IMG/VR virus record: IMGVR_UViG_3300037882_001770
Coordinates: 186,001-250,000 of that record
DNA length: 64,000 nucleotides
Reading direction: 5' to 3' (one strand)
Made by a program: the position numbers and the translations under genes. The notes below the pieces were generated by a model. That model was given only the letters and a program-made list of their open reading frames with translations. It ran no database searches and had not been told where the DNA came from. Positions 1 through 64,000 of the stretch are shown here, piece after piece. How positions within the stretch are numbered: the first letter of the stretch is position 1; each line of letters starts with the position of its first letter.

Positions 1-206
1 GCATACAAACTTATAATGATAGCGATGCCACCCATGATGAACCCAATGAATGCATAGGTAACTTCCAATGTCATCATGCTAGTAATCCCACTACTACGCC
101 GGCTACAAATGCTATCAAGGCAGCCTTGGCCAAATCTATATCGGTCCAGATTGGATGATTATGTCCATATTCAGCAATGCTTTTAGGCAAATTCCCAGGC
201 TTAAAT

Positions 207-395
207 TTATTCATTATTCTTTCCGTCTCTTAAAAATTTTTCTAGTGGATCTACTTTGACCAGCATAGCACGACCGTTGACATTTTTAACTTGGAAGTAG
301 TCGCCGCCCTTCCACCCTAACTTGTCTATATCAAGTTCAGAATCTAATAGAATTCTATTAGGTTCTAAATCCCAGGTATAATCGCAATATAACAT
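207..395 (-). CDS. hypothetical phage protein
   Basis: 62-aa ORF, TAATG-coupled to the upstream ORF in a minus-strand run. Confidence 0.7.
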   Translation of the reverse strand: MLYCDYTWDLEPNRILLDSELDIDKLGWKGGDYFQVKNVNGRAMLVKVDPLEKFLRDGKNNE

Positions 396-655
396 TACTT
401 GGCCTTGTTTATATCACTTAATTGATCAGCACAAGCACGAATGTCTTTGCTTAGTGCGCCTACTCCAATTTTTTGTTCAACTTCTCTAGCAATATCGTGT
501 AAATGTATTACCAAGTATTCGATATCAAAATTCATTATATTTGCTCCTTCTTTGAGAAACTTTTTGAGTTTTCTAGTTCTTATTTCTTCTTCACAGATGG
601 CCATATTTCTTATAATTTGCTCTCGGCGATTTGTTACGTTTTCCCAAGTGGACAT
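395..655 (-). CDS. hypothetical phage protein
   Basis: 86-aa ORF, overlapping stop/start with neighbours. Confidence 0.7.
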   Translation of the reverse strand: MSTWENVTNRREQIIRNMAICEEEIRTRKLKKFLKEGANIMNFDIEYLVIHLHDIAREVEQKIGVGALSKDIRACADQLSDINKAK

Positions 656-936
656 TAATCTCTCCTTGCATCGTTTTTGCCGTCGGCACGAGCAATACGG
701 TCAGTATCGGGCTTTAATCCTAGTGCGTTGCTTACAATTGTATCAATACGGATGACATCGTGATTCATTGTTTTAACACGATTGTCCAAGGCTGTGATAA
801 TTCCGGCCATGCCTTTGATGGCCGACAACACGCCAGCCAATAACAGTTTGATAGTTAGATATACAAAATAGCCACCAGCTAGTGCCGTAGCAATTGGAAA
901 ACCCAGATCCCCAATAATTTTGAAGATTTCATTCAT
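655..936 (-). CDS. small membrane protein, YvrJ-like
   Basis: N-terminal LGFPIA..GYFVY transmembrane segment followed by a coiled coil; AAGGAG RBS and TAAATA late promoter upstream. Confidence 0.6.
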   Translation of the reverse strand: MNEIFKIIGDLGFPIATALAGGYFVYLTIKLLLAGVLSAIKGMAGIITALDNRVKTMNHDVIRIDTIVSNALGLKPDTDRIARADGKNDARRD

Positions 937-1024
937 ACTCAGCTCCTTTTGTTAGAGTCTTTTTGTTGTATGAATATTTATTGAAAAATTAGATTTACAT
1001 CAACTCCGGAATTAACAGGGTATA

Positions 1025-2335
1025 TTATAGATCAACACCGATGTGTTTATACAAGCGGGCTAATTCTTCTGGAGTTCTAACAGAAGTAACTATGGAATCC
1101 ATAGTGGTTTTAAATTCTGGATTTTGTTGTTTTTCTTTGGTGATTTGTTGCAGATATTTTGCAGTTTTGTTTTGATTCATAATTGACATGGCCTGCTGTA
1201 AATTTTGTCTATATTCGTTCACAATACTATTGTGCCAGCGGTCTGAAAAAAACAATTCTTTATTATATTCGGTAATAATTCTAGCCTGAGACATTTTGTT
1301 ATCACGTTGTTCTGGAGTCCAATTTGAAATGTATTTCATAAGCTCAGCAATCTGTAACAACCGTTCAGCTGGATCTTCTACTAGATCATAACTTTCGTCC
1401 CAGATATCACCAAATGTTTTAAATCCGTAGTTACGTAAGTATTCTAAACTACCGTGTGTGCCAGCCAGTATAAAAGGTTGAGCACACGCAATAGGCCTTA
1501 GTGTTTTTTCAGTCAAATGCAATCGACTGTCATCGAATAGTGTTTCAAGCACTACTTCAATGTCGGTAGATTCATAATCTTTAAGATCAAAATCTGCACT
1601 ATAATTGCTGGATGCAAGACTTGGCGGAAAGAAATTTTCTAAAACAGTTTGAGGTCTCCATTGAGTATTTTTAAAGATGTGCAAATCGTAGTGTAGGCCT
1701 AACTCGGGTTCAACGGGATTAACACTGGTTTTACAGTGTTCTTGTAAATTTAGATGTATTAATAATTCAGCAAAACGTAACCGGTATTCTCTTGTGCCAG
1801 ACCAAGCTCTATTGTAAATCAAAAAAGTTTTTTGGACCTGTTTTTTTTGGGCAACCTGTTTGGCATATCTAAACCAGTCCCTGGCAATAACCGCATGGCT
1901 CCACCAATACACACCCAAAAATCCGTTTTGCTCATAGTACTCAAGTTGTTTGCTGTTTTTTTCAGAATGACACAGCAACACCAAATCATAGCAGTGTAGT
2001 GGATAGCGTAGTATTGATCTAAGGTGCATTCCAGAAAACATTTTAGCAATAGAGTCGGACTTGTCGACCCAGGCCCCTAACCGTTGAGTTACATGATTTA
2101 ACGCCAAGCCTGAGATATTATAGGCTTCAAAATCCAGTGGCTCCTGATCGTGGCAAATCATGTTTGGCAAGATCATGTTGTCTATCCACGATTGTGATTG
2201 AGTTTTTAATGGCAATATGTCTTCTATTTTTTTTGAGCCATGGGGGTAAAAGCGATAAATTACTAAGTCTCCATCACAAATGTCAGTTGAAACGTTATCA
2301 ATATGATGATATAATCGATCTAAAGGAATGCTCAT
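1025..2335 (-). CDS. glycosyltransferase-like protein (GT10/GT-B-like)
   Basis: VVLETLF...LTEKTLRPI...PFILAG...LRNYGFKTF..WDESYD resembles the GT10 nucleotide-sugar-binding motif. Confidence 0.6.
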   Translation of the reverse strand: MSIPLDRLYHHIDNVSTDICDGDLVIYRFYPHGSKKIEDILPLKTQSQSWIDNMILPNMICHDQEPLDFEAYNISGLALNHVTQRLGAWVDKSDSIAKMFSGMHLRSILRYPLHCYDLVLLCHSEKNSKQLEYYEQNGFLGVYWWSHAVIARDWFRYAKQVAQKKQVQKTFLIYNRAWSGTREYRLRFAELLIHLNLQEHCKTSVNPVEPELGLHYDLHIFKNTQWRPQTVLENFFPPSLASSNYSADFDLKDYESTDIEVVLETLFDDSRLHLTEKTLRPIACAQPFILAGTHGSLEYLRNYGFKTFGDIWDESYDLVEDPAERLLQIAELMKYISNWTPEQRDNKMSQARIITEYNKELFFSDRWHNSIVNEYRQNLQQAMSIMNQNKTAKYLQQITKEKQQNPEFKTTMDSIVTSVRTPEELARLYKHIGVDL

Positions 2336-2338
2336 AGT

Positions 2339-3586
2339 ATGAAAAAAATAGGATTTATTGGGTTGGGTAAACTTGGCCTAGACTGCGCCGAAGTGTTTGC
2401 CGAACATTATGAAGTGCGCGGCTTTGATATTTACCCAAGAACCAGTGACCTGGTAAAAGTTTGTAGCATAGAAGAAACTGTCAATGAAAGTGAATGGATT
2501 TTTTTAGCAGTACCAACTCCTCACTGTGAAGGATACGATGGATCAGTTCCTAGCAGCCATATGGAACCCAAAGACTTTGGACGCGAAGCAGTATTAGCCG
2601 CAATTGACAGTATAAACAAACATGCAACCTCAAGCAAAAAAGTAGTGCTAATCAGCACAGTGTTGCCAGGTACTACTAGACATTATTTTGCTGGACGTCT
2701 TGATTCTGTACACAATTTTTTGTACAATCCTTACTTGATTGCTATGGGCAGTGTAAAGTGGGACATGGTCAATCCAGAAATGATCATGATCGGCACCGAA
2801 GATGGCAATCCCAATGCGCTTGCACAAGAGTTAATCGATCTATATACACCAATGATGAAAAATAGTCCAAGGTATGAAGTTGGTACTTGGGACGAGTGTG
2901 AAGCAATTAAAATTTTCTATAACACATTTATCAGTGCCAAAGTTGGTCTGGCCAATATGATTCAAGATTTTGCTATGAAGATTGGTAATATCAATGTGGA
3001 TGTGGTCACGGATGCATTGGCTCGTAGCACAATGCGTATTATGGGTCCCAAGTATATGACAGCTGGCATGGGCGATGCAGGTGCTTGCCATCCTAGAGAT
3101 AATATTGCTCTACGTTGGCTGGCACAAGAATATGACTTAGGGTACGACATGTTTGATACAATCATGCATGCTCGAGAAATTCAAGCACGTAATCTAGCTG
3201 AGTTTTTAGTAATACAAGCACAAAAAAATAACTTGCCAATAGTAATTCATGGCAAGGCTTATAAACCAGACGTGCCGTATTGTATTGGTAGTTATAGCAC
3301 CCTAATTGGACATTATGTTGAACAGGCAGGACACCGGGTGTCCTATGTTGATCCATTGGCCGACGACCAAACAAATGTAGTATCAAGTCTTGACACCCCG
3401 GCGGTAGTGTTGTTGGCACATAACCGACATGTAACCTATGGATATACTGGACAACCTCAACAAGACATTTTTTATTACGATATTAAGTCTGGCAGCGTTA
3501 TTGTTGATCCGTGGCGCTCAATTTCACAAGACACGAAAGGCATGACTGTTATACACTATGGAAACACACGTAATAACCAAATATAA
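2339..3586 (+). CDS. ugd: UDP-glucose/GDP-mannose dehydrogenase family protein
   Basis: Rossmann GLGKLG, AVPTP, STVLPGTT, catalytic Lys in EAIKIFYN, catalytic Cys in GACHPRD, AYKPD. Confidence 0.9.
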   Translation: MKKIGFIGLGKLGLDCAEVFAEHYEVRGFDIYPRTSDLVKVCSIEETVNESEWIFLAVPTPHCEGYDGSVPSSHMEPKDFGREAVLAAIDSINKHATSSKKVVLISTVLPGTTRHYFAGRLDSVHNFLYNPYLIAMGSVKWDMVNPEMIMIGTEDGNPNALAQELIDLYTPMMKNSPRYEVGTWDECEAIKIFYNTFISAKVGLANMIQDFAMKIGNINVDVVTDALARSTMRIMGPKYMTAGMGDAGACHPRDNIALRWLAQEYDLGYDMFDTIMHAREIQARNLAEFLVIQAQKNNLPIVIHGKAYKPDVPYCIGSYSTLIGHYVEQAGHRVSYVDPLADDQTNVVSSLDTPAVVLLAHNRHVTYGYTGQPQQDIFYYDIKSGSVIVDPWRSISQDTKGMTVIHYGNTRNNQI

Positions 3587-4076
3587 TCTAGTAAAATTCT
3601 GGGACGATGAATACAAACACCTGGAGTACATCAATGAGCCGTTTAACGATCCGGTAAATCTAGCCTTGTGGACCGGCCAGGGATACACTACACAGTTCAC
3701 CGGCGACATGTGTGACATGCGTAGCCAACAGCCTAGATGGAATGAGCAATTTATATCTATTTTTTCAGCTCTTGGCTGGCAAAATATTGGAACCAGTTAC
3801 TATCGAATGGGCACTGGTACGGTGTTGCCTGTACACGGTGATCTATACACAAAGTACATTGAACTGTATAACCTTCAAGGTCAAGAGAACCGTATACGCA
3901 GAGCCGTGGTATTCTTAGAAGATTGGGCCAGCGGCCATTACTTCGAAGGCATGGGGCAAGCTATGACAAATTGGAAAGCTGGCACTGTGATCGAATGGAC
4001 TTACGATACTCCTCACATGGCAGCCAACATAGGACTTACTCCTAGATATACCTTACAAATTACAGGGCATGTATGA
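3558..4076 (+). CDS. 2OG-Fe(II) oxygenase/cupin-like protein
   Basis: LPVHGD (HxD) ... PHMAANIG..PRYTLQITG double-stranded beta-helix signature. Confidence 0.75.
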   Translation: METHVITKYNLVKFWDDEYKHLEYINEPFNDPVNLALWTGQGYTTQFTGDMCDMRSQQPRWNEQFISIFSALGWQNIGTSYYRMGTGTVLPVHGDLYTKYIELYNLQGQENRIRRAVVFLEDWASGHYFEGMGQAMTNWKAGTVIEWTYDTPHMAANIGLTPRYTLQITGHV

Positions 4077-4996
4077 TATATTCTGTCAATGAGTGGGACC
4101 CATTGGAAAAAATCATAGTAGGCACTGCTAGTCATGCCAACTGGCCCATGACTGACCCAGTTTTTGCCGAAGAAGCAAAGAATTCGTTGTGGAAAGAAAC
4201 ACCAGCACCCAGCGGTCCTGTGCCACAGTTTATCATTGATGAAGCCAATAGAGAACTAGATATTTTGTCAGAGACCCTGTTGCGGTATGGTGCAATAGTG
4301 TATAGGCCTCGCCCCATGGACTTTGTTGAGAACAAAGGCATGTACAATTATTGCCCTAGAGATCGATTATTGGTCGCCGGAGACACCTTGATTGATTGTA
4401 ATATGATGTATCCTTGCCGTAATCAAGAAATCAAAAACTATACTAAATTAATAAGCGAAGCGCGAAACGTATTGACCATGCCAAGAGATCAAGGCATGAT
4501 TTTAGATGCTGCTAATATTTGTCGATTGGGCGACACTTGGTTGTTTTTAGAAAGTGCCAGTGGCAATCGTGCTGCATATGAATGGTTGTGTCATAAGTTT
4601 CCCAACATCACAATTGAACTATGCAATTTTTATGCAGGCGTACATATTGATTCAACTATTACTCCGCTACGTGAAGGCTTGGTAATGCTTAATGCCAGTC
4701 GTGTAACTGAAGAAAACTGTCCCAAGGTATTGCAAGATTGGGAAAAGATCTGGGTAACCGAAGACATGATTGTGGCACAAAACTTTTATCAGTATCCGTA
4801 TGCAAGCAAGTGGATTGCTATGAATCTATTGGTGCTGGACCCAGAAACTGTTATAATTGATGCTGCCCAAACCAAGTTAATTGCTATATTAAAGTCTAAA
4901 GGGATTGATAGTATCCCGTTGACCTTGAGCCACAGCCGCACTTTGGGTGGTGGCTTTCATTGTGTTACTTTAGACACACGGAGAAAACATGCTTGA
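4073..4996 (+). CDS. amidinotransferase (glycine/inosamine-phosphate amidinotransferase family)
   Basis: NEWDPLE.IIVG, CPRD, LDAAN, HIDST, GGGFHCVT (Cys-His-Asp triad). Confidence 0.9.
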   Translation: MIYSVNEWDPLEKIIVGTASHANWPMTDPVFAEEAKNSLWKETPAPSGPVPQFIIDEANRELDILSETLLRYGAIVYRPRPMDFVENKGMYNYCPRDRLLVAGDTLIDCNMMYPCRNQEIKNYTKLISEARNVLTMPRDQGMILDAANICRLGDTWLFLESASGNRAAYEWLCHKFPNITIELCNFYAGVHIDSTITPLREGLVMLNASRVTEENCPKVLQDWEKIWVTEDMIVAQNFYQYPYASKWIAMNLLVLDPETVIIDAAQTKLIAILKSKGIDSIPLTLSHSRTLGGGFHCVTLDTRRKHA

Positions 4997-6266
4997 TACA
5001 AATGCTGTACAACAGCTAATTGAACAACAGATAAACAAAACAGTCAACGAGCAAATCAAGGAAGTGCTGGCAGCCAAAGACTGGATGGAGTCACTCGAAA
5101 ACAAAATTATTAATTATACCAAGGATCGTATTGTAAGCAAATTTGCAAACTCGTCGGCCTTGCCTGAAATTGTTGAAGCAGTTAAAAGCAGTGTGAGTGA
5201 GTTGTTTGCATCGGGCCAAATTCCGGGTATCGAACAATATGTAAATGACACTCAAATTCAATATTCAATTGACCAAGCAGTTGAGCAGTTGATACAAGGT
5301 GCAATTGAGCAGTTAGGACGTGATCCAATCTGGTTGGCAAGAATTGAACACCTGATTAACCAAGCAGTGGTTCAACGAACTGTTGCTGGGCTAGGAGCAA
5401 TTGATATTACCAGTGTTATTCATCAACGTATTGACGAAAATATAAAAAACGCCCGATATAATTTATTGACTAATTTTTCTAGTCTAGGTATTAATGATCA
5501 AGCCACCAGTTGTCAGTTTACTGTAATGGATGACACTACAGTGGTTGAAAATAAACTAACAGCTAGAGAATTAGATGTAGTAGGGTCTGCCCGGATTAAA
5601 GATCTAGCAATCACAGGCTCGATTAACACTGATAACCGAGCCTGGACAGATCTAGCCGATGTTATTTCAGTCAAAACATTGGATAAAATTAATACCGAGT
5701 GGCAAAACTCTCTAGTTGCACAAGTGGTTGAACAAATTGAAATTAATGGAGTCTCGTTTGACCAAGTCAGAGTTGGCGACACCTTATTAGTTGACGGCAA
5801 CATATTATCTTCGAAGATCACCGAATCAGCTATACAAGCACTTGGCACTTTACGCACCTTATCAGTCAAGGGCGAAACACACCTCAATGAAACTGTTAGT
5901 GTGTTGCGTGGACGATTGGGTATCAACACTCAAGAACCAGAATCTGCACTCAGTATCTGGGACGAAGAAGTTTCATTGGTCTTGGGCAAGCACAAGTTAA
6001 AACAGGCTTATATTGGTACTAATAGAGATCAAGGCCTAGTTCTTGGAGTTAATAGATTGGCACAATTAGAAATTAGCACTGATGGACTAACTACAATTAA
6101 AAAGTTGCGAGTAGGACTGCATAAGATAGGGCATGACACACAAGTTCCAGGGTATGTGGGCACACGCGGCGACATTGTGTTTAATTCCAATCCTGGCCCA
6201 GATCGAGTATTTGCTTGGATATGCTTGGGCTCATACAACTGGCAAGTATTAAAGAGCGCAGAATGA
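4989..6266 (+). CDS. putative virion/tail-associated protein
   Basis: helical N-half; GRLGINTQEP and GTRGDIVFNSNP..AWIC motifs of the type seen in fibre/spike proteins. Confidence 0.5.
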   Translation: MLDTNAVQQLIEQQINKTVNEQIKEVLAAKDWMESLENKIINYTKDRIVSKFANSSALPEIVEAVKSSVSELFASGQIPGIEQYVNDTQIQYSIDQAVEQLIQGAIEQLGRDPIWLARIEHLINQAVVQRTVAGLGAIDITSVIHQRIDENIKNARYNLLTNFSSLGINDQATSCQFTVMDDTTVVENKLTARELDVVGSARIKDLAITGSINTDNRAWTDLADVISVKTLDKINTEWQNSLVAQVVEQIEINGVSFDQVRVGDTLLVDGNILSSKITESAIQALGTLRTLSVKGETHLNETVSVLRGRLGINTQEPESALSIWDEEVSLVLGKHKLKQAYIGTNRDQGLVLGVNRLAQLEISTDGLTTIKKLRVGLHKIGHDTQVPGYVGTRGDIVFNSNPGPDRVFAWICLGSYNWQVLKSAE

Positions 6267-6820
6267 ACATCAACTGGGTATTAGCAAATCAAGTAGTGGT
6301 TGACCCACTATACAATATTGATGAGATGAAAAGCATTGGTAGTTTTTGGGGCGGCTGGCAGACCTGGAGATCATGTCAAACCGACAATGTGATTTGCCAT
6401 GATTTACAAAAAGCACAAGACCTGGTCAAAAGAAATTTTCATACCCTGTGTAATCTCCACGTGCCTTCGTCGTCGTTTGTTGCATTGGATCGGCCTGACA
6501 GAGTACGTTTATATGAAGGTGAATTCAAACACGAAGTTTACAACAAAGAAGAATTAGTGGCCATGCATTTGGCTGCAACCACCAGCGATATAATTTTGCT
6601 ATTGGGATTCAATTGGGAAACTCCCAAAGATACCGGCGATCGACTACAAAATCATTATGACCACAACTATTTTGGGCTAACAAAAGAAGTCATAAAAAAT
6701 CACCCACTGGTACAGTGGGTGTTGGTTGATCACATCGCCGACGTAACTGTTGATTTTAAAACTTTGCCCAATTTAACTCGTGAAAGTTTAACTGGTGTTT
6801 TGAGTTTGTTAAAATCTTAA
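6263..6820 (+). CDS. hypothetical protein (possibly degenerate glycosyltransferase/Maf-like)
   Basis: ATGA-coupled start at 6263; VICHD and A...IILLLGF motifs. Confidence 0.55.
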   Translation: MNINWVLANQVVVDPLYNIDEMKSIGSFWGGWQTWRSCQTDNVICHDLQKAQDLVKRNFHTLCNLHVPSSSFVALDRPDRVRLYEGEFKHEVYNKEELVAMHLAATTSDIILLLGFNWETPKDTGDRLQNHYDHNYFGLTKEVIKNHPLVQWVLVDHIADVTVDFKTLPNLTRESLTGVLSLLKS

Positions 6821-6821
6821 A

Positions 6822-7094
6822 TTATTCTGGCGCTGGTTCACCGGCCACTACATTTTCAATAAGCACAGCAGATGGTGGCGTAGCAAGTGCATAAATCCAG
6901 GCTTCCCAAGCTTCAGCATTGGGCACGCTGTCGTACCAGTTGCGATAAATTATCACGTCGTCGCCGACAAATTCGCGGTATGGAACACCGTCGGTTTTGC
7001 CTTCGGCTGTAAGTATATCGATTTGAGCCTTGCATTCGGCTTGCACTGCCTCATAAGCTGTAAGAGTCCAAGTAGTTTTGGTTCTAATAGTCAT
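6822..7094 (-). CDS. hypothetical protein
   Basis: AGGAAGG RBS and TATAAATA late promoter at about 7121-7128 on the minus strand. Confidence 0.65.
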   Translation of the reverse strand: MTIRTKTTWTLTAYEAVQAECKAQIDILTAEGKTDGVPYREFVGDDVIIYRNWYDSVPNAEAWEAWIYALATPPSAVLIENVVAGEPAPE

Positions 7095-7179
7095 TGTAAA
7101 TCCTTCCTGATTTGATAACATTATTTATACCTAGTTTAGAATAGTTGACAATATAAGGACTTGGTTGTATAATACTTGT

Positions 7180-8214
7180 ATGAATACACTCAAACGCATA
7201 GGTTTTTGTTGCAAATGGCTAAATGATCCGTCTGAATGTGGCGGCATGAAGGTCAATGCCAAAGACCGTGATCTAAACGGGCGTAGCACTACCATGCGTT
7301 GGTTGCGTGAGCACCCAGCTGAAGCCGAACAACGCCAATGGGACATCATGAATCATAATACTAGTGCAGCGGTCAAGCTGATTGAGCGGGTGGCTACCCT
7401 GCCAGCTAATCGCAGAATGGTACGCTTGGGTAGTGAGATGTTGCAGGGTTATACCGAAAAAGACTGGATTGTGTGGTGGCAACAGAAGGATGTACAGGCA
7501 CATTTGGAACGTATATTTGCACCCATAGGCGAAACAGCACGTAGACTAGATGTGCGACTCAGTTTTCATCCAGGGCAATTTTGTGTGCTGGCATCAGAGA
7601 ATCCCGGCATTGTTGAACGATCAATACAGGAGTTTGAATATCATGCGGATATGGCCAGATGGATGGGCTATGGCAAATCCTTTCAGGATTTTAAAATCAA
7701 CGTACACATCTCGGGTAAACAAGGTCCCGAAGGCCTCCGACGCACCTACGGTAAACTCTCACCCGAAGCCCGCAGTTGTATTACAATTGAAAACGAAGAA
7801 AATTCATGGGGATTAGATGATTGCCTTACCATTAGCGATATTGTTCCTATTGTGCTTGACGTACACCATTATTGGATACGCGAAGGGGCATACATTGATG
7901 CCGCTAGTGATCGCGTTAAACGAGTGGTGGATAGTTGGCGTGGTGTACGTCCTGCTATGCACTACAGCGTATCTCGCGAAGATATTCTAATAGGACATGA
8001 CAGTCAAGTAGCTCCTGAATATGCTACCTTGCTAGAGGCCGGTCACAAAAAACAAAAGTTACGGGCACACTCAGACTTTTATTGGAACCAAGCCACTACA
8101 GATTGGGCCTTGACGTTCTGGGAACAGTTTGACATACAGTGCGAATCAAAGGGCAAGAACTTAGCTAGCGAGCAAGTGTACAATCGTGCTGTAGAATTGG
8201 GATTAGTAACATAG
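7180..8214 (+). CDS. uvsE: UV-damage endonuclease UvsE/UVDE
   Basis: RIGFCC, RLGSE, RLSFHPGQF.VL.S, NVH, IENEE, LDVHH, HYS, RAHSD, ESKGK; sigma70 promoter TTGACA 7145 / TATAAT 7168. Confidence 0.92.
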   Translation: MNTLKRIGFCCKWLNDPSECGGMKVNAKDRDLNGRSTTMRWLREHPAEAEQRQWDIMNHNTSAAVKLIERVATLPANRRMVRLGSEMLQGYTEKDWIVWWQQKDVQAHLERIFAPIGETARRLDVRLSFHPGQFCVLASENPGIVERSIQEFEYHADMARWMGYGKSFQDFKINVHISGKQGPEGLRRTYGKLSPEARSCITIENEENSWGLDDCLTISDIVPIVLDVHHYWIREGAYIDAASDRVKRVVDSWRGVRPAMHYSVSREDILIGHDSQVAPEYATLLEAGHKKQKLRAHSDFYWNQATTDWALTFWEQFDIQCESKGKNLASEQVYNRAVELGLVT

Positions 8215-8255
8215 AAAAAGTAGATTATCAAGATCCGCACCCTGCATGGACGGAA

Positions 8256-8438
8256 GTGATTATACTGTGGGAAGATATATTAGATGGTCCCAAATATCCT
8301 ATCAGAGACATTTTAAATTGGATAGACTTTGCTCCCGGAAGCAGATATCATCTACATGGATATCAAAATGACCAAGGATTTGTTTTTAGATTCCAAGACC
8401 CTCAAGATGCAACATATTTTAGATTAAGGTGGATGTAA
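8256..8438 (+). CDS. small protein, F-x-F-xxx-D-A-xx-F-x-L-x-W family
   Basis: C-terminus FRFQDPQDATYFRLRW shared with other ORFs in the window. Confidence 0.65.
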   Translation: MIILWEDILDGPKYPIRDILNWIDFAPGSRYHLHGYQNDQGFVFRFQDPQDATYFRLRWM

Positions 8439-8740
8439 TGAATTTTATTTTTGTAGCAAAAGAAAATGTCTGGGCCTATGTGCAACACGACTGGACCAGC
8501 AATCGTGTGCGTTTCTGTGCCGAAGTCATGGCCTGGGCATGCAGTGTGGTAAGTGCCATTATGTTTGCAGCCACCGTGCCCAACATTCCGGTTGTGCCGC
8601 TGTACAGTATCTTTATCACAGGATGCGTGTGCAGTGCCTATGCTTGCTATAACCGCAGAAGTTTTGGCCTGCTGGCCAATTCGGTATTTCTGATTATAAT
8701 TGATGGTATTGGCTTGATCCGATACTTTGTTGTTACTTAG
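8438..8740 (+). CDS. small membrane protein
   Basis: three hydrophobic segments; TAATG coupling. Confidence 0.7.
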   Translation: MNFIFVAKENVWAYVQHDWTSNRVRFCAEVMAWACSVVSAIMFAATVPNIPVVPLYSIFITGCVCSAYACYNRRSFGLLANSVFLIIIDGIGLIRYFVVT

Positions 8741-8934
8741 GCCTTAGGAGCCGATGGCTTGCGTGGTTTGCGGGCACTGGGTTTCTTAGCAACTGGCTTT
8801 TTTTTGGATTCAGAGGTGTTGGCTGTAGGGAACGGAAATTCAGCAACTTTGGACTCCGGTTTTTCTACCTTGTAGGGCGCAGGTACAGGTTCGGTTGGGG
8901 TAGCATTAAAAATCTTCTTCAAAAATGATAGCAT
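8737..8934 (-). CDS. basic Lys/Pro-rich small protein
   Basis: TAAGGAG RBS and TAAATA promoter upstream on the minus strand. Confidence 0.7.
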   Translation of the reverse strand: MLSFLKKIFNATPTEPVPAPYKVEKPESKVAEFPFPTANTSESKKKPVAKKPSARKPRKPSAPKA

Positions 8935-9071
8935 GTTAAATCTCCTTATTGAGTATTTAGTTTGAGTCGATTGAGGTTGCTATTTGTGCAGATGCAGTAT
9001 ATAATGGTAAATACTATTAGTAGAAACCATGAGTTTTTACTATCTTAAAATTTACTCAAAAGGAAAATATC

Positions 9072-9200
9072 ATGAAAATCGTAAAATCAATTTTATCCGC
9101 AGTTTGGACATTCTTATGTGCTTGTGGGCAGGCTAGGTATGCCGCAGAACTGGCACGCAATGGTAAATGGGCCGAAGCACAGGCTGTCTACAAAAACTAA
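9072..9200 (+). CDS. 42-aa hypothetical protein (not in ORF track)
   Basis: AAGGA RBS; MKIVKSILSAVWTFLCACGQARYAAELARNGKWAEAQAVYKN; TAATG-coupled to GNAT gene. Confidence 0.65.
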   Translation: MKIVKSILSAVWTFLCACGQARYAAELARNGKWAEAQAVYKN

Positions 9201-9745
9201 TGATCTCCACAATGTTTCTTCCCCGGGGAGAATACAGCATGTACGGGGATTGGCTGTCACGCCAAGACCCCGAAACCCTAAAAACCTATTTTGGAGTCAC
9301 AACAACACCAGGATTTATTAAATCCTTGGTGGATCGCATTGCTTTTAATCCCGGCAAACACGAATTTTTAATTGCACTAAATGATTGTCGTTGGGTGGGC
9401 ACCCTGCATATGGCTCTGCACTTGAACACAACCATTGAGTTTGGATTGATTGTTGATCAGAGACATCGCGGACAAGGTATTGCAGATCGTCTCATGGATG
9501 AAGCAGTGACCTGGGCACAAAATCGTAGGTACAAACGATTGTATCTACACTGTTTGAGTTGGAATCAGCCGATCAAACACCTGTGCAAAAAATATGGTCT
9601 AGAAATACGTAACCGAGACGGGTCAGGTGAAGTTGATGTAGAATTACCACCGCCTAGCATGATTAGTGTAGGCAAAGAGTTTGCCACCATGAATCGCAAC
9701 ATTTTTACCAAACTATTAGAAACAAGCTGGGATACTGCTAAGTAA
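9200..9745 (+). CDS. GNAT family acetyltransferase
   Basis: EFGLIVDQRHRGQGIADRLM acetyl-CoA motif; N.PIKHLCKKYG. Confidence 0.85.
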   Translation: MISTMFLPRGEYSMYGDWLSRQDPETLKTYFGVTTTPGFIKSLVDRIAFNPGKHEFLIALNDCRWVGTLHMALHLNTTIEFGLIVDQRHRGQGIADRLMDEAVTWAQNRRYKRLYLHCLSWNQPIKHLCKKYGLEIRNRDGSGEVDVELPPPSMISVGKEFATMNRNIFTKLLETSWDTAK

Positions 9746-9748
9746 AGT

Positions 9749-10453
9749 ATGACTGAATTAATCTATACCTTGGTAATGGTTCAAATTACCATAGCATGTG
9801 TTACTTTGTATTTGCATCGTGGTCAAGCGCATCGTGGTGTGACTTTTCATCCTGTGATAGAACATGCTATGCGTTTTTGGCTATGGCTAACCACAGGCAT
9901 GGTTACACGTCAGTGGGTAGCTATACACAGAAAACATCATCAACGTAGCGATCAAGCAGGCGATCCTCACAGCCCGCAGGTCCACGGGATTTGGCGTGTG
10001 CTGTTTGGTGGTGCATTTTTGTATCATGCAGCCAGCAAAGACACAGAAATGGTTGCCCGGCTAAGTCACGGAACCCCGGATGACTGGGTTGAGCGGAACG
10101 TATATGCAGCGCACAGCAGACTGGGTATAATGATCATGCTGTCCATAGATCTTGTGGCGTTTGGCTGGTGGGGGTTCTTGGTTTGGGGCATACAAATGAT
10201 CTGGGTACCTGTTTGGGCAGCCGGAGTCATTAACGGCCTGGCACACTGGTGGGGCTACCGCAACACCAAAACCGCAGATACCAGCACAAATTTGTGGCCC
10301 ATTGCAATTTGGATTGGCGGCGAAGAATTGCACAATAACCACCACGCAGATGGTGCCAACGCAAAATTCAGTCAACGTTGGTGGGAATTTGATATTGGGT
10401 GGTTTTACATAACCGTACTTAAAACTTTTAATTTGGCAAAATTGAGAGTATAA
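9749..10453 (+). CDS. fatty-acid (delta-9 acyl) desaturase
   Basis: His boxes HRGQAH, HRKHH, HNNHH; GDPHSP; WWEFDIGW. Confidence 0.93.
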   Translation: MTELIYTLVMVQITIACVTLYLHRGQAHRGVTFHPVIEHAMRFWLWLTTGMVTRQWVAIHRKHHQRSDQAGDPHSPQVHGIWRVLFGGAFLYHAASKDTEMVARLSHGTPDDWVERNVYAAHSRLGIMIMLSIDLVAFGWWGFLVWGIQMIWVPVWAAGVINGLAHWWGYRNTKTADTSTNLWPIAIWIGGEELHNNHHADGANAKFSQRWWEFDIGWFYITVLKTFNLAKLRV

Positions 10454-10567
10454 AATGTTGCAATGCAAGGTAAATTCTGTTATACTATCATAAATAAGTT
10501 AGAGAAAAGAAGTTAGTGCCGATAGTCGGGCTAACGCAACCCCCTCGCTTAATTAAGGAGATTTACC

Positions 10568-10810
10568 ATGTTTGATTTTAAATCAGTAGTAGACCAAGTA
10601 GCAACAGCAACCAAACAACCGTTGACATACGTTGAGGACAAAGCCATCCGTGCAAATCTAGAAACTCTAGTGGAAGCACAAGCAGAATTTGCAAAGACTG
10701 TTTACGATACAACTTTAGAACTGTCTAAGCAAATTGTAGAAAGCGTAAAATCAACAGATTTTACTAAGTCTTTTGAAAAGGCTACTAAAGGTTTCAAAGT
10801 GGCTGCTTAA
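10568..10810 (+). CDS. helical protein, possibly phasin-like
   Basis: strong RBS, Ala/Lys/Thr-rich amphipathic helices, high-expression codon usage. Confidence 0.55.
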   Translation: MFDFKSVVDQVATATKQPLTYVEDKAIRANLETLVEAQAEFAKTVYDTTLELSKQIVESVKSTDFTKSFEKATKGFKVAA

Positions 10811-10838
10811 TAGCTCAGTTGCGTAAAAACAACACCCT

Positions 10839-10868
10839 AAACCCCCAGTCCGATGGGGGTTTTCTTTT
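10839..10868 (+). terminator. intrinsic terminator
   Basis: AAACCCCCA-gtccga-TGGGGGTTT followed by T-rich tail. Confidence 0.85.
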
Positions 10869-10940
10869 GGCTACAATTTGATTGACCATTAATTGACATT
10901 TTGCTATACTTGCTTTATGAAAACTAAAAGAGGTATCATT

Positions 10941-11612
10941 ATGAACAAGCGTATTTTGGTAGCCGCAATGGCAGTGGCCGGTTTGCATCTGGTAGGTTGT
11001 AGTTCAACCGGTACTAAATTGTCCAGTGGCGAATCTATTCAACCAGGGGCCAATGCTGGAGTGGCAATTGCAGATCAACGACTGGCGTCAAGTGAATTTA
11101 AGAGCCAGGGCGTCAAGGTCATTTATAATTTGTTTGGCAATGTAGAGGCCATTGAAGTTACTGGCTATGCCGCAGTATGGGGCAATAGCACAAATGCTGC
11201 ACGTGAAAGTTATCGTGTGGCCGAACTTGAAGCTAAAAAATCACTAAGTGATTTTATCAACAAAGAGTCTATTACCAGCACCACTAGTGTTCGAATGATC
11301 AGTAACAATCTCGAGCAGGCACAAGACAACAATACCAACAAGTTTGCAAGCAATAAGTCGCCAAGTTTAGAGGCAGTTGACACTGAGGCCAATAATAGCA
11401 CTCAAGAAAACACAGCAGTTCGAAACAATGCTGTTAAGATTGCTAGCCAGCTCAACACAATCATTACCACCCAAAATCGTGGTATTATTGGCGGACTTTA
11501 TCTCAAAGAAGGCACTGTAATTGATGGTGGACGTGCTGTCAAGGTTGTGATGCGTTGGGATAAAAAACACAACGATGCTCGCAAGCAGATTCGTAACTTG
11601 ATGGCACAATAA
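10941..11612 (+). CDS. lipoprotein (LPP20-like)
   Basis: signal peptide with lipobox LVGC; A..VAELEAK..L motif; promoter TTGACC 10882 / TATACT 10905. Confidence 0.7.
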   Translation: MNKRILVAAMAVAGLHLVGCSSTGTKLSSGESIQPGANAGVAIADQRLASSEFKSQGVKVIYNLFGNVEAIEVTGYAAVWGNSTNAARESYRVAELEAKKSLSDFINKESITSTTSVRMISNNLEQAQDNNTNKFASNKSPSLEAVDTEANNSTQENTAVRNNAVKIASQLNTIITTQNRGIIGGLYLKEGTVIDGGRAVKVVMRWDKKHNDARKQIRNLMAQ

Positions 11613-11614
11613 TT

Positions 11615-12703
11615 GTGCGCCGGCTGGTAGTAATTGGCGCATGCCTGTTAGGGCTGACAGCACCCTTGGCTCAAGCACAGATCACTCCTGTGCTTGCAGC
11701 ATCTTTTGCTCCTAGTCCACTGGGCCTAGCATTGACTGTGGGCAAATGGATCTACGATGCCGCAACCAAGCAACAGGTCTACTATGTCGAAGTGGCAGGC
11801 GAGGGCAATGATCCCGCCCAAGCTAGAGATAATGGATTTCGACTAGCAACCGAAATGGCGTTGGGTAGCTTAATCAGTAGTGAAACCGAAGTACAGGCCG
11901 GCCGGATTCAGCGAGATGAAATTATCAGCTATTCTTCAGGTTTTGTAGAAAGATTTGAAATAATTGAAACTCGCCCAGGCAAACAAGGAACCACTGTGGT
12001 TATGAAGGTCTGGATCAAACGCAGTGCATTGGCTGATCGATTATTGAATCGCAGCAAACAAGCAGGCGAAGTGGATGGTGCTAGAGCCAGTGTACAATTG
12101 CAGACTCTAAACAAAGAACGGGCCACCGGTGATCGCTTGTTGCAAACTGTACTAAACGATTTTCCAAAACGAGCCTTTGATATCGCGCTGAACCCAGCCG
12201 ATATTGTCCGCAACGATCGAAGTGCAGGCATTGAAATTTCTTTTGCTATAGCATGGAATCAAGACTATTTGAAAAGTCTATGGACGGCAGTCGAAGCAAC
12301 TGCACAAAAAAATTCAAACCAAGTTGCAATCATTGGTGTAAATTCAGGGGGATTATTTAGAGGCTACGGCGGGCAAGCACATTACGATGATACTAGAAAA
12401 TACGAATTACTGGTAAATCAGATGGTTATGTCGGGACCATCTGTACTAGTAACTATACGCAACGCCCACAGACTCGTTTTGTACTCGGCTTGTTTTAACT
12501 ACCAAGAGCTGGATCATCAGCCCAGTTATGTGGTTACAAATCGACGTTTTGTGGAATTAAGCCCATACCGCCCTACAGCATTTGTAGACGGCTCCTACAA
12601 AATGCGCAGTAAAATACAAATTCCAGTTAATTTGATCACGCTAGAGCAGGCCGGAATTGTAGAAATGGATGTAGTGGTTCGAAAACAGTGCCCAAATCAG
12701 TAG
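11615..12703 (+). CDS. exported protein, probable partner of the lipoprotein
   Basis: signal peptide ending AQA; G.G.D..QARDNGFR.A.E.A.G..I.SET N-domain. Confidence 0.6.
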   Translation: MRRLVVIGACLLGLTAPLAQAQITPVLAASFAPSPLGLALTVGKWIYDAATKQQVYYVEVAGEGNDPAQARDNGFRLATEMALGSLISSETEVQAGRIQRDEIISYSSGFVERFEIIETRPGKQGTTVVMKVWIKRSALADRLLNRSKQAGEVDGARASVQLQTLNKERATGDRLLQTVLNDFPKRAFDIALNPADIVRNDRSAGIEISFAIAWNQDYLKSLWTAVEATAQKNSNQVAIIGVNSGGLFRGYGGQAHYDDTRKYELLVNQMVMSGPSVLVTIRNAHRLVLYSACFNYQELDHQPSYVVTNRRFVELSPYRPTAFVDGSYKMRSKIQIPVNLITLEQAGIVEMDVVVRKQCPNQ

Positions 12704-12795
12704 TAATTTTGTAACAAGATTGGAAATATTTGCCATAAGTAATATGAGCAGTTCCAGGGTAGTTATAATATACGCAGTTAATTACAGTTGAGATC

Positions 12796-13371
12796 ATGGC
12801 CTTACCAACCGATATAGATTCTGAGAAAGATCCGTCTCGCTTGCTTCAAGAAGCAGGCATGTACGTGTTTATGAGCGATGTTTCAGACGAAAGCATCAAG
12901 CCCATCATTGAATGGATTTTGGTGGAAAATCATGTGGTCAAGAAAAAGAAAAAAGAACTGTTGTTAATGATCTGCAGTGAAGGCGGTTCGGTAGAAGATG
13001 CCTTTGCCTTGATTGATGTAATGAAGTCTAGCAGTATTCCAATCAAGACAGTAGGACTCGGGTGTGTGGCCAGTTCAGGCCTGCTGATATTCTTGGCCGG
13101 TATGAAAGGTCGTAGAATGTTGACTCCTAACACTAGTATCCTGAGTCATCAATACTCAAACTATCACGAAGGCAAGCATCACGAGTTATTTGCCATTGCT
13201 AAAGAACACAGCCTGATTCAAGAACGCATGTTGCGTCATTATCAAGCAACCACCGGACTAAGTGAAGAAATTATTTTGAGCAAGTTGCTACCACCAACTG
13301 ATGTTTATCTATCATCTGACGAAGCACTGGCCTTGGGCCTGTGCGATTACGTTACAGACTTAAAAAAATAA
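12796..13371 (+). CDS. clpP: divergent ClpP-like serine protease
   Basis: ICSEGGSV, GCVASSG (Ser), LSHQ (His), PTDVYLS.DEAL.LGL.D. Confidence 0.85.
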   Translation: MALPTDIDSEKDPSRLLQEAGMYVFMSDVSDESIKPIIEWILVENHVVKKKKKELLLMICSEGGSVEDAFALIDVMKSSSIPIKTVGLGCVASSGLLIFLAGMKGRRMLTPNTSILSHQYSNYHEGKHHELFAIAKEHSLIQERMLRHYQATTGLSEEIILSKLLPPTDVYLSSDEALALGLCDYVTDLKK

Positions 13372-14949
13372 TCAACGCTGTTTAGGCCTACCGTAGGCTT
13401 TTTCGTTGTATTTAGGCTCTTTTTTGTTTTTGTCAATTCCGCCGGTTCTGGCAGTGAGCCCTGAATCAGCTGGCATATAATCAACTAATTCGCCAGCTTG
13501 ACTTGCACCAGGTGCATCAGTAGTAGAACTTTGTTCAACGTTGGGTATTACCTTAGGTTCTTTGTTAATGTTGAACACTAACTTACCACTTGAACTTGAT
13601 GTTGAACTATAACTTTTTTGTGCTTCCAGCGTAACTTCCGTAAACAACTTACTTGGCCAAACAGTGGTAAAACCTTGGATAATAAACTCTCCTTTACTTT
13701 TTTTAGCTTCGGTATACATCTGAACAAATGCAGAGTTATTTAAAATATCAGCGGCAGCTTCTGAAAAGTTAGTTTTCATATTAATTTCATTGCATACTTT
13801 ATAAGCAATACTTGATACTAAATGATTGAGTGGGATAACTTTATTTTCATCATCGGCTACACGGTCTTTGTAAATTTGTTTTAAGTTTTTAGTCAAGTTG
13901 GTATTGTCAATATTAAAATTTTTGTCGCCGTCGTATGATTTTAAGGTCATGACTTGTTCTGATTCAGCTGGAGTTATTAGCTTAAGATCTACAGCCAACT
14001 CTAATGGAGCTGAATCGTGAGTTCCTTTGTCGATCACCTCAAGAATTCTAATAGGTTCTGGATACAGTTCACGGAACTGTGTTATGCCAGCCGCTTCTAG
14101 CTCACGCACACTCTTAATAAGATTGGTACTGGATGCCATGGCACCCTTGGCACCTTTACTTGATAGTTTGATTTGTTTACCTTGAGGATTAATCAATAAA
14201 CTATCGTAAAGTTCGCCACTGGTTTTTTCATTGAAACTTATGATACAATCACTATAGGTTCCGCCCATGAATACTTCTGCGGCTTTGCTGGCATTACCTT
14301 TTACTGGTTGACCATTGATCAATATGATAGGCTGTAACATTTCGCAAAAGTAGTCACGAAACCCAGCAAAATCCATGTTGCCCGATGGAACGCTTACTGG
14401 GAAACTAGCGGCACTGGTTATGATCACAGCGGCATTGTACTCATCTGAGTTTGCACCAAATTTAGTTTGAATTTGTGCAAGAATACTTTCAGGCGTTTGA
14501 CTTTTGAATTCTTTTAAAACCTGACTGGGTTTGTAGCCAACCTTTTCTTTTGATCCACGGGCATCGGCTTGACTGAATCCACCCGGAATATCGTCAGTTT
14601 GAAAAAATTTATTTGAATCGTGAACAGGTTTAATATTTTGTGCAAATTTGGCCAAATATCGTGTACCTACAGCAGTGTCAAACGTAGCAATACCAAATGC
14701 CCGATTGCTGTTACTAGGTTGATTGATCTGCTCAATCGGATGACCTAGTTTTTTTTGTACTTGATCAAATGCTGCTTGGGTTTCTTCTTTGCTAGCATAT
14801 TGCCCAACTTGGGGATAAAATGTTAAACTTTGGAAGACAATTTGATCGTCGGGGTTATCACCACGCTTATAAACAGCACCTGGCACACGACCGCTGAGTC
14901 CACGGCTTTCGTTTAGTATAGTATCGAGTAGATTTAGAATGTCACGCAT
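13372..14949 (-). CDS. hypothetical late protein, possible internal virion protein
   Basis: 525-aa ORF; TAAGTA late promoter at about 14976-14981 (minus); leader MRDILNLLDTILNE. Confidence 0.7.
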   Translation of the reverse strand: MRDILNLLDTILNESRGLSGRVPGAVYKRGDNPDDQIVFQSLTFYPQVGQYASKEETQAAFDQVQKKLGHPIEQINQPSNSNRAFGIATFDTAVGTRYLAKFAQNIKPVHDSNKFFQTDDIPGGFSQADARGSKEKVGYKPSQVLKEFKSQTPESILAQIQTKFGANSDEYNAAVIITSAASFPVSVPSGNMDFAGFRDYFCEMLQPIILINGQPVKGNASKAAEVFMGGTYSDCIISFNEKTSGELYDSLLINPQGKQIKLSSKGAKGAMASSTNLIKSVRELEAAGITQFRELYPEPIRILEVIDKGTHDSAPLELAVDLKLITPAESEQVMTLKSYDGDKNFNIDNTNLTKNLKQIYKDRVADDENKVIPLNHLVSSIAYKVCNEINMKTNFSEAAADILNNSAFVQMYTEAKKSKGEFIIQGFTTVWPSKLFTEVTLEAQKSYSSTSSSSGKLVFNINKEPKVIPNVEQSSTTDAPGASQAGELVDYMPADSGLTARTGGIDKNKKEPKYNEKAYGRPKQR

Positions 14950-15000
14950 TTGCTTTTTCTTTAAGTTAATGTTATACTTATCTAATAAACAGGAGAACCC

Positions 15001-15597
15001 ATGCCAAATTTAGTACCCATTGTAGTAGAACAAACCAGCAAAGGCGAACGCAGTTACGATATATATAGTAGACTGCTGCGTGATCGTATTGTAATGCTAG
15101 ATACAGACGTAAACGAGCATACTGCCAGTTTGATAGTGGCTCAGTTGCTGTTTTTAGAAGCAGAAGATCCAGAGCGCGATATTATTTTTTACATCAACAG
15201 CCCAGGTGGCGTAGTCACGGCAGGTATGGCAATTTACGACACTATGAACTTTATTCGCCCGGATGTAAGCACAGTGGTCATGGGCCAGGCATGTAGCATG
15301 GGAAGTTGTTTAGCTCAGGCTGGCGCCGCAGGTAAACGATTTATTTTGCCAAATGCACGTCATATGATTCACCAACCTTCGGGCGGTGCCAGAGGACAAG
15401 CAACAGATATTCAGATTCAAGCACAAGAAATACTCAAAATGAAAAAATACTTAACAGAGATCTATGTCAAGCACAACACTGCTGGCAAAACCTTTGAGCA
15501 GTTGACCGCAGACATGGAACGCGACAACTTTATGAGTGCTGAAGAAGCAGTGGCCTATGGCTTGGCTGATCAGATTATAACTCGACGCGATGCCTAA
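15001..15597 (+). CDS. clpP: ATP-dependent Clp protease proteolytic subunit
   Basis: [46 protein letters not shown]. Confidence 0.97.
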
Positions 15598-16897
15598 TCA
15601 GCAGGTATTTTGCAACACCCCGTGGTATGAATTACATATCTATTGGGACGGTGGCTTTGGTATTTGTTGTCAAGAAAGCCACCGATTGTATAAAGATTCC
15701 ACACAGTACAACATTGCCAACATGAGCATTATGGAATGGTTTAATAGCCAACCTGTGCGAAAATTCAGAACAGACATACTGGGTGACAGTAAAATATCTG
15801 AGTGCCAGCGTTGTTATATTGAAGAACGACACGGCGGCAACAGTCGTAGATTAAAAAGTAATTTAAAAAGCGTTATCTTTACACGTCAGGCCTTTGATGA
15901 AAGTTTTAAACAAAGTCCAGGATATCCGATATTTTCAACCAACGACCAAACTCAAGGCTACACCACGACCCATCCGATTGATCTGCATGTTGACCTAGGA
16001 AACTACTGTAACTTGGCCTGTAAAATGTGCCATGCACAGGCCAGTAGCACAATTGCAAGCCAAGAAGTAAAATGGGGCATTGCCGAAAGCAAACAGTATC
16101 TTGGTACCGACTGGACCAGAAATCCGCAGGTATGGCAATCGTTTAAACAGCAGTTGTTGGAAATACCAAATTTAAAGAATATACACTTCATGGGCGGCGA
16201 AACTCTACTGACCAATCAATTTGAAGATCTAGTGGACTGGTTGACCGAACATCGACGATTTGAAGTGTGTTTTAGTTTTGTGACCAATGGTACAGTGTTT
16301 AAACCAACACTAATCGACAAACTTAAAAAGTTTCAGCGAGTGGGCATAGAAATCAGTATAGAATCTGTAGATGAACACAATGCTTATCAACGTCAGGGCA
16401 CCGATACTGCTCTGGTACTAGCCAACATCAAACAATATCAAACACACTGCAACAACACCAGCATCACCGTGGCATTACGTCCAGCACCTAGCGCATTGAC
16501 CATTGGCTACTATGTGGGATTATTGCAGTTTGCACTAGACAATCAGTTGGTGGTCAAAAGCAATCTGTGTTACGAGCCAAGATTCTTAAATGCAGAAATA
16601 TTACCTGACAAAACAAAATTGCTTTACCAGTCATATTATCAAGAATTTTTAACACAATTTGCCGATGTACAGGCCAATATCGATTACAATGCCAGCGACT
16701 TGAATAACTATCGATTAATCATCAAAGAACATGCAGAAATGTGCCTGGCCATATTGCAAACCCCGGAGCCCAACGATTATCAACATCAAATTGAATGTCT
16801 GGTCAATCACTGTAGAAAATGGGATGATATTTACGGATACGATGCACGAGTATTATATCCTGAATTAACTGAAATATTGGATCTTTATGGCTATTGA
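15590..16897 (+). CDS. radical SAM protein with N-terminal SPASM/Twitch-like domain
   Basis: [16 protein letters not shown]; N-terminal C..PW...CC...C..C. Confidence 0.9.
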
Positions 16898-17339
16898 TTA
16901 TTCTGTAGTAATAGATATTCATTTACGATCAATATGGCATGATAATCCGCCCGAGATTAATATTGGTATTAATGATGACATCAATAGAATAATATTAACT
17001 GACAATCGAGTATTCCATTATGATTTTACTGCTTCTGAAACTTCAGTATTAACTGTGGAATTATTAAACAAAACCGACACCGATACTGTCGATGGATTAG
17101 ATAAGGCAGTTGTAATAGAATCGGTTGATTTTTTTGGAATATCCGATCCAAAATTTTCCTGGGCCGGAATATACAAGCCCGATTACCCCGAACCCTGGGC
17201 AAGTCAACAAACAGACTTAAAACCGTTGTTAAAAAGCCACACTTATTTGGGCTGGAATGGTAAGTGGACACTGACATTTGATGTGCCTGTGTTTACATGG
17301 GTACACAGGGTGCAAAATCTGGGTTGGATTTACGGTTGA
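16887..17339 (+). CDS. hypothetical protein
   Basis: 150-aa ORF overlapping the radical SAM gene end. Confidence 0.75.
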   Translation: MAIDYSVVIDIHLRSIWHDNPPEINIGINDDINRIILTDNRVFHYDFTASETSVLTVELLNKTDTDTVDGLDKAVVIESVDFFGISDPKFSWAGIYKPDYPEPWASQQTDLKPLLKSHTYLGWNGKWTLTFDVPVFTWVHRVQNLGWIYG

Positions 17340-17364
17340 CCAGAAATGTCCGATTTGTTATACT
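17336..17364 (+). promoter_or_regulatory. sigma70-type early promoter
   Basis: TTGACC-N17-TATACT then AAGGAG; the -35 contains the upstream TGA stop. Confidence 0.85.
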
Positions 17365-17393
17365 AGTTCTATAGTAAACAAAAAGGAGCCGAA

Positions 17394-17801
17394 ATGAAAG
17401 ACGCAATTATATACGCAGGTTACAGTCGTGACAAAGCAGGCAAGATGCGTTTCCGTACTGCCACAACCCAAAAGCGTGTTGAACAATTAGAAGCACTAGG
17501 TGAAGAAGTTCACATGCGTATCATCAACGATGTTTACAGCAAGTCAGCGGCTGCCAAGGAATTACTCCGTTTGGATCATGCCAATGGTGCCAAAGAGCTT
17601 GAAGCATTTTATGCCGCACAAGTTCGTGACGAGAATCCGTTTAAAAAGACCACTAGTTTAGTCAAAGTAAAGGTTCCTACTAAGTTTATGGCACAAATGA
17701 CAGGTGCCCGCGTTGAAGTAGAAAAAATGAGTGTAAAAGAAGCGGCCCGGATCCGTGCCGAGTTCAATGCAAAGGTCAAAGCGGCTTACGAGGCCAACTA
17801 A
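17394..17801 (+). CDS. hypothetical early protein, probable paralog of 45776..46105
   Basis: AG....G..K/R.R.A...R...L...G N-terminal pattern. Confidence 0.75.
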   Translation: MKDAIIYAGYSRDKAGKMRFRTATTQKRVEQLEALGEEVHMRIINDVYSKSAAAKELLRLDHANGAKELEAFYAAQVRDENPFKKTTSLVKVKVPTKFMAQMTGARVEVEKMSVKEAARIRAEFNAKVKAAYEAN

Positions 17802-17802
17802 T

Positions 17803-17946
17803 ATGTACGAACTAAGATCATACGGTAATCGTGAGACAGGTGAAGCACACTATCTAGTGGATGGTGTAGAAGTTACCAAGTCTGAATACGATCGTTGCAT
17901 GGCAGAGTATCAACTGGCCAAATCCAAGGAGGTAGTACAATCATGA
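17803..17946 (+). CDS. hypothetical protein
   Basis: MYELRSYG...; ATGA coupling to next gene. Confidence 0.6.
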   Translation: MYELRSYGNRETGEAHYLVDGVEVTKSEYDRCMAEYQLAKSKEVVQS

Positions 17947-18215
17947 ATCTAACGCAAATCAAAGCAGAAATTTTAACCGGCGGGTTTGACAATGCCGAAC
18001 TTCGAGAACTAATCGAAACTGTGCAGTATGCTCGAGCTCAACTTGGTAAAGACATCAAGCGACAATTGGCACCCGGTGCAAGTGTCAGTTTTGTTAGTAA
18101 TCGTTCAGGACAACGGGTGTTAGGCACTGTGGAACGGGTGGCCATCAAGAATATTGTGGTGCGCACTCACTTGGGCCTGTATCGTGTGCCGGCCAACATG
18201 ATTGAGGTGGTATAA
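17943..18215 (+). CDS. hypothetical protein (SH3-like C-terminus)
   Basis: GGAGG RBS; G..VSF....G...GTV..VAIKNIVV......YRVPANMI. Confidence 0.75.
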   Translation: MNLTQIKAEILTGGFDNAELRELIETVQYARAQLGKDIKRQLAPGASVSFVSNRSGQRVLGTVERVAIKNIVVRTHLGLYRVPANMIEVV

Positions 18216-18394
18216 TGACAAATCCGATCCCAACTAGCGGTCTTTGGATGACACCAGCAGACATGGATCACTTGACCAGACTCCTAAACGAGTCGGGCAC
18301 CAAAGAGGAACAGCGAATGGCCTGGTATGGTGCCATGTTGGCCCTAAATCTAGCCCATATGCTACACGAAAAAAGCCTAGCAGATGTGGCATAA
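18215..18394 (+). CDS. 59-aa hypothetical protein (not in ORF track)
   Basis: GAGG RBS, TAATG coupling; MTNPIPTSGLWMTP...ADVA. Confidence 0.65.
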   Translation: MTNPIPTSGLWMTPADMDHLTRLLNESGTKEEQRMAWYGAMLALNLAHMLHEKSLADVA

Positions 18395-18501
18395 AAACAA
18401 CACTCTAAACCCCGTTTTAGCGGGGTTTTTTGTGGGTTGTCCAAACGGTTGACCCAAAATGATACCTGCGCTATAATGTATGTATAGTGAAAATAAAGGA
18501 G
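18385..18501 (+). promoter_or_regulatory. palindrome + terminator + early promoter + RBS module
   Basis: TGTGG-N8-CAACA, hairpin AAACCCCG/CGGGGTTT, TTGACC 18449-N17-TATAAT 18472, AAGGAG. Confidence 0.85.
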
Positions 18502-18507
18502 CAGAAA

Positions 18508-18789
18508 ATGGTTGGATTAACAGTAGTGGATGGTGACGTGATCCGTGCATACGACTTCAAGCCCATGGTAGGTCGTGACGACTGCTTTATTGAAGGTCGT
18601 GTGATTGATGCTCACAGCACCGAACAAGGGTATCAGGCCTACAAGATCCTGGTTACTAAAGATCATTTTGGTAACGATCGTGTTTCAACCCAAGCCGGTC
18701 CGGACAACCGTGTTGGTATCGAAATGTTTGTTCCGTGGAGAACCAGCTTTATGGAATTCCAAGGCCGCGTAATCAACTTGTCAAGATAA
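18508..18789 (+). CDS. hypothetical early protein
   Basis: RBS AAGGAG; GDVIRAYDF...DCFIEGRV. Confidence 0.75.
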   Translation: MVGLTVVDGDVIRAYDFKPMVGRDDCFIEGRVIDAHSTEQGYQAYKILVTKDHFGNDRVSTQAGPDNRVGIEMFVPWRTSFMEFQGRVINLSR

Positions 18790-18798
18790 GGAGCAGGT

Positions 18799-18975
18799 AT
18801 GAAGACCACAGTAGACTTGATTCGAATTGCCGACAGGATTGCTGACTTGACCGCAGACGAGCGAGTTAGGTTAGGTCGTATTCTAGTAGATCAATACAGC
18901 CAAGACGCTTGTGATTTAAAAGATGGCATCGAAGACGGATTTATTCAGTTAGAAAAAGAACTGGGGTTAGTATGA
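18799..18975 (+). CDS. 58-aa hypothetical protein (not in ORF track)
   Basis: TAAGGAG RBS; ATGA coupling. Confidence 0.65.
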   Translation: MKTTVDLIRIADRIADLTADERVRLGRILVDQYSQDACDLKDGIEDGFIQLEKELGLV

Positions 18976-19304
18976 AATTTACAAATACCGCCAACGCCAA
19001 TATGACCAGTCTCAAAGGTGAGTTTCCGATTACCTACGCAGAACTTGTTGAGATCTTTGGTCGGCCTAAATATGGACCAAATGCTGACCTGGACAAGACC
19101 ACTTGTGAATGGGCACTCACTTTTGAAGATGGTATTATTGCTACCATTTACGATTATAAAACCGACCGAACACCAATGGGTTTATACGAGTGGCACATCG
19201 GTGGGCACGATGCACTAGCCTATACTCATGTAGTGGATACCATTGTCCTACACCGCGATCGCTTGGTTAGAATGATTCGTAACTACTTGCCGGATGCAGT
19301 ATGA
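18972..19304 (+). CDS. conserved hypothetical phage protein
   Basis: TSL.G....TY.ELV..FG.P...DKT..EW...F....ATIYDYK...WHIGG. Confidence 0.8.
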   Translation: MKFTNTANANMTSLKGEFPITYAELVEIFGRPKYGPNADLDKTTCEWALTFEDGIIATIYDYKTDRTPMGLYEWHIGGHDALAYTHVVDTIVLHRDRLVRMIRNYLPDAV

Positions 19305-19678
19305 AAGCATTTCAAGAGACAACCGAATGGGACACAGATTTTGTGATGCCTAACCATGTTTATTTTTTAAGCGACTCAAAAGATAAAATGTATGGCTATG
19401 TACAGGCTGGTACCGGTCTTGTACAGGCCATAAGCAAGCCGTATCGGTTCAAAGCTGGCGGCCGCAAGTTTAAAGAAGTAGAAAATCGTTGGAACTTTAG
19501 AATTGCTGAAGATGAAACTGAAGCGGAAGCTACAGGTAAACAGTATCAGGTTCCGGGTAGCAAGGGTGCAGTCTATATAGTGACCGATGATTTGGGTACT
19601 TGGTCATGTACCTGTCCGGCATCAAAGTGGCAAAAAGGCGAGTGTAAGCATATCAAGAGCTTAAACACCAAATCTTGA
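19301..19678 (+). CDS. SWIM zinc-finger protein
   Basis: V.GSKG..Y.V......WSCTCP.......CKHI. Confidence 0.8.
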   Translation: MKAFQETTEWDTDFVMPNHVYFLSDSKDKMYGYVQAGTGLVQAISKPYRFKAGGRKFKEVENRWNFRIAEDETEAEATGKQYQVPGSKGAVYIVTDDLGTWSCTCPASKWQKGECKHIKSLNTKS

Positions 19679-20347
19679 TCTCAAAAAGTAATAATTTCTC
19701 TGTATCTGTTCTTGATTAAGCTGATCAGTATATAAAAGCATGTTGGCCACGTAGCCGAATGGTTGTCCTGGAATTTGACCTGTATAGTCGTGAGCATTAC
19801 CAGCCACTGTTCGAACTGTGGTTCCTACCTGTTCACCGTTGATGTAAAATGTTTGTCCTGAGCTGTTGCCGGTTACTGCCCACTGAACCCAGACGTTGGC
19901 TAGAGCACTTACATCGTTGTATCCTGAGGGATAAAATGCACTTGTACCATTGTCATACATGCCCAGGCGATTAGAACCAATTTCAATTATGATAGCGTGG
20001 TCATCTGGATTGGATCTAAACAAGGTTCTCCAACTGGTAGTACTAGCGATCATTCTTGCCCACACAATATAAGTAAATCCTGTTGTAGGAAGAGTAGGAG
20101 TGGCACTAGCGGCTCGAATGTTATAGGTGTTGGTACAATCCCAACACTTAACTCCCGACAATACTGTATAGGCAGCAGCATTGGATAAATTTTGTGTGCG
20201 ACCGTTCCCTGACAGATCTGTAATTGTAGTGCCTGATCCGGGATAACTGGCAACATTGTCGGCGTCAATCCATATGGCCATATTGTCGGCTGTAATACCA
20301 GCATCGAATATTTGTGTTCCGCGGAGTGTTACACCTGATATGATCAT
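19661..20347 (-). CDS. LamG/concanavalin A-like lectin domain protein (fibre-associated)
   Basis: DA.N..SYPGSGTT..DLSGNG; YINGEQV; L...QIQRNY....RFGV; ATGA-coupled to fibre gene. Confidence 0.8.
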   Translation of the reverse strand: MIISGVTLRGTQIFDAGITADNMAIWIDADNVASYPGSGTTITDLSGNGRTQNLSNAAAYTVLSGVKCWDCTNTYNIRAASATPTLPTTGFTYIVWARMIASTTSWRTLFRSNPDDHAIIIEIGSNRLGMYDNGTSAFYPSGYNDVSALANVWVQWAVTGNSSGQTFYINGEQVGTTVRTVAGNAHDYTGQIPGQPFGYVANMLLYTDQLNQEQIQRNYYFLRSRFGV

Positions 20348-23300
20348 ACCAATCTTTCGATAGTGATCATATTGTTGTTGTAGTCGGTACCAACGATCAA
20401 CGATATTCTCCAAGAAATAGCATTGGCTGTGTCCATGATTACCCAGGTGTCTGTGGCTCCTGCTGTAGCAAAATTGATGTTAGCGTCTAGATACGTAGGA
20501 GTCGTAGTAATGCTCACCGGTGTTTGCCCGGTGATAGTTGTGCTACTGACACTGTTTTCAACCCGAGTGTCGCTGCCAAACACGCTGTATGTTCCTGTTA
20601 CAGTTGACAGTTGTAAGCTCACGTTACCGGTGGCTGGTATTCTGGCTTTTAGATTGTCCAAGGTGACATCAACTCCACGATTGACCAAACCGCTGGCTTT
20701 GAACTGTAGTTCACCGCCTACACCCGCAGGTGCTTTGGACAAATCGATGTACACGCCTCTAGTATTACCACCGCTTTCAAAAAATCTAAGTTTATCAACA
20801 TATTGATCAACAACAACAGTGTTACCCGACAATGTGCTGTTGGCTGCTTGAGTAAAAGAAATTTCTCCGCCTTCATTACCGCTACTGCCTGTTGGCAATG
20901 TTAGCATACCGGTGTTGTCAAACACATAAGAATAACTACCAGCAACCAATGTGACATTTGGTTGTGTGCCTATCACATTGCCAGTGATATTGATGTTGCC
21001 AACAAAGTTAGCGGCTGTAATGTTACCAGTGGCAGTGATAGAATTGCCCACTGCGATGTTTTCTACAGTGAGTCGATTCTGTGCAGGATTGTAGGTGATA
21101 TTGGCTGTGCCATCAGCAGCCTTGATGCCAAGATTGCCGGTGTTGGCCACCAGCAGGGCTGGCACATATTCTTGATTTAACAACACGCTCGACACTGTAA
21201 CAGTGTTGGCCAAGGTAGCTTCGGACACAGCACCTGTGACATTGGCACCGATGATGGAAGTCAATGTGGAACCATTACCGACGAAGTAGTTGCCGGTGAT
21301 GTTGCCAAGCACGCTGAAGGGAACGTTTTGTACCTTTACGAGCACGTTACTCACTAGAAGATTGTTGTTGCCACCGGCACCAATGTTTACAGTATTGCCA
21401 GGACTCGGTGCAAAGATATTTGTAACCGTTAGGTTTGTAGTGTCAACATTGAGTATATCTCCTGTTGTTCCTTGAATGTTACCGACAAAATTAGCGGCTG
21501 TGATGTTGCCAGAGAATGTAGCACCTGCTCCATTAATGTTGCCTGACGCTGTGATATTGCCTGTGGCGCCCACAGTCGAAATTGAGCTAAATCCTGACAG
21601 ACTCGGAGCAGGACTTGCACCTGATCCTACCAAACTACCAGTAAGAACAATATTGCCTGTGGCAATCAAGTTGCTAGCAGTGACATTGCCAATAGCACTG
21701 ATATCGCCGGGAGCAGAAAGATCTCCGCTGGTGTCAAACGTCCAGCTCTCTGTGTTGGCAGTTATGACCGCATTAGATTGTGTGAATATCAATCCAAAGT
21801 CCGGATTCAAAGAAATGTTTCCATAGTCAGCATTGATATTTCTAGCTGTTACAGCCAAGCCTTCAATGGACTGGGTTGTGGTAATGTTGCCCGGAGCAGT
21901 CAAGTTGCCAGTGGTGTCAAATGTCCAGCCTGTGTTTCCAGCATCAGTGTATACGGATACATTGGAGTTAGCATAGATCTCAGCATCACCAGTGTTGTTC
22001 AAAAACAAGCCAGTAGCATCACTGGCACCAGCACTGAATCTCACTCCAGTGTTGCCCGCGGGCAGTATTTGGCTATTGCCCGGCAATGTAAGGGTGCCAT
22101 TGTTATCAAACAACCATGACTGAGTGTTGGCAGTGATAGCAACGTTGCCGGCTGATGGTCCTACAATATCATTGGTATAGACATTGCCTGATACGTTGAG
22201 ATTGATAGGAACTGAAAGATCTCCAAACTGACTGAAAGTAAAAGTATACGTGGCAGTGCCAGTGTTGGAAGTATTGATAGTGAAGTCGTTGTCTAGGCCG
22301 CCGTATATGGATGCTTGACTTCTAGGGAAAATCAAGGTACCGGTGTTGTCAAACACCCATTCATAAGTAGGAGCACCGATGGATAATGACCCGGCACCGA
22401 TCTCCACGTTGCCGGCATCGTTGTGCAGGCGTGTGTCGGTAACGTTGGCTGTGTCATTGGTAGGCAGTTGCAAGAATGCCCAACCTTCTGGGTCAGGGCT
22501 GATGTTGATCAGTGTGTCTGTGGCCCCATTGGCTATACTTATTTCTGTACCATAGATTGCAAGGTTACCAATGTTGGCTTCGCCGGTGTTGCTGGTTACA
22601 ACAACATCATCACCGTTGACTGTGAGTATATTGCCAGCAGTTAAACTTATTGGTACATTGTTCATGTAAATGGTAGCGTTTGATATGTACAAATCGTTCC
22701 ATTGATTCGTACTATTACCCAAACTATATGTGTTTGAAGTAGCCGGAATAATGTTTCCGGCCCAACCCACTTGTCCATATGCTACTGCATTGGCATTGGC
22801 ATAGTTTGAAACCCCAGTAAGTTGACTACCATCACCAATGAAATATCCGCCTGGACTTGCTACAATATTGGCAAAACTAGTGATTTCACCAACAGCATTT
22901 ATTTCTCCACTTATTCCAATATTTCCGCCAGCAATATTTCCAGAATATGTTGGCAAATATACAGCAACATTGCTATTACCGTACATACCAGTGAGCTGAC
23001 TACCATTACCTATAAAGTATGCGGCTGTAATATTTCCCGACGCACCGACAGTTTCGGACAAGATATCACCGTGGACCTCTAGGCCATCTTCGATGTTTAC
23101 AAAAGTAGAATCATCTGAACTGATATTGTTAACTATGAGATTGTTGACTGCAATATCTGGAGTTTCTAGGCCAATGTTCATTGTCCATGTGTTTGAACTT
23201 GCACTGTACAGCATTATGGCTATGTTATCATTGGCGCCCACTGTGATACCTGACCCATTGGCCGCATTAGCGGTGCTGGCTGTGTTGGCCAGCTGTATAG

Positions 23301-23724
23301 TTTTGGCATCGGTGATCAAGTTACCAATTTGTATGGTATTACCGGTCACTGTTAGGTTGCCGCTGACACTCAGATCAGCTACACTAAATGTTCCTGCGAG
23401 ATCTAAGTTTCCAGAAATGTTAGCATATTGTATGTACAACGAACTCCAGCGTTGTGTGCCGGATCCCAAGTTACGAATATTTGATGTGTTCGGAACAATG
23501 CTGACATTTGATTGTACTACTCCAATACCGTTGGGAGCCAAGACCAAGTTTCCATTGGTGTTAGTGGTCAAGATGGTATTGTTGGCAATTTGCACGTTGC
23601 TCAATACTGGACCAGCAGCGAAAATCTGATTGAAATTCAGGTTAGTTTCGTTAAACGCGGTTCTTAAAGGGTCGCCAGTACCATCATTTGGTAGTGCGCC
23701 GATGTTGATTACATACTGTGTCAT
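20344..23724 (-). CDS. tail fibre / baseplate-attached fibre protein
   Basis: N-terminal INIGALPNDGTGDPLRTAF..TN.NF attachment motif; GN-rich repeats and W.FD.TG.L..P repeats; TAAATA promoter upstream. Confidence 0.85.
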   Translation of the reverse strand: MTQYVINIGALPNDGTGDPLRTAFNETNLNFNQIFAAGPVLSNVQIANNTILTTNTNGNLVLAPNGIGVVQSNVSIVPNTSNIRNLGSGTQRWSSLYIQYANISGNLDLAGTFSVADLSVSGNLTVTGNTIQIGNLITDAKTIQLANTASTANAANGSGITVGANDNIAIMLYSASSNTWTMNIGLETPDIAVNNLIVNNISSDDSTFVNIEDGLEVHGDILSETVGASGNITAAYFIGNGSQLTGMYGNSNVAVYLPTYSGNIAGGNIGISGEINAVGEITSFANIVASPGGYFIGDGSQLTGVSNYANANAVAYGQVGWAGNIIPATSNTYSLGNSTNQWNDLYISNATIYMNNVPISLTAGNILTVNGDDVVVTSNTGEANIGNLAIYGTEISIANGATDTLINISPDPEGWAFLQLPTNDTANVTDTRLHNDAGNVEIGAGSLSIGAPTYEWVFDNTGTLIFPRSQASIYGGLDNDFTINTSNTGTATYTFTFSQFGDLSVPINLNVSGNVYTNDIVGPSAGNVAITANTQSWLFDNNGTLTLPGNSQILPAGNTGVRFSAGASDATGLFLNNTGDAEIYANSNVSVYTDAGNTGWTFDTTGNLTAPGNITTTQSIEGLAVTARNINADYGNISLNPDFGLIFTQSNAVITANTESWTFDTSGDLSAPGDISAIGNVTASNLIATGNIVLTGSLVGSGASPAPSLSGFSSISTVGATGNITASGNINGAGATFSGNITAANFVGNIQGTTGDILNVDTTNLTVTNIFAPSPGNTVNIGAGGNNNLLVSNVLVKVQNVPFSVLGNITGNYFVGNGSTLTSIIGANVTGAVSEATLANTVTVSSVLLNQEYVPALLVANTGNLGIKAADGTANITYNPAQNRLTVENIAVGNSITATGNITAANFVGNINITGNVIGTQPNVTLVAGSYSYVFDNTGMLTLPTGSSGNEGGEISFTQAANSTLSGNTVVVDQYVDKLRFFESGGNTRGVYIDLSKAPAGVGGELQFKASGLVNRGVDVTLDNLKARIPATGNVSLQLSTVTGTYSVFGSDTRVENSVSSTTITGQTPVSITTTPTYLDANINFATAGATDTWVIMDTANAISWRISLIVGTDYNNNMITIERLV

Positions 23725-23858
23725 GGGTGGAGTTAGCCTTTTTTATTATTTATGGTTAAATGCTTAACCTAAAGGCGTTGCGCATCGTGCAACTTAGTGC
23801 TATACTAGTCCTATGCTGTTGTTAAACAGCGTTTAACAAAGAAAGGTAATTTTTACAA

Positions 23859-24122
23859 ATGAAACATTTTAATCCAGAAACCAAGACGTTTAAAGTATTT
23901 ACTGCATTGCAGTCCGGCAAAGCATTGACAGCTAGCCAAGCATCCAAGATGGGTGTTAAGAACTTGTCAGCAGAAGTAAGCCGTATCCGTTCAAACGGTT
24001 TTGCAGTTTACACCAACAGCCGCAAAGCTGGCAACGGTGTTCAAGTAACCGAATACGTGTTGGGTAAACCAAGCCGTAAATTGGTAGCCGCTGGCTATCG
24101 CGCTCTTGCATTAGGTATCTAA
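23859..24122 (+). CDS. winged helix-turn-helix DNA-binding protein
   Basis: L.SG..LTA.QA...GVKNLSAEVSRIR..G..VYTN; promoter TTGCGC-N17-TATACT. Confidence 0.7.
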   Translation: MKHFNPETKTFKVFTALQSGKALTASQASKMGVKNLSAEVSRIRSNGFAVYTNSRKAGNGVQVTEYVLGKPSRKLVAAGYRALALGI

Positions 24123-24161
24123 TACCTCAACGCTGTCCGATTCAGACCGGACACTGAGCCC

Positions 24162-24187
24162 AAACCCCGTGCAATGCGGGGTTTTTT
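24162..24187 (+). terminator. intrinsic terminator
   Basis: AAACCCCG-tgcaatg-CGGGGTTTTTT. Confidence 0.85.
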
Positions 24188-24262
24188 CTTGACTAAAATA
24201 CCGTTTGACCAATAAATCCATTTCAAGTATAATAATAGTATATTAATAAGTAAGGATGTGCC

Positions 24263-24775
24263 ATGCCAAATTGGTGTTCAAATCGTGCTACTATCGCCGG
24301 TCCTGCTCCGATAATTGCCGAAATTACAGAAATCCTAAATCGAGACGACACTCCACTACTAAACTGGATGATGCCAGAACCCAAACACAACGAAGGTTGG
24401 TATGACTGGCGTGTAAACAATTGGGGTACCAAGTGGGATATCTGTGATGTTTACTTTGAAAACCAACCCGAAGAAGATTCAATAGAATTTTCGTTTTGTA
24501 GTGCATGGGCTCCGCCCACAGAAGCATTTCGAGTATGGGCAGAATCAGATGGACGAGTTGAGTTTAAACTGGAATATTGGGAACCTGGAATTGGATTTGT
24601 AGGATCGGCCGTCTATGATGGCGACTGCTACTTTGAAGATTATGTAGACTGCAATCAAGATGAAAAAGAGTACAAGCGTATTGCCAGTGATGTTTGGGGG
24701 TATGAAGAATACGAAGAACCCGAGCCACTTACCGAGTGGTACAAAGACGGCATCAAAGAAAAAGGACTAAAGTAA
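24263..24775 (+). CDS. DUF1281/YubB ferredoxin-like domain protein
   Basis: MPNWCSN, WYDWRVNNWGTKWD, F.SAWAPP, Y.EPG..F.G; promoter TTGACC 24205 / TATAAT 24228. Confidence 0.8.
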   Translation: MPNWCSNRATIAGPAPIIAEITEILNRDDTPLLNWMMPEPKHNEGWYDWRVNNWGTKWDICDVYFENQPEEDSIEFSFCSAWAPPTEAFRVWAESDGRVEFKLEYWEPGIGFVGSAVYDGDCYFEDYVDCNQDEKEYKRIASDVWGYEEYEEPEPLTEWYKDGIKEKGLK

Positions 24776-25152
24776 TGGAACTTTCAGATATTGTTGTAAA
24801 CATTTTAATTGGTATCGGCATTGGATTTGGTATGATTGTTGCGTATGCCTGGTATCTGTATCGAGGTCTAAAGGCCCGTGTGGATCAAATGATTGCAGAA
24901 GTCATTGCCGAAGCCGAAGCCAGCATGGTTGGCCTCGACATCGAAGTTGACAATGGTGTGTATTTTTGCTATAATAGCAAAGATAAACAGTTTGTTTGTC
25001 AAGGATCCACAGTAGAAGAAATTCGCGAAGGATTCCGTCGACAATTTCCGAACAAGACAGCATACTTGGCTGGAGGAGATCCGGCAGTGATGGAACAAAT
25101 TAAAATAGAATTATTAAAGATAGCACCCAATGAAAATAGCCCTAGCGTCTGA
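24775..25152 (+). CDS. membrane-anchored hypothetical protein
   Basis: N-terminal TM helix; YFCY...KQFVCQG.T.EE. Confidence 0.7.
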   Translation: MELSDIVVNILIGIGIGFGMIVAYAWYLYRGLKARVDQMIAEVIAEAEASMVGLDIEVDNGVYFCYNSKDKQFVCQGSTVEEIREGFRRQFPNKTAYLAGGDPAVMEQIKIELLKIAPNENSPSV

Positions 25153-26053
25153 CATACATTTAGAATTTGGACCCATTGTCTTAGACAATACCCAATCGGC
25201 TGAAGTGTTGATCTTGGCTGGCGACATCTGTGTGGCACAGCATTTTGCTGATCGTAATCCCACCTATGTCAAACACCTGGCCGGTGAGTATCGAGATTTC
25301 TTTGATCATGTGACCCAGCAATTTCCGCATGTGATCTATATCTTGGGCAATCACGAACACTACTCGGGTGATGTGGCTCACAGCTACAATATTCTTAAAC
25401 ACCACTTAAATTATCCCAATCTGCACATTCTTGAAAAAGAAACCTGGGTACATCAAGGCTATACCTTCGTCGGCGGAACTCTTTGGACTGACATGGACAG
25501 TGAAAACGCTGTGGCCATGAGCTATGCACGCTCGGCCATGACCGACTTTCGCGAAATACTCAACAGCAACAGAATGGTGGTGCGTAATGTGCCCATTTAT
25601 GAACGCAACCCGCTCTGGACCGAAGACGGCAAAAATGGTGGGCAGTATGTTAAAAATGAAGACGGATCATTGATTCGTACCGGTTATAAAAGCCGTGAGG
25701 AGCCAGCTAGATGGACACCAGAAGATTCAGTTGCGGATCACAAACGGATGCTGGACTACATTGACTTGGTTACTCGTGCGCCCGGACAATATGTTGTGGT
25801 AGGTCACCACTGCCCGAGTGAGTCGAGTGTAGCTGAGTGTTATAAGGGTAATCTGCTGAATGCGGCATTTCGTAGTCGCCTGGATGACTTTATTGAGCAA
25901 CGCCCACAGATTCAACTTTGGTTGCATGGACACACCCATTTTAATTTCAATTATTGGATTGGTGAAACTCGGGTGGTGTGCAATCCCAGAGGCTATGTGG
26001 GTCATGAATCAATTGCCAACTTTTTCCAATTGCAGTATATAGATCTAGCTTGA
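25130..26053 (+). CDS. calcineurin-like metallophosphoesterase
   Basis: SDIHLE, LAGDI, GNHEHY, TLWTD, HHCP, HGHTH, CNPRGY. Confidence 0.92.
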   Translation: MKIALASDIHLEFGPIVLDNTQSAEVLILAGDICVAQHFADRNPTYVKHLAGEYRDFFDHVTQQFPHVIYILGNHEHYSGDVAHSYNILKHHLNYPNLHILEKETWVHQGYTFVGGTLWTDMDSENAVAMSYARSAMTDFREILNSNRMVVRNVPIYERNPLWTEDGKNGGQYVKNEDGSLIRTGYKSREEPARWTPEDSVADHKRMLDYIDLVTRAPGQYVVVGHHCPSESSVAECYKGNLLNAAFRSRLDDFIEQRPQIQLWLHGHTHFNFNYWIGETRVVCNPRGYVGHESIANFFQLQYIDLA

Positions 26054-26084
26054 CCTGTAATGGGCAATCCTGTATAATGTTACT

Positions 26085-26282
26085 ATGACTACAGAACAAG
26101 AATTCCGCGCCATTGCCGATCAACTGGTCACCAGCTTAGTTGGAAAGAACATGGTTGATGCCTGGTGGGCCAGCCCCAATCGGGCCTTTGATGACCGCAC
26201 ACCCGAAGCACAGTGGGCCCAAGGGTCGGATCAGGTAGTCAATTATCTAATGCATTATGCATTCGCCGGGGGAGGCAGTTAA
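26085..26282 (+). CDS. stand-alone Xre/MbcA/ParS antitoxin C-terminal-like protein
   Basis: G.....AWW.SPN.AFD..TP.......G...V..YL; own promoter TTGACC 26050 / TATAAT 26073. Confidence 0.6.
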   Translation: MTTEQEFRAIADQLVTSLVGKNMVDAWWASPNRAFDDRTPEAQWAQGSDQVVNYLMHYAFAGGGS

Positions 26283-26506
26283 TGAACGAGCGGATTCGAC
26301 AACTTGCTGAACAGGCTACCACTTACATTGAGCTAGTACCGGGACATAGTGGTGAAGGGTGGATCTTTGACAAAGAAAAGTTCGCCCAGTTGATTGTGGA
26401 AGAATGTGCTCGTGCTTGCTTGGCTGCTACTGAACCAGGTTCCTCTGTGCATCTAGTATCAGTGGCCTATGCTGACGCAGTCCGAGGACATTTTGGAGTT
26501 GAATGA
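26282..26506 (+). CDS. MNERI-family small protein, copy 1
   Basis: MNERIRQLAEQ..EKFAQLIVEECA..HFGVE. Confidence 0.8.
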   Translation: MNERIRQLAEQATTYIELVPGHSGEGWIFDKEKFAQLIVEECARACLAATEPGSSVHLVSVAYADAVRGHFGVE

Positions 26507-26931
26507 TGAGAGCAAGTAATCCAATCGAAACCTTGTCCCATTGTATGGCGCATGCTGTATATGAAGGGTTTCCTGAATTTGAGTACCAAGACCGTGATTG
26601 GTCGCAAGGTTATCAACCAGGAGTTGAACCAACATATATCACGAAGAAACGCAAACACATTGCGTATGATGTGACTGTATATGCCATGTTTCCACAAACG
26701 TGGGGTTCTACCGCATTGGGCTTTGGTGGTCTTGGTGGACAAGCAATCACTGATGCATACACTGTGGTATTAGAATCTCACCAAGGTGGAGGATATTGCG
26801 TATACTTTGGTGGTCGTTTTGCATATAGAATTAAACGACCATATGGCAAATTTTGGGATGATATTCAGACACAAAGTTTGAATGGTGTTGCTGGTGCCAA
26901 GAAAATGTATGAAAGTGCAGTTGAAGAATGA
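26503..26931 (+). CDS. conserved hypothetical phage protein
   Basis: FPQTWGSTALGFGG.GGQA.T.AYT...VYFGGRFAY. Confidence 0.8.
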   Translation: MMRASNPIETLSHCMAHAVYEGFPEFEYQDRDWSQGYQPGVEPTYITKKRKHIAYDVTVYAMFPQTWGSTALGFGGLGGQAITDAYTVVLESHQGGGYCVYFGGRFAYRIKRPYGKFWDDIQTQSLNGVAGAKKMYESAVEE

Positions 26932-27134
26932 AAAAATCTTACACTCTTGTCTCTAACTCTAAGGCAAAGAAGCCTTATGTTATTGGGCATTATGCCACGA
27001 TGAAGGATGCTGAAAACGCACTTGAACTCTATGAGCGTAAACGTGCCAACTCACTGGAACTACAGCGTAAGTATCCAGGACAGGGTATAGAAGAGTTATA
27101 CTGTGATTTGAAAATTATCGGAGTTGAAGAATGA
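26928..27134 (+). CDS. hypothetical protein
   Basis: ATGA-coupled, ends GVEE. Confidence 0.7.
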   Translation: MKKSYTLVSNSKAKKPYVIGHYATMKDAENALELYERKRANSLELQRKYPGQGIEELYCDLKIIGVEE

Positions 27135-27310
27135 ACTTTGGCTACATAATCGACCGGTTGCCCATCACCGTTGTGACTCTGATGTTGCTATCCGTTCCAT
27201 TTTTTGTTTACGATTTTTTACAAGCAGACAAAGCGTGTACTCAAGCAGGCGGGGTGTTGGTTAAATCCGCAGGCGGATGGATTTGTATTCGAGCGGAGGC
27301 AAAACAATGA
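27131..27310 (+). CDS. 59-aa membrane protein with Cys pair (not in ORF track)
   Basis: MNFGYIIDRLP-TM-...CTQAGGVLVK..GGWICI; ATGA coupling at both ends. Confidence 0.7.
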   Translation: MNFGYIIDRLPITVVTLMLLSVPFFVYDFLQADKACTQAGGVLVKSAGGWICIRAEAKQ

Positions 27311-27519
27311 ACGAGCGGATTCGACAACTTGCTGAACAATGTCGTTGGCAAGAAACTGTCACGGAAGATGGTGAAGAATGGATCCACGCACACTTTGATG
27401 AAGCCAAGTTCGCCCAGTTGATTGTTCAGGAATGTGCTGGCCTTGTAGATCATGTGCGTATGGAAGATGGAACAAACAGAGGCGATTTTATTCGCAAACA
27501 TTTTGGAGTTGAACAATGA
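27307..27519 (+). CDS. MNERI-family small protein, copy 2
   Basis: MNERIRQLAEQ..AKFAQLIVQECA..KHFGVEQ. Confidence 0.8.
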   Translation: MNERIRQLAEQCRWQETVTEDGEEWIHAHFDEAKFAQLIVQECAGLVDHVRMEDGTNRGDFIRKHFGVEQ

Positions 27520-27887
27520 GTGAATACACACCAGACCGTTGGCTTGTTATACGAATTACCACACCCACGGAACAACTTTATAAAGTGTTTGCGGCCTGGT
27601 CCGGCGGCTACACAGGATCAGATTCATGGAAGATGAATTCGGGCATTGTGCGTGCTACCTGGGCGGATCCTTACTGGGAGTTTGATGGGTCATCTGGATC
27701 AGTATATCAGTGTCACTGGGATGGGTATGGCACCAATGGCTATGGTGGAGCGGTCTTGGACAACCTGATCAGTCAGGCTCAAGCTCAAGGCATTCAGATT
27801 GAAGTCATGGATGGAGAAACTGACTGGGCACAACTACAGTATGATCCCTTGGCACAGTGGGTAGAGTCAGGAGCAAACAATGCTTAA
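27516..27887 (+). CDS. conserved hypothetical phage protein
   Basis: YTPDRW...YKVFA.W.GGY.GSDSWK.NSGI...F.GSSGSVY.C. Confidence 0.8.
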   Translation: MSEYTPDRWLVIRITTPTEQLYKVFAAWSGGYTGSDSWKMNSGIVRATWADPYWEFDGSSGSVYQCHWDGYGTNGYGGAVLDNLISQAQAQGIQIEVMDGETDWAQLQYDPLAQWVESGANNA

Positions 27888-28065
27888 ATGGTTGCGTTAT
27901 AGTGGTGCCAGTCTGGTAATAACAGTTAATCCACTACACTGGCGTTGGGTTCCACAAGCAGGACAGGTATTTACAACCGAGTGGGCCACGCCCAATGAAC
28001 AGACCTGGCAGGCAAGTTGGTTATTTTTGACTGTGAGAATTTGGATCGATGACGGGAGTTGGTAA
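27880..28065 (+). CDS. hypothetical protein
   Basis: AGGAG RBS; Trp-rich 61 aa. Confidence 0.7.
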   Translation: MLKWLRYSGASLVITVNPLHWRWVPQAGQVFTTEWATPNEQTWQASWLFLTVRIWIDDGSW

Positions 28066-28268
28066 TGGCAGAAATAGCACTGAATCGCAGACAGTTGGAA
28101 AAACTGTTTGAAATAACCCGGCACTTTCACGAGGTGGAATGGTTTACTGTGGAGACTGATGACACCAGCGGCATTGGCACCGGAATTGTGGTCAAGTTCA
28201 ACGCATTTGGCGACACGGATAAAGACACCGACACTACTGTGAACATAACTGATGTGAGTACTTGGTAA
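28065..28268 (+). CDS. hypothetical protein
   Basis: SGIG...ITDVSTW; TAATG coupling. Confidence 0.7.
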   Translation: MAEIALNRRQLEKLFEITRHFHEVEWFTVETDDTSGIGTGIVVKFNAFGDTDKDTDTTVNITDVSTW

Positions 28269-28492
28269 TGAAGATTGAATCTGCAGACGGACAAGAAGGC
28301 ATACTAATCTGGTGTGGCGGCGACCGCTATGTGTTTAGAGTCTACACTGCACCACCAGAAGAATTTGTGGATTATGACATCTGCCACACAGACATGCGTG
28401 TGGTAATTCGAGATTTTGATGCATATTTTTACACAGATGACAATGGAGCCCGTGTGGATCATAGTCCTGTTACCTTAGGGATTAATCTGTAA
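28268..28492 (+). CDS. hypothetical protein
   Basis: YVFRVY...F.DYDI.H.D...DHSP.TLG. Confidence 0.7.
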   Translation: MKIESADGQEGILIWCGGDRYVFRVYTAPPEEFVDYDICHTDMRVVIRDFDAYFYTDDNGARVDHSPVTLGINL

Positions 28493-28869
28493 TGGGCATG
28501 TTTGATCATGTTCTCTACCAAGGTCGTGAGTATCAGACCAAGGATACACCTGAGCAGATGTTGGACAATTATAAAATTGAACAGGATGCAGAATCGGGTG
28601 AGTGGCATCTGTGGCATGAAGAATACGACGCTGAATGGATTCAGGATGATGGCCAACTGTTTGGTGGCAGCATCAAGCAGAGCAATCATCGTTGGGTGCT
28701 CTGTACAGACTTTGATGGTGAAATACGTTTTTACTATTATCGTAGCCATGAGGATCAGGAAGAATACCGAGCCCTGTTTATGGACGGACGCATGTTAAAA
28801 ATACGTTTGACCAGTGAACCACTCACTGACTGGTTGGTCAAGGGCATGGAAGAACGAGGAATTAAATGA
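28492..28869 (+). CDS. hypothetical protein
   Basis: MGMFD...YQTKD...F.GEIRFY...EY.A.F.DG. Confidence 0.75.
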   Translation: MGMFDHVLYQGREYQTKDTPEQMLDNYKIEQDAESGEWHLWHEEYDAEWIQDDGQLFGGSIKQSNHRWVLCTDFDGEIRFYYYRSHEDQEEYRALFMDGRMLKIRLTSEPLTDWLVKGMEERGIK

Positions 28870-29063
28870 AACAGTGGATTGGTCGTGTGGTCAGCGAAGT
28901 GCTATTTTATCTAGGACATTGGATACATTTTCCAATGATTTGGTTTGATTGGGCTTGGATGCATCGCCCCTACAGTTATTTAATGACCTGGAGTCATGAC
29001 GTGCAAGTCTGGGCCGGAACCGACGGCCCCTGGGGTCCTGATACAACAAAGGATGTAGAATGA
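28866..29063 (+). CDS. hypothetical protein
   Basis: ATGA coupling. Confidence 0.65.
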   Translation: MKQWIGRVVSEVLFYLGHWIHFPMIWFDWAWMHRPYSYLMTWSHDVQVWAGTDGPWGPDTTKDVE

Positions 29064-29272
29064 AGTGGTTACACGTGCGACGCCAAGAAGGCGAATGGTT
29101 AAACTATGGATTAACCTTTTATCCGCTATCCGACAAGCATAGCATTGGGTTTATGTTTAGAACCGAAGAGCGATATTTTAGACTACGCTACAGCAAAAAG
29201 GTTAGGAAATGGTTTTGGCAATATGTGCGTCTAGAACCAAAAGCATGGCGTATATTGAAAGGTGAAGAATGA
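29060..29272 (+). CDS. hypothetical protein
   Basis: ATGA coupling, ends GEE. Confidence 0.65.
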   Translation: MKWLHVRRQEGEWLNYGLTFYPLSDKHSIGFMFRTEERYFRLRYSKKVRKWFWQYVRLEPKAWRILKGEE

Positions 29273-29499
29273 ACACTCGAATACAAAAACTAATGGATCG
29301 AAGCTTTACCGACGAACAGGGTGAACGATTCGATCCCGAACGATTTGCCAAATTGATTGTGCAGGAATGTGCTATTTTTGGTATGGTCATAACCGATGAT
29401 CACTTTGATGTCGATGCTTTATACAAGCATTTTGGCATGGACAACAATCCGTTACCAGGTCGGTCTACCTATCCTGGCCCACAATGTTCGCCCCCATAA
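29269..29499 (+). CDS. MNERI-family small protein, copy 3 (diverged)
   Basis: MNTRIQKL..ERFAKLIVQECA..KHFG. Confidence 0.75.
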   Translation: MNTRIQKLMDRSFTDEQGERFDPERFAKLIVQECAIFGMVITDDHFDVDALYKHFGMDNNPLPGRSTYPGPQCSPP

Positions 29500-29514
29500 T
29501 CCAAGGAAAATAAA

Positions 29515-29619
29515 ATGGAAATTACTCAACTCACTCTAGGCATTGTAACCTTCACTGTAGCTATTGTTACTCTGCTTGTTATTATTATTTTTAGCCGTTG
29601 GCCCAACCGAAAGGACTGA
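29515..29619 (+). CDS. 34-aa single-pass membrane peptide (not in ORF track)
   Basis: AAGGA RBS; MEITQLTLGIVTFTVAIVTLLVIIIFSRWPNRKD. Confidence 0.55.
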   Translation: MEITQLTLGIVTFTVAIVTLLVIIIFSRWPNRKD

Positions 29620-29620
29620 C

Positions 29621-30007
29621 ATGTTTACTATATTCAAATTCTTCTGGTCATTGTCCCAGTCATCATGGGATATCATGAATCCTAATCATAATCCTCTGCG
29701 TCTTGCTCCGCCACACATCAAATACTTTGCCTCAATCTTGTTAGGTTGTTTTTGGAGTCTGGCATTTGGTATCTATGCTGGTGAACTCTACTATATCGGC
29801 TACAACATGTTTGGACACATTGCTGTCATCAGCATGGTGTTTGTGACCTGGCTAGTGTTCGCTCAGTTTAAGAAAACATATGGATCTGGTTCATATCCAC
29901 TTATGCGTGCTCCAGATCGCTCCAGTCGCTGTGATGAACTCACTGACGAACAGCGACAACAAGCTGTTGCTCGTGCTGATCAACTGCTGTTGACAAATAA
30001 AAATTAA
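29621..30007 (+). CDS. membrane protein
   Basis: AAGGA RBS before ATG 29621; MNP..NPL..P and two TM helices. Confidence 0.7.
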   Translation: MFTIFKFFWSLSQSSWDIMNPNHNPLRLAPPHIKYFASILLGCFWSLAFGIYAGELYYIGYNMFGHIAVISMVFVTWLVFAQFKKTYGSGSYPLMRAPDRSSRCDELTDEQRQQAVARADQLLLTNKN

Positions 30008-30024
30008 TTCTTAAGGAAAACAAA

Positions 30025-30498
30025 ATGTTTAGAAAATTTAACAACATGCGTAATTATTGGAACAGCCTGCCAGATCTGGCTTTGGCTCACTTCTTACTGA
30101 GAATCCCCCTGGCCGTGGTGTTCATCACACAAGGCATCAGCAAGTTGCCGTTTGATCCAACAGGTGGTGAAGCATTTGGACTCATACCCCTGGTCTGGTG
30201 GGTGGTAGTCTACGGTGAAATTGCAGCCGGTATTGGTTTGTTAGTAGGCGGCCTGGCCACCCTGCCCAGAATACAGGACATACCCCTGGTGGCCGAACTG
30301 GGCGACATGCTTACTCGATTCTGCGGTATCACCATGTGCTGTGTGGTCACAGGTGTGATCTGGGTAGTGAGCAAGCCCGAAAGTCTTTGGGCATTTGTGC
30401 TGTATGATAACCTGCACTTGTTTTTATGGGTAGGTGGTCTTTATTTTGCTCTAAGAGGCAACTGGGCTGTGGCTGTGAAAAAGACACTGGGCAGTTGA
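30025..30498 (+). CDS. DoxX family membrane protein
   Basis: LLRIPLA.VFI.QG.SK; V.YGEI.AGIGLL.G; LTR. Confidence 0.75.
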   Translation: MFRKFNNMRNYWNSLPDLALAHFLLRIPLAVVFITQGISKLPFDPTGGEAFGLIPLVWWVVVYGEIAAGIGLLVGGLATLPRIQDIPLVAELGDMLTRFCGITMCCVVTGVIWVVSKPESLWAFVLYDNLHLFLWVGGLYFALRGNWAVAVKKTLGS

Positions 30499-30550
30499 CC
30501 ACTATATTGTAAAGTGTTATAATGTTGCATAATCAAAGGATCCGCCCTAC

Positions 30551-31276
30551 ATGAAAATCTATAAATCTTGCTACAGAAATCATTGGATTTCTCCCTACAC
30601 CATCATTGACTATGTGTTCTTTTGGACTGACTGGAGCCGGTGTAGTCGTAACAGCACTTTACAAACAGCTATCGACGAGGCCGAAGGCAAATACAAGTAC
30701 ATAGAACATCCTGAGTGGGTGGACCGCTGGGCTGATCGATTGAGTCCCATCAGCCGTGCCCTACAGTGGTTTTTAGATCTTGTTCACCCGCAGATCAAGT
30801 ATGTGAAAATTGATCCATGGGATACCTGGAGCATGGATCATACCTTAGCCGACATTATCCTGCCCATGCTGAAACAGTTGCAGGCAACCAAGCATGGTAG
30901 CCCCAACACCGATGACGAGGACGTGCCCGAATACCTACGCAGTCACATGGCACAGCCCAAAGAAAACGAGTGGGATACCGACAGCCTACACCATATGCGT
31001 TGGGACTGGATCTTGGCCGAAATGATCTTTGCCTTTGAGAAAAAAGCACAGGATGACTGGCAAGCTGAGTTCCACTCGGGCAAGATTGACTGGGTCCATG
31101 TGCCGGTAGATGCCAAAGGTAACGAAGTACCCAAAGGCGAACACCGTTTTTACCAAATGAAAGACGGTCCCAACCATACTCATGTGTATGATGCCGAAGG
31201 TGCCCAACGGGTGCAAGAACGCATCTCAAACGGCTTCCGCCTGTTTGGCAAATACTATGAAAATCTCTGGGACTAA
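30551..31276 (+). CDS. conserved hypothetical phage protein
   Basis: D.WDTWSMD.TLA.II.PML.QL...KHG.P; RWDW.L.EMI.AF; GF.LFGKYY..LWD; promoter 30495/30518. Confidence 0.85.
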   Translation: MKIYKSCYRNHWISPYTIIDYVFFWTDWSRCSRNSTLQTAIDEAEGKYKYIEHPEWVDRWADRLSPISRALQWFLDLVHPQIKYVKIDPWDTWSMDHTLADIILPMLKQLQATKHGSPNTDDEDVPEYLRSHMAQPKENEWDTDSLHHMRWDWILAEMIFAFEKKAQDDWQAEFHSGKIDWVHVPVDAKGNEVPKGEHRFYQMKDGPNHTHVYDAEGAQRVQERISNGFRLFGKYYENLWD

Positions 31277-31277
31277 C

Positions 31278-31457
31278 ATGGATATCATAGTGGTTCCAGG
31301 CAACAACAAGAGTCATGATAGATTCAATGATCAATTTGCCTGGTGTGAAAAAACCTTTGGCCAGTTTAGAGATCAGTGGAACTACGATATTGTAAAAGAT
31401 GTCTACGGGTTTCGTTACGAATCAGATGCAGTTTTGTTCAAGTTAAAATGGGAGTAA
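31278..31457 (+). CDS. small protein, F-x-F-xxx-D-A-xx-F-x-L-x-W family
   Basis: WC..TFG.....W...YGFRYESDAVLFKLKW. Confidence 0.7.
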   Translation: MDIIVVPGNNKSHDRFNDQFAWCEKTFGQFRDQWNYDIVKDVYGFRYESDAVLFKLKWE

Positions 31458-31460
31458 AAT

Positions 31461-32213
31461 ATGTCTAGCACATTAATACCTACAAGAATTTATAACACCA
31501 ACACTGTTTTTGAGGTCGATGATGATTTTGATATATTACTAGAAGAAAAAACAGACCGAGCATTAAAAAAAGAAATACCTGACGCTGTTTTTAAAGATGA
31601 TCCGGTGGCTCTCAGCATTACCAGCTACCTGATCTGGATTAAAAATCCGCATCGTCGTTGGGTCACTATAGATGAAGTAGGCCAGGTTGTGCCCGAAGCT
31701 AGGGCAATGGCACACGAGTTACGCCAATATTTTCTACATCGCGGCACAATGAAAGTGCTACAAGGCCAGACTCCTACTGAATTTCAGTACAAGATGAATG
31801 CTTTCTTGAGTGATATTCGCCCACTCAAAACAGATGAACTGGGTTTGTTGTATCGCTTGCCTTACTTCTGGCAAGAGGACATGGCTCTGGATCGGGTATT
31901 TGAAGGAGCTACCGACATTACAGTTGATCACGAACCTCAGTTGCGTCACATCACAATGATAGCTCCGTTGACACCTATTCGTGAAGTGTTGAAGAGTCGT
32001 CGTAGTGGCGACATGGTTCAGTTTTGGTTTGCTAATACTGAAGGTCAACGATGTGTGTACACAGTTCGCAGTGACAACAGTCTAATCTCTGTGTTTAGAA
32101 GCCTGTACAAGCAGGAGAAACTACAGATAAAAGCTCAGGCATCGTGGCACCAATTGCCTGGCAGTCATATTAGAACTCGATTCTGGAAACTGTCAGCTTT
32201 AGAACTAGCATAA
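31461..32213 (+). CDS. hypothetical protein
   Basis: 250-aa ORF with GGAG RBS. Confidence 0.75.
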   Translation: MSSTLIPTRIYNTNTVFEVDDDFDILLEEKTDRALKKEIPDAVFKDDPVALSITSYLIWIKNPHRRWVTIDEVGQVVPEARAMAHELRQYFLHRGTMKVLQGQTPTEFQYKMNAFLSDIRPLKTDELGLLYRLPYFWQEDMALDRVFEGATDITVDHEPQLRHITMIAPLTPIREVLKSRRSGDMVQFWFANTEGQRCVYTVRSDNSLISVFRSLYKQEKLQIKAQASWHQLPGSHIRTRFWKLSALELA

Positions 32214-32743
32214 TGGGACTAACCTTGCCACCAGACGATCCTCGCAACCCCAAGAAGAAAAAATCAAATCTTGCGGATGGTCGAACCAGTGCCGACATGG
32301 ATGTAGGCGGCAATCTAGTTGAATTTATCAACCGCAATGTCACACCATATCCCACCGAAGTTGGTGGTCCTGCGTTTGATCTGATTCCGGTTGAGAAGCA
32401 AAAAGACATCATGGTCAATGTTGCCCGTATGCACGGCCATCAAGAATATCGTCGTATCATGGAACTGGTTAGTGTACTGCAGCGACAAGCTGACGAAGTT
32501 CGTCAGCGTCTGGAAATTACCGATCTGGTACACGCAGCCAAGTACAGCTTTCAAATTTACCATGGTCAGTGCTATTGGTTAGCACGTGATCTAGCCCGTG
32601 GCGGAACCTTGTTGACCCAAACCGGTCCGACCGAATGGACCACCACTCCACCTGACTACTACGAATACATCTGCAGAGTAAAATGGCTGGGTGATTATAC
32701 CTGGATTGAAGTTGACCTAAATGGAGAAAGTGTGTTAAAATAG
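32213..32743 (+). CDS. DUF2452-like protein
   Basis: PYPTEVGGP.F; LQ.QA.....R......V..A.Y.F....GQ.Y.L; P.EW; D.TW. Confidence 0.7.
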   Translation: MGLTLPPDDPRNPKKKKSNLADGRTSADMDVGGNLVEFINRNVTPYPTEVGGPAFDLIPVEKQKDIMVNVARMHGHQEYRRIMELVSVLQRQADEVRQRLEITDLVHAAKYSFQIYHGQCYWLARDLARGGTLLTQTGPTEWTTTPPDYYEYICRVKWLGDYTWIEVDLNGESVLK

Positions 32744-32746
32744 TAT

Positions 32747-32992
32747 ATGGATAAAGTATTTGAAGATATTGTAGCTTGGGCTGACAGAAGTGGACAGATT
32801 CGCACACCCATCGGTCTTGAAGAATTTGATCTATGGCGACACGATTATATCTGGGAAGCCTTGCATGGTCAACGCTATGGCCAGAGTTTTTGCAACAGGT
32901 TTGGCATAACCGACAACCTACTATATTATACAACCTGGCCTGCTGAACAGGTTGATGATTACATACGGAAACACTACATTGAGAGAACCTAA
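32747..32992 (+). CDS. hypothetical protein
   Basis: GQRYGQSFCN.F.I.D.LLYY. Confidence 0.7.
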   Translation: MDKVFEDIVAWADRSGQIRTPIGLEEFDLWRHDYIWEALHGQRYGQSFCNRFGITDNLLYYTTWPAEQVDDYIRKHYIERT

Positions 32993-33200
32993 GTTTCTAT
33001 ATCATTGCACAATACCCTGGATTGATCAAACCAATCCTATGTATTATTGGGACACATTGTGTGCCAATGCTATAGAATTATTTGGACTTCCGGGAGATAG
33101 GTACATAACCGATATAAGCGAGCACTCAATGACCTGGAGTTTTTGCAACCAACATGACGCATTACTTTTTAAATTAAAATTTGGGGAAACATGTCAGTAA
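32952..33200 (+). CDS. small protein, F-x-F-xxx-D-A-xx-F-x-L-x-W family (start may be TTG 32979)
   Basis: W...CA.AIE.FGLPG.RY...WSFCNQHDALLFKLKF. Confidence 0.65.
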   Translation: MMITYGNTTLREPKFLYHCTIPWIDQTNPMYYWDTLCANAIELFGLPGDRYITDISEHSMTWSFCNQHDALLFKLKFGETCQ

Positions 33201-33823
33201 ACGACGAAATCATTCGTGTAACTCCAATACCAGAATATTTCAACATCACATGGATGCTAGGATCTAGATGCAACTACGATTGTATGTATTGTCCGGCCGA
33301 ATTGCACGATGCTACAAGTCGGCCACACGATTTAGAAACCATGCAAAAGGCGTGGATAAACATACACTCTAAAACAACTAATAAAAACTTGCCTTACAAA
33401 ATTAGTTTCACTGGCGGTGAAGTAACTGCCAATAAAAACTTTTTATCATTGGTTGGGTGGTTAAAATCCAACTACTCTGAAATTGGAATGATATTAACGA
33501 CCACTAACGGCAGCGCCAGTAAACGTTATTACGAACAGTTGAGTCAATCAATTGATTCGATCAGCTTTAGCACTCACAGTGAGTTTATGAACGAAGCAGA
33601 ATTTTTTGACAAGGTGTTGGCAACAGATCGGTTGATGCTACGTCCAGAAAAAAGTGTTCATGTTAACATCATGGACGAATATTGGAATCAGTCACGCATA
33701 CAAATATACAAAGAATTCTTAGAAAAACACAGTATCAGTTATAGCATAAACACAATCGATTACACTAGTAAAATTAGAGAAAACATTTTGAATAACGGAG
33801 TACAAAATCTTGTCGTCACTTGA
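33191..33823 (+). CDS. radical SAM protein (core domain only)
   Basis: CNYDCMYC, FTGGEVT, TNGS, SFSTHSE. Confidence 0.9.
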   Translation: MSVNDEIIRVTPIPEYFNITWMLGSRCNYDCMYCPAELHDATSRPHDLETMQKAWINIHSKTTNKNLPYKISFTGGEVTANKNFLSLVGWLKSNYSEIGMILTTTNGSASKRYYEQLSQSIDSISFSTHSEFMNEAEFFDKVLATDRLMLRPEKSVHVNIMDEYWNQSRIQIYKEFLEKHSISYSINTIDYTSKIRENILNNGVQNLVVT

Positions 33824-34115
33824 AAATCATATCAACTACAACTGCGAGGTCGAAACCGTTCAGGGAAAAACATATCAAATATATGCCAACTGGCTACACA
33901 ACCATGGCCTTGACCACTGGCAGGGCTGGCACTGTTCGGCCGGCAACACACGCTTATATATTGATAAAGATCTAGTGGTGCACAGTGGAATGTGTCTGAA
34001 CGATACCCTTGGCTCTGCGCTAGACGGGTTTGATCTATTAGAACACGCTATATGTCGGCAATCTACTTGTACTGGATGTACCGATGATCTGGTCATTTCT
34101 AAACATAAATTATGA
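33810..34115 (+). CDS. stand-alone SPASM/Twitch-like Fe-S domain
   Basis: GWHCSAG...L.I..D.......C..D.LG....C....C..C.DD; GGAG RBS 33797. Confidence 0.7.
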   Translation: MSSLENHINYNCEVETVQGKTYQIYANWLHNHGLDHWQGWHCSAGNTRLYIDKDLVVHSGMCLNDTLGSALDGFDLLEHAICRQSTCTGCTDDLVISKHKL

Positions 34116-34519
34116 ATACTAATTTTTATTTTGCTTACGGTGCCAATATGCATCCAGGACATATGCAATTTCGTTGCCCAGCGGCTCAAGCGGTAGGCGC
34201 ATTCACATTGAGAAAGTGGGAACTTAAATTTTATAGTCATGCTACAATTGAACCTAATCCTCAAGCTACGGTTGCTGGGGTTTTATGGAAAATCACCAAC
34301 GACTGCGAGTCAAGCCTTGATATGTTTGAGGGATACCCCAGTTATTATACCAAACGTACTTGGATACAAGACGAAACTCAGTTTTTCTTTTATGAGATGA
34401 CCGCACCTAAGTCGGGTAGGCCCAGTGAAGGTTATGTGCTAGACATTGCAGAAAGTTATAAGTTCTGGCAATTACCTCAAAATTTATTAATTGAATCTTT
34501 GCATGACACTATTGCGTAG
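34112..34519 (+). CDS. gamma-glutamylcyclotransferase (AIG2-like)
   Basis: YFAYGANM....M..RCP.A; V.GVLW; LD.FEG.P..Y; PS..Y. Confidence 0.85.
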   Translation: MNTNFYFAYGANMHPGHMQFRCPAAQAVGAFTLRKWELKFYSHATIEPNPQATVAGVLWKITNDCESSLDMFEGYPSYYTKRTWIQDETQFFFYEMTAPKSGRPSEGYVLDIAESYKFWQLPQNLLIESLHDTIA

Positions 34520-34766
34520 AGAAACAGGACCATTATTAAAAAGTCCCATGGACTACATGCGTGATAAGGACAGTTTTCGTCATGCACAAGAAATTGCCAA
34601 ACCGTTTGGTGTGCTAGAACAGGTATTAGATTGGTGCAAAGAAGAACTAGTTGGCGAATGGCGCTGGCAGTTAATTGAAGTTAGTAGCGATCGTAAACCA
34701 GGCCGTTATTGTTTTTTCTTTGATTCGGAACGCGATTGCCTGGCATTTACAATGAAATGGTCTTAG
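34503..34766 (+). CDS. small protein, F-x-F-xxx-D-A-xx-F-x-L-x-W family
   Basis: WCKEEL.GEWRW...YCFFFDSERDCLAFTMKW. Confidence 0.7.
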   Translation: MTLLRRETGPLLKSPMDYMRDKDSFRHAQEIAKPFGVLEQVLDWCKEELVGEWRWQLIEVSSDRKPGRYCFFFDSERDCLAFTMKWS

Positions 34767-34826
34767 GTTGACCAACAATATTCTTTTTAGTATAATAGCA
34801 GTATAGTAATTAATTGTGAGATTCTG

Positions 34827-35180
34827 ATGAAAAACTATCGTTTTTTTGGTGACGAAGCAGAGGTGCTTGGTAATCGTTTAGATCAAGCCCGTGAGCGTTT
34901 AGCCAACTCAAAAACTGCTTGGTCAAAAAATTATTGGTTACAGACTCTAGAACGATTGCTGTTACAATGGCGGCACCTTCCTATACTACATGATAGTGAC
35001 GCCCTGGTAACTATTATTCCGCGGTGGACCGTGAGTTATGATTTTTATGAAAAAGGCAACGACGTTGGATACAATGGCATTACTGATCGAGCTTACAACA
35101 AGGTATTCAGAGACAATGTGGATCTAGATGCCAGTTGGGAAAATCATCGAGCACAACGACTGGCCCGGGCACAATTCTAA
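34827..35180 (+). CDS. hypothetical early protein
   Basis: promoter TTGACC 34768 / TATAAT 34791. Confidence 0.7.
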   Translation: MKNYRFFGDEAEVLGNRLDQARERLANSKTAWSKNYWLQTLERLLLQWRHLPILHDSDALVTIIPRWTVSYDFYEKGNDVGYNGITDRAYNKVFRDNVDLDASWENHRAQRLARAQF

Positions 35181-35347
35181 TGGCAATAGTTTATACAGAC
35201 GGCCGTTCCAGATTCTTTTATGTAGTAGAACGCTATAAGATTGATCAAACAGACTGGATACGTTATACTAATTCTGTTGGTGAAGAATTTGCTTGCCTAG
35301 AAGAAGCATTTAATTTTAGATTTCAACCAGTGGAGAATGAATCATGA
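35180..35347 (+). CDS. hypothetical protein
   Basis: TAATG coupling; W..Y.N..G.EF.CLEEAF..RF. Confidence 0.65.
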   Translation: MAIVYTDGRSRFFYVVERYKIDQTDWIRYTNSVGEEFACLEEAFNFRFQPVENES

Positions 35348-35538
35348 TGAGCGAAGATCGTTTGATGGTAGCAGAAGCAGTGTTGGCAGGCCAGATTCCG
35401 GAGTATCATTTGACCCAAGATGAAATTGACGAACTGTTTGAAATTGCATGCGATGCTGCAACTGACAAATTGATGTACGAAGCCGAACAGCGTGGTTGTT
35501 CAGTATTCGACGGAGTTGAAGGCGATACAGTGCAATGA
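35344..35538 (+). CDS. hypothetical acidic protein
   Basis: GGAG RBS; ATGA coupling. Confidence 0.65.
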   Translation: MMSEDRLMVAEAVLAGQIPEYHLTQDEIDELFEIACDAATDKLMYEAEQRGCSVFDGVEGDTVQ

Positions 35539-35864
35539 CACATCAGTTTGTGGTCATGTGGGATTGCAATGGTCTTGAGTATGTGGGCGATATCACCGAG
35601 GAACAGGGCCGAAAAACCTGGGCCACACTCAAAGGTGAGGAATATCGCGGCATGCCCAATCTGTTACATCTACGACTCAGAGCACAAGCAAACTATCAAA
35701 GAAATTATGAGATTTATTTTGTGGATGCAGTCGAAGGAATTACCACGGAAGATATCTGTAGCATGTTTGAGGCTGATCCTCAAACCGCCGCCGAAACTGT
35801 TAGACGTTTGGGACAGGTGTTTTACAGTAACCGGATCGACATATCAGATCGGGTTATAGTATAA
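35535..35864 (+). CDS. conserved hypothetical phage protein
   Basis: MWDC.GLE; LRA.AN.QR.YEIY; F...PQ..A..VR..G. Confidence 0.75.
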   Translation: MTHQFVVMWDCNGLEYVGDITEEQGRKTWATLKGEEYRGMPNLLHLRLRAQANYQRNYEIYFVDAVEGITTEDICSMFEADPQTAAETVRRLGQVFYSNRIDISDRVIV

Positions 35865-35873
35865 GTTTTTCGA

Positions 35874-36095
35874 AGCTGAGTGATATCGGCTAGTGTGACC
35901 CGCACGATAAGTGAAATAATCAATCACGGGTGGTCCCAGTCTAACCTAACTGGCGCTGGCAATGCGTAACGGGCCCTGTAGTGAGCGGGTGAGGACTAGC
36001 TTGTTTCTCTGCTGAATCCGATGGGATAACCAGAGGCAACATAAACCGAATGTTGCAAAGTATAGGGTATAATTGACCGCCTGGGGCTGCAGAGC
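35874..36095 (+). ncRNA. candidate structured non-coding RNA, family unassigned
   Basis: GC-richer intergenic stretch with nested stems GCTAGT/ACTAGC, ACCCGC/GCGGGT, CCAGT/ACTGG, CTCTG/CAGAG, GCAACAT/ATGTTGC. Confidence 0.6.
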
Positions 36096-36112
36096 ATTGT
36101 GGTATGTAGAGG

Positions 36113-36141
36113 TTGACATTTCTTAAAGATTCCAGTATAAT
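36113..36141 (+). promoter_or_regulatory. consensus sigma70 promoter
   Basis: TTGACA-N17-TATAAT. Confidence 0.9.
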
Positions 36142-36227
36142 TGTCAAATGCTAGCCGATTTAAACTAAAGAAGTCGGCGGCTAGTTATTAACTGACAGTC
36201 TCAGGACTGCTATGAAAGGATGTAAAC

Positions 36228-37292
36228 ATGGTACAGCGTCTTACACGTAAACTTACCGATGTGGCCTCGGAAGTTGAAAAGCAAATCAAGGCCCACTACA
36301 ATATCACGCAAAAAATACTAGATAGTTTTCGTGAGCAAGCTCAAGCAAAACACACTCTAGGATATAACTTTCCTGAATCAAAAATGGTTGCCATTGATGA
36401 TCTCTGGATTGATTACGAAGTTCAACGAGATGTGCTACACAAACATATTATCAGTATTATGAAAAATTGGGATCCAAGAATTTGTAGCCCAGTTTCAGCT
36501 TGCAAACTAACAGACCGCGAGCGGTGCGATACATACGACGGCCAGCATCGAACCATCTCTGCGGCAATCCTAGGCTATACAGAAATCCCAGGTGCAGTAG
36601 TTCATACCAACGACCCAAACTTTGCCAGTCTAGCATTTGAACAACTCAACGACACAGGTGTCAAACGTTTGGGTCCAGGCGACTTGCATCGCAATGCCTT
36701 GGTGCGTTATAAAAATGGTAGTCACGAACTTCGCAATGTTCGTGCTCGCATCTTGCAAGATCAGTTTGATAACTTGCAAATTGACCTGCAAGACAAAGGT
36801 GCTAGGTCCAGCGATAACCTACGCGGCGATCACGACTACTTTTTTAGTCATTTTAAATATGCCTACAAGGCTATTGATATTGACGAATCCGGCAAGGTGT
36901 TGTGTGCTGTGTTGGATGCTATAAAAACAGTATTTCCTTTGCAGGAAGAAGTTGATCAAGGTGTGTTTATTGGCCTAGTTGAATTGCAACGATTAACCAA
37001 TACTAATCCACGTAATCAACTACCCACGGATTGGATGAAAACCTTGTTGGAATCTGTTAAATCTACTTTTAAAAGCAGTCATTTGATTCATGCCAAAGCA
37101 AAGATTCAATGGGAACACAGCCATCCAGGTGCAGGTTGGGTCGCTCCTACTGCTATGAGTAACTTCATGCGTGAGATTCATCTACGCAATGGTGGCAAAT
37201 TGAATCTTCCTTATCACGGTGAGGGTGCCAAGGTTGGTATTGTGGATGGTAATGTCGCTCCGGGACTATTTCCACAGGGAGCCGAACAATGA
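36228..37292 (+). CDS. ParB/Srx-like (DGQHR) domain protein
   Basis: L.IDYEVQRD, WDP....P, DGQHR..A..LG, A..F..LN...K.L. Confidence 0.8.
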   Translation: MVQRLTRKLTDVASEVEKQIKAHYNITQKILDSFREQAQAKHTLGYNFPESKMVAIDDLWIDYEVQRDVLHKHIISIMKNWDPRICSPVSACKLTDRERCDTYDGQHRTISAAILGYTEIPGAVVHTNDPNFASLAFEQLNDTGVKRLGPGDLHRNALVRYKNGSHELRNVRARILQDQFDNLQIDLQDKGARSSDNLRGDHDYFFSHFKYAYKAIDIDESGKVLCAVLDAIKTVFPLQEEVDQGVFIGLVELQRLTNTNPRNQLPTDWMKTLLESVKSTFKSSHLIHAKAKIQWEHSHPGAGWVAPTAMSNFMREIHLRNGGKLNLPYHGEGAKVGIVDGNVAPGLFPQGAEQ

Positions 37293-37771
37293 ATCCTACC
37301 ATCACAATCAACCTGGCAGATATTTGGGACTATACAGAAATTCCACACATCATGCGAAATCACATGATTGCTGAGTATGGCTATGCTTTTAGACGTGGTA
37401 ACATGATTCTCAAGTACGGATTAAGTGCCGACAACTCTAGAATTTACGGCGAACGTATCTATCGTCAATCCGGCAATTTACCAGGATGGAGAAAACTGCT
37501 GGGCGGCCCCAGTGGTAGCGACATGGCAGATATTGCTCGTGAGTTTGAACAAATATACGGTCTGGAGTTGAATAGAAAAGATGTGTCTATTGATGTTTAC
37601 CAGATGCCCAATGCCTCTGCTTGTGCTGAGTTCGAACGCAAACTGATCACCGATTATATATGGACTCACGAAGGATCAGCACCACTGGGTAACAAAGATT
37701 TTGAGACCTTGCTGGAAGAGCGCAAGTATCGTAATACCCGTATGTTGTCTACTATCATAGAGTTTATCTAA
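37289..37771 (+). CDS. GIY-YIG-like nuclease
   Basis: YGYAF....ILKYGLS......GERI.R; E..LI..Y....G..PLGNK. Confidence 0.6.
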   Translation: MNPTITINLADIWDYTEIPHIMRNHMIAEYGYAFRRGNMILKYGLSADNSRIYGERIYRQSGNLPGWRKLLGGPSGSDMADIAREFEQIYGLELNRKDVSIDVYQMPNASACAEFERKLITDYIWTHEGSAPLGNKDFETLLEERKYRNTRMLSTIIEFI

Positions 37772-37773
37772 CC

Positions 37774-38331
37774 ATGCTTAAAGAATCTCTAGATACGTTT
37801 GTTGCACCCAACTACGGTAAGACTCAGCGCAGTCCCGAAACTTATCAAGCGGTAGCTCAACATTGTCGCCAGCACTTGATTCACTTGGTTACCGAATATC
37901 ATCTTGTAAATAATAATCAACAATTATTACGAGAAATTCGTAACGATATGGATTATTACCTACGACGATATCACGAATACTGTATCCAACAACGTGATGG
38001 TATGAAAGCGCACTACTATGAAATTGGCGCCGACGATGACTGTGACTTTGAACACTTGATACCAGCAGCTCGAATTCGTGATCTGCTGTTATTTGGGATC
38101 ATCACTGTAGAGCAAGCTCTTAATGCTCCTACTGTAAGATTGAGTCGCGCTAAACACATGGCGCTCAAAGATGCTGGTTGGGCCAGTAAAACTCCCGACA
38201 TGTGGTTACCGTTCCGTCGATACACTCAGGTATTTGCCGCAAACTTTCAAACGCATGACGGGGTAGCAATAGATACAGAAACATGGACATTAGAAAAACA
38301 TTTTGATTATTTTAAACATTTGGTGTTATAA
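37774..38331 (+). CDS. hypothetical protein with EHxxP (HNH-like) motif
   Basis: DFEHLIPA...P.V.L....H..L...G....P....PF.RY. Confidence 0.55.
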   Translation: MLKESLDTFVAPNYGKTQRSPETYQAVAQHCRQHLIHLVTEYHLVNNNQQLLREIRNDMDYYLRRYHEYCIQQRDGMKAHYYEIGADDDCDFEHLIPAARIRDLLLFGIITVEQALNAPTVRLSRAKHMALKDAGWASKTPDMWLPFRRYTQVFAANFQTHDGVAIDTETWTLEKHFDYFKHLVL

Positions 38332-38777
38332 TGAGTGAAATTACTTTTAAACGATTTCCTGAAAGCAAGCAAGAACAGATCAGACAGTTTGTGGCCTATG
38401 CACAGATGTGTGGCTTGTCGGGCAAGGACATTCGCAGCATCGGTGACAAGCTGGATCGGCAACGCAAGGTCAGCGAGCGGCAGGCCAACATGGAAATCGT
38501 TAAAGGCTTTGAGTGTTTAAGCATTGGGGATGATGCCAAGAAATACGATAAAAAATATCAACTCAACCAACGTTTCAAACTCAAAACTGCTAACGGCGCT
38601 TACAACTTTGTTTACAACTGGGGTGGTTATACGGTCACCAGTTTAAAAACTAAAAAAACTGTAAGCCACAAGACTGACATCCATGCTTATGAACTTCCGG
38701 TTAGAAACTATGATGAAGTCGCTCGTTATGCAACCTTGTTGGATATTGCATTTGGTAAATTGAAACTGAATTTTTAA
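38331..38777 (+). CDS. hypothetical basic protein
   Basis: TAATG coupling at both ends. Confidence 0.7.
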   Translation: MSEITFKRFPESKQEQIRQFVAYAQMCGLSGKDIRSIGDKLDRQRKVSERQANMEIVKGFECLSIGDDAKKYDKKYQLNQRFKLKTANGAYNFVYNWGGYTVTSLKTKKTVSHKTDIHAYELPVRNYDEVARYATLLDIAFGKLKLNF

Positions 38778-39925
38778 TGATTGAACAATACTATCAACAG
38801 CTATGTCAGGAGTGGGGATATACGCCCACCGCCGATGTATGCACAGGTTACGAATCGGTTATGCCTAGATTGCGAGCACTTGGCAAAGAAGCATGGAACC
38901 GAGCCGACGAAGCGGGGAAGCAATCGATTCAGGATGAAGTATTTAATATCTATCGCAGTGTGGGCGTAGTTCCTATTACCTACTACAATCTGGACGGGTG
39001 TCGTGCTCAAGTCAATGAACTAGTAACCAAGACAAAGTCAGTTAAGAATCATCAGTTAGGAGTGGGCAACAACGAAGGCTTGGCATTTGGTCGGTTTTGG
39101 TTTCCTAACATGCAAGATGCCAAATGGAACGACAACGCCACAGTGAGTATTCGGGCTAGATTTAATCACGACAGCAAACTCAAACGAGCAATCAAGTTGG
39201 CCTATGTACATCGCGACGAAGGTGAGGACACAGTAATACCCAAAAATATTCGCCGTGCATTGGAGCTGGTCAATGGTGGGACCATACAAAACTTCAAACC
39301 TATGAATGCTCGTGCTGTTTGGGAACATATCTGCCCAGTATTTCGTGGCAACGTATTAGACTTTAGTTCGGGATATGGTGGTCGTATGTTTGGAGCAATG
39401 ACTAGTAATCTACGATATCATTACACAGGATTAGATCCAAATACCAGGACATTTCAAGGACTCAATGCACTGGGTGAATTACTTACAGATCAAAATTTAG
39501 GGGCAGGTTATTCTATGCACTGTATTCCCAGTGAGGAATTTGATCCAGACCCTGGCTTCTACGATGCGGCATTCTCTAGTCCACCTTATTTTAATTTAGA
39601 AACCTACACCGATGAACCAACACAATGTATGAATCGTTATACTACATTAGACGAATGGTTTGATGGATATGTAGTTGAAACTATACACATGACTCACAAG
39701 GCATTATGTCAGGGCGGTATGTATGCTGTAAACATTGCTGACTACAAGAACGGAAAGCAAGATTTTAAGATTGTAAACCACTGGATTGAACTAGCCGAAG
39801 CGACTGGATTCAGGCACGTCGAAACAATAGATATGATACTAAATGTTCGCCCAGGAGTTGGCAACAACAAGTTGGAAAAAGCCTACAAAAGCGAAGGCAT
39901 CTATATTTTCCAAAAAAAATCATAA
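38777..39925 (+). CDS. SAM-dependent DNA amino-methyltransferase (N4-C/N6-A)
   Basis: NFKP..A; motif I VLDFSSGYGGR; Y.G.DPN; motif IV FSSPPYFNLE.Y. Confidence 0.88.
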   Translation: MIEQYYQQLCQEWGYTPTADVCTGYESVMPRLRALGKEAWNRADEAGKQSIQDEVFNIYRSVGVVPITYYNLDGCRAQVNELVTKTKSVKNHQLGVGNNEGLAFGRFWFPNMQDAKWNDNATVSIRARFNHDSKLKRAIKLAYVHRDEGEDTVIPKNIRRALELVNGGTIQNFKPMNARAVWEHICPVFRGNVLDFSSGYGGRMFGAMTSNLRYHYTGLDPNTRTFQGLNALGELLTDQNLGAGYSMHCIPSEEFDPDPGFYDAAFSSPPYFNLETYTDEPTQCMNRYTTLDEWFDGYVVETIHMTHKALCQGGMYAVNIADYKNGKQDFKIVNHWIELAEATGFRHVETIDMILNVRPGVGNNKLEKAYKSEGIYIFQKKS

Positions 39926-39943
39926 AAATATATTCGCAAGCCC

Positions 39944-39996
39944 ATAGGCACAATCTATTAAAAACTGTTGACAATAGTATTAAATAAACATATACT
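39944..39996 (+). promoter_or_regulatory. LysR/OxyR-like box plus sigma70 promoter
   Basis: ATAG-N7-CTAT 39944-39958; TTGACA 39968-N17-TATACT 39991. Confidence 0.6.
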
Positions 39997-40036
39997 ATTA
40001 ATCAGTAGTTGTAACAATATTCAAAAGGAAATCTAA

Positions 40037-40180
40037 ATGGAACAATATGTATGTGGAGTATGTGGCCACGTTCACAATGAGGCCGTCGAAGGTGTGTTTG
40101 CAGAACTTAGCGACAACTTTCTTTGCCCTGAGTGCGGGTGCTACAAAGATGAGTACGCAGTACAAGAACTAGCAGTATAA
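40037..40180 (+). CDS. rubredoxin (not in ORF track)
   Basis: MEQYVCGVCGHVHNE...F.EL.D.F.CPECG..K..Y, two CxxC motifs; AAGGA RBS. Confidence 0.9.
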   Translation: MEQYVCGVCGHVHNEAVEGVFAELSDNFLCPECGCYKDEYAVQELAV

Positions 40181-40237
40181 GGTCGACACAGTGAGTAAAT
40201 CACTGTATAATTGTTTTTTTATAAAGGAGAAGTAAAG

Positions 40238-40678
40238 ATGGCAAAATCAGTAAAAGGTACCAAAACAGAACACGCATTGAAAGATGCGTTTGCAGGTGAA
40301 AGCAAAGCCAACCGCCGTTATTTGTATTTCGCAAACATGGCTGACGTAGCAGGCGCACCAGATGTTGCGGCAGTATTCCGTTCCACCGCTGAAGGCGAAA
40401 CAGGTCATGCACACGGCCATATGGAGTACTTGATCACAGGTGGTGCAGGCGATCCTGAAACAGGTCTTCCAGCTGGTTCAGTCAAAGAAGCTTTAGAAAG
40501 TGCTATCGCAGGCGAGACACACGAGTACACCGACATGTACCCAGGCATGGCTAAGACAGCCCGCGACGAAGGCTTTGACGAAATCGCTGACTGGTTTGAG
40601 ACTTTGGCTAAGGCTGAGCGTAGCCACGCAAACAAGTTCACCAAGACTTTGGCGGCTCACTTAGAAGACATCAAGTAA
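40238..40678 (+). CDS. rbr: rubrerythrin (di-iron domain only)
   Basis: [38 protein letters not shown]. Confidence 0.93.
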
Positions 40679-40879
40679 TTGGAAACCAGAACAAGAACTC
40701 TTGTCAAGACAATGATCTACAGGTGCTGGGTCTTGCTCAGCACCTATGTGATGCTGTTGGTCACTGGTCAAAGTTTTGCTGAGGCTATTGTTCCTACTAT
40801 CATTATCAACTGTGTCTGGATGACGTCCTACTACCTGTATGACCGACTCTGGGCACACATTGCCTGGGGACGTGAATGA
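40679..40879 (+). CDS. DUF2061-like membrane protein
   Basis: ET..RTL.KT..YR; YY..DR.W..I.WG. Confidence 0.7.
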   Translation: METRTRTLVKTMIYRCWVLLSTYVMLLVTGQSFAEAIVPTIIINCVWMTSYYLYDRLWAHIAWGRE

Positions 40880-41185
40880 ATGCAAGTTGTCACCTGGTCT
40901 GATTGGCTTGAACGCCATATTCCCTACTACCAACAGCAGCAACAGCAAGACCAGTATGGCAATTATCCACCGGAAGCTGTGTTGATAATTGACCCCACAG
41001 ATCGCTATCAACGCTCAGTTCGTCATGGTTATATTGGCAGCACCTGGGAAGCTATGGACAATCTGATTGCGGCGTTAAACTATCGGTCCAAACCAATATT
41101 CTTGGATACTGACACACACCAACGCTGGTATTGGGGTTTTTGGTCACAAAACGATGCCCTGGCAGCTGTAATACGATTGTCATAA
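40880..41185 (+). CDS. hypothetical protein, related to the F..DA..L family
   Basis: C-terminus WGFWSQNDALAAVIRL. Confidence 0.6.
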   Translation: MQVVTWSDWLERHIPYYQQQQQQDQYGNYPPEAVLIIDPTDRYQRSVRHGYIGSTWEAMDNLIAALNYRSKPIFLDTDTHQRWYWGFWSQNDALAAVIRLS

Positions 41186-41200
41186 AATAACCAGTAAATA

Positions 41201-41272
41201 ACTTAACCGGACACAAGATAAGGTGATCGCTGGAGTCCGTAACCAGCACTAAAGAGCCCAGGCTCTTTTTTT
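41201..41272 (+). ncRNA. candidate small pseudoknotted RNA with terminator
   Basis: TAAATA promoter 41195; hairpin GCTGG/CCAGC whose loop GTCCG pairs with upstream CGGAC; terminator AAAGAGC/GCTCTTT+T. Confidence 0.5.
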
Positions 41273-41345
41273 ATTGTCACAATTTTCTCCTTGATTTTTC
41301 ATATATACTTGTGTTACAGTTTTATTACTGAAGGAGGACAAGACT

Positions 41346-41504
41346 ATGAAACAAAGTAAATTGGTTCGTAAAGTGTATCAGGCCTGTATCGACCATGACG
41401 CTGAGAAACAGCAGGAACTTCGCAAGAAGGAATTTGCCAAGATCTTTAAGCACAAGTCCGCAGGCAAATCATTTGACACCAAGTGGACACTAGTAACGGT
41501 GTAA
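41346..41504 (+). CDS. 52-aa basic hypothetical protein (not in ORF track)
   Basis: AAGGAGG RBS; MKQSKLVRKVYQACIDHDAEKQ... Confidence 0.7.
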   Translation: MKQSKLVRKVYQACIDHDAEKQQELRKKEFAKIFKHKSAGKSFDTKWTLVTV

Positions 41505-41549
41505 CAAAAGTGTAATACTTTTTTCTCTGGCATTGCAGTAAATAAGCAC

Positions 41550-42374
41550 ATGCCAGAAAAAACCTACAGATCAATTTTTATTTCGGATGTACATCTCGGT
41601 ACCCGTGACTGCAAGGCCGAAGCTCTCAACAACTTTCTCAAACACAACACCTGCGAAACCCTGTATCTTGTAGGAGACATAATTGACGCATGGAAAATAC
41701 AACAGAACAAGTGGCGATGGAAACAAAGCCACACCAATGTGATACGCAGAGTAATGGGTCATGCCAAACGTGGCACTCGAGTAATTTATGTGGCCGGCAA
41801 CCACGATGAATTTCTAAGACCCTTGATACCTTTGGGCATTGGCTTTGGCCTGATCGAAGTGGTAAATCAAGCAGAACACATAGGCGTGGATGGCCGACAC
41901 TATCTGGTCACACATGGTGATCTGTTCGACGGTATTACTAGACTGGCACCGTGGCTAGCATTTCTGGGTGACAAACTTTATGATTTTGTATTAAACTTAA
42001 ATTCACAGTTCAATGCTGTTCGTCGTAGGTTGCGCTTGGGTTATTGGAGTCTAAGCCGGTATCTCAAATACAAAGTCAAAAAAGCCGCCGATTTTTTGTT
42101 TCAGTTTGAACGTAATCTTGCTACCTACTGCAAGAAGCGTGGCTACGATGGTGTTATTTGTGGGCACATACATCATGCAGAAATCAAAGAGATAGATGGA
42201 ATCATGTACATGAATGACGGAGACTGGGTTGAGAGTATGACCGCCTTGGTTGAACATCATTCAGGAACATGGGAAATCATAACCTGGACCAAGGAGCACG
42301 ACGATGTGGATACTGATACTGTTGGCCGTGAACATAAACAATCCAAACGACGTACCCGGAAGAGTAAGCATTGA
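41550..42374 (+). CDS. LpxH/PlcP-like metallophosphoesterase
   Basis: FISDVHLG, YLVGDIID.W, GNHDE, HGD.FD, ICGHIH, Y.NDGDWVES.TALVE. Confidence 0.9.
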   Translation: MPEKTYRSIFISDVHLGTRDCKAEALNNFLKHNTCETLYLVGDIIDAWKIQQNKWRWKQSHTNVIRRVMGHAKRGTRVIYVAGNHDEFLRPLIPLGIGFGLIEVVNQAEHIGVDGRHYLVTHGDLFDGITRLAPWLAFLGDKLYDFVLNLNSQFNAVRRRLRLGYWSLSRYLKYKVKKAADFLFQFERNLATYCKKRGYDGVICGHIHHAEIKEIDGIMYMNDGDWVESMTALVEHHSGTWEIITWTKEHDDVDTDTVGREHKQSKRRTRKSKH

Positions 42375-42477
42375 GTTTGCCACCGAATCTGAATGTGTGC
42401 GGGCTCAGTCCACTGTGCAGTCGTGGTTGAAATTTGATTCTTTTCGAGTGATTACCAAATGTCAAAAACAATCTTAG
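42304..42477 (+). CDS. 57-aa exported protein with Cys pair (not in ORF track)
   Basis: AAGGAG RBS at about 42291; MWILILLAV...F.TE.EC..A......C. Confidence 0.6.
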   Translation: MWILILLAVNINNPNDVPGRVSIEFATESECVRAQSTVQSWLKFDSFRVITKCQKQS

Positions 42478-43466
42478 TAATAACCGACAATGTTCCAGAT
42501 CAAATCAACGGTGTGGTCACAACTTTCAAAAACCTGGAAAGTCACGCTGTTGACGCTGGGCATTGTGTTGTTTATCTTGATCCCTCTCAGTTTCCTCATT
42601 GTGCTTGCCCTGGGTATCCTGAAGTTCAACTCTGCTGGCCACACGGCATTAGCACGAAGATTAAGGCGATACAGCCGTCGTATATTCACATTGCCACCGA
42701 AGGCCCAGTAGGCCTATTTGCTCGCTGGTGGTGTGAGCGAAATCACATTCCCTACAATACCAGTTATCACACCGACTTTGCCAAGTTTCTAAAGAAAATG
42801 TATCGTGTGCCTGAGTCCGTGACCTGGTGGTATCTGCGTTGGTTTCACAAGAACAGTCACAGGGTGCTGGTTACAACAGAAAGCATACGGCAAGACTTGT
42901 TGACTCGTGGATTCGCCAATCTGCGTGTGTGGACTCGAGGAGTAGACCGAACCATATTTAACAGCACTCATCGTGGTGAAACTGTGGCAGGCGGTCCGGT
43001 ACTGTTAAGTGTTGGTCGGGTAAGTGTTGAAAAAGGCCTAGATGATTTTTGCCGATTAGACATTCCAGGCGCCACCAAAATTGTAGTTGGGGACGGTCCA
43101 TATAGACAAGAATTACAACGCCGGTATCCTGATATCGTTTTTGTGGGAAGTAAACAAGGAACCGACTTGGCTCGGTATTATGCTCAAGCCGATGTGTTTG
43201 TTTTTGCCAGTCGTGCTGACACTTTTGGTGTGGTCAACATTGAAGCATTGGCCTGCGGAACCCCGGTTGCGGCCTATCCTGTTGCAGGACCCAAGGATAT
43301 TGTTGAGCCTGGACTTACCGGATTCTTAAACAACAATTTACAATTAGCAGTGCAACAGTGCTTGACTCTGGATCGTGCGGCGGTAGAAACAGCCAGCCTA
43401 CAATGGACCTGGGCAGAATGTTGGCGTATATTTGAGGACAATCTAGTAGACTGTTCTGTTGCCTAA
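42459..43466 (+). CDS. GT4 glycosyltransferase (Agt/MgtA-like lipid glycosyltransferase)
   Basis: TD...QINGVV.T, HIATEGP.G, SYHT.F, W.RGVD, VGRVS.EK, DTFG.V..EALACGTPVAAYP. Confidence 0.92.
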   Translation: MSKTILVITDNVPDQINGVVTTFKNLESHAVDAGHCVVYLDPSQFPHCACPGYPEVQLCWPHGISTKIKAIQPSYIHIATEGPVGLFARWWCERNHIPYNTSYHTDFAKFLKKMYRVPESVTWWYLRWFHKNSHRVLVTTESIRQDLLTRGFANLRVWTRGVDRTIFNSTHRGETVAGGPVLLSVGRVSVEKGLDDFCRLDIPGATKIVVGDGPYRQELQRRYPDIVFVGSKQGTDLARYYAQADVFVFASRADTFGVVNIEALACGTPVAAYPVAGPKDIVEPGLTGFLNNNLQLAVQQCLTLDRAAVETASLQWTWAECWRIFEDNLVDCSVA

Positions 43467-43574
43467 AAACAACACATTTAAAGCCCGATAAAACGGGCTT
43501 TTTTCTGGGTTTACCAAAAGGTTGACCAAAAATACCAGATCGGCTATAATAGTTGTATAGTTAATAAAAAGGAG
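43457..43574 (+). promoter_or_regulatory. palindrome + terminator + early promoter + RBS module
   Basis: TGTTG-N8-CAACA; AAAGCCCG/CGGGCTTT hairpin; TTGACC 43522-N17-TATAAT 43545; AGGAG. Confidence 0.88.
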
Positions 43575-43911
43575 CCGAAGATGAGCAAACTTACAGCATA
43601 TACTTTAGAGATTTACAAAAAAGACCGCAGAATCAAAGCAGGCCAACGCCTGGTTGAAAAGAAGGACTTCTGCCCAGTTACCCTGGATTACATTCAAACC
43701 GTGGTATCGGACAAGATTGCACAGGGATTTCTAGTGCAGGTTCACGAAACCTTTGTTACCAAGACTAACCTAATGGGTGGTAAGGAGTTTACCGAGCGTT
43801 ATGATACTCCACATTTTTGCTCGCCTGCTAGCGAATCATATTGGAGCATGTAAAACGGTTGACCAAAATTTACCGATTTGCTATAATAGTTGTATAGTTA
43901 ATAAAAAGGAG
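43543..43911 (+). repeat. 32-bp direct repeat covering -10 box to RBS, flanking one gene
   Basis: GCTATAATAGTTGTATAGTTAATAAAAAGGAG at 43543-43574 and 43880-43911. Confidence 0.9.
43581..43853 (+). CDS. hypothetical early protein
   Basis: YK.DRR.K.G.R; NLM.G.EF.E..DTP..CSP.SE.YWSM. Confidence 0.8.
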   Translation: MSKLTAYTLEIYKKDRRIKAGQRLVEKKDFCPVTLDYIQTVVSDKIAQGFLVQVHETFVTKTNLMGGKEFTERYDTPHFCSPASESYWSM

Positions 43912-43917
43912 TAGATA

Positions 43918-44115
43918 ATGACCACATTACAAGATAAATTAGGCCGTACCTTGACAGTAGGCGATCGTGTAGCATACGCTTCTTTTAAAAACCTGGGCAT
44001 GACATTTGGTACAGTTACCAAACTGGGTCGTGTGCGAGCCACGATAACTCCAGAAGCCCCTGCATTTAACCCCGATTCAGAGTCGTTTCGAACTACTGAA
44101 TTGGTAAAGATCTGA
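43918..44115 (+). CDS. hypothetical early protein (SH3-like)
   Basis: D.LGR.L.VGD.VAY; own promoter 43859/43882. Confidence 0.75.
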   Translation: MTTLQDKLGRTLTVGDRVAYASFKNLGMTFGTVTKLGRVRATITPEAPAFNPDSESFRTTELVKI

Positions 44116-44179
44116 AACGGTTGACCAAAAAAGGCATTTAGGGTATAATAGTATATACAGTCAAAAAACGGAGCAGGAA

Positions 44180-44335
44180 ATGACAAAAAAACATTTTATC
44201 GCAATGGCAAAAGAAATCGCCCAAATGCCTAACATGGCAGATCGTTTAAAGGTTGCAATCGCTTTCTGTAAGGTAGCGGCAACGACCAATCCAAGATTTG
44301 ACCAAGCAAAATTTTTAGACGCATGTGGAGTTTAA
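44180..44335 (+). CDS. 51-aa hypothetical early protein (not in ORF track)
   Basis: MTKKHFIA.A.......NPRFD..KF..AC; promoter 44121/44144. Confidence 0.75.
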   Translation: MTKKHFIAMAKEIAQMPNMADRLKVAIAFCKVAATTNPRFDQAKFLDACGV

Positions 44336-44336
44336 T

Positions 44337-44684
44337 ATGACTGACATCAACAATATCATTCAAGTTAATACAATCGTGAACGAGGCCAAACAAGCCGCAC
44401 GTGAAGCCGCAGAAAAGTACTTCCAAGAAAAGCTGGGCGGTGTGGATCGATACTCGTGCGGATTTGCATGGGTTGACATCTACGGTATCAAGGGCAATAC
44501 CCGATTGGGCAAGGCATTCAAGGCCGCGGGCGTTCGCAAGAGTTACACTGGATCGTATCAGATTTGGAATCCAGCTGAAATGGGTGTACAGAACATTGAT
44601 ACTCTCGAAGCAGGTGCAGAAGCGGCCGCAAAGGTCTTTGAGAAGTATGGTTTCCGGGCCTATGCAGGATCGAGGTTAGACTAA
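44337..44684 (+). CDS. conserved hypothetical phage protein
   Basis: CGFAWV; Q.ID..EAGA.A.A.V...G..AYA.SRLD. Confidence 0.8.
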   Translation: MTDINNIIQVNTIVNEAKQAAREAAEKYFQEKLGGVDRYSCGFAWVDIYGIKGNTRLGKAFKAAGVRKSYTGSYQIWNPAEMGVQNIDTLEAGAEAAAKVFEKYGFRAYAGSRLD

Positions 44685-44848
44685 TGACCCTAGACCAAGC
44701 CCTGGAGGCAATTGAGAAGTACAGTATTAACCAAGGGGTAGACAGTCTTACAGCCATTGAACAGATGGTTCGATGCGTAAAAACTCTAACTCCAGAACAG
44801 TTGGAGGCATTGGATGTATTCATGGCCGAAGTAAAGGAACCAGTGTGA
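44684..44848 (+). CDS. 54-aa hypothetical protein (not in ORF track)
   Basis: GAGG RBS; TAATG and GTGA coupling. Confidence 0.6.
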   Translation: MTLDQALEAIEKYSINQGVDSLTAIEQMVRCVKTLTPEQLEALDVFMAEVKEPV

Positions 44849-45513
44849 GAGTAACCAAGCAGAAACATGATGCCATTGACCTAATACCAGCTGACCTAGC
44901 TTGGTCTGCGGCTCAAGCGGCCTATCGTATCAATGGTGGTTATCTTAAACAACCGCTGGTCAAAGGCGATAAAATTGTCAAGCCTACCAACCGTGAGATT
45001 GTCAAGATTGCTCTGCACGATTTGTCATTAATCACTGATGCAGACCGTGAACTGGCTCAACAGATGCGTAAATTTATGGCCTCGACTGTGACCATGCAGG
45101 CACTCAAAACCGAACTCGGTGAGTGGGAACGGATTACTGCTCAGATATGTGGCCTAGATGTGGTTGATAGTTTATACGCTTTATCAGTGATCACAGCCAT
45201 GCCGCACAGTTATGCCAAGACCTTAAAGAAAGAATCTGTGGATGCCAGACTGGCTCGCACTCAAGAAGGCGGACTTCAAGCCAAAGTAGGCGACAAGGTT
45301 GATTTGACTGTGGAAATTGTTCGCAACAACTACAGTGCCAAGTTCAACACCTGGTTCATATCTGCCATTACCAATGACAACTATGCGGTGTTCTTTGCAT
45401 ACCGCGAAGCCATGCAACCAGACACTTGTATAAAAATCCGTGGCACGGTCAAACGACACACTGACCGTAGCACTCAACTCAATCGTGTCAAACTTGTAGG
45501 AGATAAAGAATGA
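44845..45513 (+). CDS. protein with C-terminal OB-fold
   Basis: A.RINGGY.K; VGDKV...V.......IRGTVK.H.....TQLNRVK. Confidence 0.7.
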   Translation: MRVTKQKHDAIDLIPADLAWSAAQAAYRINGGYLKQPLVKGDKIVKPTNREIVKIALHDLSLITDADRELAQQMRKFMASTVTMQALKTELGEWERITAQICGLDVVDSLYALSVITAMPHSYAKTLKKESVDARLARTQEGGLQAKVGDKVDLTVEIVRNNYSAKFNTWFISAITNDNYAVFFAYREAMQPDTCIKIRGTVKRHTDRSTQLNRVKLVGDKE

Positions 45514-45638
45514 AAGCATTCGTGCTAGGAACCGTTTTTGGTATTTTGATCTGCACCGTTGGTTTATCTGGAATCGCTAAGATTTTGGACAACGGTGTAG
45601 CCAAAGTGCAAGAAGTATCCAAAGAAGCGGCCAAATAA
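45510..45638 (+). CDS. 42-aa membrane peptide (not in ORF track)
   Basis: AGGAG RBS; MKAFVLGTVFGILICTVGLSGIAKILDNGV... Confidence 0.6.
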   Translation: MKAFVLGTVFGILICTVGLSGIAKILDNGVAKVQEVSKEAAK

Positions 45639-45775
45639 GGCATTTTGGATAACCAAAGATACACATTATGGTTGACAACAAATACTCAATCAGCTATAAT
45701 ATGTATATGCTAAGAAATTGGCATAGTAGTTCAGTAGTTTAAATCAACTTAATAGGCAACTTAGAAAGGCAACAC

Positions 45776-46105
45776 ATGTCACAAGAAAAATTATTTACAG
45801 TAGCAGGTACAGCAACTAATCCTAACGGCACAGTGAAAGCTCGTTTCGCTAACGATTTGGTAGCTCGTATCAAGATTTTAAACAAAGCAGGTTGCACTGC
45901 AATCAATTTAATTGAGCTCCCAAGCCCAATGACCAAATTGCAAGCTCTCCAGCATTTGCAGAGCGTTGGTATCACTGAAGGTGATGCTGGTTACGCAGTA
46001 GCAAACAAGTTGGCAGAAAAGACCAAGCTCGCCAAGAAAGGCGAAGTAAAGGTCAAGGCAACCGCAGTTAAGGCACCTGCTAAGGCAGAGAAAGTAACAG
46101 CCTAA
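45776..46105 (+). CDS. hypothetical protein with Lys/Ala-rich tail
   Basis: VAG.....G..K.RFAND..RIK.L.K.G...I.L.ELP.PMTK; promoter 45672/45695. Confidence 0.8.
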   Translation: MSQEKLFTVAGTATNPNGTVKARFANDLVARIKILNKAGCTAINLIELPSPMTKLQALQHLQSVGITEGDAGYAVANKLAEKTKLAKKGEVKVKATAVKAPAKAEKVTA

Positions 46106-46137
46106 TCTTCAGGGGCCAGGCAACTGTAAGTCCCCTG

Positions 46138-46260
46138 ATATTAGTTTTGTTGTTTGTAAGCTCAGAAGCACGATCAAGCCTTATGTAACCAAAACAATAA
46201 ACAGTAAACTCGAGTAAAGCTGTTGAGTTAGGCATATAGTGCAAACAACAAAACTAATAT
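46138..46260. repeat. perfect 19-bp inverted repeat enclosing 85 nt
   Basis: ATATTAGTTTTGTTGTTTG 46138-46156 / CAAACAACAAAACTAATAT 46242-46260. Confidence 0.9.
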
Positions 46261-46264
46261 TACG

Positions 46265-46287
46265 AGCTCACTTCGGTGAGCTTTTTT
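46265..46287 (+). terminator. intrinsic terminator with UUCG loop
   Basis: AGCTCAC-TTCG-GTGAGCT-TTTTT. Confidence 0.9.
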
Positions 46288-46317
46288 ACGGCCAACATTT
46301 CTATGCTAAGTATCTTT

Positions 46318-46554
46318 ATGCTGGACGATATCAAACTCGAAGAAAGTATTCGCTTAACTATCCTTAATCTTATGGTGGTGTTGCATGATTGCGGAATTAA
46401 AGAAATACACCTAGGCGGGCTCATGCGAATACTTGGAATTGCCAATGACAAAGCAAGTATGCATGACAATGAGCTGGTTCAAATAGATGATAATTTTGTT
46501 AAATATGTAGAGGAAATAAATGCTCCAAGACCCGCAAATCAATCTTTACATTAA
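46318..46554 (+). CDS. hypothetical protein
   Basis: TAAGTA late-type promoter just upstream; VL...GI..IH.G.LMR.LG. Confidence 0.7.
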   Translation: MLDDIKLEESIRLTILNLMVVLHDCGIKEIHLGGLMRILGIANDKASMHDNELVQIDDNFVKYVEEINAPRPANQSLH

Positions 46555-46796
46555 TGACTTTACCTACGTTTAAAAATGGGGATGCCCTTTATACAGTAAT
46601 CATACGAGACCCAGACGCCAAAAATCATTTAACCAAATGGTCCACATCGAGTCGTAGCATTCAGGCCCGGGTTGAGGACAATCGTATGCATATCTATGAC
46701 CATAATACTCTAAGTCTTTTTATAGTAACTTGGACACACAGTTGGGACAACATGGTCATTTGGGATCCTTGGACCAAACGGCATATTACTTTTTAA
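46554..46796 (+). CDS. hypothetical protein
   Basis: TAATG coupling. Confidence 0.7.
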   Translation: MTLPTFKNGDALYTVIIRDPDAKNHLTKWSTSSRSIQARVEDNRMHIYDHNTLSLFIVTWTHSWDNMVIWDPWTKRHITF

Positions 46797-46868
46797 AATA
46801 CTTGACATACCGCCTTTATAGTGTATAATTAACTAGTGCATCAAGCACTTTATATAAAGGAAATAACA

Positions 46869-47054
46869 ATGTCACAACATGACGCAATCGTAACAGCATT
46901 TAACAACTATATCTCTGAAAACGAGAAATTTACAACCAAAGGTGTAAAAGCATCAGCTGCTCGTGCTCGCAAAGCTCTCCAAGAAATGAGTAAAGGCATC
47001 AAAGAGCGTCGCAAAGAAATTACTGCTGAAAAAGAAGCCTTGGCCGCCAAGTAA
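46869..47054 (+). CDS. histone H1-like (Hc1-type) small basic protein
   Basis: EKF..KG.KA.A.RARKAL.E..K..KE.RKEI. Confidence 0.7.
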   Translation: MSQHDAIVTAFNNYISENEKFTTKGVKASAARARKALQEMSKGIKERRKEITAEKEALAAK

Positions 47055-47055
47055 C

Positions 47056-47505
47056 ATGTCAAGTCCGCTTTGGAAATCTGGACAAACACTAACTGATACA
47101 TTAACAGCATCAGTTAGTGCAACTACAGCCAGTCAAAATTATACCATTGGAAATCTTGGAAGTGGGTTGACTTATTCCAACACAGCTATTACCGGTCTGG
47201 CATATCCTAATGTGACTATCAGTGCCGGGACCAATGCTCAACCGTGGTTTAATACTAATGCAAGCCCTAAGATCAAACTGGACGGTGAAGGTGCTGACAT
47301 AGTGGTCAATGGACACAGTCTAGTTGATGCTATCAATGACATCCGAGATCGTCTCAATTGCCTGCAGATCAATCCGGCGTTGGAAAAGGAATGGGACGAA
47401 CTTAGAGCGTTAGGCGATCAGTACCGCGAACTGGAAAAACAGATCCTAGCCAAACAGGCCACGTGGGATCGGTTAAAGGCCATGCTGCCGCCTGAGATTG
47501 ACTAA
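47056..47505 (+). CDS. hypothetical protein
   Basis: ADI..NG.SL...I..RL..L..NP.LE.EW.EL coiled-coil C-terminus. Confidence 0.75.
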   Translation: MSSPLWKSGQTLTDTLTASVSATTASQNYTIGNLGSGLTYSNTAITGLAYPNVTISAGTNAQPWFNTNASPKIKLDGEGADIVVNGHSLVDAINDIRDRLNCLQINPALEKEWDELRALGDQYRELEKQILAKQATWDRLKAMLPPEID

Positions 47506-47594
47506 ATTAGTAAACTTTGCTATAATGTATGTATATTATGGTAAAAACGCATCAAAATTTGCAGTTATTGGCCCGTGTTGTTGTGCATGAGCTA

Positions 47595-47880
47595 AGTATT
47601 CTAGAGAGTAGAAAACACAACCAGGCTGTCGTTTGTTCGATCAGCGGAGGATTACAGTCTAAATCTACTCCACAACGGATCGACCAGTGCCGCAAAGCTG
47701 GTCTTTTTACAAGAGGACTTCGGAAATCCTCTTCATTGACAAATGGTATAGGCCCGGGGAGAAACAAAACCGCGCTTAAAGAGTATGGCACTGAGGCCCG
47801 AGGTCTTTATCTGTCCTGCGACTTTGTCTATGCGTCCATCCTGGGCACTCCGGTGAACGGTTCACTATAACCGAAAGGAG
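47595..47880 (+). ncRNA. candidate structured leader/ncRNA upstream of cell-wall hydrolase
   Basis: stems GAGTAGA/TCTACTC, AGGCTGT/ACAGTCT, GACCAGT/GCTGGTC, AAGAGGA/TCCTCTT, TAAAGA/TCTTTA, CGGTT/AACCG. Confidence 0.5.
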
Positions 47881-47886
47881 AAGACA

Positions 47887-48447
47887 TTGAAACTTATCTC
47901 AATATCGAACTTAGGTAGTTTTGCATTCAAGTTGGTGGGCTTTACCGCAGTGATGTTTGCTGTGGTCTCAGCGGTCAATTATAAATTGGATGCGTTGGCA
48001 GCAGAAAATCAAGTGGCACGTCAGGGATTTATCAGCGTGGCAGAACGTAGTAAGCAGTTGGATTGCCTGACCCGCAACATCTACTGGGAAGCCGGATCTG
48101 AGCCGTTTGAAGGCAAGGTGGCTGTGGCCCAGGTCACTTTAAACCGCGTGGAGTCGGGACGATTTGCTCGAGACATTTGCGGTGTAGTTTATCAAAAAAA
48201 TGTAGTGTACGATCGAGTAATCTGCCAGTTCAGCTGGTACTGTGACGGATCCAGTGTACGCAAGACCATTTACCCAGCACACTGGAAAGAGTCGGAAGAA
48301 GTGGCCAAAAAGGTCTTACTGGAAGGCTTTAGGCTGCCCAGCGTAAAAAACGCCATGTATTTTCATGCGGACTATGTAAATCCGCGGTGGGGTAAACCAC
48401 AAGTAGCAAAATTTGGAAGGCACATCTTTTATGCGGAAAAAATATGA
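47887..48447 (+). CDS. cell wall hydrolase (SleB/Hydrolase_2) with N-terminal TM anchor
   Basis: CL..NIY.EA.SE...GK.AVAQV..NR; IC.VVYQ; CQFSW; FHA.YV.P.W; G.HIFY. Confidence 0.92.
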   Translation: MKLISISNLGSFAFKLVGFTAVMFAVVSAVNYKLDALAAENQVARQGFISVAERSKQLDCLTRNIYWEAGSEPFEGKVAVAQVTLNRVESGRFARDICGVVYQKNVVYDRVICQFSWYCDGSSVRKTIYPAHWKESEEVAKKVLLEGFRLPSVKNAMYFHADYVNPRWGKPQVAKFGRHIFYAEKI

Positions 48448-48758
48448 TCAAAAACTTAGACACTTTTGTAACGTCATCAAGAACCTGGTTAGAACAACAC
48501 TTGCCCAAAGTAAGTGCTGACACGCTGGGTTGGTTGGCCATAATATTAATTCATTGTGCAACCATTCCTACCCTGTTGGCCTTGCTGACCGGACTCAGCG
48601 ACAATGTGCCCAACCTGGATATTGTGTTGTTCATGTGGTCCGGCCTGGCACTCTTGTTCTTTAGGGCAGTGGTCATGCGTGATCTACTGAACATTATCAC
48701 AATTGGCCTGGGTTTTATTACCCAAGCTGTGATTATGGCCATGATCCTATTCAAATAG
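48444..48758 (+). CDS. membrane protein (three TM helices)
   Basis: hydrophobic 104 aa, ATGA-coupled to the hydrolase. Confidence 0.7.
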   Translation: MIKNLDTFVTSSRTWLEQHLPKVSADTLGWLAIILIHCATIPTLLALLTGLSDNVPNLDIVLFMWSGLALLFFRAVVMRDLLNIITIGLGFITQAVIMAMILFK

Positions 48759-48805
48759 GTTGACCAAAAACTCGTAATTTGTTACAATAGTAGTATGAAT
48801 AACAA

Positions 48806-49216
48806 ATGCGAGTTTCTCCTATGACAATGCATCTTGAAGGCCCGTGGCTTAGTACCACAGGCAAGAAACGTGGTCCACGTAAATGGGCAAGTTCGGAACA
48901 AAAACGCCAATCCGAAAAGCGCCAGGCTGAATGGGATCGCAAGTTGGTAGAATTTGAACGAATGGCTCCCAAGTTCAGTACAGGTCCTTACAATGCACCC
49001 AAGAAGACTCTGTCAGACTACATGCCCAAGACTCCTCCTGGACGTGAAACGGCTCGTATTGAATCTCGTGACACCGGCTGGGTGCCGTGTGTCAAGGTGC
49101 ATGATCAACAGTACACAGGCACCAAAATTAAAGGTATTGGCACCATGCACAAGAGCAATGCAGTTCCGGTATTTTCCGATGAAGAGGCCAAAGATATTAG
49201 TAAAATGCGCCGTTAA
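48806..49216 (+). CDS. conserved basic phage protein
   Basis: YTGTKIKGIGTMHKSNAVPVF...A.DI..MRR; start may be slightly downstream. Confidence 0.8.
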   Translation: MRVSPMTMHLEGPWLSTTGKKRGPRKWASSEQKRQSEKRQAEWDRKLVEFERMAPKFSTGPYNAPKKTLSDYMPKTPPGRETARIESRDTGWVPCVKVHDQQYTGTKIKGIGTMHKSNAVPVFSDEEAKDISKMRR

Positions 49217-49251
49217 TGCATAAGTACTTGTCAAGGAGATAATAAACACAA

Positions 49252-49470
49252 TTGAGTAAAGAAGACGTCATTAAGATGGAAGGTATTATATCAGAAGTTC
49301 TGCGCAATACCACATACCGAGTTCAAATCGAAAACTTTGAAAAAACTGTACTTGCTACGTTAAATGGCCGTATGCGACAGAACAATATCAAAGTACTAGC
49401 CGGAGACGTAGTCGAGCTAGAATTTAGCCCGTACGATTTAACTCGCGGCAGAATTACAAGAAGGCGCTAA
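49252..49470 (+). CDS. infA: translation initiation factor IF-1
   Basis: KEDVI.MEG.I.E.L.N...RV; G.MR.N.I.VL.GD.V..E.SPYDLTRGRI..R. Confidence 0.95.
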   Translation: MSKEDVIKMEGIISEVLRNTTYRVQIENFEKTVLATLNGRMRQNNIKVLAGDVVELEFSPYDLTRGRITRRR

Positions 49471-50604
49471 ATGAGTTCTTGGTATTGTGCTTTACCTTTT
49501 AAACATGTGTTTGTGGACAGTACAGGACTTAGTCCTTGTTGCAATACCGTCGGACAATTTGGGCTTGACGTCAGTATAGACGAATACAAATCACATCCTA
49601 AGTTACTAGAATTACAAAAACAATTTCTTGATGGGCGCACTCCTGCTGCATGCTCTGTTTGCTTGCACCAAGAAAAAATTCAAAACAAAAGTATGAGAAT
49701 AGACAGTAATATTGACTACAATCATCGGGTGTTTGATTCTACCGAGTTTGATTTTATACACCTTAGTCAAAGTAACTTGTGTAATTTCAAATGCCGCAGT
49801 TGTAGTCCAAGATACAGCCACGGAATAGTTCAAGAACACAAAAAATATCCCGAATTGTTTGCGGACGCACCTCAACAAAAATTCGTCGAAGTCAATCCTG
49901 ACAATTATAAATGGATTATTAAAAATTTATCAAGTATTAAAAGACTTTTAATAACCGGCGGAGAGCCCACAGTAATGCCAGAAATAAGACATTTGTTTGA
50001 ATTTTTGTTGCAAACACCGCGGCCGCAACCACAACCGTATATTATGATGACAACCAATTGTAGCTGGACTGATAATTTTTGGTATCAAGCAATTGACGGT
50101 ATGTCTAATTTGCATATCACAGCTAGTGTAGATGCAGTAGGAGATGCTGCGCAACTAATAAGACACGGTACTGTTTGGAATCAGGTAGAGCGCAACGTGA
50201 AGTGGTTAGCCCAGCATGCCTCGAGTTTTGATATCAATACGGTAATTAGCAATTTAAATATAAACCATCTTTATGATTTACTTCAATTCTGCAGACAAGA
50301 ACAAATAGCCTCCAAAGTAGAAAATGGAGGGAAACAGGGAGATTTGGGACTACGGCATCAATTTACTATAGCTAACGGTGTCAATGAGATTACCTGTTTT
50401 CCGGATGATCTAAAAACAAAAACACTAAAACATTTGGATCAGTGCCTTGCATTGGATCTAGATCCAGACCAACTGAAATTGATCAAGGGGTTAATTGTAA
50501 CTGTTCAAAATAGTACATACAATCATCAAAAATGGCAAAGTATTGTAGAATATCAAACCAAACTTGATCAAATTCGTGGTGAAAACCATTTGAAACTACT
50601 CTAA
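49471..50604 (+). CDS. radical SAM protein with N-terminal Twitch-like domain
   Basis: C.LPF..PCC..C..C; CNFKCRSC; TGGEP; TN. Confidence 0.9.
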   Translation: MSSWYCALPFKHVFVDSTGLSPCCNTVGQFGLDVSIDEYKSHPKLLELQKQFLDGRTPAACSVCLHQEKIQNKSMRIDSNIDYNHRVFDSTEFDFIHLSQSNLCNFKCRSCSPRYSHGIVQEHKKYPELFADAPQQKFVEVNPDNYKWIIKNLSSIKRLLITGGEPTVMPEIRHLFEFLLQTPRPQPQPYIMMTTNCSWTDNFWYQAIDGMSNLHITASVDAVGDAAQLIRHGTVWNQVERNVKWLAQHASSFDINTVISNLNINHLYDLLQFCRQEQIASKVENGGKQGDLGLRHQFTIANGVNEITCFPDDLKTKTLKHLDQCLALDLDPDQLKLIKGLIVTVQNSTYNHQKWQSIVEYQTKLDQIRGENHLKLL

Positions 50605-50615
50605 TAAATATTATC

Positions 50616-51158
50616 ATGCGCAAACATATCGATCTTGTAGAAGCAACTACCCGCCCGGCTAAGTTGGAAACTACTCCGTTGCCGTATGGTGAACAGGACC
50701 TAGAACCAGTGATGAGCCAAGCAACCATTGGCTATCACTACGAGCACCTGGCTAAGGGCTATGCCAAACGCTACAATGCCGGTGAAGGCAATGCTGATTT
50801 TAACCGTGCTGGATCATTTTTACATAATAAATTTTTTCCGCAACTAAAAGAACCCAAAGGTGCAAACCGCCCAAAAGGTGCTGTATTAGAACTTATAGAA
50901 ACAAACTTCAAAACGTACGAAGACTTTAAAGCAGAATTTAAAAAGGTGGCCATGTCTGTGCAAGGGTCCGGATGGGTATATCTCTCTACATCGGGCACTA
51001 TCAAAACCATCCCAAATCATCAGGTTAGAACGGATATCTGTGTTCTTGTTGACTGGTGGGAACACGCTTGGGCACTAGATTATCAATGGGACAAAGAGAA
51101 ATATCTAGATAATATTTGGAAAATAATCAACTGGGACGTGTGTAACGAAAGAATATGA
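50616..51158 (+). CDS. sod: Fe/Mn superoxide dismutase
   Basis: LPY....LEP; YHY; FLHN; GSGWVYL; DWWEHA; INW. Confidence 0.88.
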
Positions 51159-51481
51159 TAACTATAAGCGAAACTGCAATAGCAAAACTGCAAGATATTT
51201 TAATCGAGGAAAACAATCCCGATCTTAAATTACGTGTATTTGTTCAAGGTGGTGGCTGTAGCGGAATGAGCTATGGTTTTACCCTGGACGAAGTTCAAAA
51301 TGAAGACGATTGGGATCTGGAAATTTCCGGTGTAAAAGTCCTAGTAGATTCAATGAGTGGTGGCTATTTACAGGGTGCCGAAGTGGATTACAAAGAGGAC
51401 AATTACGGCAGTAGCTTTACCATCAAAAATCCAAACGCACAAACAACCTGCGGTTGCGGCAGCAGTTTTAGTCCCACCTAG
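51155..51481 (+). CDS. erpA: A-type Fe-S carrier ErpA/IscA
   Basis: [16 protein letters not shown]; VDSMS..YL.GA.VDY; [12 protein letters not shown]. Confidence 0.93.
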
Positions 51482-51545
51482 CAGTAAATCTCTCAAATTG
51501 CCAAGCTAAAGAAATCTGGTAAATACTACCAGAGGACTTAAATCT

Positions 51546-54296
51546 ATGGCTCAACAATTTATTAATGTAGGCGCATCACCCAATGATGGGCAAGGCGATC
51601 CTATACGAACAAGTTTTATCAAATGTAACAACAACTTTGACCAACTGTATAGTCGAGCTCAAACAGCACCTCCTGCTACCCTAGTAGGAACTCCGGGCGA
51701 TGAAGCCGGAATGTACGCATACGACGTAGACTTTTTCTACTATTGTTTTCAAAATTACGACGGTAGTTCAGTTATTTGGAATCAAGTGCAACAGGCCGGT
51801 AATGTCAATGCTTCAACATTGACAAACGGCGACAGTAATGTAAGAATTGCCCTGCCAGATGGTCCTGTCACTGTTTCTGTAAATGCTGTCAGCAACATAG
51901 CAGTGTTTACCACTACAGATTTAACCTTAACTGTTGATGTGAGTGCCACGGGCAATATTACCGGTGGAAATCTATTAGGCGATACTGATATTGTTGCAGT
52001 GGGTAATGTATATGGTGGCAACTTGCTGGCAAATGCCAACATTGTTGCCACTGCAAATGTTTCGGCCAACAATTTGATAGCATTGGCCAATGTATCGGCT
52101 GTGGGCATCAGTGCCTCTGGTAATGTAACAGGTGGCAACATTCTTACTGTTGGACGCATAAGCGCTACCGGCAACGTCAACGGAAATTATATTTTAGGCA
52201 ATGGTGCCTTGTTGACTGGCATTGTGACCACTGTTGACAATGTTACAAACGGAACCAGTAATGTTCGAATCAGTTCAGCCAATGCCAATGTCACAGTTGG
52301 AGTAAATGGCACAGCTAACGTAGCAGTATTTTCTACTTCAGGATTAACAGTTACGGGCATTTCATCATCCACCGGAAATGTAATCGGTGGCAACATTACC
52401 ACAGCAGGTCAAGTTGTTGCCACAGGCAACATCACTGGCGGAAACATATCAACTGCTGGCGGAATAAGTTCGACTGGAAATATTTTAACAGCCGGCAACA
52501 TTTCTGCTACTGGCAATATTACCACAAGCGGAGTGTTTGTTGGAACATTCTTTGGCAACGTAACCGGTAACTTTGTGGTACCCGGTGCCAATACTCAAAT
52601 TATTTTCAACACCAATGGTAATGCTGATGCAGTTGCAGGCCTGACATACAATGCAATATCAAATGTGTTGACTGTGCTAGGAGTAGTAAGCGCCACTGGC
52701 AACGTGTTGGGTGGCAATTTACTAACCACAGGATTAATCAGTGCCACTGGTAACATACAAGCCGGCAATTTAAGAACCACTGGCGTGATGACTGCCACAG
52801 GAAACATTGTGGGTGGAAATCTTTTAACCACCTTGGTTGAAGCCACTACAGTCAGTGCCACTGGTAACATACAAGCCGCCAATTTAAGAACAACCGGATC
52901 AGTCAGTGCCACCGGCAACGTAGCTGGCGGAAATTTAATTGCTGCAGGCATTACTACAGCAGTAGGCAACATCAATTCAGGCGCCAATATTATAGCGGCA
53001 GCCAATGTAATTGGTGGTAATATCTCCACAGCCGGACAATTATCGGCCGCAGGAAATATTACTGGCGCAAACGTTACTACCGGTGGTAGAGTACTAGCAA
53101 CCGGTAACGTAACAGGTGGCAACATTACTACCGGCGGAGATGTTGACGCATTGGGTGATGTTAGCGGACTAACAGTTACAGCTTCGGCAAATATTACTGG
53201 TGGTAATTTACGAACAGCAGGTGTTGCCAATATAGCCACCTTATTAGTAACAGGAAATACCACATTCACAGGCAATGTGGCCAACATCAATGTCACTGGC
53301 AACGTAACAGGTGGCAATTTTGTTACTCCGGGATTAGGATCATTTGGCACTGTGGTAACTGCAACTGGCAACGTGATCGGCGGCAACGTTACCACAGCTG
53401 GCCAGGTCGTTGCCACAGCCAATATAACAGGTGGTAACATCACCACTGCTGGTAGAGTACTAGCCACAGGCAACGTAACAGGTGGTAACATCACCACTGG
53501 TGGCCTAGTTGTAGCCCTTGGCGACATTACCGGCGGTAACTTAAGAACCACCGGATTAGTTAGCGCCACCGGCAATATCACCGGTAACAACGCAACCATT
53601 ACCAACACACTTACAACAGCTGCCCTCAGTGTAACTGGCAACGTTGCCAATAATCTAGCAGTAACTGGTAACGTGTCCGGAGGCAATCTTAGAACAGCTG
53701 GTCAAGTAAGTGCCACTGGCAATATTACTACAAATGGATTGTTTGTTGGAAACTTTACAGGAAATATTACTACTACTAGTATTATAATTCCAGGAACTCT
53801 TACACTCAACAGTGGAAATTCAGCCACGGCAATTATCAATGGTGGCGGCAATGCTGTGGGCAATATTGGTTCAAGTTCAAACTATTTCAACACTGTATTT
53901 GCCAAAGCAACTTCGGCACAGTACGCCGACTTGGCAGAACTTTACCTAGCCGACACAGAGTATGCGCCTGGAACAGTGGTGTCGTTCGGCGGCGCCCAAG
54001 AAATTACGCTCAGCACAGCAGATCACGACGTGACAGTAGCTGGTATTGTGAGTACCAATCCTAGCTACCTAATGAATTCTGGACTGTCGGGAGAACACGT
54101 GGTTGCAGTAGCATTAACTGGTCGCGTTCCCTGTCAGGTACAGGGGCCAGTACGCCCGGGTGCAATGATGGTCAGTGCCGGAAACGGCCGTGCCAGGGCC
54201 GAAGTTAACCCCGCAATGGGCACTGTAATAGGTAAGGCCTTGCAATCATTCGATGGCGAGGTTGGAATAATTGAAATTGTAGTTGGAAGACTTTAA
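51546..54296 (+). CDS. tail fibre protein with GN repeats and C-terminal chaperone/peptidase-like domain
   Basis: INVGASPNDGQGDPIRTSF.K.N.NF; many VSATGN(I/V)TGGN(L/I) repeats; AQYADLAE.Y...G.VST.P..LMN...AL.GRVP. Confidence 0.88.
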   Translation: MAQQFINVGASPNDGQGDPIRTSFIKCNNNFDQLYSRAQTAPPATLVGTPGDEAGMYAYDVDFFYYCFQNYDGSSVIWNQVQQAGNVNASTLTNGDSNVRIALPDGPVTVSVNAVSNIAVFTTTDLTLTVDVSATGNITGGNLLGDTDIVAVGNVYGGNLLANANIVATANVSANNLIALANVSAVGISASGNVTGGNILTVGRISATGNVNGNYILGNGALLTGIVTTVDNVTNGTSNVRISSANANVTVGVNGTANVAVFSTSGLTVTGISSSTGNVIGGNITTAGQVVATGNITGGNISTAGGISSTGNILTAGNISATGNITTSGVFVGTFFGNVTGNFVVPGANTQIIFNTNGNADAVAGLTYNAISNVLTVLGVVSATGNVLGGNLLTTGLISATGNIQAGNLRTTGVMTATGNIVGGNLLTTLVEATTVSATGNIQAANLRTTGSVSATGNVAGGNLIAAGITTAVGNINSGANIIAAANVIGGNISTAGQLSAAGNITGANVTTGGRVLATGNVTGGNITTGGDVDALGDVSGLTVTASANITGGNLRTAGVANIATLLVTGNTTFTGNVANINVTGNVTGGNFVTPGLGSFGTVVTATGNVIGGNVTTAGQVVATANITGGNITTAGRVLATGNVTGGNITTGGLVVALGDITGGNLRTTGLVSATGNITGNNATITNTLTTAALSVTGNVANNLAVTGNVSGGNLRTAGQVSATGNITTNGLFVGNFTGNITTTSIIIPGTLTLNSGNSATAIINGGGNAVGNIGSSSNYFNTVFAKATSAQYADLAELYLADTEYAPGTVVSFGGAQEITLSTADHDVTVAGIVSTNPSYLMNSGLSGEHVVAVALTGRVPCQVQGPVRPGAMMVSAGNGRARAEVNPAMGTVIGKALQSFDGEVGIIEIVVGRL

Positions 54297-54299
54297 AAT

Positions 54300-57089
54300 A
54301 TGGCACAACCTGTTTGGGTAACTCCGGCTGGTAGCTTAGGCACTATTCCCGAAGGGGTCTTTTATCAAATACCCTTAGAGGCCTATGAACCAGAATTAAT
54401 TCTAACAGTTACCTCTCTGGTGGCCACTGGATCTAGTGTTACTTTAAACTTTGCAACACAAGCAACAATTCCGTTTTTGGTAGGCACAACTATAACAGTA
54501 GCCGGATTTATACCCAACACTTACAACTCGATCTACACAGTAACAGGCGCAACTACCAGCTCGGTTACCTTTGCAAGTACTGTAACTGATTCAGTTACCA
54601 ATTATGGCACAGTGCGTGTGGGAGTACAATTTCAAATTATTGCTGGGTCCTTGCCGCCCGGAATACAAGTTGAAGCCACCGGAGTGATTGAAGGCATTCC
54701 GTCGGCGACAATTGAGATACAAGGTGTTCCGGCCAACGTAAGCAGAGATGTCACTAGCAAATTTGCCATACGAGCCTACACAGAAACCATAGTTAACGGC
54801 ATACGAGTTATTAACCGGCTAGCGGATCGAACATTTACACTAACAGTCACTGGTCAAGACGCTCCTGAATTTATTACACCCCCCGGAAACATTGGAATCT
54901 TTTATGATGGCGCCCAAATTGAGCCAATACAGATAGAATATACTGACACAGATCCAACGGACATAGTTGTTATTAGACTGTCAGCTGGACAATTGCCACC
55001 TGGATTAACGCTAAGTGCGTCTGGACTTATCTCGGGCTACACCATTCCTAATTCGCCTATTGATGCCACGGCCGGATACAGTAGAGACGGGCAAGGATTT
55101 GATGAATACCCGTTTGATTTTTCAACTCAAAGTATCGACACAACATATGAGTTTGTGTTAGAAGTAACCGACGGAAAAAACAGTGACCTGCGGGCCTTTA
55201 CAATCCAGGTGTATTCTCGAGATTCGTTAGACGCTTCAACCACAGATATAACTGCTGACAATACCTTTATCACAGCCGATGCTAGCCCAACTCGTGTGCC
55301 GTTTATTACTACTCCACAGGGCAGTATTGGCACTGTAAGAAATGACAACTTCTTTGCTTTCCAATTCCAAGGACTAGACTTTGACGGCGATCGATTCGAC
55401 TTTGCTGCATTGACTACCTTGCCACCTGGGCTAACCTTAGACCCTGTATCGGGTTGGTTATACGGATACATACCCGACTTGGGCCAGACCGAAAATGTAT
55501 ATAATTTTTCACTACGTGTATTCAAGGTAGACAATCCATTGGTGTTCAGTGAAAACTACAACTATTCATTATCTATAATTGGCACAGTTGATACCACAGT
55601 TACTTGGTTGGTCCCAGGTGACCTGGGATCAATCAACAACGGTGATACTAGTACCTTGTATGTCGCAGCTGAAAATGCCGCTGGCATACCATTATTGTAT
55701 CGACTACAATCAGGTAGCGACAGTAGCTTGCCACAAGGACTGACCTTATTGCCCAGTGGCGATATTGCTGGACGAGTAAGTTTTAACACTTTTGCGTTGG
55801 ACAAAGGAGCGACCACATTTGATGTGGCGTCGCGCACCGGCGCAACAACATTTGACCTTACCTACATCTTTGTGGTCAATGCCTACAGTACCAATGGATT
55901 GGTCAGTGTATTTAAAACCTTTACTATACATCTGGTTCGTGAATATAACGAGCCCTATGAAAATCTGTATATCCAAGCCATGCCACCGCTCAATGATCGA
56001 GCAATAATTAACTCGTTGTTGTCAAACTCTAACATATTCCCAGAAGACCTGTTGTATAGACCAACTGATCCAAATTTTGGATTGGCTGACAGTGTGATTT
56101 ATCAACATGCTTTTGGTCTAACCAGTGCAACTATTGCCGACTATGTGTCAAGTTTGTATCTCAACCACTATTGGAAAAATTTAATACTGGGAAATATTCA
56201 AACAGCGCAGGCGTTAGATGATGATGGAAATGTTTTATATGAAGTGGTGTACAGCAAAATCATCGATAATTTAGTTAATGCGCAAGATCAAAGTGTCAGC
56301 AAAGAAGTCACCTTACCTTACCCTATAGCGTTTCCGGACTCGGCTGAATTGTCTACAGTGTATCCAAACAGTCTAGACAACATGCGAGACCAAGTGATTG
56401 ATACTGTAGGACAAATTAGCAATATTTTACCACGTTGGATGTTGAGCAAACAAGCCAACGGACAAGTGTTGGGATTTACGCCTGCTTGGGTAATTGCCTA
56501 CACCAATCCTGGAAAGAGCGGGCAGATTGCCTACAATATAGAAACACAGTTTACACAACCGTTAAATTTGATAGATTTTAAAGTGGATCGTTACGAGTTA
56601 GATCGTGCTCTAAGTATCAATTGGGATCCGTTGGCTGACAGCAGCCAAGGAGCATGGGAGCCATATCCAACCCTGACTACATTTGACATTAATCCGCATT
56701 ATCAATTGATGTCACAACCAACTGTTGGTGGAACTGGATATGCTGTTGGAGACATAATTGCAATATCCGGCGGTGACCTGTTAGGCGTTCCTGGAGCAAA
56801 TGATGCGTTTTTTACTGTGTCGCAGGTTAGTGATGTTGGTGCAATTGAAATAGTGTTTTGTTCGGGCACAGCCGAGCTGTTCACTGAAGGTGCAGTGTTT
56901 ATTGATTATTTTGGAACAAATATCATTGGATCTGGCAGTGGCGCAACATTCAGCATTGAAACAGTAGCCGGAGTACAAACCGAGTTTGATGGTGGCAGCC
57001 TACGATTTATTAGTCCTGTAGATATGTACACTACCGGTAACGAATACGATAAATATCTCGTATTCCCCAAACGGAACATTTTAGAATAA
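54300..57089 (+). CDS. baseplate wedge-like protein with Ig-like (LPPGL) domains
   Basis: repeated W.TP.GSLG and G.LPPGL.L...G.I.G; LPRWM...Q; F..DRY; DKY..FP. Confidence 0.75.
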   Translation: MAQPVWVTPAGSLGTIPEGVFYQIPLEAYEPELILTVTSLVATGSSVTLNFATQATIPFLVGTTITVAGFIPNTYNSIYTVTGATTSSVTFASTVTDSVTNYGTVRVGVQFQIIAGSLPPGIQVEATGVIEGIPSATIEIQGVPANVSRDVTSKFAIRAYTETIVNGIRVINRLADRTFTLTVTGQDAPEFITPPGNIGIFYDGAQIEPIQIEYTDTDPTDIVVIRLSAGQLPPGLTLSASGLISGYTIPNSPIDATAGYSRDGQGFDEYPFDFSTQSIDTTYEFVLEVTDGKNSDLRAFTIQVYSRDSLDASTTDITADNTFITADASPTRVPFITTPQGSIGTVRNDNFFAFQFQGLDFDGDRFDFAALTTLPPGLTLDPVSGWLYGYIPDLGQTENVYNFSLRVFKVDNPLVFSENYNYSLSIIGTVDTTVTWLVPGDLGSINNGDTSTLYVAAENAAGIPLLYRLQSGSDSSLPQGLTLLPSGDIAGRVSFNTFALDKGATTFDVASRTGATTFDLTYIFVVNAYSTNGLVSVFKTFTIHLVREYNEPYENLYIQAMPPLNDRAIINSLLSNSNIFPEDLLYRPTDPNFGLADSVIYQHAFGLTSATIADYVSSLYLNHYWKNLILGNIQTAQALDDDGNVLYEVVYSKIIDNLVNAQDQSVSKEVTLPYPIAFPDSAELSTVYPNSLDNMRDQVIDTVGQISNILPRWMLSKQANGQVLGFTPAWVIAYTNPGKSGQIAYNIETQFTQPLNLIDFKVDRYELDRALSINWDPLADSSQGAWEPYPTLTTFDINPHYQLMSQPTVGGTGYAVGDIIAISGGDLLGVPGANDAFFTVSQVSDVGAIEIVFCSGTAELFTEGAVFIDYFGTNIIGSGSGATFSIETVAGVQTEFDGGSLRFISPVDMYTTGNEYDKYLVFPKRNILE

Positions 57090-57102
57090 ATTAGGATAAA
57101 CT

Positions 57103-57987
57103 ATGACTAGCTTGATTAACCCAAACAACATTGACGGCGCTTACCCAGTTGCCGGCCAAGACAATAATTCACAAGGATTTCGTGATAATTTTACCAACAC
57201 AAAAACCAACTTTCAGTATGCGTCTAACGAAATCACAGACCTGCAAAATAAAGCAGTTCTCAAAAGCGCATTAACCGGAACCACGCTAAACAACGATATG
57301 TTGGGCAGTTTATTAAGCAATGCAACCATACAGGATTTTGGGTTGACCGCAGTTGCATTAGGCACATTGAGCTCAACTGTAACTATTAACTATGCCGCTG
57401 GACACTACCAAACAGTCACAACTGGAGGCAGTATCAGTTTGAGCTTTACCAATGTTCCGGCGGCTGGTACCGCAGGTGTTTTTGCTGTTCAAATTACAGT
57501 GGCTAGCACTGCGCATACTGTCACATTGCCAGCAGCAGTTAGCGTGAACAGTCGTGGTGTCTGTGGATTGAATACTTCAACTAACGTTATTACTTTTTCC
57601 AGCACCGGCGTGTTTACATTCCAATTTATCACATCAGACGGCGGTTCTTCATATACTGTTAATGAAGTTAACAAGCAACTCCAACCATTCAATAACAGCA
57701 GTGAAGATTTAGCAGCCAGTGGTGCCGCTAATTTGGCACTTGCTACCAGTTACTTTTCGACATCTGCAGCCGAAACAGCAACATTGGCAGCCGGGGTAAA
57801 TGGGCAGATTAAAACTTTTGCTATGTTTGCCGATTCTGGCGATATGGTTATTACTGTAACTAATGCTGGTTGGAAAACTTCAGGCACAGGTACAATTACA
57901 TTTGATACCATTGGTGATGCATGTACACTACAATATATCAATGCCAAATGGTTCTGTATTGGCAACAACGGTTGCGTATTTGCCTAA
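57103..57987 (+). CDS. virion structural protein
   Basis: ID..YPVAGQDN.SQGFRDNF.......EI.DLQ N-terminus; Thr/Ser/Gly-rich. Confidence 0.75.
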   Translation: MTSLINPNNIDGAYPVAGQDNNSQGFRDNFTNTKTNFQYASNEITDLQNKAVLKSALTGTTLNNDMLGSLLSNATIQDFGLTAVALGTLSSTVTINYAAGHYQTVTTGGSISLSFTNVPAAGTAGVFAVQITVASTAHTVTLPAAVSVNSRGVCGLNTSTNVITFSSTGVFTFQFITSDGGSSYTVNEVNKQLQPFNNSSEDLAASGAANLALATSYFSTSAAETATLAAGVNGQIKTFAMFADSGDMVITVTNAGWKTSGTGTITFDTIGDACTLQYINAKWFCIGNNGCVFA

Positions 57988-58031
57988 CCAAACTTATTGA
58001 CAATTGACAATTATTCATATACAATTAGTAT

Positions 58032-58253
58032 ATGGAACATCCGTTAATCACAGGTCTGGACTTGCTAACTCCAGACCAACTGTTAGAAAAAATATCCGAA
58101 CTTAATCGAAAGTTAGCATTTGCCTATCGATCTGGCAATGTAAATTTATGCAATCAGATTCGTATGGCCATCGATAGCCACCAATCCATCTACCAAGAAA
58201 AAACTCGTCGCAATCCCGGAACAGCATTTGACGATGTTATTGACATATCATGA
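58032..58253 (+). CDS. hypothetical protein
   Basis: promoter TTGACA 57997 / TACAAT 58020. Confidence 0.7.
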   Translation: MEHPLITGLDLLTPDQLLEKISELNRKLAFAYRSGNVNLCNQIRMAIDSHQSIYQEKTRRNPGTAFDDVIDIS

Positions 58254-58858
58254 ACGTTAGAATACACCACACTTTGCCATTTACAGCCGGAGTTTACTAC
58301 AATGGCCGGATGCAGATGAACACCTATAGTTTAAAACTATGGATGCTGACCAACAGCATGGATGCCAATGATCATAATATAAGTTTTGAGCGCATCAAAC
58401 ATTTTATCTACTCTGAAATCGAAAGCACAATTTTTATCAATAGTGAACACCGCGAACAGTGCCAACTGTATGCCAATGCAGGTCTTAATATTACAACTAT
58501 TCCAGGAGAACCAGTCGACCAATTGATTGGAATCATGCTATACTGTAAACTAAATGCTATTACTGAAACTCGCATGATAATCGTGGAAACAGAACTCAGC
58601 AGTCACCTTGGCGATGGCATGGTGTATATACATAGCGACGATGAAAATATACAAGGCGTTGAGGTACCAGACTGGTGGCTCACCCCCGATCTTGTTCATT
58701 GTGACAGTGCGTTGATTGACGTTGATAATGTGGTTCCTATGCACTTGACCAGTGCCTGGCGAGATTTTGATTTAAACTGGGTTGAAACCTCTGACAAGAA
58801 AACAAAAAACGATAACACTGTAGTATTTGCAGACTTTGGTAGAGATGATACAAAATAA
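58250..58858 (+). CDS. hypothetical protein
   Basis: 202-aa ORF coupled to the DnaE fragment. Confidence 0.75.
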   Translation: MNVRIHHTLPFTAGVYYNGRMQMNTYSLKLWMLTNSMDANDHNISFERIKHFIYSEIESTIFINSEHREQCQLYANAGLNITTIPGEPVDQLIGIMLYCKLNAITETRMIIVETELSSHLGDGMVYIHSDDENIQGVEVPDWWLTPDLVHCDSALIDVDNVVPMHLTSAWRDFDLNWVETSDKKTKNDNTVVFADFGRDDTK

Positions 58859-59366
58859 ATTTGGTGAACTAGTATTTTCAGAAAACGACATATGCGATTT
58901 GCTCATGCAAGGACGCACGGTTAATTCATTAAAAAATGTTGTTGTTGATGAAACTGTAAATATCGAGGCACTGGCCAAGTTGGTTGACCGTCCAGAAAGT
59001 CTACTGACTTGGTCGTTTCCGTACGATGCAGAAACTTCTGTTCCGGAGTTTCATTTGACACAGCAGATGTCCTGGCACATGCCCGATGAATATAAGCAAA
59101 TAGACATAGCAGCTTACATATTAGGGCTGTGCAATAACGAAGCAGAATTGCAAAGGTGCGGCGCAGAGTTATTGTTGTTTCAAGAAAAAGATCTATTCAA
59201 CCTGTTGCGTTACTTGAAATATCTAGTGGATGTCATGACCACCAACCATATTATATGGGGTGTAGGACGTGGGTCAAGTGTAGCCAGCTATGTATTGTAC
59301 AAATTGGGTGTGCACCAAATTGACAGCATGTTCTACGAATTAGACCCCACTGAATTTCTGCGTTAA
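58845..59366 (+). CDS. dnaE: DNA polymerase III alpha subunit fragment (split DnaE)
   Basis: R...EL......L..L.YLVD......I.WGVGRGSSVASYVLY.LGVH.ID...YEL...EFL. Confidence 0.85.
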   Translation: MIQNKFGELVFSENDICDLLMQGRTVNSLKNVVVDETVNIEALAKLVDRPESLLTWSFPYDAETSVPEFHLTQQMSWHMPDEYKQIDIAAYILGLCNNEAELQRCGAELLLFQEKDLFNLLRYLKYLVDVMTTNHIIWGVGRGSSVASYVLYKLGVHQIDSMFYELDPTEFLR

Positions 59367-59393
59367 ATACACCCATATTATTAAGGAAATATT

Positions 59394-59867
59394 ATGACCA
59401 AAAAGATATACAAAACAGCAATGGGCAAAACTGTTGATCTTGGCTCACTGCTACTGCAAAACGAAACAGTGCGAGCCGTGGGCAACATGAATGTCAATGC
59501 CCGAGGCGATCTATTGGATAGCAACAATCGTGTGATTGATCAAAAAAGTCGTCAAGTTCAACGACAATATCGACGCCAAACCAACGTTTCTAATATTCCT
59601 GTGGCTACCAGCACTCGGACTGCCAAGGAAAAACAATTTATTAATACTGTAAACTCAGATGTTTTGGAGCCTGCGCTCGGTAATGAGTTTACAGAGTCTC
59701 CTGAGAATATTGTAGTTGCTCCTGGTGTAGTGAATTCTGAAATTGATGCCACAGTGGAGCCACAAGGCGGTCTTGCAGCTGCTATTGCTCGTGCCAAAAC
59801 TGTCAAGCAAGAACTAGAAAAAACTGCAAAACAACAAGCTCAGTCACAACCACTAAAACGTATCTAA
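59394..59867 (+). CDS. hypothetical late protein
   Basis: TAAATA promoter at about 59364; GK.VD...L...NE...AVGNM.VNARGD. Confidence 0.75.
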   Translation: MTKKIYKTAMGKTVDLGSLLLQNETVRAVGNMNVNARGDLLDSNNRVIDQKSRQVQRQYRRQTNVSNIPVATSTRTAKEKQFINTVNSDVLEPALGNEFTESPENIVVAPGVVNSEIDATVEPQGGLAAAIARAKTVKQELEKTAKQQAQSQPLKRI

Positions 59868-59875
59868 GAGGAATT

Positions 59876-60277
59876 ATGATTAAACCAGCATTTGCTCCAC
59901 ATAAAATTCAGCAGAAACAATTACAAGCTATTAAAAAAGATATCATTGTTACCGATATGGAATTTGCTGAACGATTTACCGCCAACGGATTGATACTGCC
60001 ATCTGACAATGGCACTAGCCTGGGCATTAGACCGCGCTGGGGTAAAGTGTATGCAGTCGGTTCAGACCAGCAAGATGTATCAGTAGGACAATGGGTATGT
60101 GTGGCACACGGCCGCTGGACTCGCGGCCTGGACATTGAGGATGAAACTGGCAAGCGTACTATTCGCAAAATTGACCCAAACGATCTACTGTTGGTGTCTG
60201 ACGAAAAGCCCATGGATATGACCATGAGCAGTGCTATACACGTAGGAAAGAAACCCGCTGATCAACTGCATGATTAA
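59876..60277 (+). CDS. groES: GroES-like co-chaperonin
   Basis: T..GLILP.D; G.V.AVG....V.VG.WV.V; D.LLV. Confidence 0.75.
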   Translation: MIKPAFAPHKIQQKQLQAIKKDIIVTDMEFAERFTANGLILPSDNGTSLGIRPRWGKVYAVGSDQQDVSVGQWVCVAHGRWTRGLDIEDETGKRTIRKIDPNDLLLVSDEKPMDMTMSSAIHVGKKPADQLHD

Positions 60278-60280
60278 ACC

Positions 60281-60502
60281 ATGGGTTTCAAAAAACCAAA
60301 TCTAAATGAAGCCAACTGGGCTATACGTACAGCACTGACCGAAATTCACAGTCCGTTAAATGATGGATTTATTCAAAGTAGTTGCAAACACGAGTTATAC
60401 ATGTTAAAATGTTGGCTAAACGACGAATATGACAAACTTCCAATATTTGTTGGGGAAGAACTATGGGAACAAGAACGAATAGTACAGATACTGAAAAAGT
60501 AA
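60281..60502 (+). CDS. hypothetical protein
   Basis: SP.NDGF....CK..LY.LK....P.F.GEE.W. Confidence 0.7.
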   Translation: MGFKKPNLNEANWAIRTALTEIHSPLNDGFIQSSCKHELYMLKCWLNDEYDKLPIFVGEELWEQERIVQILKK

Positions 60503-60663
60503 AACCTTCAAAATGTAGTTTGTGTAATCAAGAGTATACCCCTGTGTGTGATTATCGGCAAGGACGATGTCCACATCATTCCAGCTGGTTAGATAATATT
60601 TTATCTGATCCATACAAGTCAAGATTTTACAATTTACTTAAATTTTTAAAAGGCAACAAATGA
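60463..60663 (+). CDS. small Cys/His (zinc-binding?) protein
   Basis: C..C......CDY.QGRCPH; ATGA coupling to clamp loader. Confidence 0.55.
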   Translation: MGTRTNSTDTEKVKPSKCSLCNQEYTPVCDYRQGRCPHHSSWLDNILSDPYKSRFYNLLKFLKGNK

Positions 60664-61580
60664 AAGAACTTTGGGTAGAAAAATATAGACCTAATACTAT
60701 AGACGGTTACGTATTTCGCGACACCGCTCAGCGGGAACAAATTGAAAGCTGGATCAAGGATCGAGCAATTCCACATTTGATATTCAGTGGCAATGCTGGC
60801 ATTGGAAAAACAACACTGGCTAAGATTTTGATCAATCAGCTCGAAATAAACGAATATGATCTATTGGAAATCAATGCCAGTCGAACCAACAGTGTTGACG
60901 ATGTTAGAGTAAAGATTCAGACCTTTGTAGAAACAATGCCCTTTGGCGACTTCAAAATTGTGTTGTTAGACGAAGCAGATTATCTAAGCCCTAATGCTCA
61001 AGCCGCACTTCGAGGAGTTATGGAAACCTATGCGCATACAGCCAGATTTATTTTAACCTGTAACTACCCAACCAAGATTATTCCGGCACTACACAGTCGC
61101 TGTCAGGGCTTTCACATTGAACGTGTTGACATGACTGAATTTACTGCTCGAGCAGCTACAGTGCTGGTTGAAGAATCAATTGAATTTGACCTAGATACCC
61201 TAGATACCTATGTCAAGGCTGCTTATCCAGACCTGCGCAAATGTTTAAATACCTTGCAAATGAATAGTTCGTCGGGTAAACTGTTGGTCCCCAGTGGCGA
61301 TGCCGGCAGTACAGGCGACTGGAAACTGTCGGCAGTTGAATTGTTTAAAGAAGGGCGGATCAATGACGCTCGCAAACTGATGTGTAGTCAAGCTCGGCCC
61401 GAGGAAATGGAAGATGTATTCCGTTGGATGTACGACAACTTGTCGTTATGGAGCAAGGACACCGAAAAGCAAGATCAAGCAATTATTATCATTCGTAACG
61501 GCTTGGTGAATGTGCCAATGGTGGCGGATCAGGAGATCAATCTATCAGCAACTATCACGGAACTTTGCCAGTTGCAATGA
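60660..61580 (+). CDS. sliding clamp loader subunit (RFC/gp44-like AAA+)
   Basis: LWVEKYRP, GNAGIGKTT, INAS, LLDEAD, SRC, DLRK. Confidence 0.95.
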   Translation: MKELWVEKYRPNTIDGYVFRDTAQREQIESWIKDRAIPHLIFSGNAGIGKTTLAKILINQLEINEYDLLEINASRTNSVDDVRVKIQTFVETMPFGDFKIVLLDEADYLSPNAQAALRGVMETYAHTARFILTCNYPTKIIPALHSRCQGFHIERVDMTEFTARAATVLVEESIEFDLDTLDTYVKAAYPDLRKCLNTLQMNSSSGKLLVPSGDAGSTGDWKLSAVELFKEGRINDARKLMCSQARPEEMEDVFRWMYDNLSLWSKDTEKQDQAIIIIRNGLVNVPMVADQEINLSATITELCQLQ

Positions 61581-62773
61581 AAAAGGTAATACCGATACAG
61601 ACAGATCGTGATTATTATTGTTCAAATAAATTTACTTTTTTAAAAATTGATTTTGAAAAACAAACCACGTATAATTGTCATGCAGCCACACCCCATCCAA
61701 TTGATTTTGTCTGGTTAGAAAATAATCCTGGGCAATTGTTTAATACGCCAATCAACATGTCTGAACGTGAGTTGATGTTGGATAATCAACGTAACCCTAG
61801 TTGTGAACAAAACTGCTATCCAGCCGAAGATCGTGGCCAGGTCAGTACTCGAATGTTACAGTCTACTCCGGATCGTCAATACACTGATGTTCTAACTCAC
61901 CCCAAGCTGGTGGACTTTACACTGTTTAGTGAATGCAACCTTACCTGTAGTTATTGTTGCAAAGAATACAGCAGTGCCTGGCGCAATGACTTGTTAAAAA
62001 ACGGATCGTATGATCTGCCAAATTACGCCAATCAAAATCGCATGAAATTGTTGCCTATAGATATTGTGTCTGGTAAGGTAAGTCAAAAAGAAAAAGCAAA
62101 TTTGCCTAAGATAAAATTGCTATTGGAGCAAGTTTACAACAGTCGAGAACATCTTGAAATTTTAACCATCACCGGCGGGGAGCCATTTCTAAACAATCTG
62201 CTACCAGAGATATTAGAAAAATTTAAAACAGTTCCTAGAATTGATTTGTTTACTGGTCTTGGAGTTAACACCGAACGATTTAAAAAAATATTATCTGTGG
62301 TATCACAATACAAAAATATCAACTTGTGCATCAGTGCCGAATCTACAGAAAAAAATTACGAGTTTAACCGCTACGGCATGACTTGGCAAAATTTTCAAGA
62401 ACGATTAAAAATTATTCAAGATCTTGGAATCAAATTTGAATTCCACTGCACTATCTCTAATCTTACAGTGTTAGGGTTCAAGGACTTTTATAAACTCTAC
62501 AAAGATGTCAAACTACATATAGACTTTGTGCATCACCCCGATTTTATGTCAGCCAGCAACTTAGATCCTGCATCCAAACAACAAGTCATAGATGATTTAT
62601 TGCCATATCAAGACGATGTAAAAATCCAACAGATATTACAAACCGTAATCAGCGATCATGTAAATAACGATCATAGGGTAACTATGGCCACGTGGCTAGA
62701 GCAGTTTGCTAGTCGTCGACAACTTGATTTAAATTTATACCCAAAAACTTTTTTAGATTGGCTAAAACAATGA
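61577..62773 (+). CDS. radical SAM protein with N-terminal Cys cluster
   Basis: C..KF...CH...SCEQNC; CNLTCSYC; TGGEP. Confidence 0.9.
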   Translation: MKKVIPIQTDRDYYCSNKFTFLKIDFEKQTTYNCHAATPHPIDFVWLENNPGQLFNTPINMSERELMLDNQRNPSCEQNCYPAEDRGQVSTRMLQSTPDRQYTDVLTHPKLVDFTLFSECNLTCSYCCKEYSSAWRNDLLKNGSYDLPNYANQNRMKLLPIDIVSGKVSQKEKANLPKIKLLLEQVYNSREHLEILTITGGEPFLNNLLPEILEKFKTVPRIDLFTGLGVNTERFKKILSVVSQYKNINLCISAESTEKNYEFNRYGMTWQNFQERLKIIQDLGIKFEFHCTISNLTVLGFKDFYKLYKDVKLHIDFVHHPDFMSASNLDPASKQQVIDDLLPYQDDVKIQQILQTVISDHVNNDHRVTMATWLEQFASRRQLDLNLYPKTFLDWLKQ

Positions 62774-63069
62774 GATATCTATTACTAACTTATTATACCA
62801 AACCCAATGGTCAAATCGATGAGGTTATGACAGTTGCTAACAAATTAAAAACCAGAGACTGGCAGACCTGTAACATTATTCTGGACTTCAAGGATCAAAA
62901 AGTATTGTTGTCCAGTGTCAAAGGTATGACCTCCACTAAAGACTGGGACACTGTTGTTGCTTATTATTACAAGCATTATACTCGCACAATCGAACGCATG
63001 TTTGAAGAAAACGGGCACCCTTTAAGTATTTTAGTGGACCAACGCAAAACAACAGAGGTTGACCAATAA
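62770..63069 (+). CDS. hypothetical protein
   Basis: MRYLLLTY..KPNGQIDE...ILDFK..KV; ATGA coupling. Confidence 0.75.
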   Translation: MRYLLLTYYTKPNGQIDEVMTVANKLKTRDWQTCNIILDFKDQKVLLSSVKGMTSTKDWDTVVAYYYKHYTRTIERMFEENGHPLSILVDQRKTTEVDQ

Positions 63070-63093
63070 TCCGATTTCATGTATAATAATACT

Positions 63094-63705
63094 ATGAAAT
63101 CGAAATTTAAGAACTTAGATCGTTTAATCCTAACTGATTGTGACGGTGTATGCCTTGACTGGGAGTGGGCCTTTAATGTTTGGATGCAGGAGCATGGATT
63201 TACCGAAGTTGATGGTAGCAAGTTCAGCTACGACATGAGTATCAGGTATAACATACCTAGGGAACAAGTAACCAAGCTGATACGCATTTTTAATGAAAGT
63301 GCCGCAATTGGTTTTCTACCAGCTATGCGTGATTCGGTGTATTACATCAAACGATTGCATGAAGAACACGGATTCCGTTTCCATGCTATCACTAGTCTGA
63401 GTTTAGATCCTAATGCTCAAAAACTACGTGAAATGAATATTCACAAGTTATTCGGTCCGACTGCATTTGAAAGAATTGTATGTTTGGATACCGGTGCACA
63501 CAAAGACGAAGCACTTGAGGAATATGAAGGCACTGGATGCTTCTGGGTAGAAGACAAAATTGAAAATGCCGAAGTTGGATACCGAGCAGGATTAAAAAGT
63601 TTGTTGCTCGAACATGGGCACAACATGAACCATGAGTGCCCATACCCGATTGTGAAGAACTGGAAACAGATCTATCACATTGTTACTGACTACTCCGAAG
63701 CGTAA
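63094..63705 (+). CDS. HAD-superfamily (T4 gp30.2-like) protein
   Basis: LTDCDGV.LDW; ITS; WVEDK; H.HN; promoter 63059/63082. Confidence 0.85.
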   Translation: MKSKFKNLDRLILTDCDGVCLDWEWAFNVWMQEHGFTEVDGSKFSYDMSIRYNIPREQVTKLIRIFNESAAIGFLPAMRDSVYYIKRLHEEHGFRFHAITSLSLDPNAQKLREMNIHKLFGPTAFERIVCLDTGAHKDEALEEYEGTGCFWVEDKIENAEVGYRAGLKSLLLEHGHNMNHECPYPIVKNWKQIYHIVTDYSEA

Positions 63706-64000
63706 AGTTTTAGCACAGAATCAATAATTCTGTGTCGCTGTATGTCCTTGTTGTCCAAATGACAAACTGCGATTCCTTTTACACCCCCTTCCTCTAATCG
63801 TGAACAAAGGTCCATTAAACCATTGTTGCCGCGATTACGATCGGCCTGTTCTACGTCGCCCGTGATTACAATTTTTGAGCCTTCGCCGATACGGGTCATC
63901 AGCATTTTTACCTGATTAGGTGTTGCATTTTGCATTTCATCTGCAATAATAAAACTATTTTTGAATGTGCGGCCACGCATAAAAGCCAATGGTGCAATTT
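63690..64000 (-). CDS. phoH: PhoH-like ATPase (C-terminal part, truncated by window edge)
   Basis: APLAFMRGRTF.N.FIIADEMQN; LMTRIG.GSK.V.TGD..Q.D; DIQRH. Confidence 0.93.
   Translation of the reverse strand, partial: IAPLAFMRGRTFKNSFIIADEMQNATPNQVKMLMTRIGEGSKIVITGDVEQADRNRGNNGLMDLCSRLEEGGVKGIAVCHLDNKDIQRHRIIDSVLKLYASE

Follow-up and report, generated by a model that had tools for sequence, protein, structure and literature searches.

A recombining small-gene array built around an undescribed protein family in an uncultured freshwater jumbo phage

Gene content of the array

The window is a 64,000-nucleotide stretch (positions 186,001 to 250,000) of IMG/VR record IMGVR_UViG_3300037882_001770, a 317-kb jumbo-phage record that is 89% complete and of the Rak2/GAP32/Atu_ph07 type. 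Within its hyperplastic region lies a promoter-to-promoter early operon (26050-30523), all features of which are on the plus strand. The array is headed by a sigma-70-like early promoter (TTGACC-17-TATAAT; 26050-26078), which is conserved in L004, the locus of a close relative; there are 11 such sites in the window against 0.06 expected. A second sigma-70-like promoter (30495-30523) marks the right end of the array. Promoters occur only at the array ends, and one terminator-plus-promoter pair lies outside the array, at 24162-24233.

The array is organized around three paralogous genes encoding small acidic proteins that begin with MNERI, which we use to name the family. These genes, MNERI-1 (26282-26506; 74 aa), MNERI-2 (27307-27519; 70 aa), and MNERI-3 (29269-29499; 76 aa), have pairwise BLASTP E-values of 1e-14, 9e-10, and 5e-8 and match the family HMM with E-values of 4e-43, 5e-22, and 9e-16. 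The N anchor (26282-26317, 27307-27342, and 29269-29304) encodes M-N-E-R-I-x-x-L-A-E-Q-A and has the DNA form ATGAACGAACGAATT...CTTGCTGAACAGGCT; MNERI-3 has the MNTRIQKLMDRS variant, which is also seen in P0032 and P0049. The central anchor (26375-26407, 27403-27435, and 29338-29370) encodes F-A-x-L-I-V-x-E-C, with invariant F, A, L, I, and C columns in the family alignment, and has the DNA form AAGTTCGCCGAGTTGATTGTNCGGGAATGT. The T anchor or joint, CATTTYGGAGTTGAAGAATGA, is found at 26480-26506 in MNERI-1 and at 27490-27519 in MNERI-2 and holds the last codons (HFGVEE), a GGAG ribosome-binding site, the stop codon, and the ATG of the next gene. In MNERI-3 the T anchor is cut after CATTTTGG (29428-29435), so that the protein keeps only K-H-F-G before a 19-aa foreign tail. 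Between the anchors lie two hypervariable windows, V1 (between the N and central anchors) and V2 (between the central and T anchors), each an unalignable stretch of varying length. The AF2 model of MNERI-1 (pLDDT 88.9) predicts a helix, a hairpin, and two helices.

The remaining genes of the array show no pairwise similarity (E > 0.1), and most are referred to here as cargo. The first array gene (26085-26282; 65 aa) is of unknown function and has an 83% identical homolog in L004. MNERI-1, which has a 91% ortholog in L004, overlaps the start of a 142-aa gene (26503-26931) at a first joint (CATTTTGGAGTTGAA-TGATG; 26488-26510). The 142-aa gene ends in AVEE, and a second joint (AGTTGAAGAATGAA; 26919-26932) connects it to a 68-aa gene (26928-27134), which ends in GVEE and has no homolog in any fetched locus. 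A third joint (GGAGTTGAAGAATGAA; 27120-27135) leads to a 59-aa gene (27131-27310) with 94% nucleotide identity to L004. MNERI-2 is followed by a 123-aa gene (27516-27887), which in the window and in 3 of its 8 homolog loci sits directly behind an MNERI T anchor.

Next come a 61-aa gene ending in DDGSW (27880-28065) and a 67-aa gene ending in DVSTW (28065-28268), which end in a second joint type: GGGAGTTGGTAATG at 28048-28067, and a second copy of the TGGTAATG joint at 28251-28270. In relatives, the next cassette at the first of these positions is the 67-aa gene, an MNERI gene, or the 74-aa gene. The 74-aa gene (28268-28492) is found in 7 loci and lies behind an intact MNERI T anchor in one (L044) and a degenerate one in another (L071). 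It is followed by a 125-aa gene (28492-28869) and a 65-aa gene ending in KDVE (28866-29063). The joint at 29051-29064 (GGATGTAGAATGAA) precedes a 70-aa gene ending in GEE (29060-29272), and the joint at 29260-29273 (AGGTGAAGAATGAA), which shares AGAATGAA with the former, precedes MNERI-3. In another locus, L026, an 81% homolog of the 70-aa gene lies about 15 kb away in another array behind a different joint. Three small genes (34, 128, and 157 aa; 29515-30498), hydrophobic and possibly membrane-associated judging from their sequences only, complete the array.

The repeats noted in the sequence-only reading are real. The 33-nt block at 26281/27306 is 100% identical, although the genes themselves start one base later than these repeat coordinates, at 26282 and 27307. 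A 46-nt family at 26365/27393/29328 contains a 20-nt identical run at 26378/27406, and the block at 26488/27498 has 16 identical bases. AGTTGAAGAATGAA occurs at 26919 and 27122 (100%), 29260 (93%), and 27507 (86%). GTTGAAGAATGA with at most 1 mismatch occurs 5 times in the window against 0.49 expected, a count reached in 0 of 100 shuffles, and four of the five occurrences lie inside the 3-kb array. Among 121 plus-strand ATGA stop/start overlaps in the whole 317-kb genome, this upstream sequence occurs only here. The 33-nt identity is unusual even for this family, as only 0.3-0.5% of MNERI gene pairs share an identical N-anchor run of 30 nt or more; the two copies also share rare codons (GAG at E3, 7% in the family; CGG at R4, 4%) that the ortholog in L004 lacks.

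The MNERI family and its portable joint

The MNERI family comprises at least 8,175 clusters at 50% identity in metagenomes, usually with several copies per locus, and has no Pfam, PHROG, or PDB match. The sequence-only reading treated the junction as a shared ending of unrelated genes; we find that it is not a free-standing element but the native 3' end (GGAGTTGAAGAATGA; HFGVEE-stop/ATG) of MNERI genes, grafted onto other genes, and that the phenomenon is family-wide in many phages rather than local to this genome. Of the 120 best homologs, 63 end in GVEE or FGVE. The joint occurs 239 times in 1.27 Mb of loci; 152 of these end MNERI genes, followed by a non-MNERI gene in 86 cases and by another MNERI gene in 52. 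About 37 ORFs outside the MNERI HMM set end in the joint. A few of these are MNERI genes missed for lack of an ATG start, while the rest, some 30 clearly unrelated ORFs, carry tails of graded length (GVEE, FGVEE, HFGVEE, IKEHFGVEE). At least 14 exact joints have almost no ORF upstream. Cargo families change their C-tail with context and often sit right behind a T anchor in unrelated contigs; for example, homologs of the 142-aa gene in 12 loci have other C-tails (such as RSSVA and RTN), and in two loci (L079 and L080) the gene again directly follows an MNERI T anchor.

Across 274 genes from 84 loci, the three anchors use position-specific synonymous codons far from background: CGA 85% against 14%, AAG 87/35, TTC 76/30, GCC 83/25, GAG 85/24, TTG 85/27, GGA 93/23, and GTT 92/35. 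The same codon is used for the same amino acid in 0.66-0.80 of cases in anchors against 0.45 in the variable windows. The loci were retrieved with a pattern on the central protein motif, which inflates its amino-acid conservation but should not inflate codon choice, and some loci are near-duplicates (L038/L039, L054/L055). Part of the codon fixation in the N and T anchors can be explained by translation-initiation constraints, namely the GGAG site, an A-rich unstructured start region, and the ATGA overlap.

Breakpoints and re-assortment among relatives

Gene order is not fixed among relatives. Between the conserved phosphoesterase gene (25130-26053) and a 241-aa gene (30551-31276), the window has 17 genes, L004 has 11, and more distant loci (L005 to L007 and L110 to L115) have 3 to 7 in different combinations. 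In these, single cassettes are swapped at the same joints between conserved flanks; the 67-aa gene, for example, is absent in L006 and replaced by an MNERI gene in L110. The array is 86-94% identical to L004 at the nucleotide level while the flanks are 63-81%, with identity rising from 77% at about the first promoter, consistent with recent exchange.

All four gene-content differences from L004 break at the joints, at MNERI anchors, or at one promoter (GGAGTTGAA; ATGAACGA and AAACATTTTGGAGTTGAAC; AGAATGAA; CATTTTGG plus the promoter -35 box). The 142-aa and 68-aa genes are together absent from L004, with the left breakpoint at 26488-26510 and the right breakpoint at 27120-27135, a joint identical to the one that ends MNERI-1 in L004. 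The body of MNERI-2 between its N and T anchors is replaced by a different allele in L004. The 70-aa gene is absent from L004, with breakpoints at 29051-29064 and 29260-29273. Finally, the three hydrophobic genes, also absent from L004, are inserted between the broken T anchor of MNERI-3 and the next promoter, at the -35 box of which (CAGTTGAC) the right breakpoint lies. One of the indels is flanked by only 8 nt of identity.

The two variable windows re-assort independently. We identified 46 gene pairs from different contigs that share V1 (89% nucleotide identity) with V2 unalignable, and 24 pairs that show the reverse; identity of the flanking anchors follows the shared half. One V1 type pairs with 65 V2 clusters, and one V2 type with 18 V1 clusters. 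Identical runs of 20 nt or more occur in 16-22% of all gene pairs at the central anchor and in 9% at the T anchor. However, random MNERI pairs share only about 70-76% anchor identity, and within-locus pairs are no more alike than between-locus pairs, so there is no general local homogenization. In Logan contigs from four metagenomes, depth piles up on the anchors and matches start and stop exactly at anchor edges; there is a contig joint 28067>28307 in one run, although contig joints at 88% likeness can come from other organisms.

Possible mechanisms and related systems

These observations support, at the level of pattern, the proposal in the sequence-only reading that short homologies let genes be swapped while keeping translational coupling and that MNERI proteins diversify in two windows between constant anchors. 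That reading saw no recombinase in the array; elsewhere in the genome, UvsX-like recombinase and gp32-like SSB genes lie at G000:123055-124972. We favor, with moderate confidence, a model in which the same short blocks recur in many genes of many co-occurring phages, and general recombination, using the phage's own UvsX/gp32-type machinery during co-infection, or short-homology deletion and insertion, crosses over inside them. This would re-assort V1 and V2, replace whole MNERI alleles, and insert or delete unrelated cargo genes precisely between joints, an inserted gene inheriting the MNERI tail while the downstream gene stays translationally coupled. That the homology causes the crossovers rather than surviving them, that UvsX is responsible, and that the proteins are early host-directed binders or inhibitors are inferences; no recombination intermediate or circle was observed, with only assembled contigs to examine, and selection for intact, coupled genes would by itself enrich surviving breakpoints at gene boundaries.

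A less likely possibility is that illegitimate recombination happens everywhere and only products that keep reading frames and translational coupling survive, the anchors being conserved because they encode the structural core of the protein and an optimal translation-initiation region. The anchors indeed map to the three helices of the AF2 model, the joint contains GGAG at ideal spacing and is unstructured, and both the 8-nt indel and the lack of homogenization within loci speak for this alternative. However, it does not explain the position-specific synonymous codons of the central anchor, which lies far from any start, why unrelated genes carry MNERI tails of graded length, or why exact 15-nt joints persist with no ORF upstream; in addition, half-gene sharing switches exactly at the central anchor.

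More speculatively, and doubtfully on present evidence, MNERI arrays could be a phage-borne, homology-guided platform for gene capture and protein diversification. The anchors would then be kept at the DNA level because cassettes with consensus anchors spread by recombination, possibly stimulated by an associated GIY-YIG nuclease that recognizes TTCG..GAGTTGA. The result would be a community-wide combinatorial library of a three-helix scaffold with two exchangeable binding surfaces, plus a universal adaptor joint that plugs any small gene into a translationally coupled early operon, in effect an integron analogue that needs no site-specific recombinase.

It is unlikely that exchange is instead driven by a free-standing homing-type endonuclease (GIY-YIG or HNH) that cuts at an anchor sequence, with repair from a co-infecting genome co-converting the neighboring variable windows and cargo. 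A GIY-YIG gene of about 105 aa with its own promoter is the commonest neighbor of MNERI arrays (14 of 82 loci), G000 has three GIY-YIG genes, L004 carries an HNH gene next to the array, and the central and T anchors share TTCG..GAGTTGA. However, 83% of loci have no such gene within 5 kb, none lies in the array of the window, GAGTTGA is not enriched genome-wide, and no cleavage data exist.

An ordinary compact operon, with a convergent ribosome-binding site plus ATGA overlap and simple tandem duplicates that diverged, is very unlikely: although ATGA and TAATG overlaps are common in the genome, the motif is enriched about ten-fold, mostly within the array, and is the MNERI 3' end in hundreds of genes, and chimeric halves, allele replacement, and variable gene content among relatives contradict it. 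Assembly chimeras at shared repeats are less likely still; all the data are assemblies and the anchors are repeats, but identical runs are mostly 10-20 nt, shorter than assembler k-mers, shared halves are about 89% rather than 100% identical, and the window and L004 are independent assemblies, collinear apart from clean indels. A diversity-generating retroelement or other targeted hypermutation, suggested only by two hypervariable windows in a constant frame, can be all but dismissed, as the reverse transcriptase pfam PF00078 is absent from the 317-kb, 89% complete record and the windows differ in length and are unalignable rather than point-mutated.

The array resembles the promoter-early stem-loop (PeSL) cassettes of T4-type phages (Arbiol et al. 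2010, PMC2839356; Comeau et al. 2014, PMC4122927) in that short repeated motifs flank non-essential small ORFs in hyperplastic early regions, that insertions, deletions, and replacements between close relatives break at the motifs, and that both occur in a phage with UvsX-type recombination. The array is itself bounded by strong sigma-70-like promoters. PeSLs, however, are intergenic promoter-plus-terminator units for which mini-circles were shown, while here the repeated unit lies inside coding sequence, has no stem-loop (mean z +0.41 and an empty consensus fold), keeps genes translationally fused, and derives from a paralogous gene family. The gp38 adhesins of T-even phages (Trojet et al. 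2011, PMC3157838) likewise combine a conserved structural core, encoded by short conserved blocks (glycine-rich motifs in gp38), with independently exchangeable hypervariable segments. There is no sequence or fold relationship between the two, and MNERI is not a virion adhesin so far as can be told; it is multi-copy in tandem arrays and early-promoter driven, with two windows rather than four.

Like integron gene cassettes, the array is promoter-driven and composed of small, unrelated, individually gained and lost ORFs with a repeated boundary element, but its boundaries are coding sequence, there is no attC-like folded site and there are no inverted repeats at the junctions, and exchange is most simply explained by general recombination. 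No IntI tyrosine recombinase was seen next to the array, where ten of the small genes and the 241-aa gene have no Pfam match and the left flanking gene is a phosphoesterase, although the rest of the genome was not scanned for integrases. Finally, in the C-terminal displacement of Rhs and polymorphic toxins (e.g. PMC2935791), which are large bacterial toxins with immunity genes and have no relation to MNERI in sequence, size, or context, a conserved block similarly serves as the crossover point at which variable ends are displaced.

Context of the array and identity of the joint

The 317,493-bp IMG/VR virus record (G000), which is 89% complete, encodes a UvsX-like recombinase next to a gp32-like SSB gene. 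The recombinase is 62–68% identical to those of the Rak2/GAP32/CBB/Atu_ph07/Phosso group of jumbo myoviruses; the phage therefore has T4-style recombination machinery. GC content is 42.7% and the window has no tRNA. The window carries 11 near-consensus TTGACC-N16-18-TATAAT promoter-like sites, at 18449, 24205, 26050, 30495, 32844(-), 34768, 43522, 43859, 44121, 59250(-), and 63059, against 0.06 expected, and this part of the genome looks like a host-RNA-polymerase early region. The small-gene array lies between the sites at 26050 and 30495 and has no convincing internal terminator, and fourteen genes from 26085 to 29499 abut or overlap without any spacer.

Every repeat listed in a sequence-only reading of this locus is present. 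The three MNERI genes (26282–26506, 27307–27519, and 29269–29499) are true paralogs, while no other pair of array genes is detectably similar. The 12-mer GTTGAAGAATGA with at most 1 mismatch occurs 5 times in the window against 0.49 expected, with four of the five in the array, and among all ATGA stop/start overlaps of the genome this upstream sequence is unique to the array.

MNERI-1 has more than 1,000 homologs in a set of 5.8 billion proteins, a profile search finds at least 8,175 clusters at 50% identity, and the back-translated central motif hits at least 399 IMG/VR contigs of 5 to 374 kb. In 84 loci that we retrieved, an HMM finds 274 genes, usually 2 to 13 per 10 kb and often head-to-tail, with the joint CATTTYGGAGTTGAAGAATGAAC, which reads HFGVEE-stop overlapping M-N. 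Of the 120 best homologs, 63 end GVEE or FGVE. So the junction that the sequence-only reading described at the ends of unrelated genes is the native 3' end of MNERI genes, comprising the last codons, a GGAG Shine-Dalgarno site 7 nt before the ATG, and an ATGA stop/start overlap.

Searches of Pfam and PHROGs gave nothing significant for the MNERI genes or for seven of the small unrelated (cargo) genes, although several others, including the 65-, 70-, and 125-aa genes, were only partly scanned or not scanned. PDB searches by sequence profile and by fold, as well as a search of the ESM Atlas, returned no informative match, only uncharacterized viral proteins. The GenBank phage collection contains no DNA match to the region and no tblastn match to an MNERI protein, and five cultured jumbo relatives chosen by UvsX similarity lack the family, in a search that included a positive control. 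A fourth, distant MNERI-like gene (HMM E = 6e-7), in which only the N and central anchors match, lies outside the window at G000:7772–7960. Antisense ORFs across the central anchor (26333–26452 (-) and 27241–27531 (-) in the window) recur in 27 loci and form the second-largest 'family' when the neighbors of MNERI arrays are clustered, but this is a by-product of nucleotide conservation and not a gene.

Breakpoints, grafted tails, and variable windows

L004, an independent NCBI metagenome-assembled contig from a close relative, is collinear with the window except for four differences. First, the 142-aa and 68-aa genes are absent; the deletion or insertion lies between two GGAGTTGAA copies, and the L004 joint equals the window's joint at 27120. 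Second, the body of MNERI-2 is replaced by another allele, with homology stopping 14 nt into the gene and resuming at AAACATTTTGGAGTTGAAC. Third, the 70-aa gene is absent, between two AGAATGAA copies. Fourth, three hydrophobic small genes (34, 128, and 157 aa) are absent; the left break falls inside the T anchor of MNERI-3, after CATTTTGG, and the right break falls at the -35 box of the 30495 promoter. In this part of the window (29428–30515), MNERI-3 has lost its normal HFGVEE end and reads into a 19-residue foreign tail, and the three hydrophobic genes follow.

More distant relatives keep the flanks, namely the phosphoesterase gene and the 241-aa gene, and between them hold 3 to 7 cassettes in other combinations. 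At the TGGTAATG joints, MNERI genes, the 67-aa gene, or the 74-aa gene replace one another. Array genes are 86–94% identical to L004 at the nucleotide level, while the flanking conserved genes are only 63–81% identical; the promoter-bounded array (26054–30523) therefore seems to have been exchanged as a block more recently than its surroundings.

The 15-nt joint (at most 2 mismatches, ATGA kept) occurs 239 times in 1.27 Mb of loci. Of these copies, 152 end MNERI genes, 86 of which are followed by a non-MNERI gene and 52 by another MNERI gene. About 37 copies end ORFs outside the MNERI HMM set, and at least 14 exact copies have fewer than 35 open codons upstream. A few of the 37 are MNERI genes missed for want of an ATG start, but the rest, some 30 clearly unrelated ORFs, carry tails of graded length: GVEE, FGVEE, HFGVEE, and IKEHFGVEE. 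This is what variable crossover points inside the T anchor would leave, whereas a fixed functional tag would not produce this gradient. Moreover, cargo families change their last residues with context; for the 142-aa family these are AVEE-stop, RTN-stop overlapping an MNERI start, or RSSVA-stop. The 142-, 123-, 74-, and 70-aa families each sit immediately behind a T anchor in one or more unrelated contigs.

The family alignment shows an N anchor, a first variable window (V1), a central anchor (FAxLIVxEC), a second variable window (V2), and a T anchor. The AF2 model (pLDDT 88.9) places the anchors in three helices, V1 in a beta-hairpin, and V2 in the helix-loop between helices 2 and 3. Among 384 genes there are 207 V1 clusters and 250 V2 clusters; one V1 type pairs with 65 V2 clusters, and one V2 type pairs with 18 V1 clusters. 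At the DNA level, 46 gene pairs from different contigs share V1 (89% identity) with V2 at the random-alignment baseline, and another 24 pairs show the reverse. In V1-sharing pairs the N, central, and T anchors are 0.85, 0.86, and 0.72 identical, and in V2-sharing pairs they are 0.78, 0.84, and 0.88 identical. Linkage therefore breaks at the central anchor.

Anchor codons are position-specific and far from background, and the preferred codon differs between positions: for example, lysine is AAG at position 33 but AAA at position 68, and glutamate is GAG at position 36 but GAA elsewhere. The same codon is used for the same amino acid in 0.66–0.80 of cases in anchors, against 0.45 in the variable windows, and the figures are the same within and between loci. 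The joint region is less structured than shuffled sequence, and RNAalifold gives no consensus fold, so RNA structure is not the reason. Translation-initiation constraints can explain part of the N and T anchors, but not the central anchor.

Identical runs of 20 nt or more link 16–22% of all gene pairs at the central anchor and 9% at the T anchor. As within-locus pairs equal between-locus pairs, local concerted evolution is rejected as a general explanation. However, the N anchors of MNERI-1 and MNERI-2 in the window do look converted: the two genes share a 33-nt identical run that includes two rare codons absent from the L004 ortholog, consistent with a local conversion or copying event. The central and T anchors (window 26378–26397 and 26494–26503, and the family consensus) also share TTCG(0–2 nt)GAGTTGA in different reading frames, but the heptamer GAGTTGA is not enriched genome-wide (26 copies against 23 expected) and was rejected as a genome-wide Chi-like signal.

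Logan contigs of four freshwater, wastewater, and unspecified ('metagenome') runs cover the anchors 10 to 100 times more deeply than their surroundings. Matches begin or end exactly at 26281/2, 26317, 27118/20, 27400/6, 27439, 27497, and 27519, and contig joints connect the N anchor to the central or T anchor, and 27519 to 30563. As these are contigs at 88% likeness, they show that the blocks are shared, but not events in this particular phage.

Possible mechanisms of cassette exchange

The simplest account of these observations, which we hold with moderate confidence, is general recombination, or short-homology recombination, at portable coding blocks in a phage that encodes UvsX. The data do not show that the homology is causal, and the main alternative, which we consider less likely, is that it is not: selection for intact coupled genes would also favor boundary breakpoints, and random anchor pairs are only about 70–76% identical. 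A nuclease-stimulated variant is also possible but less likely still. No dedicated recombinase and no conserved partner gene was found beside MNERI arrays beyond a GIY-YIG-domain gene of about 105 aa, which is their commonest neighbor but is present in only 14 of 82 loci (17%). Each of these genes has its own TATAAT box, and in 13 of the 14 loci it lies 0.2–2.7 kb from MNERI genes on the same strand. There is no attC-like structure, and a diversity-generating retroelement was rejected because the record, 89% complete, has no reverse transcriptase.

The principle has precedents in T4-type phages, namely the PeSL (promoter-early stem-loop) cassettes (PMC2839356, PMC4122927) and the conserved motifs of gp38 (PMC3157838). 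A boundary element embedded in coding sequence, its derivation from a paralog family, its transplantation onto unrelated genes, and the size of the family appear undescribed; literature searches found nothing specific. If the anchors prove to be selected for recombination, this would extend the PeSL idea from regulatory DNA to coding sequence and would give a design rule for plug-in gene cassettes in phage engineering. Why phage mosaic boundaries fall at gene borders is a long-standing question, with one view invoking short conserved 'linker' homology and the other random joining followed by selection. This locus offers an unusually clean and abundant natural test set, with thousands of tiny genes with three defined crossover blocks, a coding joint that is demonstrably transplanted onto unrelated genes, and relatives that differ by single cassettes.

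The MNERI proteins are completely uncharacterized. They are small and acidic (median net charge -5), early-promoter driven, found only in viruses, hyperdiverse, and hyper-mosaic, which is the profile expected of host-takeover or anti-defense factors in freshwater phages. It is possible that they are host-directed binders or inhibitors, but this is inference only.

Related features of the genome

A second array, of about 15 small genes that all end ..F.LRW(A)-stop, is found outside the window at G000:600–6500 (L107:598–6428 in the numbering of the retrieved locus), near the fourth MNERI-like gene, and also at 31182–31457 and 34503–34766 in the window. Its array-specific joint is GTTGAGGTGGGCATGA, in which the last codons spell a GAGGTG Shine-Dalgarno site. 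Members resemble one another only in the C-terminal 16–49 residues and have no Pfam or PHROG match. In a relative (L026), an 81% homolog of the window's 70-aa gene sits in such an array, about 15 kb away and behind an array-specific joint different from that of the gene in the window.

At 24162–24233 in the window, a terminator stem-loop is followed directly by a consensus promoter, forming a PeSL-like pair. In L004 (7178–7822) a free-standing HNH_3 endonuclease gene is inserted exactly between them. The window also contains a UDP-glucose/GDP-mannose dehydrogenase-like gene and two radical-SAM genes, one with a SPASM domain (2339–3586, 15590–16897, and 49471–50604), which are possible auxiliary or modification genes of the jumbo phage.

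What the first reader, a model, noticed from the sequence alone, without database searches (positions are those of the whole stretch)
35874..36095. Multi-stem ncRNA candidate of about 220 nt
Seen: in a genome of abutting genes, a GC-richer gap folds into a closed multibranch domain (GCTAGT 35889/ACTAGC 35995; ACCCGC 35898/GCGGGT 35985; GTGA/TCAC; GGTC/GGCC; CCAGT/ACTGG; CGC/GCG) followed by CTCTG/CAGAG and GCAACAT/ATGTTGC hairpins. It lacks tRNA and obvious ribozyme signatures. Inference: a functional RNA at the end of an early transcript, directly before the ParB/nuclease/methylase operon.
Basis: partly seen in the sequence, partly recalled or inferred. Interest (0 to 1): 0.7.

Follow-up and report, generated by a model that had tools for sequence, protein, structure and literature searches.

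The report
New structured RNA from phage tRNA arrays
The gap holds a real gene of about 230 nt for a tightly knotted RNA, one member of a large family not found in Rfam 15 or in the searched literature, which uncultivated phages usually carry inside their tRNA gene arrays and whose function is unknown.

Summary
The RNA is real, but the evidence for it is comparative. The single-sequence fold is not significant (z = -1.7). The window comes from a 317 kb jumbo-phage record. Window 35867-36097 (+) belongs to a family with more than 140 copies in viral and metagenome contigs. None was found in Rfam 15, in 50,697 named phages, or in 185,579 prokaryote genomes, apart from one 2 kb MAG scrap.

Covariation supports a 105-nt 5' core and a 3' arm:
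- Core: five stems (P1, P2, P2a, P3, P4), two pseudoknots made by one GGGUGGU strand that pairs with two hairpin loops, and a P1/P2a kissing loop.
- Arm: P5/P5b/P6.
- Over 33 core pairs, 94.7% of cells pair against 75% in shuffles, and 27 pairs show compensatory changes.

Its two long-range closing stems are not conserved.

67 of 88 distinct copies lie in phage tRNA arrays on the tRNA strand, and many exactly fill the gap between two tRNAs. The link to the downstream operon is incidental.

My best reading is a stable, trans-acting RNA cut out by tRNA-processing enzymes. This phage carries it as a stand-alone gene. Its biochemical role is unknown. The nearest analogues by genomic context are GOLLD and ROOL.

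The parts
35867..36097 (+). Whole RNA gene, about 231 nt.
   Evidence: CM R1 matches 35867-35970 at 84.5 bits, E 1e-23, and this is the only hit in the 64 kb window. The HMM and alignments carry homology through to ..CAGAGCAU at 36090-36097. U-G pairs such as P2 pair 34-41 (UG in 70 of 93) fit only the + strand.
35855..35860 (+). TATAGT, a -10-like box 6-8 nt before the RNA start. It overlaps the end of the upstream ORF. This is a putative own promoter (inferred).
   Evidence: CATAGT/TATAGT/TACAAT sits at the same place in the clade members L002, L003, L013, L030 and L048. L049 and L047 have canonical promoters at this distance. No transcript data are available.
35875..35890 (+). P1 hairpin: 35875-79 pairs with 35886-90. 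Loop GUGAUA is at 35880-85.
   Evidence: All 5 pairs show compensatory changes and 98.7% of cells pair. The MAFFT-only alignment gives 91.6%.
35893..35905 (+). P2 hairpin: 35893-96 pairs with 35902-05. The 5-nt loop GACCC is at 35897-901.
   Evidence: 99.7% of cells pair. Pair 31-44 is CG 45 / GC 43 / UA 3. Pair 33-42 is GC 58 / CG 29 / AU 5.
35898..35931 (+). Pseudoknot PK1: P2 loop ACCC (35898-901) pairs with GGGU (35928-31).
   Evidence: 98.4% of cells pair. C-G changes to U-A in 12 sequences and A-U to G-C in 5. L131 and L138 each carry a single compensatory change. PK1 was not part of the CM.
35911..35927 (+). The loop is at 35915-23.
   Evidence: All 4 pairs show compensatory changes and 94.6% of cells pair.
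35881..35922 (+). Kissing loop: UGAU in the P1 loop (35881-84) pairs with AUCA in the P2a loop (35919-22).
   Evidence: The longest Watson-Crick run between cognate loops averages 3.42 against 2.42 +/- 0.08 when loops are swapped among sequences (0 of 2000 permutations reach it). At least 9 complementary types occur. The mutual-information scan picks out the same columns.
35932..35946 (+). Pseudoknot PK2: GGU (35932-34) pairs with ACC in the P3 loop (35944-46). With PK1, the strand GGGUGGU splints two hairpin loops together.
   Evidence: 95.5% of cells pair. The pair is almost invariant, but a subgroup changes both sides together (UUAC with GUAG in L134 and L112). Pair 80-155 is GC 81 / CG 7. 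This is the weakest of the tertiary pairs.
35936..35953 (+). The loop is CUAACCUA.
   Evidence: 98-100% of cells pair and every pair shows compensatory changes. Some relatives have a 30-60 nt insertion here.
35954..35966 (+). P4 hairpin CGC-UGGCAAU-GCG, with a near-invariant 7-nt loop.
   Evidence: 100% of cells pair. The third pair is CG 71 / UA 17.
35970..36092 (+). P5 long-range stem: 35970 and 35972-78 pair with 36082-88 and 36092. It closes the 3' arm.
   Evidence: 51 distinct helix variants occur. The cognate longest helix averages 6.93 against 5.40 +/- 0.11 when strands are swapped (0 of 2000). The closing pair is C-G 62 / U-A 26 / U-G 1. All 10 clade members pair at every position.
35985..36080 (+). 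P5b: GCGG (35985-88) pairs with CCGC (36077-80).
   Evidence: The second pair is C-G in 65 sequences and U-A in 19, with no exception among 84.
36007..36035 (+). P6a hairpin, specific to this clade: 36007-11 pairs with 36031-35 and 36016-19 with 36024-27. The internal loop CUGA / AAC is conserved.
   Evidence: Five sequence variants occur (CUCUG/CAGAG, UGUGG/CCACA, UCUUG/CAAGA, GGUCG/CGAC, UCCUG/CAGG). 9-10 of 10 pair at each position.
36036..36056 (+). P6b hairpin, specific to this clade: GCAACAU (36036-42) pairs with AUGUUGC (36050-56).
   Evidence: Relatives have a hairpin of different sequence at the same place (L013 GCGACAC/GUGUUGC, L002 GUGCUGU/ACAGCAC, L030 GCGACACC/GGUGUUGC), read by eye. 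The MAFFT columns are out of register, so the column count is poor.
36093..36096 (+). Invariant single-stranded 3' tail AGCA.
   Evidence: GCA is invariant and the leading A is nearly so in A2. In arrays the next tRNA starts 2-10 nt later.

Best explanation
Window 35867-36097 (+) is a gene for a discrete, stable, trans-acting structured RNA of about 230 nt. It belongs to a large family not found in Rfam 15 or in the searched literature, carried by uncultivated tailed phages, many of them jumbo phages.

The family's normal home is the inside of phage tRNA arrays. There the RNA is transcribed with the tRNAs and is set free by the host's tRNA-processing enzymes. RNase P, cutting at the 5' end of the next tRNA, would define its 3' side. 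Maturation of the preceding tRNA-CCA would define its 5' side.

In the window phage the gene sits alone. A -10-like box lies just upstream, and the promoter of the next gene lies just downstream.

The working part is the 105-nt 5' core, whose length is nearly constant. It has five stems held together by three tertiary helices: the strand GGGUGGU pairs with the loops of P2 and P3, and the loops of P1 and P2a kiss. A long, variable arm (P5-P5b-P6) is attached.

I take it to act in the infected cell on the tRNA/translation apparatus as a binding platform or decoy for a host or phage factor.

Shown: the family, the fold, the strand, one copy per genome in the five jumbo-phage records searched, and the tRNA-array habit. 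Inferred: transcription, the processing route, action in trans, and the target.
For: Family size:
- 34 of 35 hits to a 19-nt core pattern are homologues.
- 46 more copies came from metagenome contigs.
- CM R1 gives exactly one hit per source in 96 sources (958 kb) and one per genome in five jumbo-phage records.

Fold:
- Searches give 95.3% and 94.7% of cells paired against 75-76% in shuffles and 27-43% in slid controls.
- 23 of 28 and 27 of 33 pairs have changes on both sides (0 of 500 shuffles reach this).
- The kissing loop, P5 and P5b are supported by cognate-versus-swapped tests. A blind mutual-information scan recovers the same helices.

Context:
- 67 of 88 loci hold tRNAs, and all 920 tRNAs are on the RNA's strand.
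- 39 copies start right after an encoded CCA, 32 end 2-10 nt before the next tRNA, and 24 do both.
- Independent metagenome copies show the same pattern.
- tmRNA genes lie in the same clusters.

Stand-alone copies have promoters at the right distance, and one (L021) has an intrinsic terminator.

Relatives of the core occur in contigs of two freshwater/wetland metatranscriptomes.
Against: - There is no direct evidence that the window's copy is transcribed. No RNA run holds this phage, and DNA carry-over could explain the metatranscriptome contigs.
- No partner is known, and no protein gene travels with the RNA. The commonest neighbour families are in only 19-20 of 89 loci, at varying positions.
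- Ro60 (TROVE) and RtcB are absent from five genomes that carry the RNA.
- The window genome has no tRNA gene, so the RNA's role cannot depend on neighbouring tRNAs. That assembly is only 89% complete, however.
- A compact core with many invariant unpaired bases would suit a ribozyme or a ligand binder just as well.
Confidence: 0.55

Rival explanations
1. It is a self-cleaving or processing ribozyme that helps mature the neighbouring tRNAs. This would resemble the HDV-like theta ribozymes that sit next to phage tRNAs.
For: - Many copies begin exactly after tRNA-CCA.
- The core is double-pseudoknotted, has many invariant unpaired bases, and is almost constant in length at 103-110 nt. That is typical of ribozymes.
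- Peripheral insertions carry tetraloop-like hairpins.
- There is a precedent in PMC10879173.
Against: - Stand-alone copies keep the same 5' leader GAACGU directly behind a promoter, so no 5' cut is needed.
- The distance to the next tRNA varies from 2 to 10 nt.
- The window genome has the RNA but no tRNA.
- No Rfam ribozyme model matches at E<=10.
- The order of strands does not fit the HDV fold.
Confidence: 0.12
2. It is an RNA-only assembly. The P1/P2a loop pairing would be between molecules, building rings or cages as in phi29 pRNA, or as in ROOL and GOLLD.
For: - It shares its genomic habit with ROOL and GOLLD, which are phage-borne and lie near tRNA islands (PMC12286853; PMC5737381).
- The loop-loop complementarity covaries, and covariation cannot tell pairing within a molecule from pairing between molecules.
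Against: - The two loops are only about 30 nt apart across a pseudoknot, so a kiss within one molecule is sterically plausible.
- The RNA is 3-4 times smaller than ROOL or GOLLD.
- No test was possible, because complex prediction refuses RNA-only jobs.
Confidence: 0.12
3. It is a ligand-binding aptamer. It would act either as a riboswitch for what lies downstream or as a highly expressed sponge for a small signalling molecule.
For: - The fold has the complexity of an aptamer.
- A divergent subclass (L022, L023, L049) lies shortly before ORFs, one of them IscU-like by eye.
Against: - There is no conserved expression platform.
- What follows the RNA varies: a tRNA, a promoter, a terminator or unrelated ORFs.
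- In the window the next gene's promoter lies after the RNA.
- No Rfam riboswitch model matches.
Confidence: 0.08
4. It is not an RNA gene. It would be a DNA-level element, a small protein gene, or a chance fold.
For: - The single-sequence fold is only z = -1.7.
- Minus-strand ORFs of 57-68 aa overlap the region.
Against: - Compensatory changes are strand-specific and include many G-U pairs.
- Indels of 1-2 nt run through the region.
- There is one copy per genome in five records, and the element stays conserved when the flanks are unrelated.
Confidence: 0.02

Closest known systems
GOLLD and ROOL RNAs (large ornate phage and prophage RNAs)
   Same: They are carried by phages, often lie beside or inside tRNA islands, are probably co-transcribed with tRNAs, have several pseudoknots and kissing loops, and have no known function (PMC12286853, PMC5737381).
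   Different: They are about 580-800 nt, against 200-270 nt here. No sequence or structure match was found, since the Rfam models do not hit at E<=10. GOLLD and ROOL occur in cultured bacteria and prophages. This family was found only in uncultivated virus and metagenome contigs.
Theta (HDV-like) ribozymes next to phage tRNAs
   Same: They are structured RNAs that abut phage tRNA genes and have a pseudoknotted core (PMC10879173).
   Different: From my own knowledge, theta ribozymes are small, about 60-70 nt. Here the strand order does not fit the HDV fold, no Rfam model matches, and stand-alone copies lie behind promoters.
Small stable RNAs of phage T4 (species 1 and 2, rnaC/rnaD) in the T4 tRNA cluster (from my own knowledge, not tested here as a family)
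   Same: They are non-tRNA stable RNAs encoded within a phage tRNA cluster and matured with the tRNAs. Their function is still unknown.
   Different: They are about 120-140 nt. blastn of three family members against 50,697 named phage records found nothing.
tmRNA
   Same: It lies in the same phage clusters. A permuted beta-type tmRNA sits next to the array in G001 and is present in the window's own genome. It is a stable RNA tied to translation.
   Different: This RNA has no tRNA-like domain and no tag reading frame. ARAGORN and the Rfam tmRNA models do not match it.
T-box leader and the RNase P specificity domain (RNAs that bind tRNA)
   Same: There are superficial string resemblances: GGGUGG...ACCGCC, GGGUGGAAGG and CAGAGCA. 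Two conserved strands also flank a hairpin (P5b, joint, P6, joint), as J11/12, P12 and J12/13 do in RNase P. This is recalled from memory.
   Different: The strings pair differently here, since GCGG/CCGC forms P5b with perfect covariation. The Rfam T-box and RNase P models do not match. The RNA is not in a 5' UTR.

Membership tests
Any Rfam 15 family (4227 models) | A covariance-model match at the family's gathering score, or at least a weak match that recurs at the same place in several members | tested here: not met
   There were no hits in the window at gathering score and none at E<=10 over 35700-36400. At E<=5 on 12 other members, only tRNA, tmRNA and chance hits appeared, with nothing on the RNA itself.
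tRNA / tmRNA | A cloverleaf or tRNA-like domain that ARAGORN can detect | tested here: not met
   ARAGORN finds none in the window. In arrays, both flanking tRNAs are complete, so the RNA is not a tRNA intron.
GOLLD / ROOL | A match to the family covariance model, and a size of about 580-800 nt | tested here: not met
   No Rfam match was found. Family members are about 170-270 nt long. Only the genomic habit is shared.
HDV-like / theta self-cleaving ribozymes | A nested double pseudoknot with strand order P1-P2-P3-P3'-P1'-P4-P4'-P2', and cleavage at its own 5' end | tested here: not met
   The strand order deduced here is: P1 hairpin, P2 hairpin, P2a hairpin, PK1 3' strand, PK2 5' strand, P3, P4, P5 arm. 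No Rfam HDV-type hit was found. Cleavage itself cannot be tested with these tools.
Riboswitch / cis-regulatory leader | A position in the 5' UTR of a recurring gene class, with an expression platform (terminator or RBS-sequestering helix) | tested here: not met
   The downstream element varies between tRNA, promoter, terminator and unrelated ORFs. The window's downstream gene has its own promoter after the RNA. 12 of 15 homologous operons lack the RNA.
Bacterial Y RNA (partner of Ro60/Rsr) | A Ro60 (TROVE) gene in the same genome, and a match to the YrlA model | tested here: not met
   TROVE is absent from five genomes that carry the RNA, three of them at least 99% complete. The controls gave positive hits. 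YrlA matched only flanking tRNAs, weakly.
New family defined here (tRNA-array-associated phage RNA) | A full-length match to CM R1, plus P5/P5b and the AGCA tail | tested here: met
   The window scores 84.5 bits at E 1e-23 over model positions 1-107. P5, P5b and the AGCA tail are present.

The most novel reading that the evidence does not exclude
The family is a new functional class of RNA, with a biochemical activity of its own, that phages deploy together with their tRNAs. Three forms are possible:
- A tRNA-binding module. The two conserved strands flanking P6, GUGGAAG and UAUAAUUA, each contain a T-loop-like pentamer (UGGAA, UAUAA). They could form an elbow-docking platform as in RNase P and the T-box. 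This is my speculation and is untested.
- A new ribozyme.
- An RNA decoy or sponge that counters host defences aimed at tRNAs or based on signalling nucleotides.
Probability: 0.25. Interest if true: 0.92.

Novelty: categorically new. Interest (0 to 1): 0.78.

Why it matters
Few complex, widespread RNA folds remain unclassified, and those that do (OLE, GOLLD, ROOL, raiA) have each opened new biology. This one has several features that make it worth pursuing:
- It is compact, with a 105-nt core, so it is tractable for probing, crystallography and cryo-EM.
- It is heavily knotted and rich in invariant unpaired bases.
- It is abundant in freshwater, wetland and wastewater viromes.
- It is tied to phage tRNA arrays and tmRNA genes, and why phages carry those arrays is still debated.

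It would be a third, much smaller, tRNA-island RNA of phages. That makes the question 'what do these passenger RNAs do?' testable with a small molecule. It also shows that gaps inside tRNA arrays are a productive place to look for new RNAs.

One caveat applies. It may already be one of 8,495 unnamed candidates in a 2023 IMG/VR survey (PMC10690425). Those lists could not be checked.

Tried and rejected
- The single-sequence fold as evidence is not significant.
- Rfam was searched at gathering score and at E<=10 or E<=5 on the window and on 12 relatives, with no result.
- blastn of three members against named phages found nothing, apart from a chance 24-nt hit in a Serratia phage.
- The pattern scan of 185,579 prokaryote genomes gave 3 chance hits and one real hit on a 2 kb MAG contig.
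I used a 5'-domain model and tested the 3' arm with my own scripts.
- Transcript evidence: no run holds this phage well (best DNA share 0.19), and no RNA run was listed for an abundant relative. Read laying found only relatives of the core in two metatranscriptomes.
- The search for a conserved neighbouring protein found none. The top families look like ordinary phage accessory genes by eye: YkuK-like, metallophosphoesterase, GroES, MazG.
- The Ro60/Y-RNA and RtcB ideas failed, since both proteins are absent.
- Specific flanking tRNA identity: there is none.
- Resemblances to T-box, RNase P, SRP, ZTP and ykkC strings were recalled from memory and dropped. The pairings differ and no model matches.
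- Literature searches found no description of this RNA. The supplements of PMC10690425 are not held.

Full report
**Where the window lies.** The window is bases 186001-250000 of a 317,493-base IMG/VR virus record that is linear and estimated 89% complete. The finding lies in a 363-nt gap, 35865-36227. An ORF of 109 aa ends at 35864 and an ORF of 354 aa starts at 36228, both on the + strand. The gap is GC-richer than its surroundings, 0.49-0.51 against about 0.37-0.45. A perfect TTGACA-17-TATAAT promoter at 36113-36141 serves the downstream gene. The candidate therefore ends before that promoter.

**Checking the observation.**
- All the quoted strings are present, with ACTAGC starting at 35994 rather than 35995.
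- The fold of the single sequence is not convincing. MFE is -73.5 kcal/mol, z = -1.70, and 10 of 200 shuffles fold as well. The minus strand gives z = -0.6.
- ARAGORN finds no tRNA in the window.
- Rfam 15 gives nothing at gathering score and nothing at E<=10 over 35700-36400.

From the sequence alone the claim would stay open.

**Relatives.** The 354-aa protein has 15 relatives in viral contigs. Only three of them (L002, L003, L013) have the long upstream gap, and there the gap is homologous to the window's. The other twelve have short gaps and no such sequence.

Three pattern scans extended the family:
- A 19-nt core pattern (CTAGTNTGAYCCGSACGAT) hit 35 viral contigs, and 34 of them share homology over the whole element.
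An nhmmer profile confirmed about 110 loci and 88 distinct full-length copies.
Of the 80 loci fetched, 46 are full members by covariance model.

The family was not found outside uncultivated material:
- Three blastn searches of 50,697 named phage records found nothing.
- The core pattern in 185,579 prokaryote genomes gave three chance hits and one real hit, on a 2 kb contig of a Bacteroidota MAG.

Covariance model R1, built from the 5' domain, finds exactly one copy in each place searched:
- the window, at 35867-35970 (84.5 bits, E 1e-23);
- each of five jumbo-phage records;
- each of 96 sources totalling 958 kb.

**The fold.** The 5' domain is almost constant in length. It is 103-110 nt in 72 of 87 distinct sequences, and the rest carry an insertion in P3.

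On a plain MAFFT alignment of 86 distinct sequences, 28 proposed pairs behave as follows:
- 95.3% of cells pair, against 75.8 +/- 0.6% when partners are shuffled (0 of 500 shuffles reach this) and 27-43% when partners are slid by 1-3 columns.
- 23 pairs have changes on both sides.
- The covariation score is 0.504 against 0.167.

On the model-fitted alignment of 93 distinct sequences, with the pseudoknots and kissing loop added (these were not in the model), the figures are similar:
- 33 pairs, with 94.7% of cells paired against 75.1% in shuffles.
- 27 pairs with changes on both sides.
- A covariation score of 0.519 against 0.173.

The elements, in window coordinates, are:

| Element | 5' side | 3' side | Note |
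|---|---|---|---|
| P1 | 35875-79 | 35886-90 | |
| P2 | 35893-96 | 35902-05 | 5-nt loop GACCC |
| PK1 | 35898-901 (loop ACCC) | 35928-31 (GGGU) | pseudoknot |
| P2a | 35911-14 | 35924-27 | |
| PK2 | 35932-34 (GGU) | 35944-46 (ACC in the P3 loop) | pseudoknot |
| P3 | 35936-40 | 35949-53 | |
| P4 | 35954-56 | 35964-66 | near-invariant loop UGGCAAU |

One continuous strand, GGGUGGU, therefore splints the loops of two hairpins together.

The loops of P1 and P2a are complementary in at least nine different ways. Examples are AUCA/UGAU, UGUC/GACA, GUCA/UGAC, UAGC/GCUA, AACG/CGUU, UAAU/AUUA and UCAU/AUGA. The window has the swapped form, UGAU/AUCA. The cognate complementarity averages 3.42 pairs against 2.42 +/- 0.08 after swapping loops among sequences (0 of 2000).

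The 3' arm is closed by P5 (35970 and 35972-78 with 36082-88 and 36092).
- P5 has 51 different helix variants.
- Its cognate longest helix averages 6.93 against 5.40 +/- 0.11 when strands are swapped (0 of 2000).
- P5b (35985-88 with 36077-80) follows. Its second pair is C-G in 65 sequences and U-A in 19, with no exception.

A blind mutual-information scan recovers the same helices. It also finds the closing pair of P5 (C-G 62, U-A 26, U-G 1) and the base of P6.

The distal part, P6, varies between clades. In the window's clade it is two hairpins, 36007-35 and 36036-56. Both are kept through different sequences in relatives.

The many U-G pairs fit only the + strand.

Its two long-range closing stems, and GGTC/GGCC, are not. 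Relatives break them, and their strands are taken by PK1, P1/P2 and P5b.

**Genomic habit.**
- Of 88 distinct copies, 67 lie in loci with tRNA genes.
- All 920 of those tRNAs are on the RNA's strand.
- 39 copies begin directly after the encoded CCA of a tRNA, reading ..CCA|GAACGU..
- 32 copies end 2-10 nt before the next tRNA, and 24 do both.
- The flanking tRNAs are of no particular identity.
- Independently sampled metagenome copies show the same pattern, including contigs of 266-371 kb and one of 785 kb.
- tmRNA genes lie in the same clusters.

G001 is a 99%-complete, 344 kb relative of the window phage that also has the 354-aa gene. It carries its single copy of the RNA about 120 kb from that gene, directly after a tRNA-Gly and near a permuted tmRNA.

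The window genome itself has no tRNA gene that ARAGORN can find. It does have a permuted betaproteobacterial-type tmRNA near its end (RF01850, 112 bits). That points to a betaproteobacterial host.

In the window's clade the RNA stands alone.
- A -10-like box (TATAGT at 35855-60, or CATAGT/TACAAT in relatives) lies 6-8 nt before the start.
- Other stand-alone members have canonical promoters at that distance: L049 has TTGACA-16-TATAGT and L047 has TATAAT.
- L021 has an intrinsic terminator.

The mature 5' end therefore seems to be the same whether it is made by a promoter or by tRNA processing.

**What it is not.**
- It is not a leader of the downstream operon, as set out above.
- It is not protein-coding. 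Indels of 1-2 nt run through it and the covariation is strand-specific.
- It is not tied to any protein gene. The commonest neighbour families occur in 19-20 of 89 loci, at varying positions.
- It is not a Y RNA or a companion of RtcB. TROVE and RtcB are absent from five genomes that carry the RNA, and the controls were positive.
- The flanking ORFs of the window have no Pfam, PHROG or NCBIfam match. The names 'ParB/nuclease/methylase' therefore rest only on a DGQHR-like string seen by eye in the 354-aa protein.

**Expression.**
- No public run holds this phage well. The best DNA share is 0.19.
- No RNA run was listed for an abundant relative.
- Laying four runs on the region showed contigs from two freshwater/wetland metatranscriptomes that match only the conserved core (35924-35966). 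Their flanks read like other family members.

This fits expression of the family, but DNA carry-over cannot be excluded.

**Mechanism.**
- Shown: a large family, a covariation-supported knotted fold, the coding strand, one copy per genome in the five records searched, and residence in tRNA arrays.
- Inferred:
  - The RNA is co-transcribed with tRNAs.
  - Host tRNA-processing enzymes free it, with RNase P at the next tRNA's 5' end.
  - It is stable and acts in trans.
- My commitment: it works on the tRNA/translation apparatus as a binding platform or decoy, at about 0.55 for the trans-acting reading as a whole.
- Rivals:
  - a ribozyme that processes neighbouring tRNAs (0.12);
  - an RNA-only multimer built through the loop-loop pairing (0.12);
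  - a ligand aptamer (0.08);
  - not an RNA gene at all (0.02).

**Comparison and novelty.** By genomic context the nearest known RNAs are GOLLD and ROOL. Both are phage-borne and lie near tRNA islands, and their function is unknown (PMC12286853, PMC5737381). They are three to four times larger and unrelated by model. Theta ribozymes also abut phage tRNAs (PMC10879173), but they are small and of a different fold.

Searches of the held literature found no description of this RNA. A 2023 survey lists 8,495 unnamed IMG/VR candidates (PMC10690425). Its tables are not held, so overlap cannot be excluded.

I rate the element a new RNA class. The habit of riding in tRNA arrays has precedents, but the fold and the family have none that I could find.

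Noticed in passing
window 36113-36227: A perfect sigma-70 promoter (TTGACA-17-TATAAT, 36113-36141) is followed by a structured 5' UTR of the 354-aa gene. The hairpin CUAGCCGA...UCGGCGGCUAG (about 36151-36185) changes to CCAA...UUGG in L002 and L003, which is compensatory. A second hairpin, CAGUC-UCAG-GACUG, follows.
   Followed up: partly
own genome outside the window: G000:C1 about 314180-314550 (L178:1181-1550): A permuted (two-piece) betaproteobacterial-type tmRNA is present (RF01850 at 112 bits, RF04321 at 118 bits), although ARAGORN finds no tRNA gene in the 317 kb record. This suggests a betaproteobacterial host. The relative G001 has the same kind of tmRNA next to its tRNA array (L174:209-622).
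   Followed up: partly
window 36228-37292: The 354-aa protein contains a DGQHR-like string (..YDGQHRTISAAILGY..), as in ParB/DndB-type proteins. Even so, it has no Pfam, PHROG or NCBIfam match. It has 15 relatives at 67-90% identity in viral contigs.
   Followed up: partly
L022:6804-6910, L023:3662-3768, L049:4986-5093 (all minus strand): A divergent subclass matches the full 5'-domain model at 42-74 bits. Its P3 and P4 are altered (loop UGGCAAG or UGGUAAG), and it lies behind canonical promoters and shortly before ORFs. The ORF after L049 reads MAYSDKVLDHYENPRNV, which looks IscU/NifU-like by eye.
   Followed up: no
L192 (metagenome contig JACCDU010716148.1, 785,472 bases): A full member of the family (109 bits) sits in a tRNA array on a 785 kb contig. 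That is very large for a phage, so it could be a megaphage or a cellular contig with a prophage.
   Followed up: no
family members of the L040 type, P6 region (for example L040:6420-6500): A conserved symmetric internal loop, GUGAUG / UUGAUG (possible tandem G-A pairs), lies in P6. The two strands flanking P6 are also conserved (GUGGAAG and CUAUAAUUA). The latter contains TATAAT, so it could double as a -10 box for the downstream tRNAs.
   Followed up: no
window 35924-35966, runs X23 and X24: Contigs of two freshwater/wetland metatranscriptomes hold relatives of the RNA's conserved core (assembler depth 3-7). Their flanks are typical of other family members.
   Followed up: partly
loci with tRNA arrays (for example L028, L036, L042, L205): These uncultivated phages carry 20-26 tRNA genes in tight same-strand arrays with spacers of 1-10 nt. 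Other gaps of 200-700 nt in the arrays were not examined and may hold further RNAs. By eye, genes for a YkuK-like protein, a metallophosphoesterase, GroES and a small MazG-like protein recur within or beside the arrays.
   Followed up: no

What the first reader, a model, noticed from the sequence alone, without database searches (positions are those of the whole stretch)
36113..39925. ParB/DGQHR + GIY-YIG-like + EHxxP + DNA methyltransferase operon
Seen: a perfect sigma70 promoter with an inverted TGTCAA right after the -10, a leader hairpin (GCCGATTT/AAGTCGGC within CTAGCC/GGCTAG), then five tightly coupled genes: ParB/Srx-DGQHR protein, GIY-YIG-like protein, EHLIP protein, a basic unknown and an SPPY amino-methyltransferase. 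Known: ParB/Srx-DGQHR domains paired with HNH-type domains occur in GmrSD/SspE/DndB-type modification-sensing systems. Inference: a phage-borne restriction/modification-like or competitor-exclusion system with a new composition, possibly linked to the upstream RNA. The nuclease calls rest on short motifs.
Basis: partly seen in the sequence, partly recalled or inferred. Interest (0 to 1): 0.8.

Follow-up and report, generated by a model that had tools for sequence, protein, structure and literature searches.

The report
Jumbo-phage ParB-like/HNH-like gene pair
The five-gene "operon" is really a conserved early-expressed pair (a ParB/Srx-fold NTPase-like protein and a small HNH-like partner) of uncultured freshwater jumbo phages. 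A selfish homing-endonuclease gene sits between the two, a variable gene follows them, and a DNA methyltransferase is only loosely linked.

Summary
There is a 12/12 sigma-70 promoter, two leader hairpins and five tightly packed ORFs (g1–g5, 36228–39925). The window is part of a 317-kb IMG/VR jumbo phage.

The five genes are not one evolutionary unit. g1 and g3 were adjacent in all 85 loci fetched by g1 similarity, and still adjacent at 27% g1 identity.
- **g1:** ParB/Srx fold, with QR, DGQHR and FxxxN motifs. Its nearest named family is DUF6551.
- **g3:** invariant EHxIP, with only weak HNH signals. No Foldseek match.
- **g1|g3 slot:** empty in 21 loci. Elsewhere it holds unrelated nucleases: the g2 type (GIY-YIG-like), HNH_3, HNH+NUMOD3, T5orf172-like and MvaI/BcnI-like. 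This is a homing-endonuclease hotspot.
- **g4:** sporadic and of unknown function.
- **g5:** an N6_N4-type (SPPY) DNA methyltransferase. It follows g3 in 12 of 57 g1-anchored loci. It more often occurs without the pair, but recurs next to g1-like or g3-like genes in diverged lineages.

Best reading (confidence 0.42): g1–g3 is an NTP-gated DNA-nicking or -cleaving pair that works like split GmrS/GmrD. Membership of that family failed Pfam and BrxU profile tests. No PADLOC system matches. I rate it a new variant of a known kind, of moderate interest.

The parts
36113..36141 (+). Sigma-70-type promoter, TTGACA-17-TATAAT, driving g1-g5
   Evidence: 12/12 consensus match. A TTGACA-N16-18-TAnnnT promoter is found at -75 to -130 in most of 71 distinct relatives.
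36151..36184 (+). Leader hairpin 1: inner stem GCCGATTT/AAGTCGGC, outer CTAGCC/GGCTAG
   Evidence: In the minimum-free-energy fold. The inner stem is kept by a compensatory G-C to A-T change in L007 and L008; the outer stem is not conserved.
36196..36209 (+). Leader hairpin 2 (CAGTC-TCAG-GACTG), just 5' of the RBS. Candidate translational operator or mRNA-stability element.
   Evidence: It is positionally equivalent to a hairpin with a YAUNGUR apex in 44/72 distinct leaders. Of 52 motif occurrences, 46 have 4/4 flanking pairs against a 7.4% background, with 20 distinct four-base stem pairs.
36214..36220 (+). Shine-Dalgarno-like GAAAGGA
   Evidence: Read from sequence. AAGGA/AGGAG is conserved in relatives.
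36228..37292 (+). g1, 354 aa: ParB/Srx-fold protein of the DGQHR type (QR 66-67, DGQHR 104-108, F137xxxN141) with a helical C-terminal domain. Predicted NTP-binding and DNA-associated subunit.
   Evidence: More than 1000 homologue clusters at 65-91% identity. AF2 pLDDT 86. All top Foldseek PDB hits are ParB, Noc, KorB, PadC, Srx or SerK. Of 50 remote relatives, 35 carry DUF6551.
37289..37771 (+). g2, 160 aa: GIY-YIG-like nuclease, interpreted as a free-standing homing endonuclease inserted between g1 and g3
   Evidence: Invariant Y30, Y32, K42, G44, R56/R59, E116, N135. In the Atlas search, 24 of the top 100 clusters carry PF01541, and TM is 0.49/0.57 to GIY-YIG models. No Pfam hit. The slot is polymorphic.
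37774..38331 (+). g3, 185 aa: obligate partner of g1. Coiled-coil N-terminus plus an EHxIP-centred beta-beta-alpha-like core. Candidate divergent His-Me finger (HNH_4-like) nuclease or nickase.
   Evidence: Adjacent to g1 in 85/85 loci and in distant clades. AF2 pLDDT 91. Y81, E93, H94, I96, P97, P119, PF146-147, RY149-150, H176 and F180 are invariant, including in the distant homologues. HNH_4 is sub-threshold in 8/30 members. Atlas leads all fall in His-Me families. No Foldseek match.
38331..38777 (+). g4, 148 aa: basic protein of unknown function, a sporadic accessory gene
   Evidence: Homologues follow g3 in only L026, L028 and L038, and occur elsewhere in L118/L119. No meaningful family hits.
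38777..39925 (+). g5, 382 aa: SAM-dependent DNA amino-methyltransferase. Motif I is LDFSSGYGG (194-202) and motif IV is SSPPYF (267-272). Probably N4-cytosine or N6-adenine.
   Evidence: Atlas score 0.99 to phage clusters carrying PF01555 N6_N4_Mtase and named N4-cytosine methyltransferases. phrog_12517, phrog_498 and PADLOC MTase_II are weak hits. Motifs are invariant. More than 1500 homologue clusters.

Best explanation
Host RNA polymerase reads a strong sigma-70 early promoter into a structured leader and five ORFs.

Shown:
- The functional and evolutionary core is the translationally coupled pair g1-g3.
- g1 has a ParB/Srx fold with the DGQHR-domain motifs. These correspond to the nucleotide-binding site of this fold.

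Inferred:
- g1 binds an NTP and DNA.
- g3 carries an invariant E-H-x-I-P on a beta-strand, followed by a beta-strand and helix with H/D at position 128. It most likely supplies a divergent His-Me-finger (HNH_4-like) active site.
- The two proteins form a complex that nicks or cleaves DNA in an NTP-gated way. This is the same division of labour as split GmrS/GmrD, but they are not members of that family.
- The target is host DNA, or the DNA of competing phages, early in infection.
- g5, when present, is a DNA N4C/N6A methyltransferase. It marks phage DNA for self-protection or anti-restriction, and is linked to g1-like and g3-like genes only loosely.
- g2 is a promoter-less free-standing GIY-YIG-type homing endonuclease cassette. 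It has invaded the g1|g3 junction and rides on the operon's transcript.
- g4 is a variable accessory gene of unknown role.
- The conserved pre-RBS hairpin probably controls translation or mRNA stability of g1.
For: - **Anatomy:**
- **g1-g3 co-inheritance:** adjacent in 85/85 g1-anchored loci. Overlapping pairs persist at 27% g1 identity, with hhalign probability 97-98% for the g3 partner. A cryptic pair occurs in L104.
- **g1 fold and motifs:**. The three DGQHR-domain motifs are as defined in PMC4619093.
- **g1 relatives:** remote relatives are DUF6551, weak GmrSD_N and weak DndB. Phage DUF6551 ParB-fold proteins bind CTP or ATP (bioRxiv 10.1101/2025.10.10.680097). The same paper reports ParB-fold fusions to HNH, N6_N4 methyltransferase and acetyltransferase domains.
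- **g3:** invariant EHxIP and other polar invariants. HNH_4 is the commonest sub-threshold family, in 8/30 members. Atlas leads are GH-E, GmrSD_C, HNH/HNH_4, ICEA and HNH_2. The model's secondary structure is strand 90-94, strand 120-124, helix 125-133.
- **g2 slot polymorphism:** the slot is empty or holds unrelated nuclease families, including HNH_3 above the Pfam cut-off, HNH+NUMOD3 and MvaI/BcnI. This matches T4 seg/mob biology (PMC2988022).
- **g5:**. Its recurrent but non-obligate linkage is shown.
- **Lineage pattern:** lineages whose g1-like gene lost the motif Arg (EGQQS) also lack g3.
- **Expression:** fragments 95% identical to g1 and about 86% identical to g5 are present in a lake metatranscriptome. 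This is weak, because DNA carry-over is not excluded.
Against: - No nuclease fold is demonstrated for g3. Foldseek against PDB and BFVD gives nothing below E = 1. The profile versus PDB sequences and versus BrxU gives nothing.
- GmrD motifs 2 and 3 are absent. N117 and H128 are not invariant in distant homologues.
- g1 has no direct Pfam, NCBIfam, PHROG or PADLOC hit. Its Foldseek E-values are modest (2.5e-3 and weaker), with low TM-scores.
- ParB/Srx proteins are often not nuclease partners. They can be CTP clamps, regulators or kinases.
- Most g1-g3 loci have no adjacent methyltransferase. A self-protecting R-M logic is therefore not general.
- All loci come from related phages. Part of the adjacency could be inherited synteny.
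- No activity data exist.
Confidence: 0.42

Rival explanations
1. g1, with g3 as adaptor, is not a nuclease system. It is an NTP-dependent DNA-loading or regulatory ParB-like factor. Either it acts as a clamp that recruits or activates DNA-modifying enzymes encoded next door (the g5 methyltransferase, or the P-loop+GNAT protein found in other loci). Or it is a DndB/KorB-like early transcriptional regulator that may autoregulate through the leader.
For: - Top structural matches are CTP-clamp and regulator ParBs (Noc, ParB, KorB).
- ParB-fold fusions to N6_N4 methyltransferases and acetyltransferases are common in phages. One such fusion cluster is structurally similar to g5's family.
- Either g5 or a P-loop+GNAT gene follows g3 in 21 of 57 loci.
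- g1-like genes flank g5 on either side in diverged lineages.
- The g3 nuclease fold is unproven.
- DUF6551 genes of temperate phages sit right after cro in early operons.
Against: - Most g1-g3 loci have no adjacent modifying enzyme.
- The g5-linked g1-like proteins have lost the phosphate-binding Arg and lack g3. The active form therefore does not track the methyltransferase.
- g3's invariant E-H, R-Y and H residues look catalytic rather than adaptor-like.
- No HTH or other DNA-binding Pfam domain is detected in g1.
Confidence: 0.25
2. One reading: all five genes act together as one restriction/modification-like or competitor-exclusion system. It would have two nucleases (GIY-YIG and HNH-like), a ParB sensor, an unknown basic protein and a protecting methyltransferase.
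For: Tight packing and a single promoter in this genome. All three enzyme classes act on DNA. No known system matches.
Against: - g2 homologues were detected by tblastn (E<=1e-5) in only 17 of the 85 loci. The slot is empty in 21 and holds unrelated nucleases in the rest.
- g4 follows g3 in only 4 loci, including the window's own contig, and g5 in 12 of 57.
- Of 63 g5 loci with enough upstream flank, only 9 have both g1 and g3 upstream.
Confidence: 0.06
3. The g1|g3 slot genes are interchangeable effector nucleases of a g1-g3 sensor system (effector swapping, as in many defence systems), rather than selfish homing endonucleases.
For: Every identifiable slot gene is a nuclease, and the families are diverse. 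The slot genes are always co-oriented and embedded in the operon.
Against: The slot is empty in 21/85 loci while g1 and g3 stay conserved. NUMOD3, HNH_3 and T5orf172 are typical homing-endonuclease modules. The same HNH and GIY-YIG-like cassettes also appear at other junctions nearby, for example between g3 and g5 in L104, L101 and L116. This matches T4 seg/mob behaviour.
Confidence: 0.07
4. There is no shared function. g1, g3 and g5 are simply neighbouring early genes kept together by inherited synteny in one phage clade.
For: All loci come from related jumbo phages. Flanking genes (metallophosphoesterase, GT4) are also syntenic in several loci.
Against: g1-g3 adjacency with overlapping stop and start survives to 27% identity. 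Over the same distances everything around the pair is reshuffled, and foreign genes repeatedly insert between or after them without separating them. g5 keeps company with g1-like genes on either side.
Confidence: 0.1

Closest known systems
Split GmrS/GmrD (GmrSD type IV restriction enzyme of the E. coli CT596 prophage; fused forms Eco94GmrSD, BrxU, SspE)
   Same: - Two adjacent co-evolving genes.
- The first has a ParB/Srx fold with QR, DGQ(H/Q)R and FxxxN motifs.
- The second is small and carries (E/D)H(I/L/V)xP, followed about 23-35 residues later by a strand and helix bearing a potential metal ligand.
   Different: - No hit to GmrSD_N or GmrSD_C.
- hhalign to BrxU gives probability below 1% for both proteins.
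- GmrD motifs L(G/A)NLxLLxxxN and NxxFxxKK are absent.
- The pair is carried as a conserved early gene pair of lytic-type jumbo phages rather than in bacterial defence islands.
- The substrate is unknown.
DUF6551 (PF20188) ParB-like proteins of temperate phages, e.g. Staphylococcus phage EW ORF017 and mycobacteriophage Spikelee gp54
   Same: - The N-terminal roughly 110 residues are homologous. The g1 profile hits them at E of about 1e-7 to 1e-5 in 1.8 billion proteins, and 35/50 such hits carry DUF6551.
- They share the same YQR...DGQHR...FxxxN pattern.
- They are first genes of an early operon.
- Family members bind CTP or ATP.
   Different: g1 itself does not reach any Pfam threshold. It is about 80 aa longer, with a different C-terminal domain. 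The partner in temperate phages is a second ParB-like protein, not a g3 homologue.
DndB / DpdB DGQHR-domain proteins of DNA phosphorothioation and 7-deazaguanine systems
   Same: The DGQHR motif, a size of about 350-390 aa, and a helical C-terminal half.
   Different: No PF14072 or TIGR DGQHR hit. No dnd, dpd or queuosine-pathway genes were seen among the proteins scanned in the window or in the loci examined.
ParB_N-N6_N4 DNA methyltransferase fusions of phages
   Same: An association of a ParB-fold domain with the same methyltransferase superfamily as g5.
   Different: Here they are separate genes. The ParB part is of the DGQHR/DUF6551 type, not PF02195. Linkage is non-obligate.
T4 seg (GIY-YIG) and mob (HNH) free-standing homing endonucleases
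   Same: Promoter-less nuclease cassettes lying between genes conserved among related phages, with presence/absence polymorphism and several families at one junction.
   Different: The g2 family has no Pfam GIY-YIG hit and no recognisable DNA-binding extension (160 aa). Cleavage and homing are untested.

Membership tests
GmrSD (GmrS part) for g1 | Match to Pfam GmrSD_N/DUF262 (PF03235) | tested here: not met
   No Pfam family at E<=1 for g1. Only 3/50 remote relatives hit GmrSD_N weakly.
GmrSD (GmrS part) for g1 | QR pair, (I/V)DGQ(Q/H)R and FxxxN motifs (PMC4619093) | tested here: met
   Q66-R67, D104-(G/A)105-Q106-H107-R108 and F137...N141. All are invariant in 22 homologues except position 105, where G is replaced by A in 4.
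GmrSD (GmrS part) for g1 | ParB/Srx fold | tested here: met
   AF2 pLDDT 86. Foldseek PDB ranks 1-47 are all ParB, Noc, KorB, PadC, SerK or Srx, with probability up to 1.0 and E from 2.5e-3.
GmrSD for g1 and g3 | Detectable profile similarity to a characterised member (BrxU of pEFER) | tested here: not met
   hhalign probability is 0.35% for g1 (only the DGQHR/DGQQR stretch aligns) and 0.26% for g3.
GmrSD (GmrD part) / DUF1524 for g3 | Match to Pfam GmrSD_C/DUF1524 (PF07510) | tested here: not met
   No hit in g3 or in any of 30 homologues at E<=10. There is only an Atlas lead at score 0.72.
GmrSD (GmrD part) / DUF1524 for g3 | Motif 1, (I/L/V)(E/D)H(I/L/V)xPQ | tested here: met
   F-E93-H94-L-I96-P97-A. 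E, H, I and P are invariant, including in homologues whose g1 partner is only 27% identical.
GmrSD (GmrD part) / DUF1524 for g3 | Motifs 2 and 3: L(G/A)NLxLLxxxN and NxxFxxKK | tested here: not met
   g3 has LNAPTVRLSRAKH with different spacing. N117 and H128 are replaced in distant homologues (H128 by D). No NxxFxxKK is present.
GmrSD | NTP-stimulated cleavage of modified (glc-hmC) DNA | not testable with these tools
   Needs biochemistry.
His-Me finger / HNH nucleases for g3 | Beta-beta-alpha-metal fold recognisable by structure comparison | tested here: inconclusive
   The model is confident (pLDDT 91) and has strand 90-94, strand 120-124 and helix 125-133. Whole-chain Foldseek finds no His-Me structure in PDB or BFVD. 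The small motif may be masked by the long N-terminal helices.
His-Me finger / HNH nucleases for g3 | Sequence match to an HNH family model | tested here: inconclusive
   HNH_4 is the most frequent sub-threshold family (8/30 members, best E 0.0085, below the Pfam cut-off). There is no similarity to the classical HNH_3 genes of the same loci.
DGQHR domain / DndB for g1 | Match to PF14072 or the NCBIfam DGQHR/DndB models | tested here: not met
   No hits. Only 1 of 50 remote relatives hits DndB weakly.
DUF6551 (PF20188) for g1 | Pfam match above the gathering score | tested here: not met
   g1 has no Pfam hit. Homology of the N-domain is inferred transitively: the g1 profile hits proteins of which 35/50 carry DUF6551.
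Sulfiredoxin for g1 | Catalytic Cys in the F(G/S)GCHR signature | tested here: not met
   The equivalent position is Q106 in YDGQHR.
GIY-YIG nucleases for g2 | Match to PF01541 or related models | tested here: not met
   No GIY-YIG hit in g2 or in 10 homologues at E<=10. No PDB sequence hit.
GIY-YIG nucleases for g2 | GIY...YIG...R...E...N residue pattern and fold | tested here: inconclusive
   Invariant Y30-x-Y32, K42-(Y/H)-G44, R56/R59, E116 and N135. Atlas: 24 of the top 100 clusters carry PF01541, plus GIY_YIG_2 and Eco29kI. TM is 0.49-0.58 between a relative's model and GIY-YIG models. No model of g2 itself was made.
Free-standing homing endonuclease for g2 | Presence/absence polymorphism of a nuclease gene between genes conserved among related phages | tested here: met
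   The slot is empty in 21/85 loci. Elsewhere it holds at least 6 unrelated ORF families, including HNH_3, HNH+NUMOD3, MUG113/T5orf172 and MvaI/BcnI.
Free-standing homing endonuclease for g2 | Site-specific cleavage of the insert-free allele and super-Mendelian inheritance | not testable with these tools
   Needs enzyme assays and phage crosses.
N6_N4 DNA amino-methyltransferases for g5 | SAM-binding motif I and catalytic (D/N/S)PP(Y/F) motif IV | tested here: met
   LDFSSGYGG (194-202) and SSPPYF (267-272). All positions are invariant in 14 homologues except L194 and F196, which are conserved in at least 90%.
N6_N4 DNA amino-methyltransferases for g5 | Match to PF01555 or equivalent | tested here: inconclusive
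   No Pfam hit at E<=1. Weak hits to PADLOC MTase_II (2.4e-4) and phrog_498 (2.8e-3), and phrog_12517 at 2.7e-12. Atlas score is 0.99, with 230-237 of 256 shared features, to phage clusters where 21-59% of members carry PF01555.
Known anti-phage defence systems (PADLOC) | Any component model matched | tested here: not met
   There are only weak single hits: MTase_II and mad2 for g5, an MTase_II model for g3 and a Cas5 model for g4.

The most novel reading that the evidence does not exclude
g1-g3 is a previously unrecognised two-subunit DNA-targeting enzyme that is core to a large clade of uncultured freshwater jumbo phages (about 320-375 kb). It would combine a DUF6551-like ParB/Srx NTPase with a new, structurally unmatched family of His-Me-finger-like nucleases. 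The virus, rather than the host, would use it as an early type-IV-like or host-takeover nuclease. A family-specific 5'-UTR hairpin operator would control it.
Probability: 0.3. Interest if true: 0.65.

Novelty: new variant of a known kind. Interest (0 to 1): 0.5.

Why it matters
ParB/Srx-fold NTPases are emerging as general nucleotide-gated switches far beyond chromosome segregation. Phage versions such as DUF6551 bind CTP or ATP but have no known function.

This case offers a very abundant and very conserved phage pair, with more than 1000 protein clusters at 90% identity. The ParB-like protein is locked to a small partner with catalytic-looking residues and no structural relative. If the pair is an NTP-gated nuclease, it would show that viruses deploy the GmrS/GmrD logic themselves, for host takeover or inter-phage warfare. 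It would also give a function to an orphan family.

The locus is also a clean natural example of a homing-endonuclease hotspot in uncultured jumbo phages. It is a caution against reading tight operon packing as functional coupling.

Tried and rejected
- **Family scans of g1-g4:** Pfam, NCBIfam, PHROG and PADLOC gave nothing usable.
- **PDB sequence searches with profiles of g1, g2, g3 and g5:** only spurious or marginal hits.
- **GenBank phages:** megablast and tblastn found no relatives of the region, g1 or g3.
- **g3 structure searches:** Foldseek against PDB and BFVD found nothing. hhalign of g3 against the HNH_3 genes of the same loci found nothing.
- **GmrSD membership:** rejected after hhalign to BrxU.
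- **Sulfiredoxin idea:** prompted by neighbouring peroxiredoxin, rubrerythrin and SOD genes. Rejected because the catalytic Cys position is Gln.
- **7-deazaguanine (DpdB-like) idea:** prompted by a small radical-SAM gene at 33191-33823. Rejected because that gene is not QueE by NCBIfam cut-offs, and no Dpd or Que genes were found.
- **Pre-RBS hairpin motif as a genome-wide repeat:** GCATNGTGC is not enriched in the window, with 6 matches against 3.2 expected, and there are no convincing copies elsewhere.
- **Rfam:** no family matches the leader or the upstream element.
- **Context of DUF6551 metagenomic relatives:** the contigs were too short to be informative.
- **RNA evidence:** only short contigs of relatives in one lake metatranscriptome. 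No transcript ends or operon structure could be read.

Full report
**What is there**

The window belongs to IMG/VR contig IMGVR_UViG_3300037882_001770, which is 317,493 bp (100% match). A baseplate-like protein in the window resembles those of PA5oct-, Atu_ph07- and Phosso-like jumbo myoviruses. Other genes include ClpP, UvdE, SOD, ferritin, rubredoxin/rubrerythrin and clamp-loader/Pol III-like genes. Relatives come from freshwater-lake metagenomes on contigs of 320-375 kb.

At the flagged coordinates:
- TTGACA (36113-36118), 17 nt, TATAAT (36136-36141) is the only perfect 12/12 promoter match in 33-42 kb.
- It is followed by TGTCAA (36142-36147).
- A hairpin follows, GCCGATTT (36154-36161) / AAGTCGGC (36171-36178).
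- A second hairpin, CAGTC-TCAG-GACTG (36196-36209), comes next, then a GAAAGGA RBS.
- Five ORFs follow: g1 36228-37292 (354 aa), g2 37289-37771 (160 aa), g3 37774-38331 (185 aa), g4 38331-38777 (148 aa) and g5 38777-39925 (382 aa). Their junctions overlap or are nearly abutting.

The next near-consensus promoter is at 39968, so a single five-gene transcription unit is plausible in this genome.

**Which parts are conserved**

g1 has more than 1000 homologue clusters at 65-91% identity. I fetched 85 loci around g1 homologues and mapped all five proteins onto them.
- g3 is adjacent in every locus, at 56-93% identity.
- The space between g1 and g3 is polymorphic. It is absent (0-50 bp) in 21 loci and 350-1150 bp in the others.
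- The slot ORFs fall into unrelated groups:
  - the g2 family;
  - a classical HNH family (HNH_3, 28 bits, above the Pfam cut-off);
  - a second HNH-like family;
  - a 330-aa HNH+NUMOD3 protein;
  - a MUG113/T5orf172 (GIY-YIG superfamily) family;
  - an MvaI/BcnI-like restriction-endonuclease relative;
  - three families with no hit.
- Downstream of g3 is also variable. g5 follows in 12 of 57 loci with enough flank, usually after one variable small gene. A 351-aa P-loop+GNAT protein follows in 9. Neither follows in the rest.
- g4 homologues follow g3 in only three other loci.

Full-length g1 relatives at only about 27% identity are still followed by an overlapping 186-210-aa gene. Where DNA was available, that gene is a g3 homologue (hhalign probability 97-98%). 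So the unit of inheritance is g1-g3.

**What the proteins are: g1**

- The AlphaFold model is confident (pLDDT 86).
- Foldseek PDB ranks 1-47 are all ParB/Srx-fold proteins: Noc, ParB, KorB, PadC, serine kinase and sulfiredoxin. E-values are modest (from 2.5e-3) but the hits are unanimous.
- g1 carries all three motifs that define DGQHR/GmrS-type domains: QR (66-67), DGQHR (104-108) and FxxxN (137-141). They are essentially invariant; only G105 varies, to Ala in 4 of 22 homologues. Motif definitions come from PMC4619093.
- An exhaustive profile search of 1.8 billion representatives finds only about 17 full-length clusters. Beyond those it finds proteins matching just the N-terminal domain. Of 50 of these, 35 carry DUF6551, 7 ParB_N, 3 GmrSD_N and 1 DndB.
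- g1 itself hits no Pfam, NCBIfam, PHROG or PADLOC model.
- Phage DUF6551 ParB-fold proteins bind CTP or ATP in vitro. ParB-fold fusions to HNH, N6_N4 methyltransferase and acetyltransferase domains exist (bioRxiv 10.1101/2025.10.10.680097).
- In temperate phages, DUF6551 genes lie right after cro in the early operon.

**What the proteins are: g3**

- The model is confident (pLDDT 91). It has two long N-terminal helices, then strand 81-83, strand 90-94 (ending in E93-H94), helices, strand 120-124 and helix 125-133.
- Across close and distant homologues the invariant residues are Y81, E93, H94, I96, P97, P119, P146-F147, R149-Y150, H176 and F180. Position 128 is H or D.
- EHxIP is motif 1 of GmrD/DUF1524.
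- From my own knowledge, as a lead only: D-x-E-H-L-I-P ... V-x-L-S-R-x-K-H parallels the Cas9-type HNH_4 pattern.
- Supporting but weak evidence: HNH_4 is the commonest sub-threshold Pfam family (8/30 members, best E 0.0085). The nearest Pfam-bearing Atlas clusters are all His-Me-finger families.
- Against: Foldseek finds nothing in PDB or BFVD. Profile searches of PDB sequences find nothing. GmrD motifs 2 and 3 are absent.

I therefore treat "HNH-like nuclease" as the most likely reading, but not an established one.

**What the proteins are: g2, g4 and g5**

- **g2:** the family conserves a GIY-YIG-like pattern (Y30, Y32, K42, G44, R56/R59, E116, N135). Atlas features point to GIY-YIG, GIY_YIG_2 and Eco29kI clusters. 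No HMM hit exists.
- **g4:** remains unknown.
- **g5:** has invariant LDFSSGYGG and SSPPYF motifs. It matches phage N6_N4_Mtase clusters, many named N4-cytosine methyltransferases, at Atlas score 0.99.

**Is the methyltransferase linked?**

I anchored a second search on g5 and fetched 80 loci.
- By tblastn, only 9 of 63 loci with enough upstream flank have both g1 and g3 upstream.
- With HMMs, 11 loci have both g1 and g3. Nine have a g3-like gene without a detectable g1. In L104, the gene in the g1 position is a cryptic g1-like protein with QR, DAQHT and FxxxN.
- About 23 have a diverged g1-like protein immediately upstream or downstream of g5. In the one examined in detail, L109, DGQHR has decayed to EGQQS, and none of these loci has a g3.
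- About 37 have none of these.

So g5 is often independent. Its repeated company with g1-like or g3-like genes, in both orders, suggests a real but non-obligate functional relationship.

**Interpretation**

The g1|g3 slot behaves like the intergenic sites of T4 that hold seg (GIY-YIG) and mob (HNH) genes. Those are promoter-less cassettes between genes conserved among related phages (PMC2988022). Similar HNH and GIY-YIG-like cassettes also sit at neighbouring junctions in g5-anchored loci. g2 is therefore best read as a selfish homing endonuclease, not a component.

The core pair has the division of labour of split GmrS/GmrD: a ParB/Srx NTPase plus an EHxxP protein. It fails every membership test based on similarity:
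- no GmrSD_N or GmrSD_C hit;
- hhalign to BrxU below 1% probability.

My best mechanistic guess is an NTP-gated nicking or cleaving complex made early in infection. The main rival is a non-nucleolytic ParB-like loader or regulator serving neighbouring DNA-modifying enzymes.

**Leader**

The promoter is near-universal in relatives. In 44 of 72 distinct leaders, a hairpin with a YAUNGUR apex ends 16-29 nt before the ATG. Of 52 occurrences of the apex motif, 46 have four of four flanking base pairs, against 7.4% for the same motif elsewhere in the loci (binomial p about 1e-45). There are 20 distinct four-base stem pairs.

The window's sub-clade has a different hairpin (UCAG loop) at the same place. 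It also has an upstream hairpin kept by a compensatory change. This argues for a cis-regulatory RNA (or DNA) element controlling g1. The inverted TGTCAA is not conserved.

**Expression**

One lake metatranscriptome holds short contigs 95% identical to part of g1 and about 86% identical to part of g5. This is compatible with expression but proves nothing about operon structure.

**Verdict**

The sequence features are real and the fold calls are partly right. The five-gene system is not supported. What remains is a widespread, conserved and uncharacterised two-gene module with a GmrS/GmrD-like logic, plus a loosely associated methyltransferase. It is a new variant of a known kind, of moderate interest.

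Noticed in passing
window 35880-36105 (+): A conserved structured element of about 230 nt lies immediately upstream of the g1 promoter. With only four relatives (window, L004, L007, L008), RNAalifold gives 57 pairs, 20 of them with double-sided compensatory changes. It has no Rfam match. A freshwater DNA run has more contigs on 35944-36087 than on the flanks. It is absent from most other g1 loci. It is a candidate novel ncRNA or 3'-UTR structure of the upstream gene.
   Followed up: partly
L001:10145-11200 and the same position in 8 other loci: A 351-aa protein with an N-terminal P-loop and a C-terminal GNAT acetyltransferase domain directly follows g3 where g5 is absent. This parallels known ParB-fold/acetyltransferase fusions.
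   Followed up: partly
L109:4469-5659, L134:6390-7508, L146:7193-8329 and about 20 further g5 loci: A diverged paralogous branch of g1-like proteins (370-470 aa) lies next to g5-type methyltransferases on either side, without g3. In the one examined, L109, the QR motif is retained but DGQHR has decayed to EGQQS.
   Followed up: partly
L104:3790-7146: A 400-aa protein not detectably related to g1 by standard thresholds still aligns in register (QR, DAQHT, FxxxN). It is followed by a g3-like gene, an HNH cassette and g5. The g1-g3 pairing may therefore extend further than HMMs show.
   Followed up: partly
L087:5960-6488: In one metagenomic relative the g3 position is called as two short ORFs (106 and 88 aa). 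This is either a frameshifted or pseudogenised g3, or an assembly error.
   Followed up: no
window 34768-34796, 39968-39996, 40183-40211: Further 11/12 sigma-70 consensus promoters stand in front of small genes, including rubredoxin (40037-40180) and rubrerythrin (40211-40678). The region looks like a mosaic of separately promoted early cassettes.
   Followed up: no
window, whole: There is a rich set of host-like auxiliary genes: two ClpP, UvdE, Fe/Mn SOD, ferritin-like, fatty-acid desaturase, UDP-glucose dehydrogenase, GGACT, radical-SAM/SPASM enzymes, an LpxH-like metallophosphoesterase and a GT4 glycosyltransferase. A close relative carries AhpC and AhpD-like genes right after g5.
   Followed up: no
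L173 (Staphylococcus phage EW 30426-32100) and L174 (Mycobacterium phage Spikelee 36059-37842): In temperate phages the DUF6551 ParB-like gene is the second of two overlapping genes placed directly after cro. In phage EW the first gene is annotated as a ParB-like partition nuclease. In Spikelee it is annotated only as a hypothetical protein. This early pair is conserved and has no known function.
   Followed up: no
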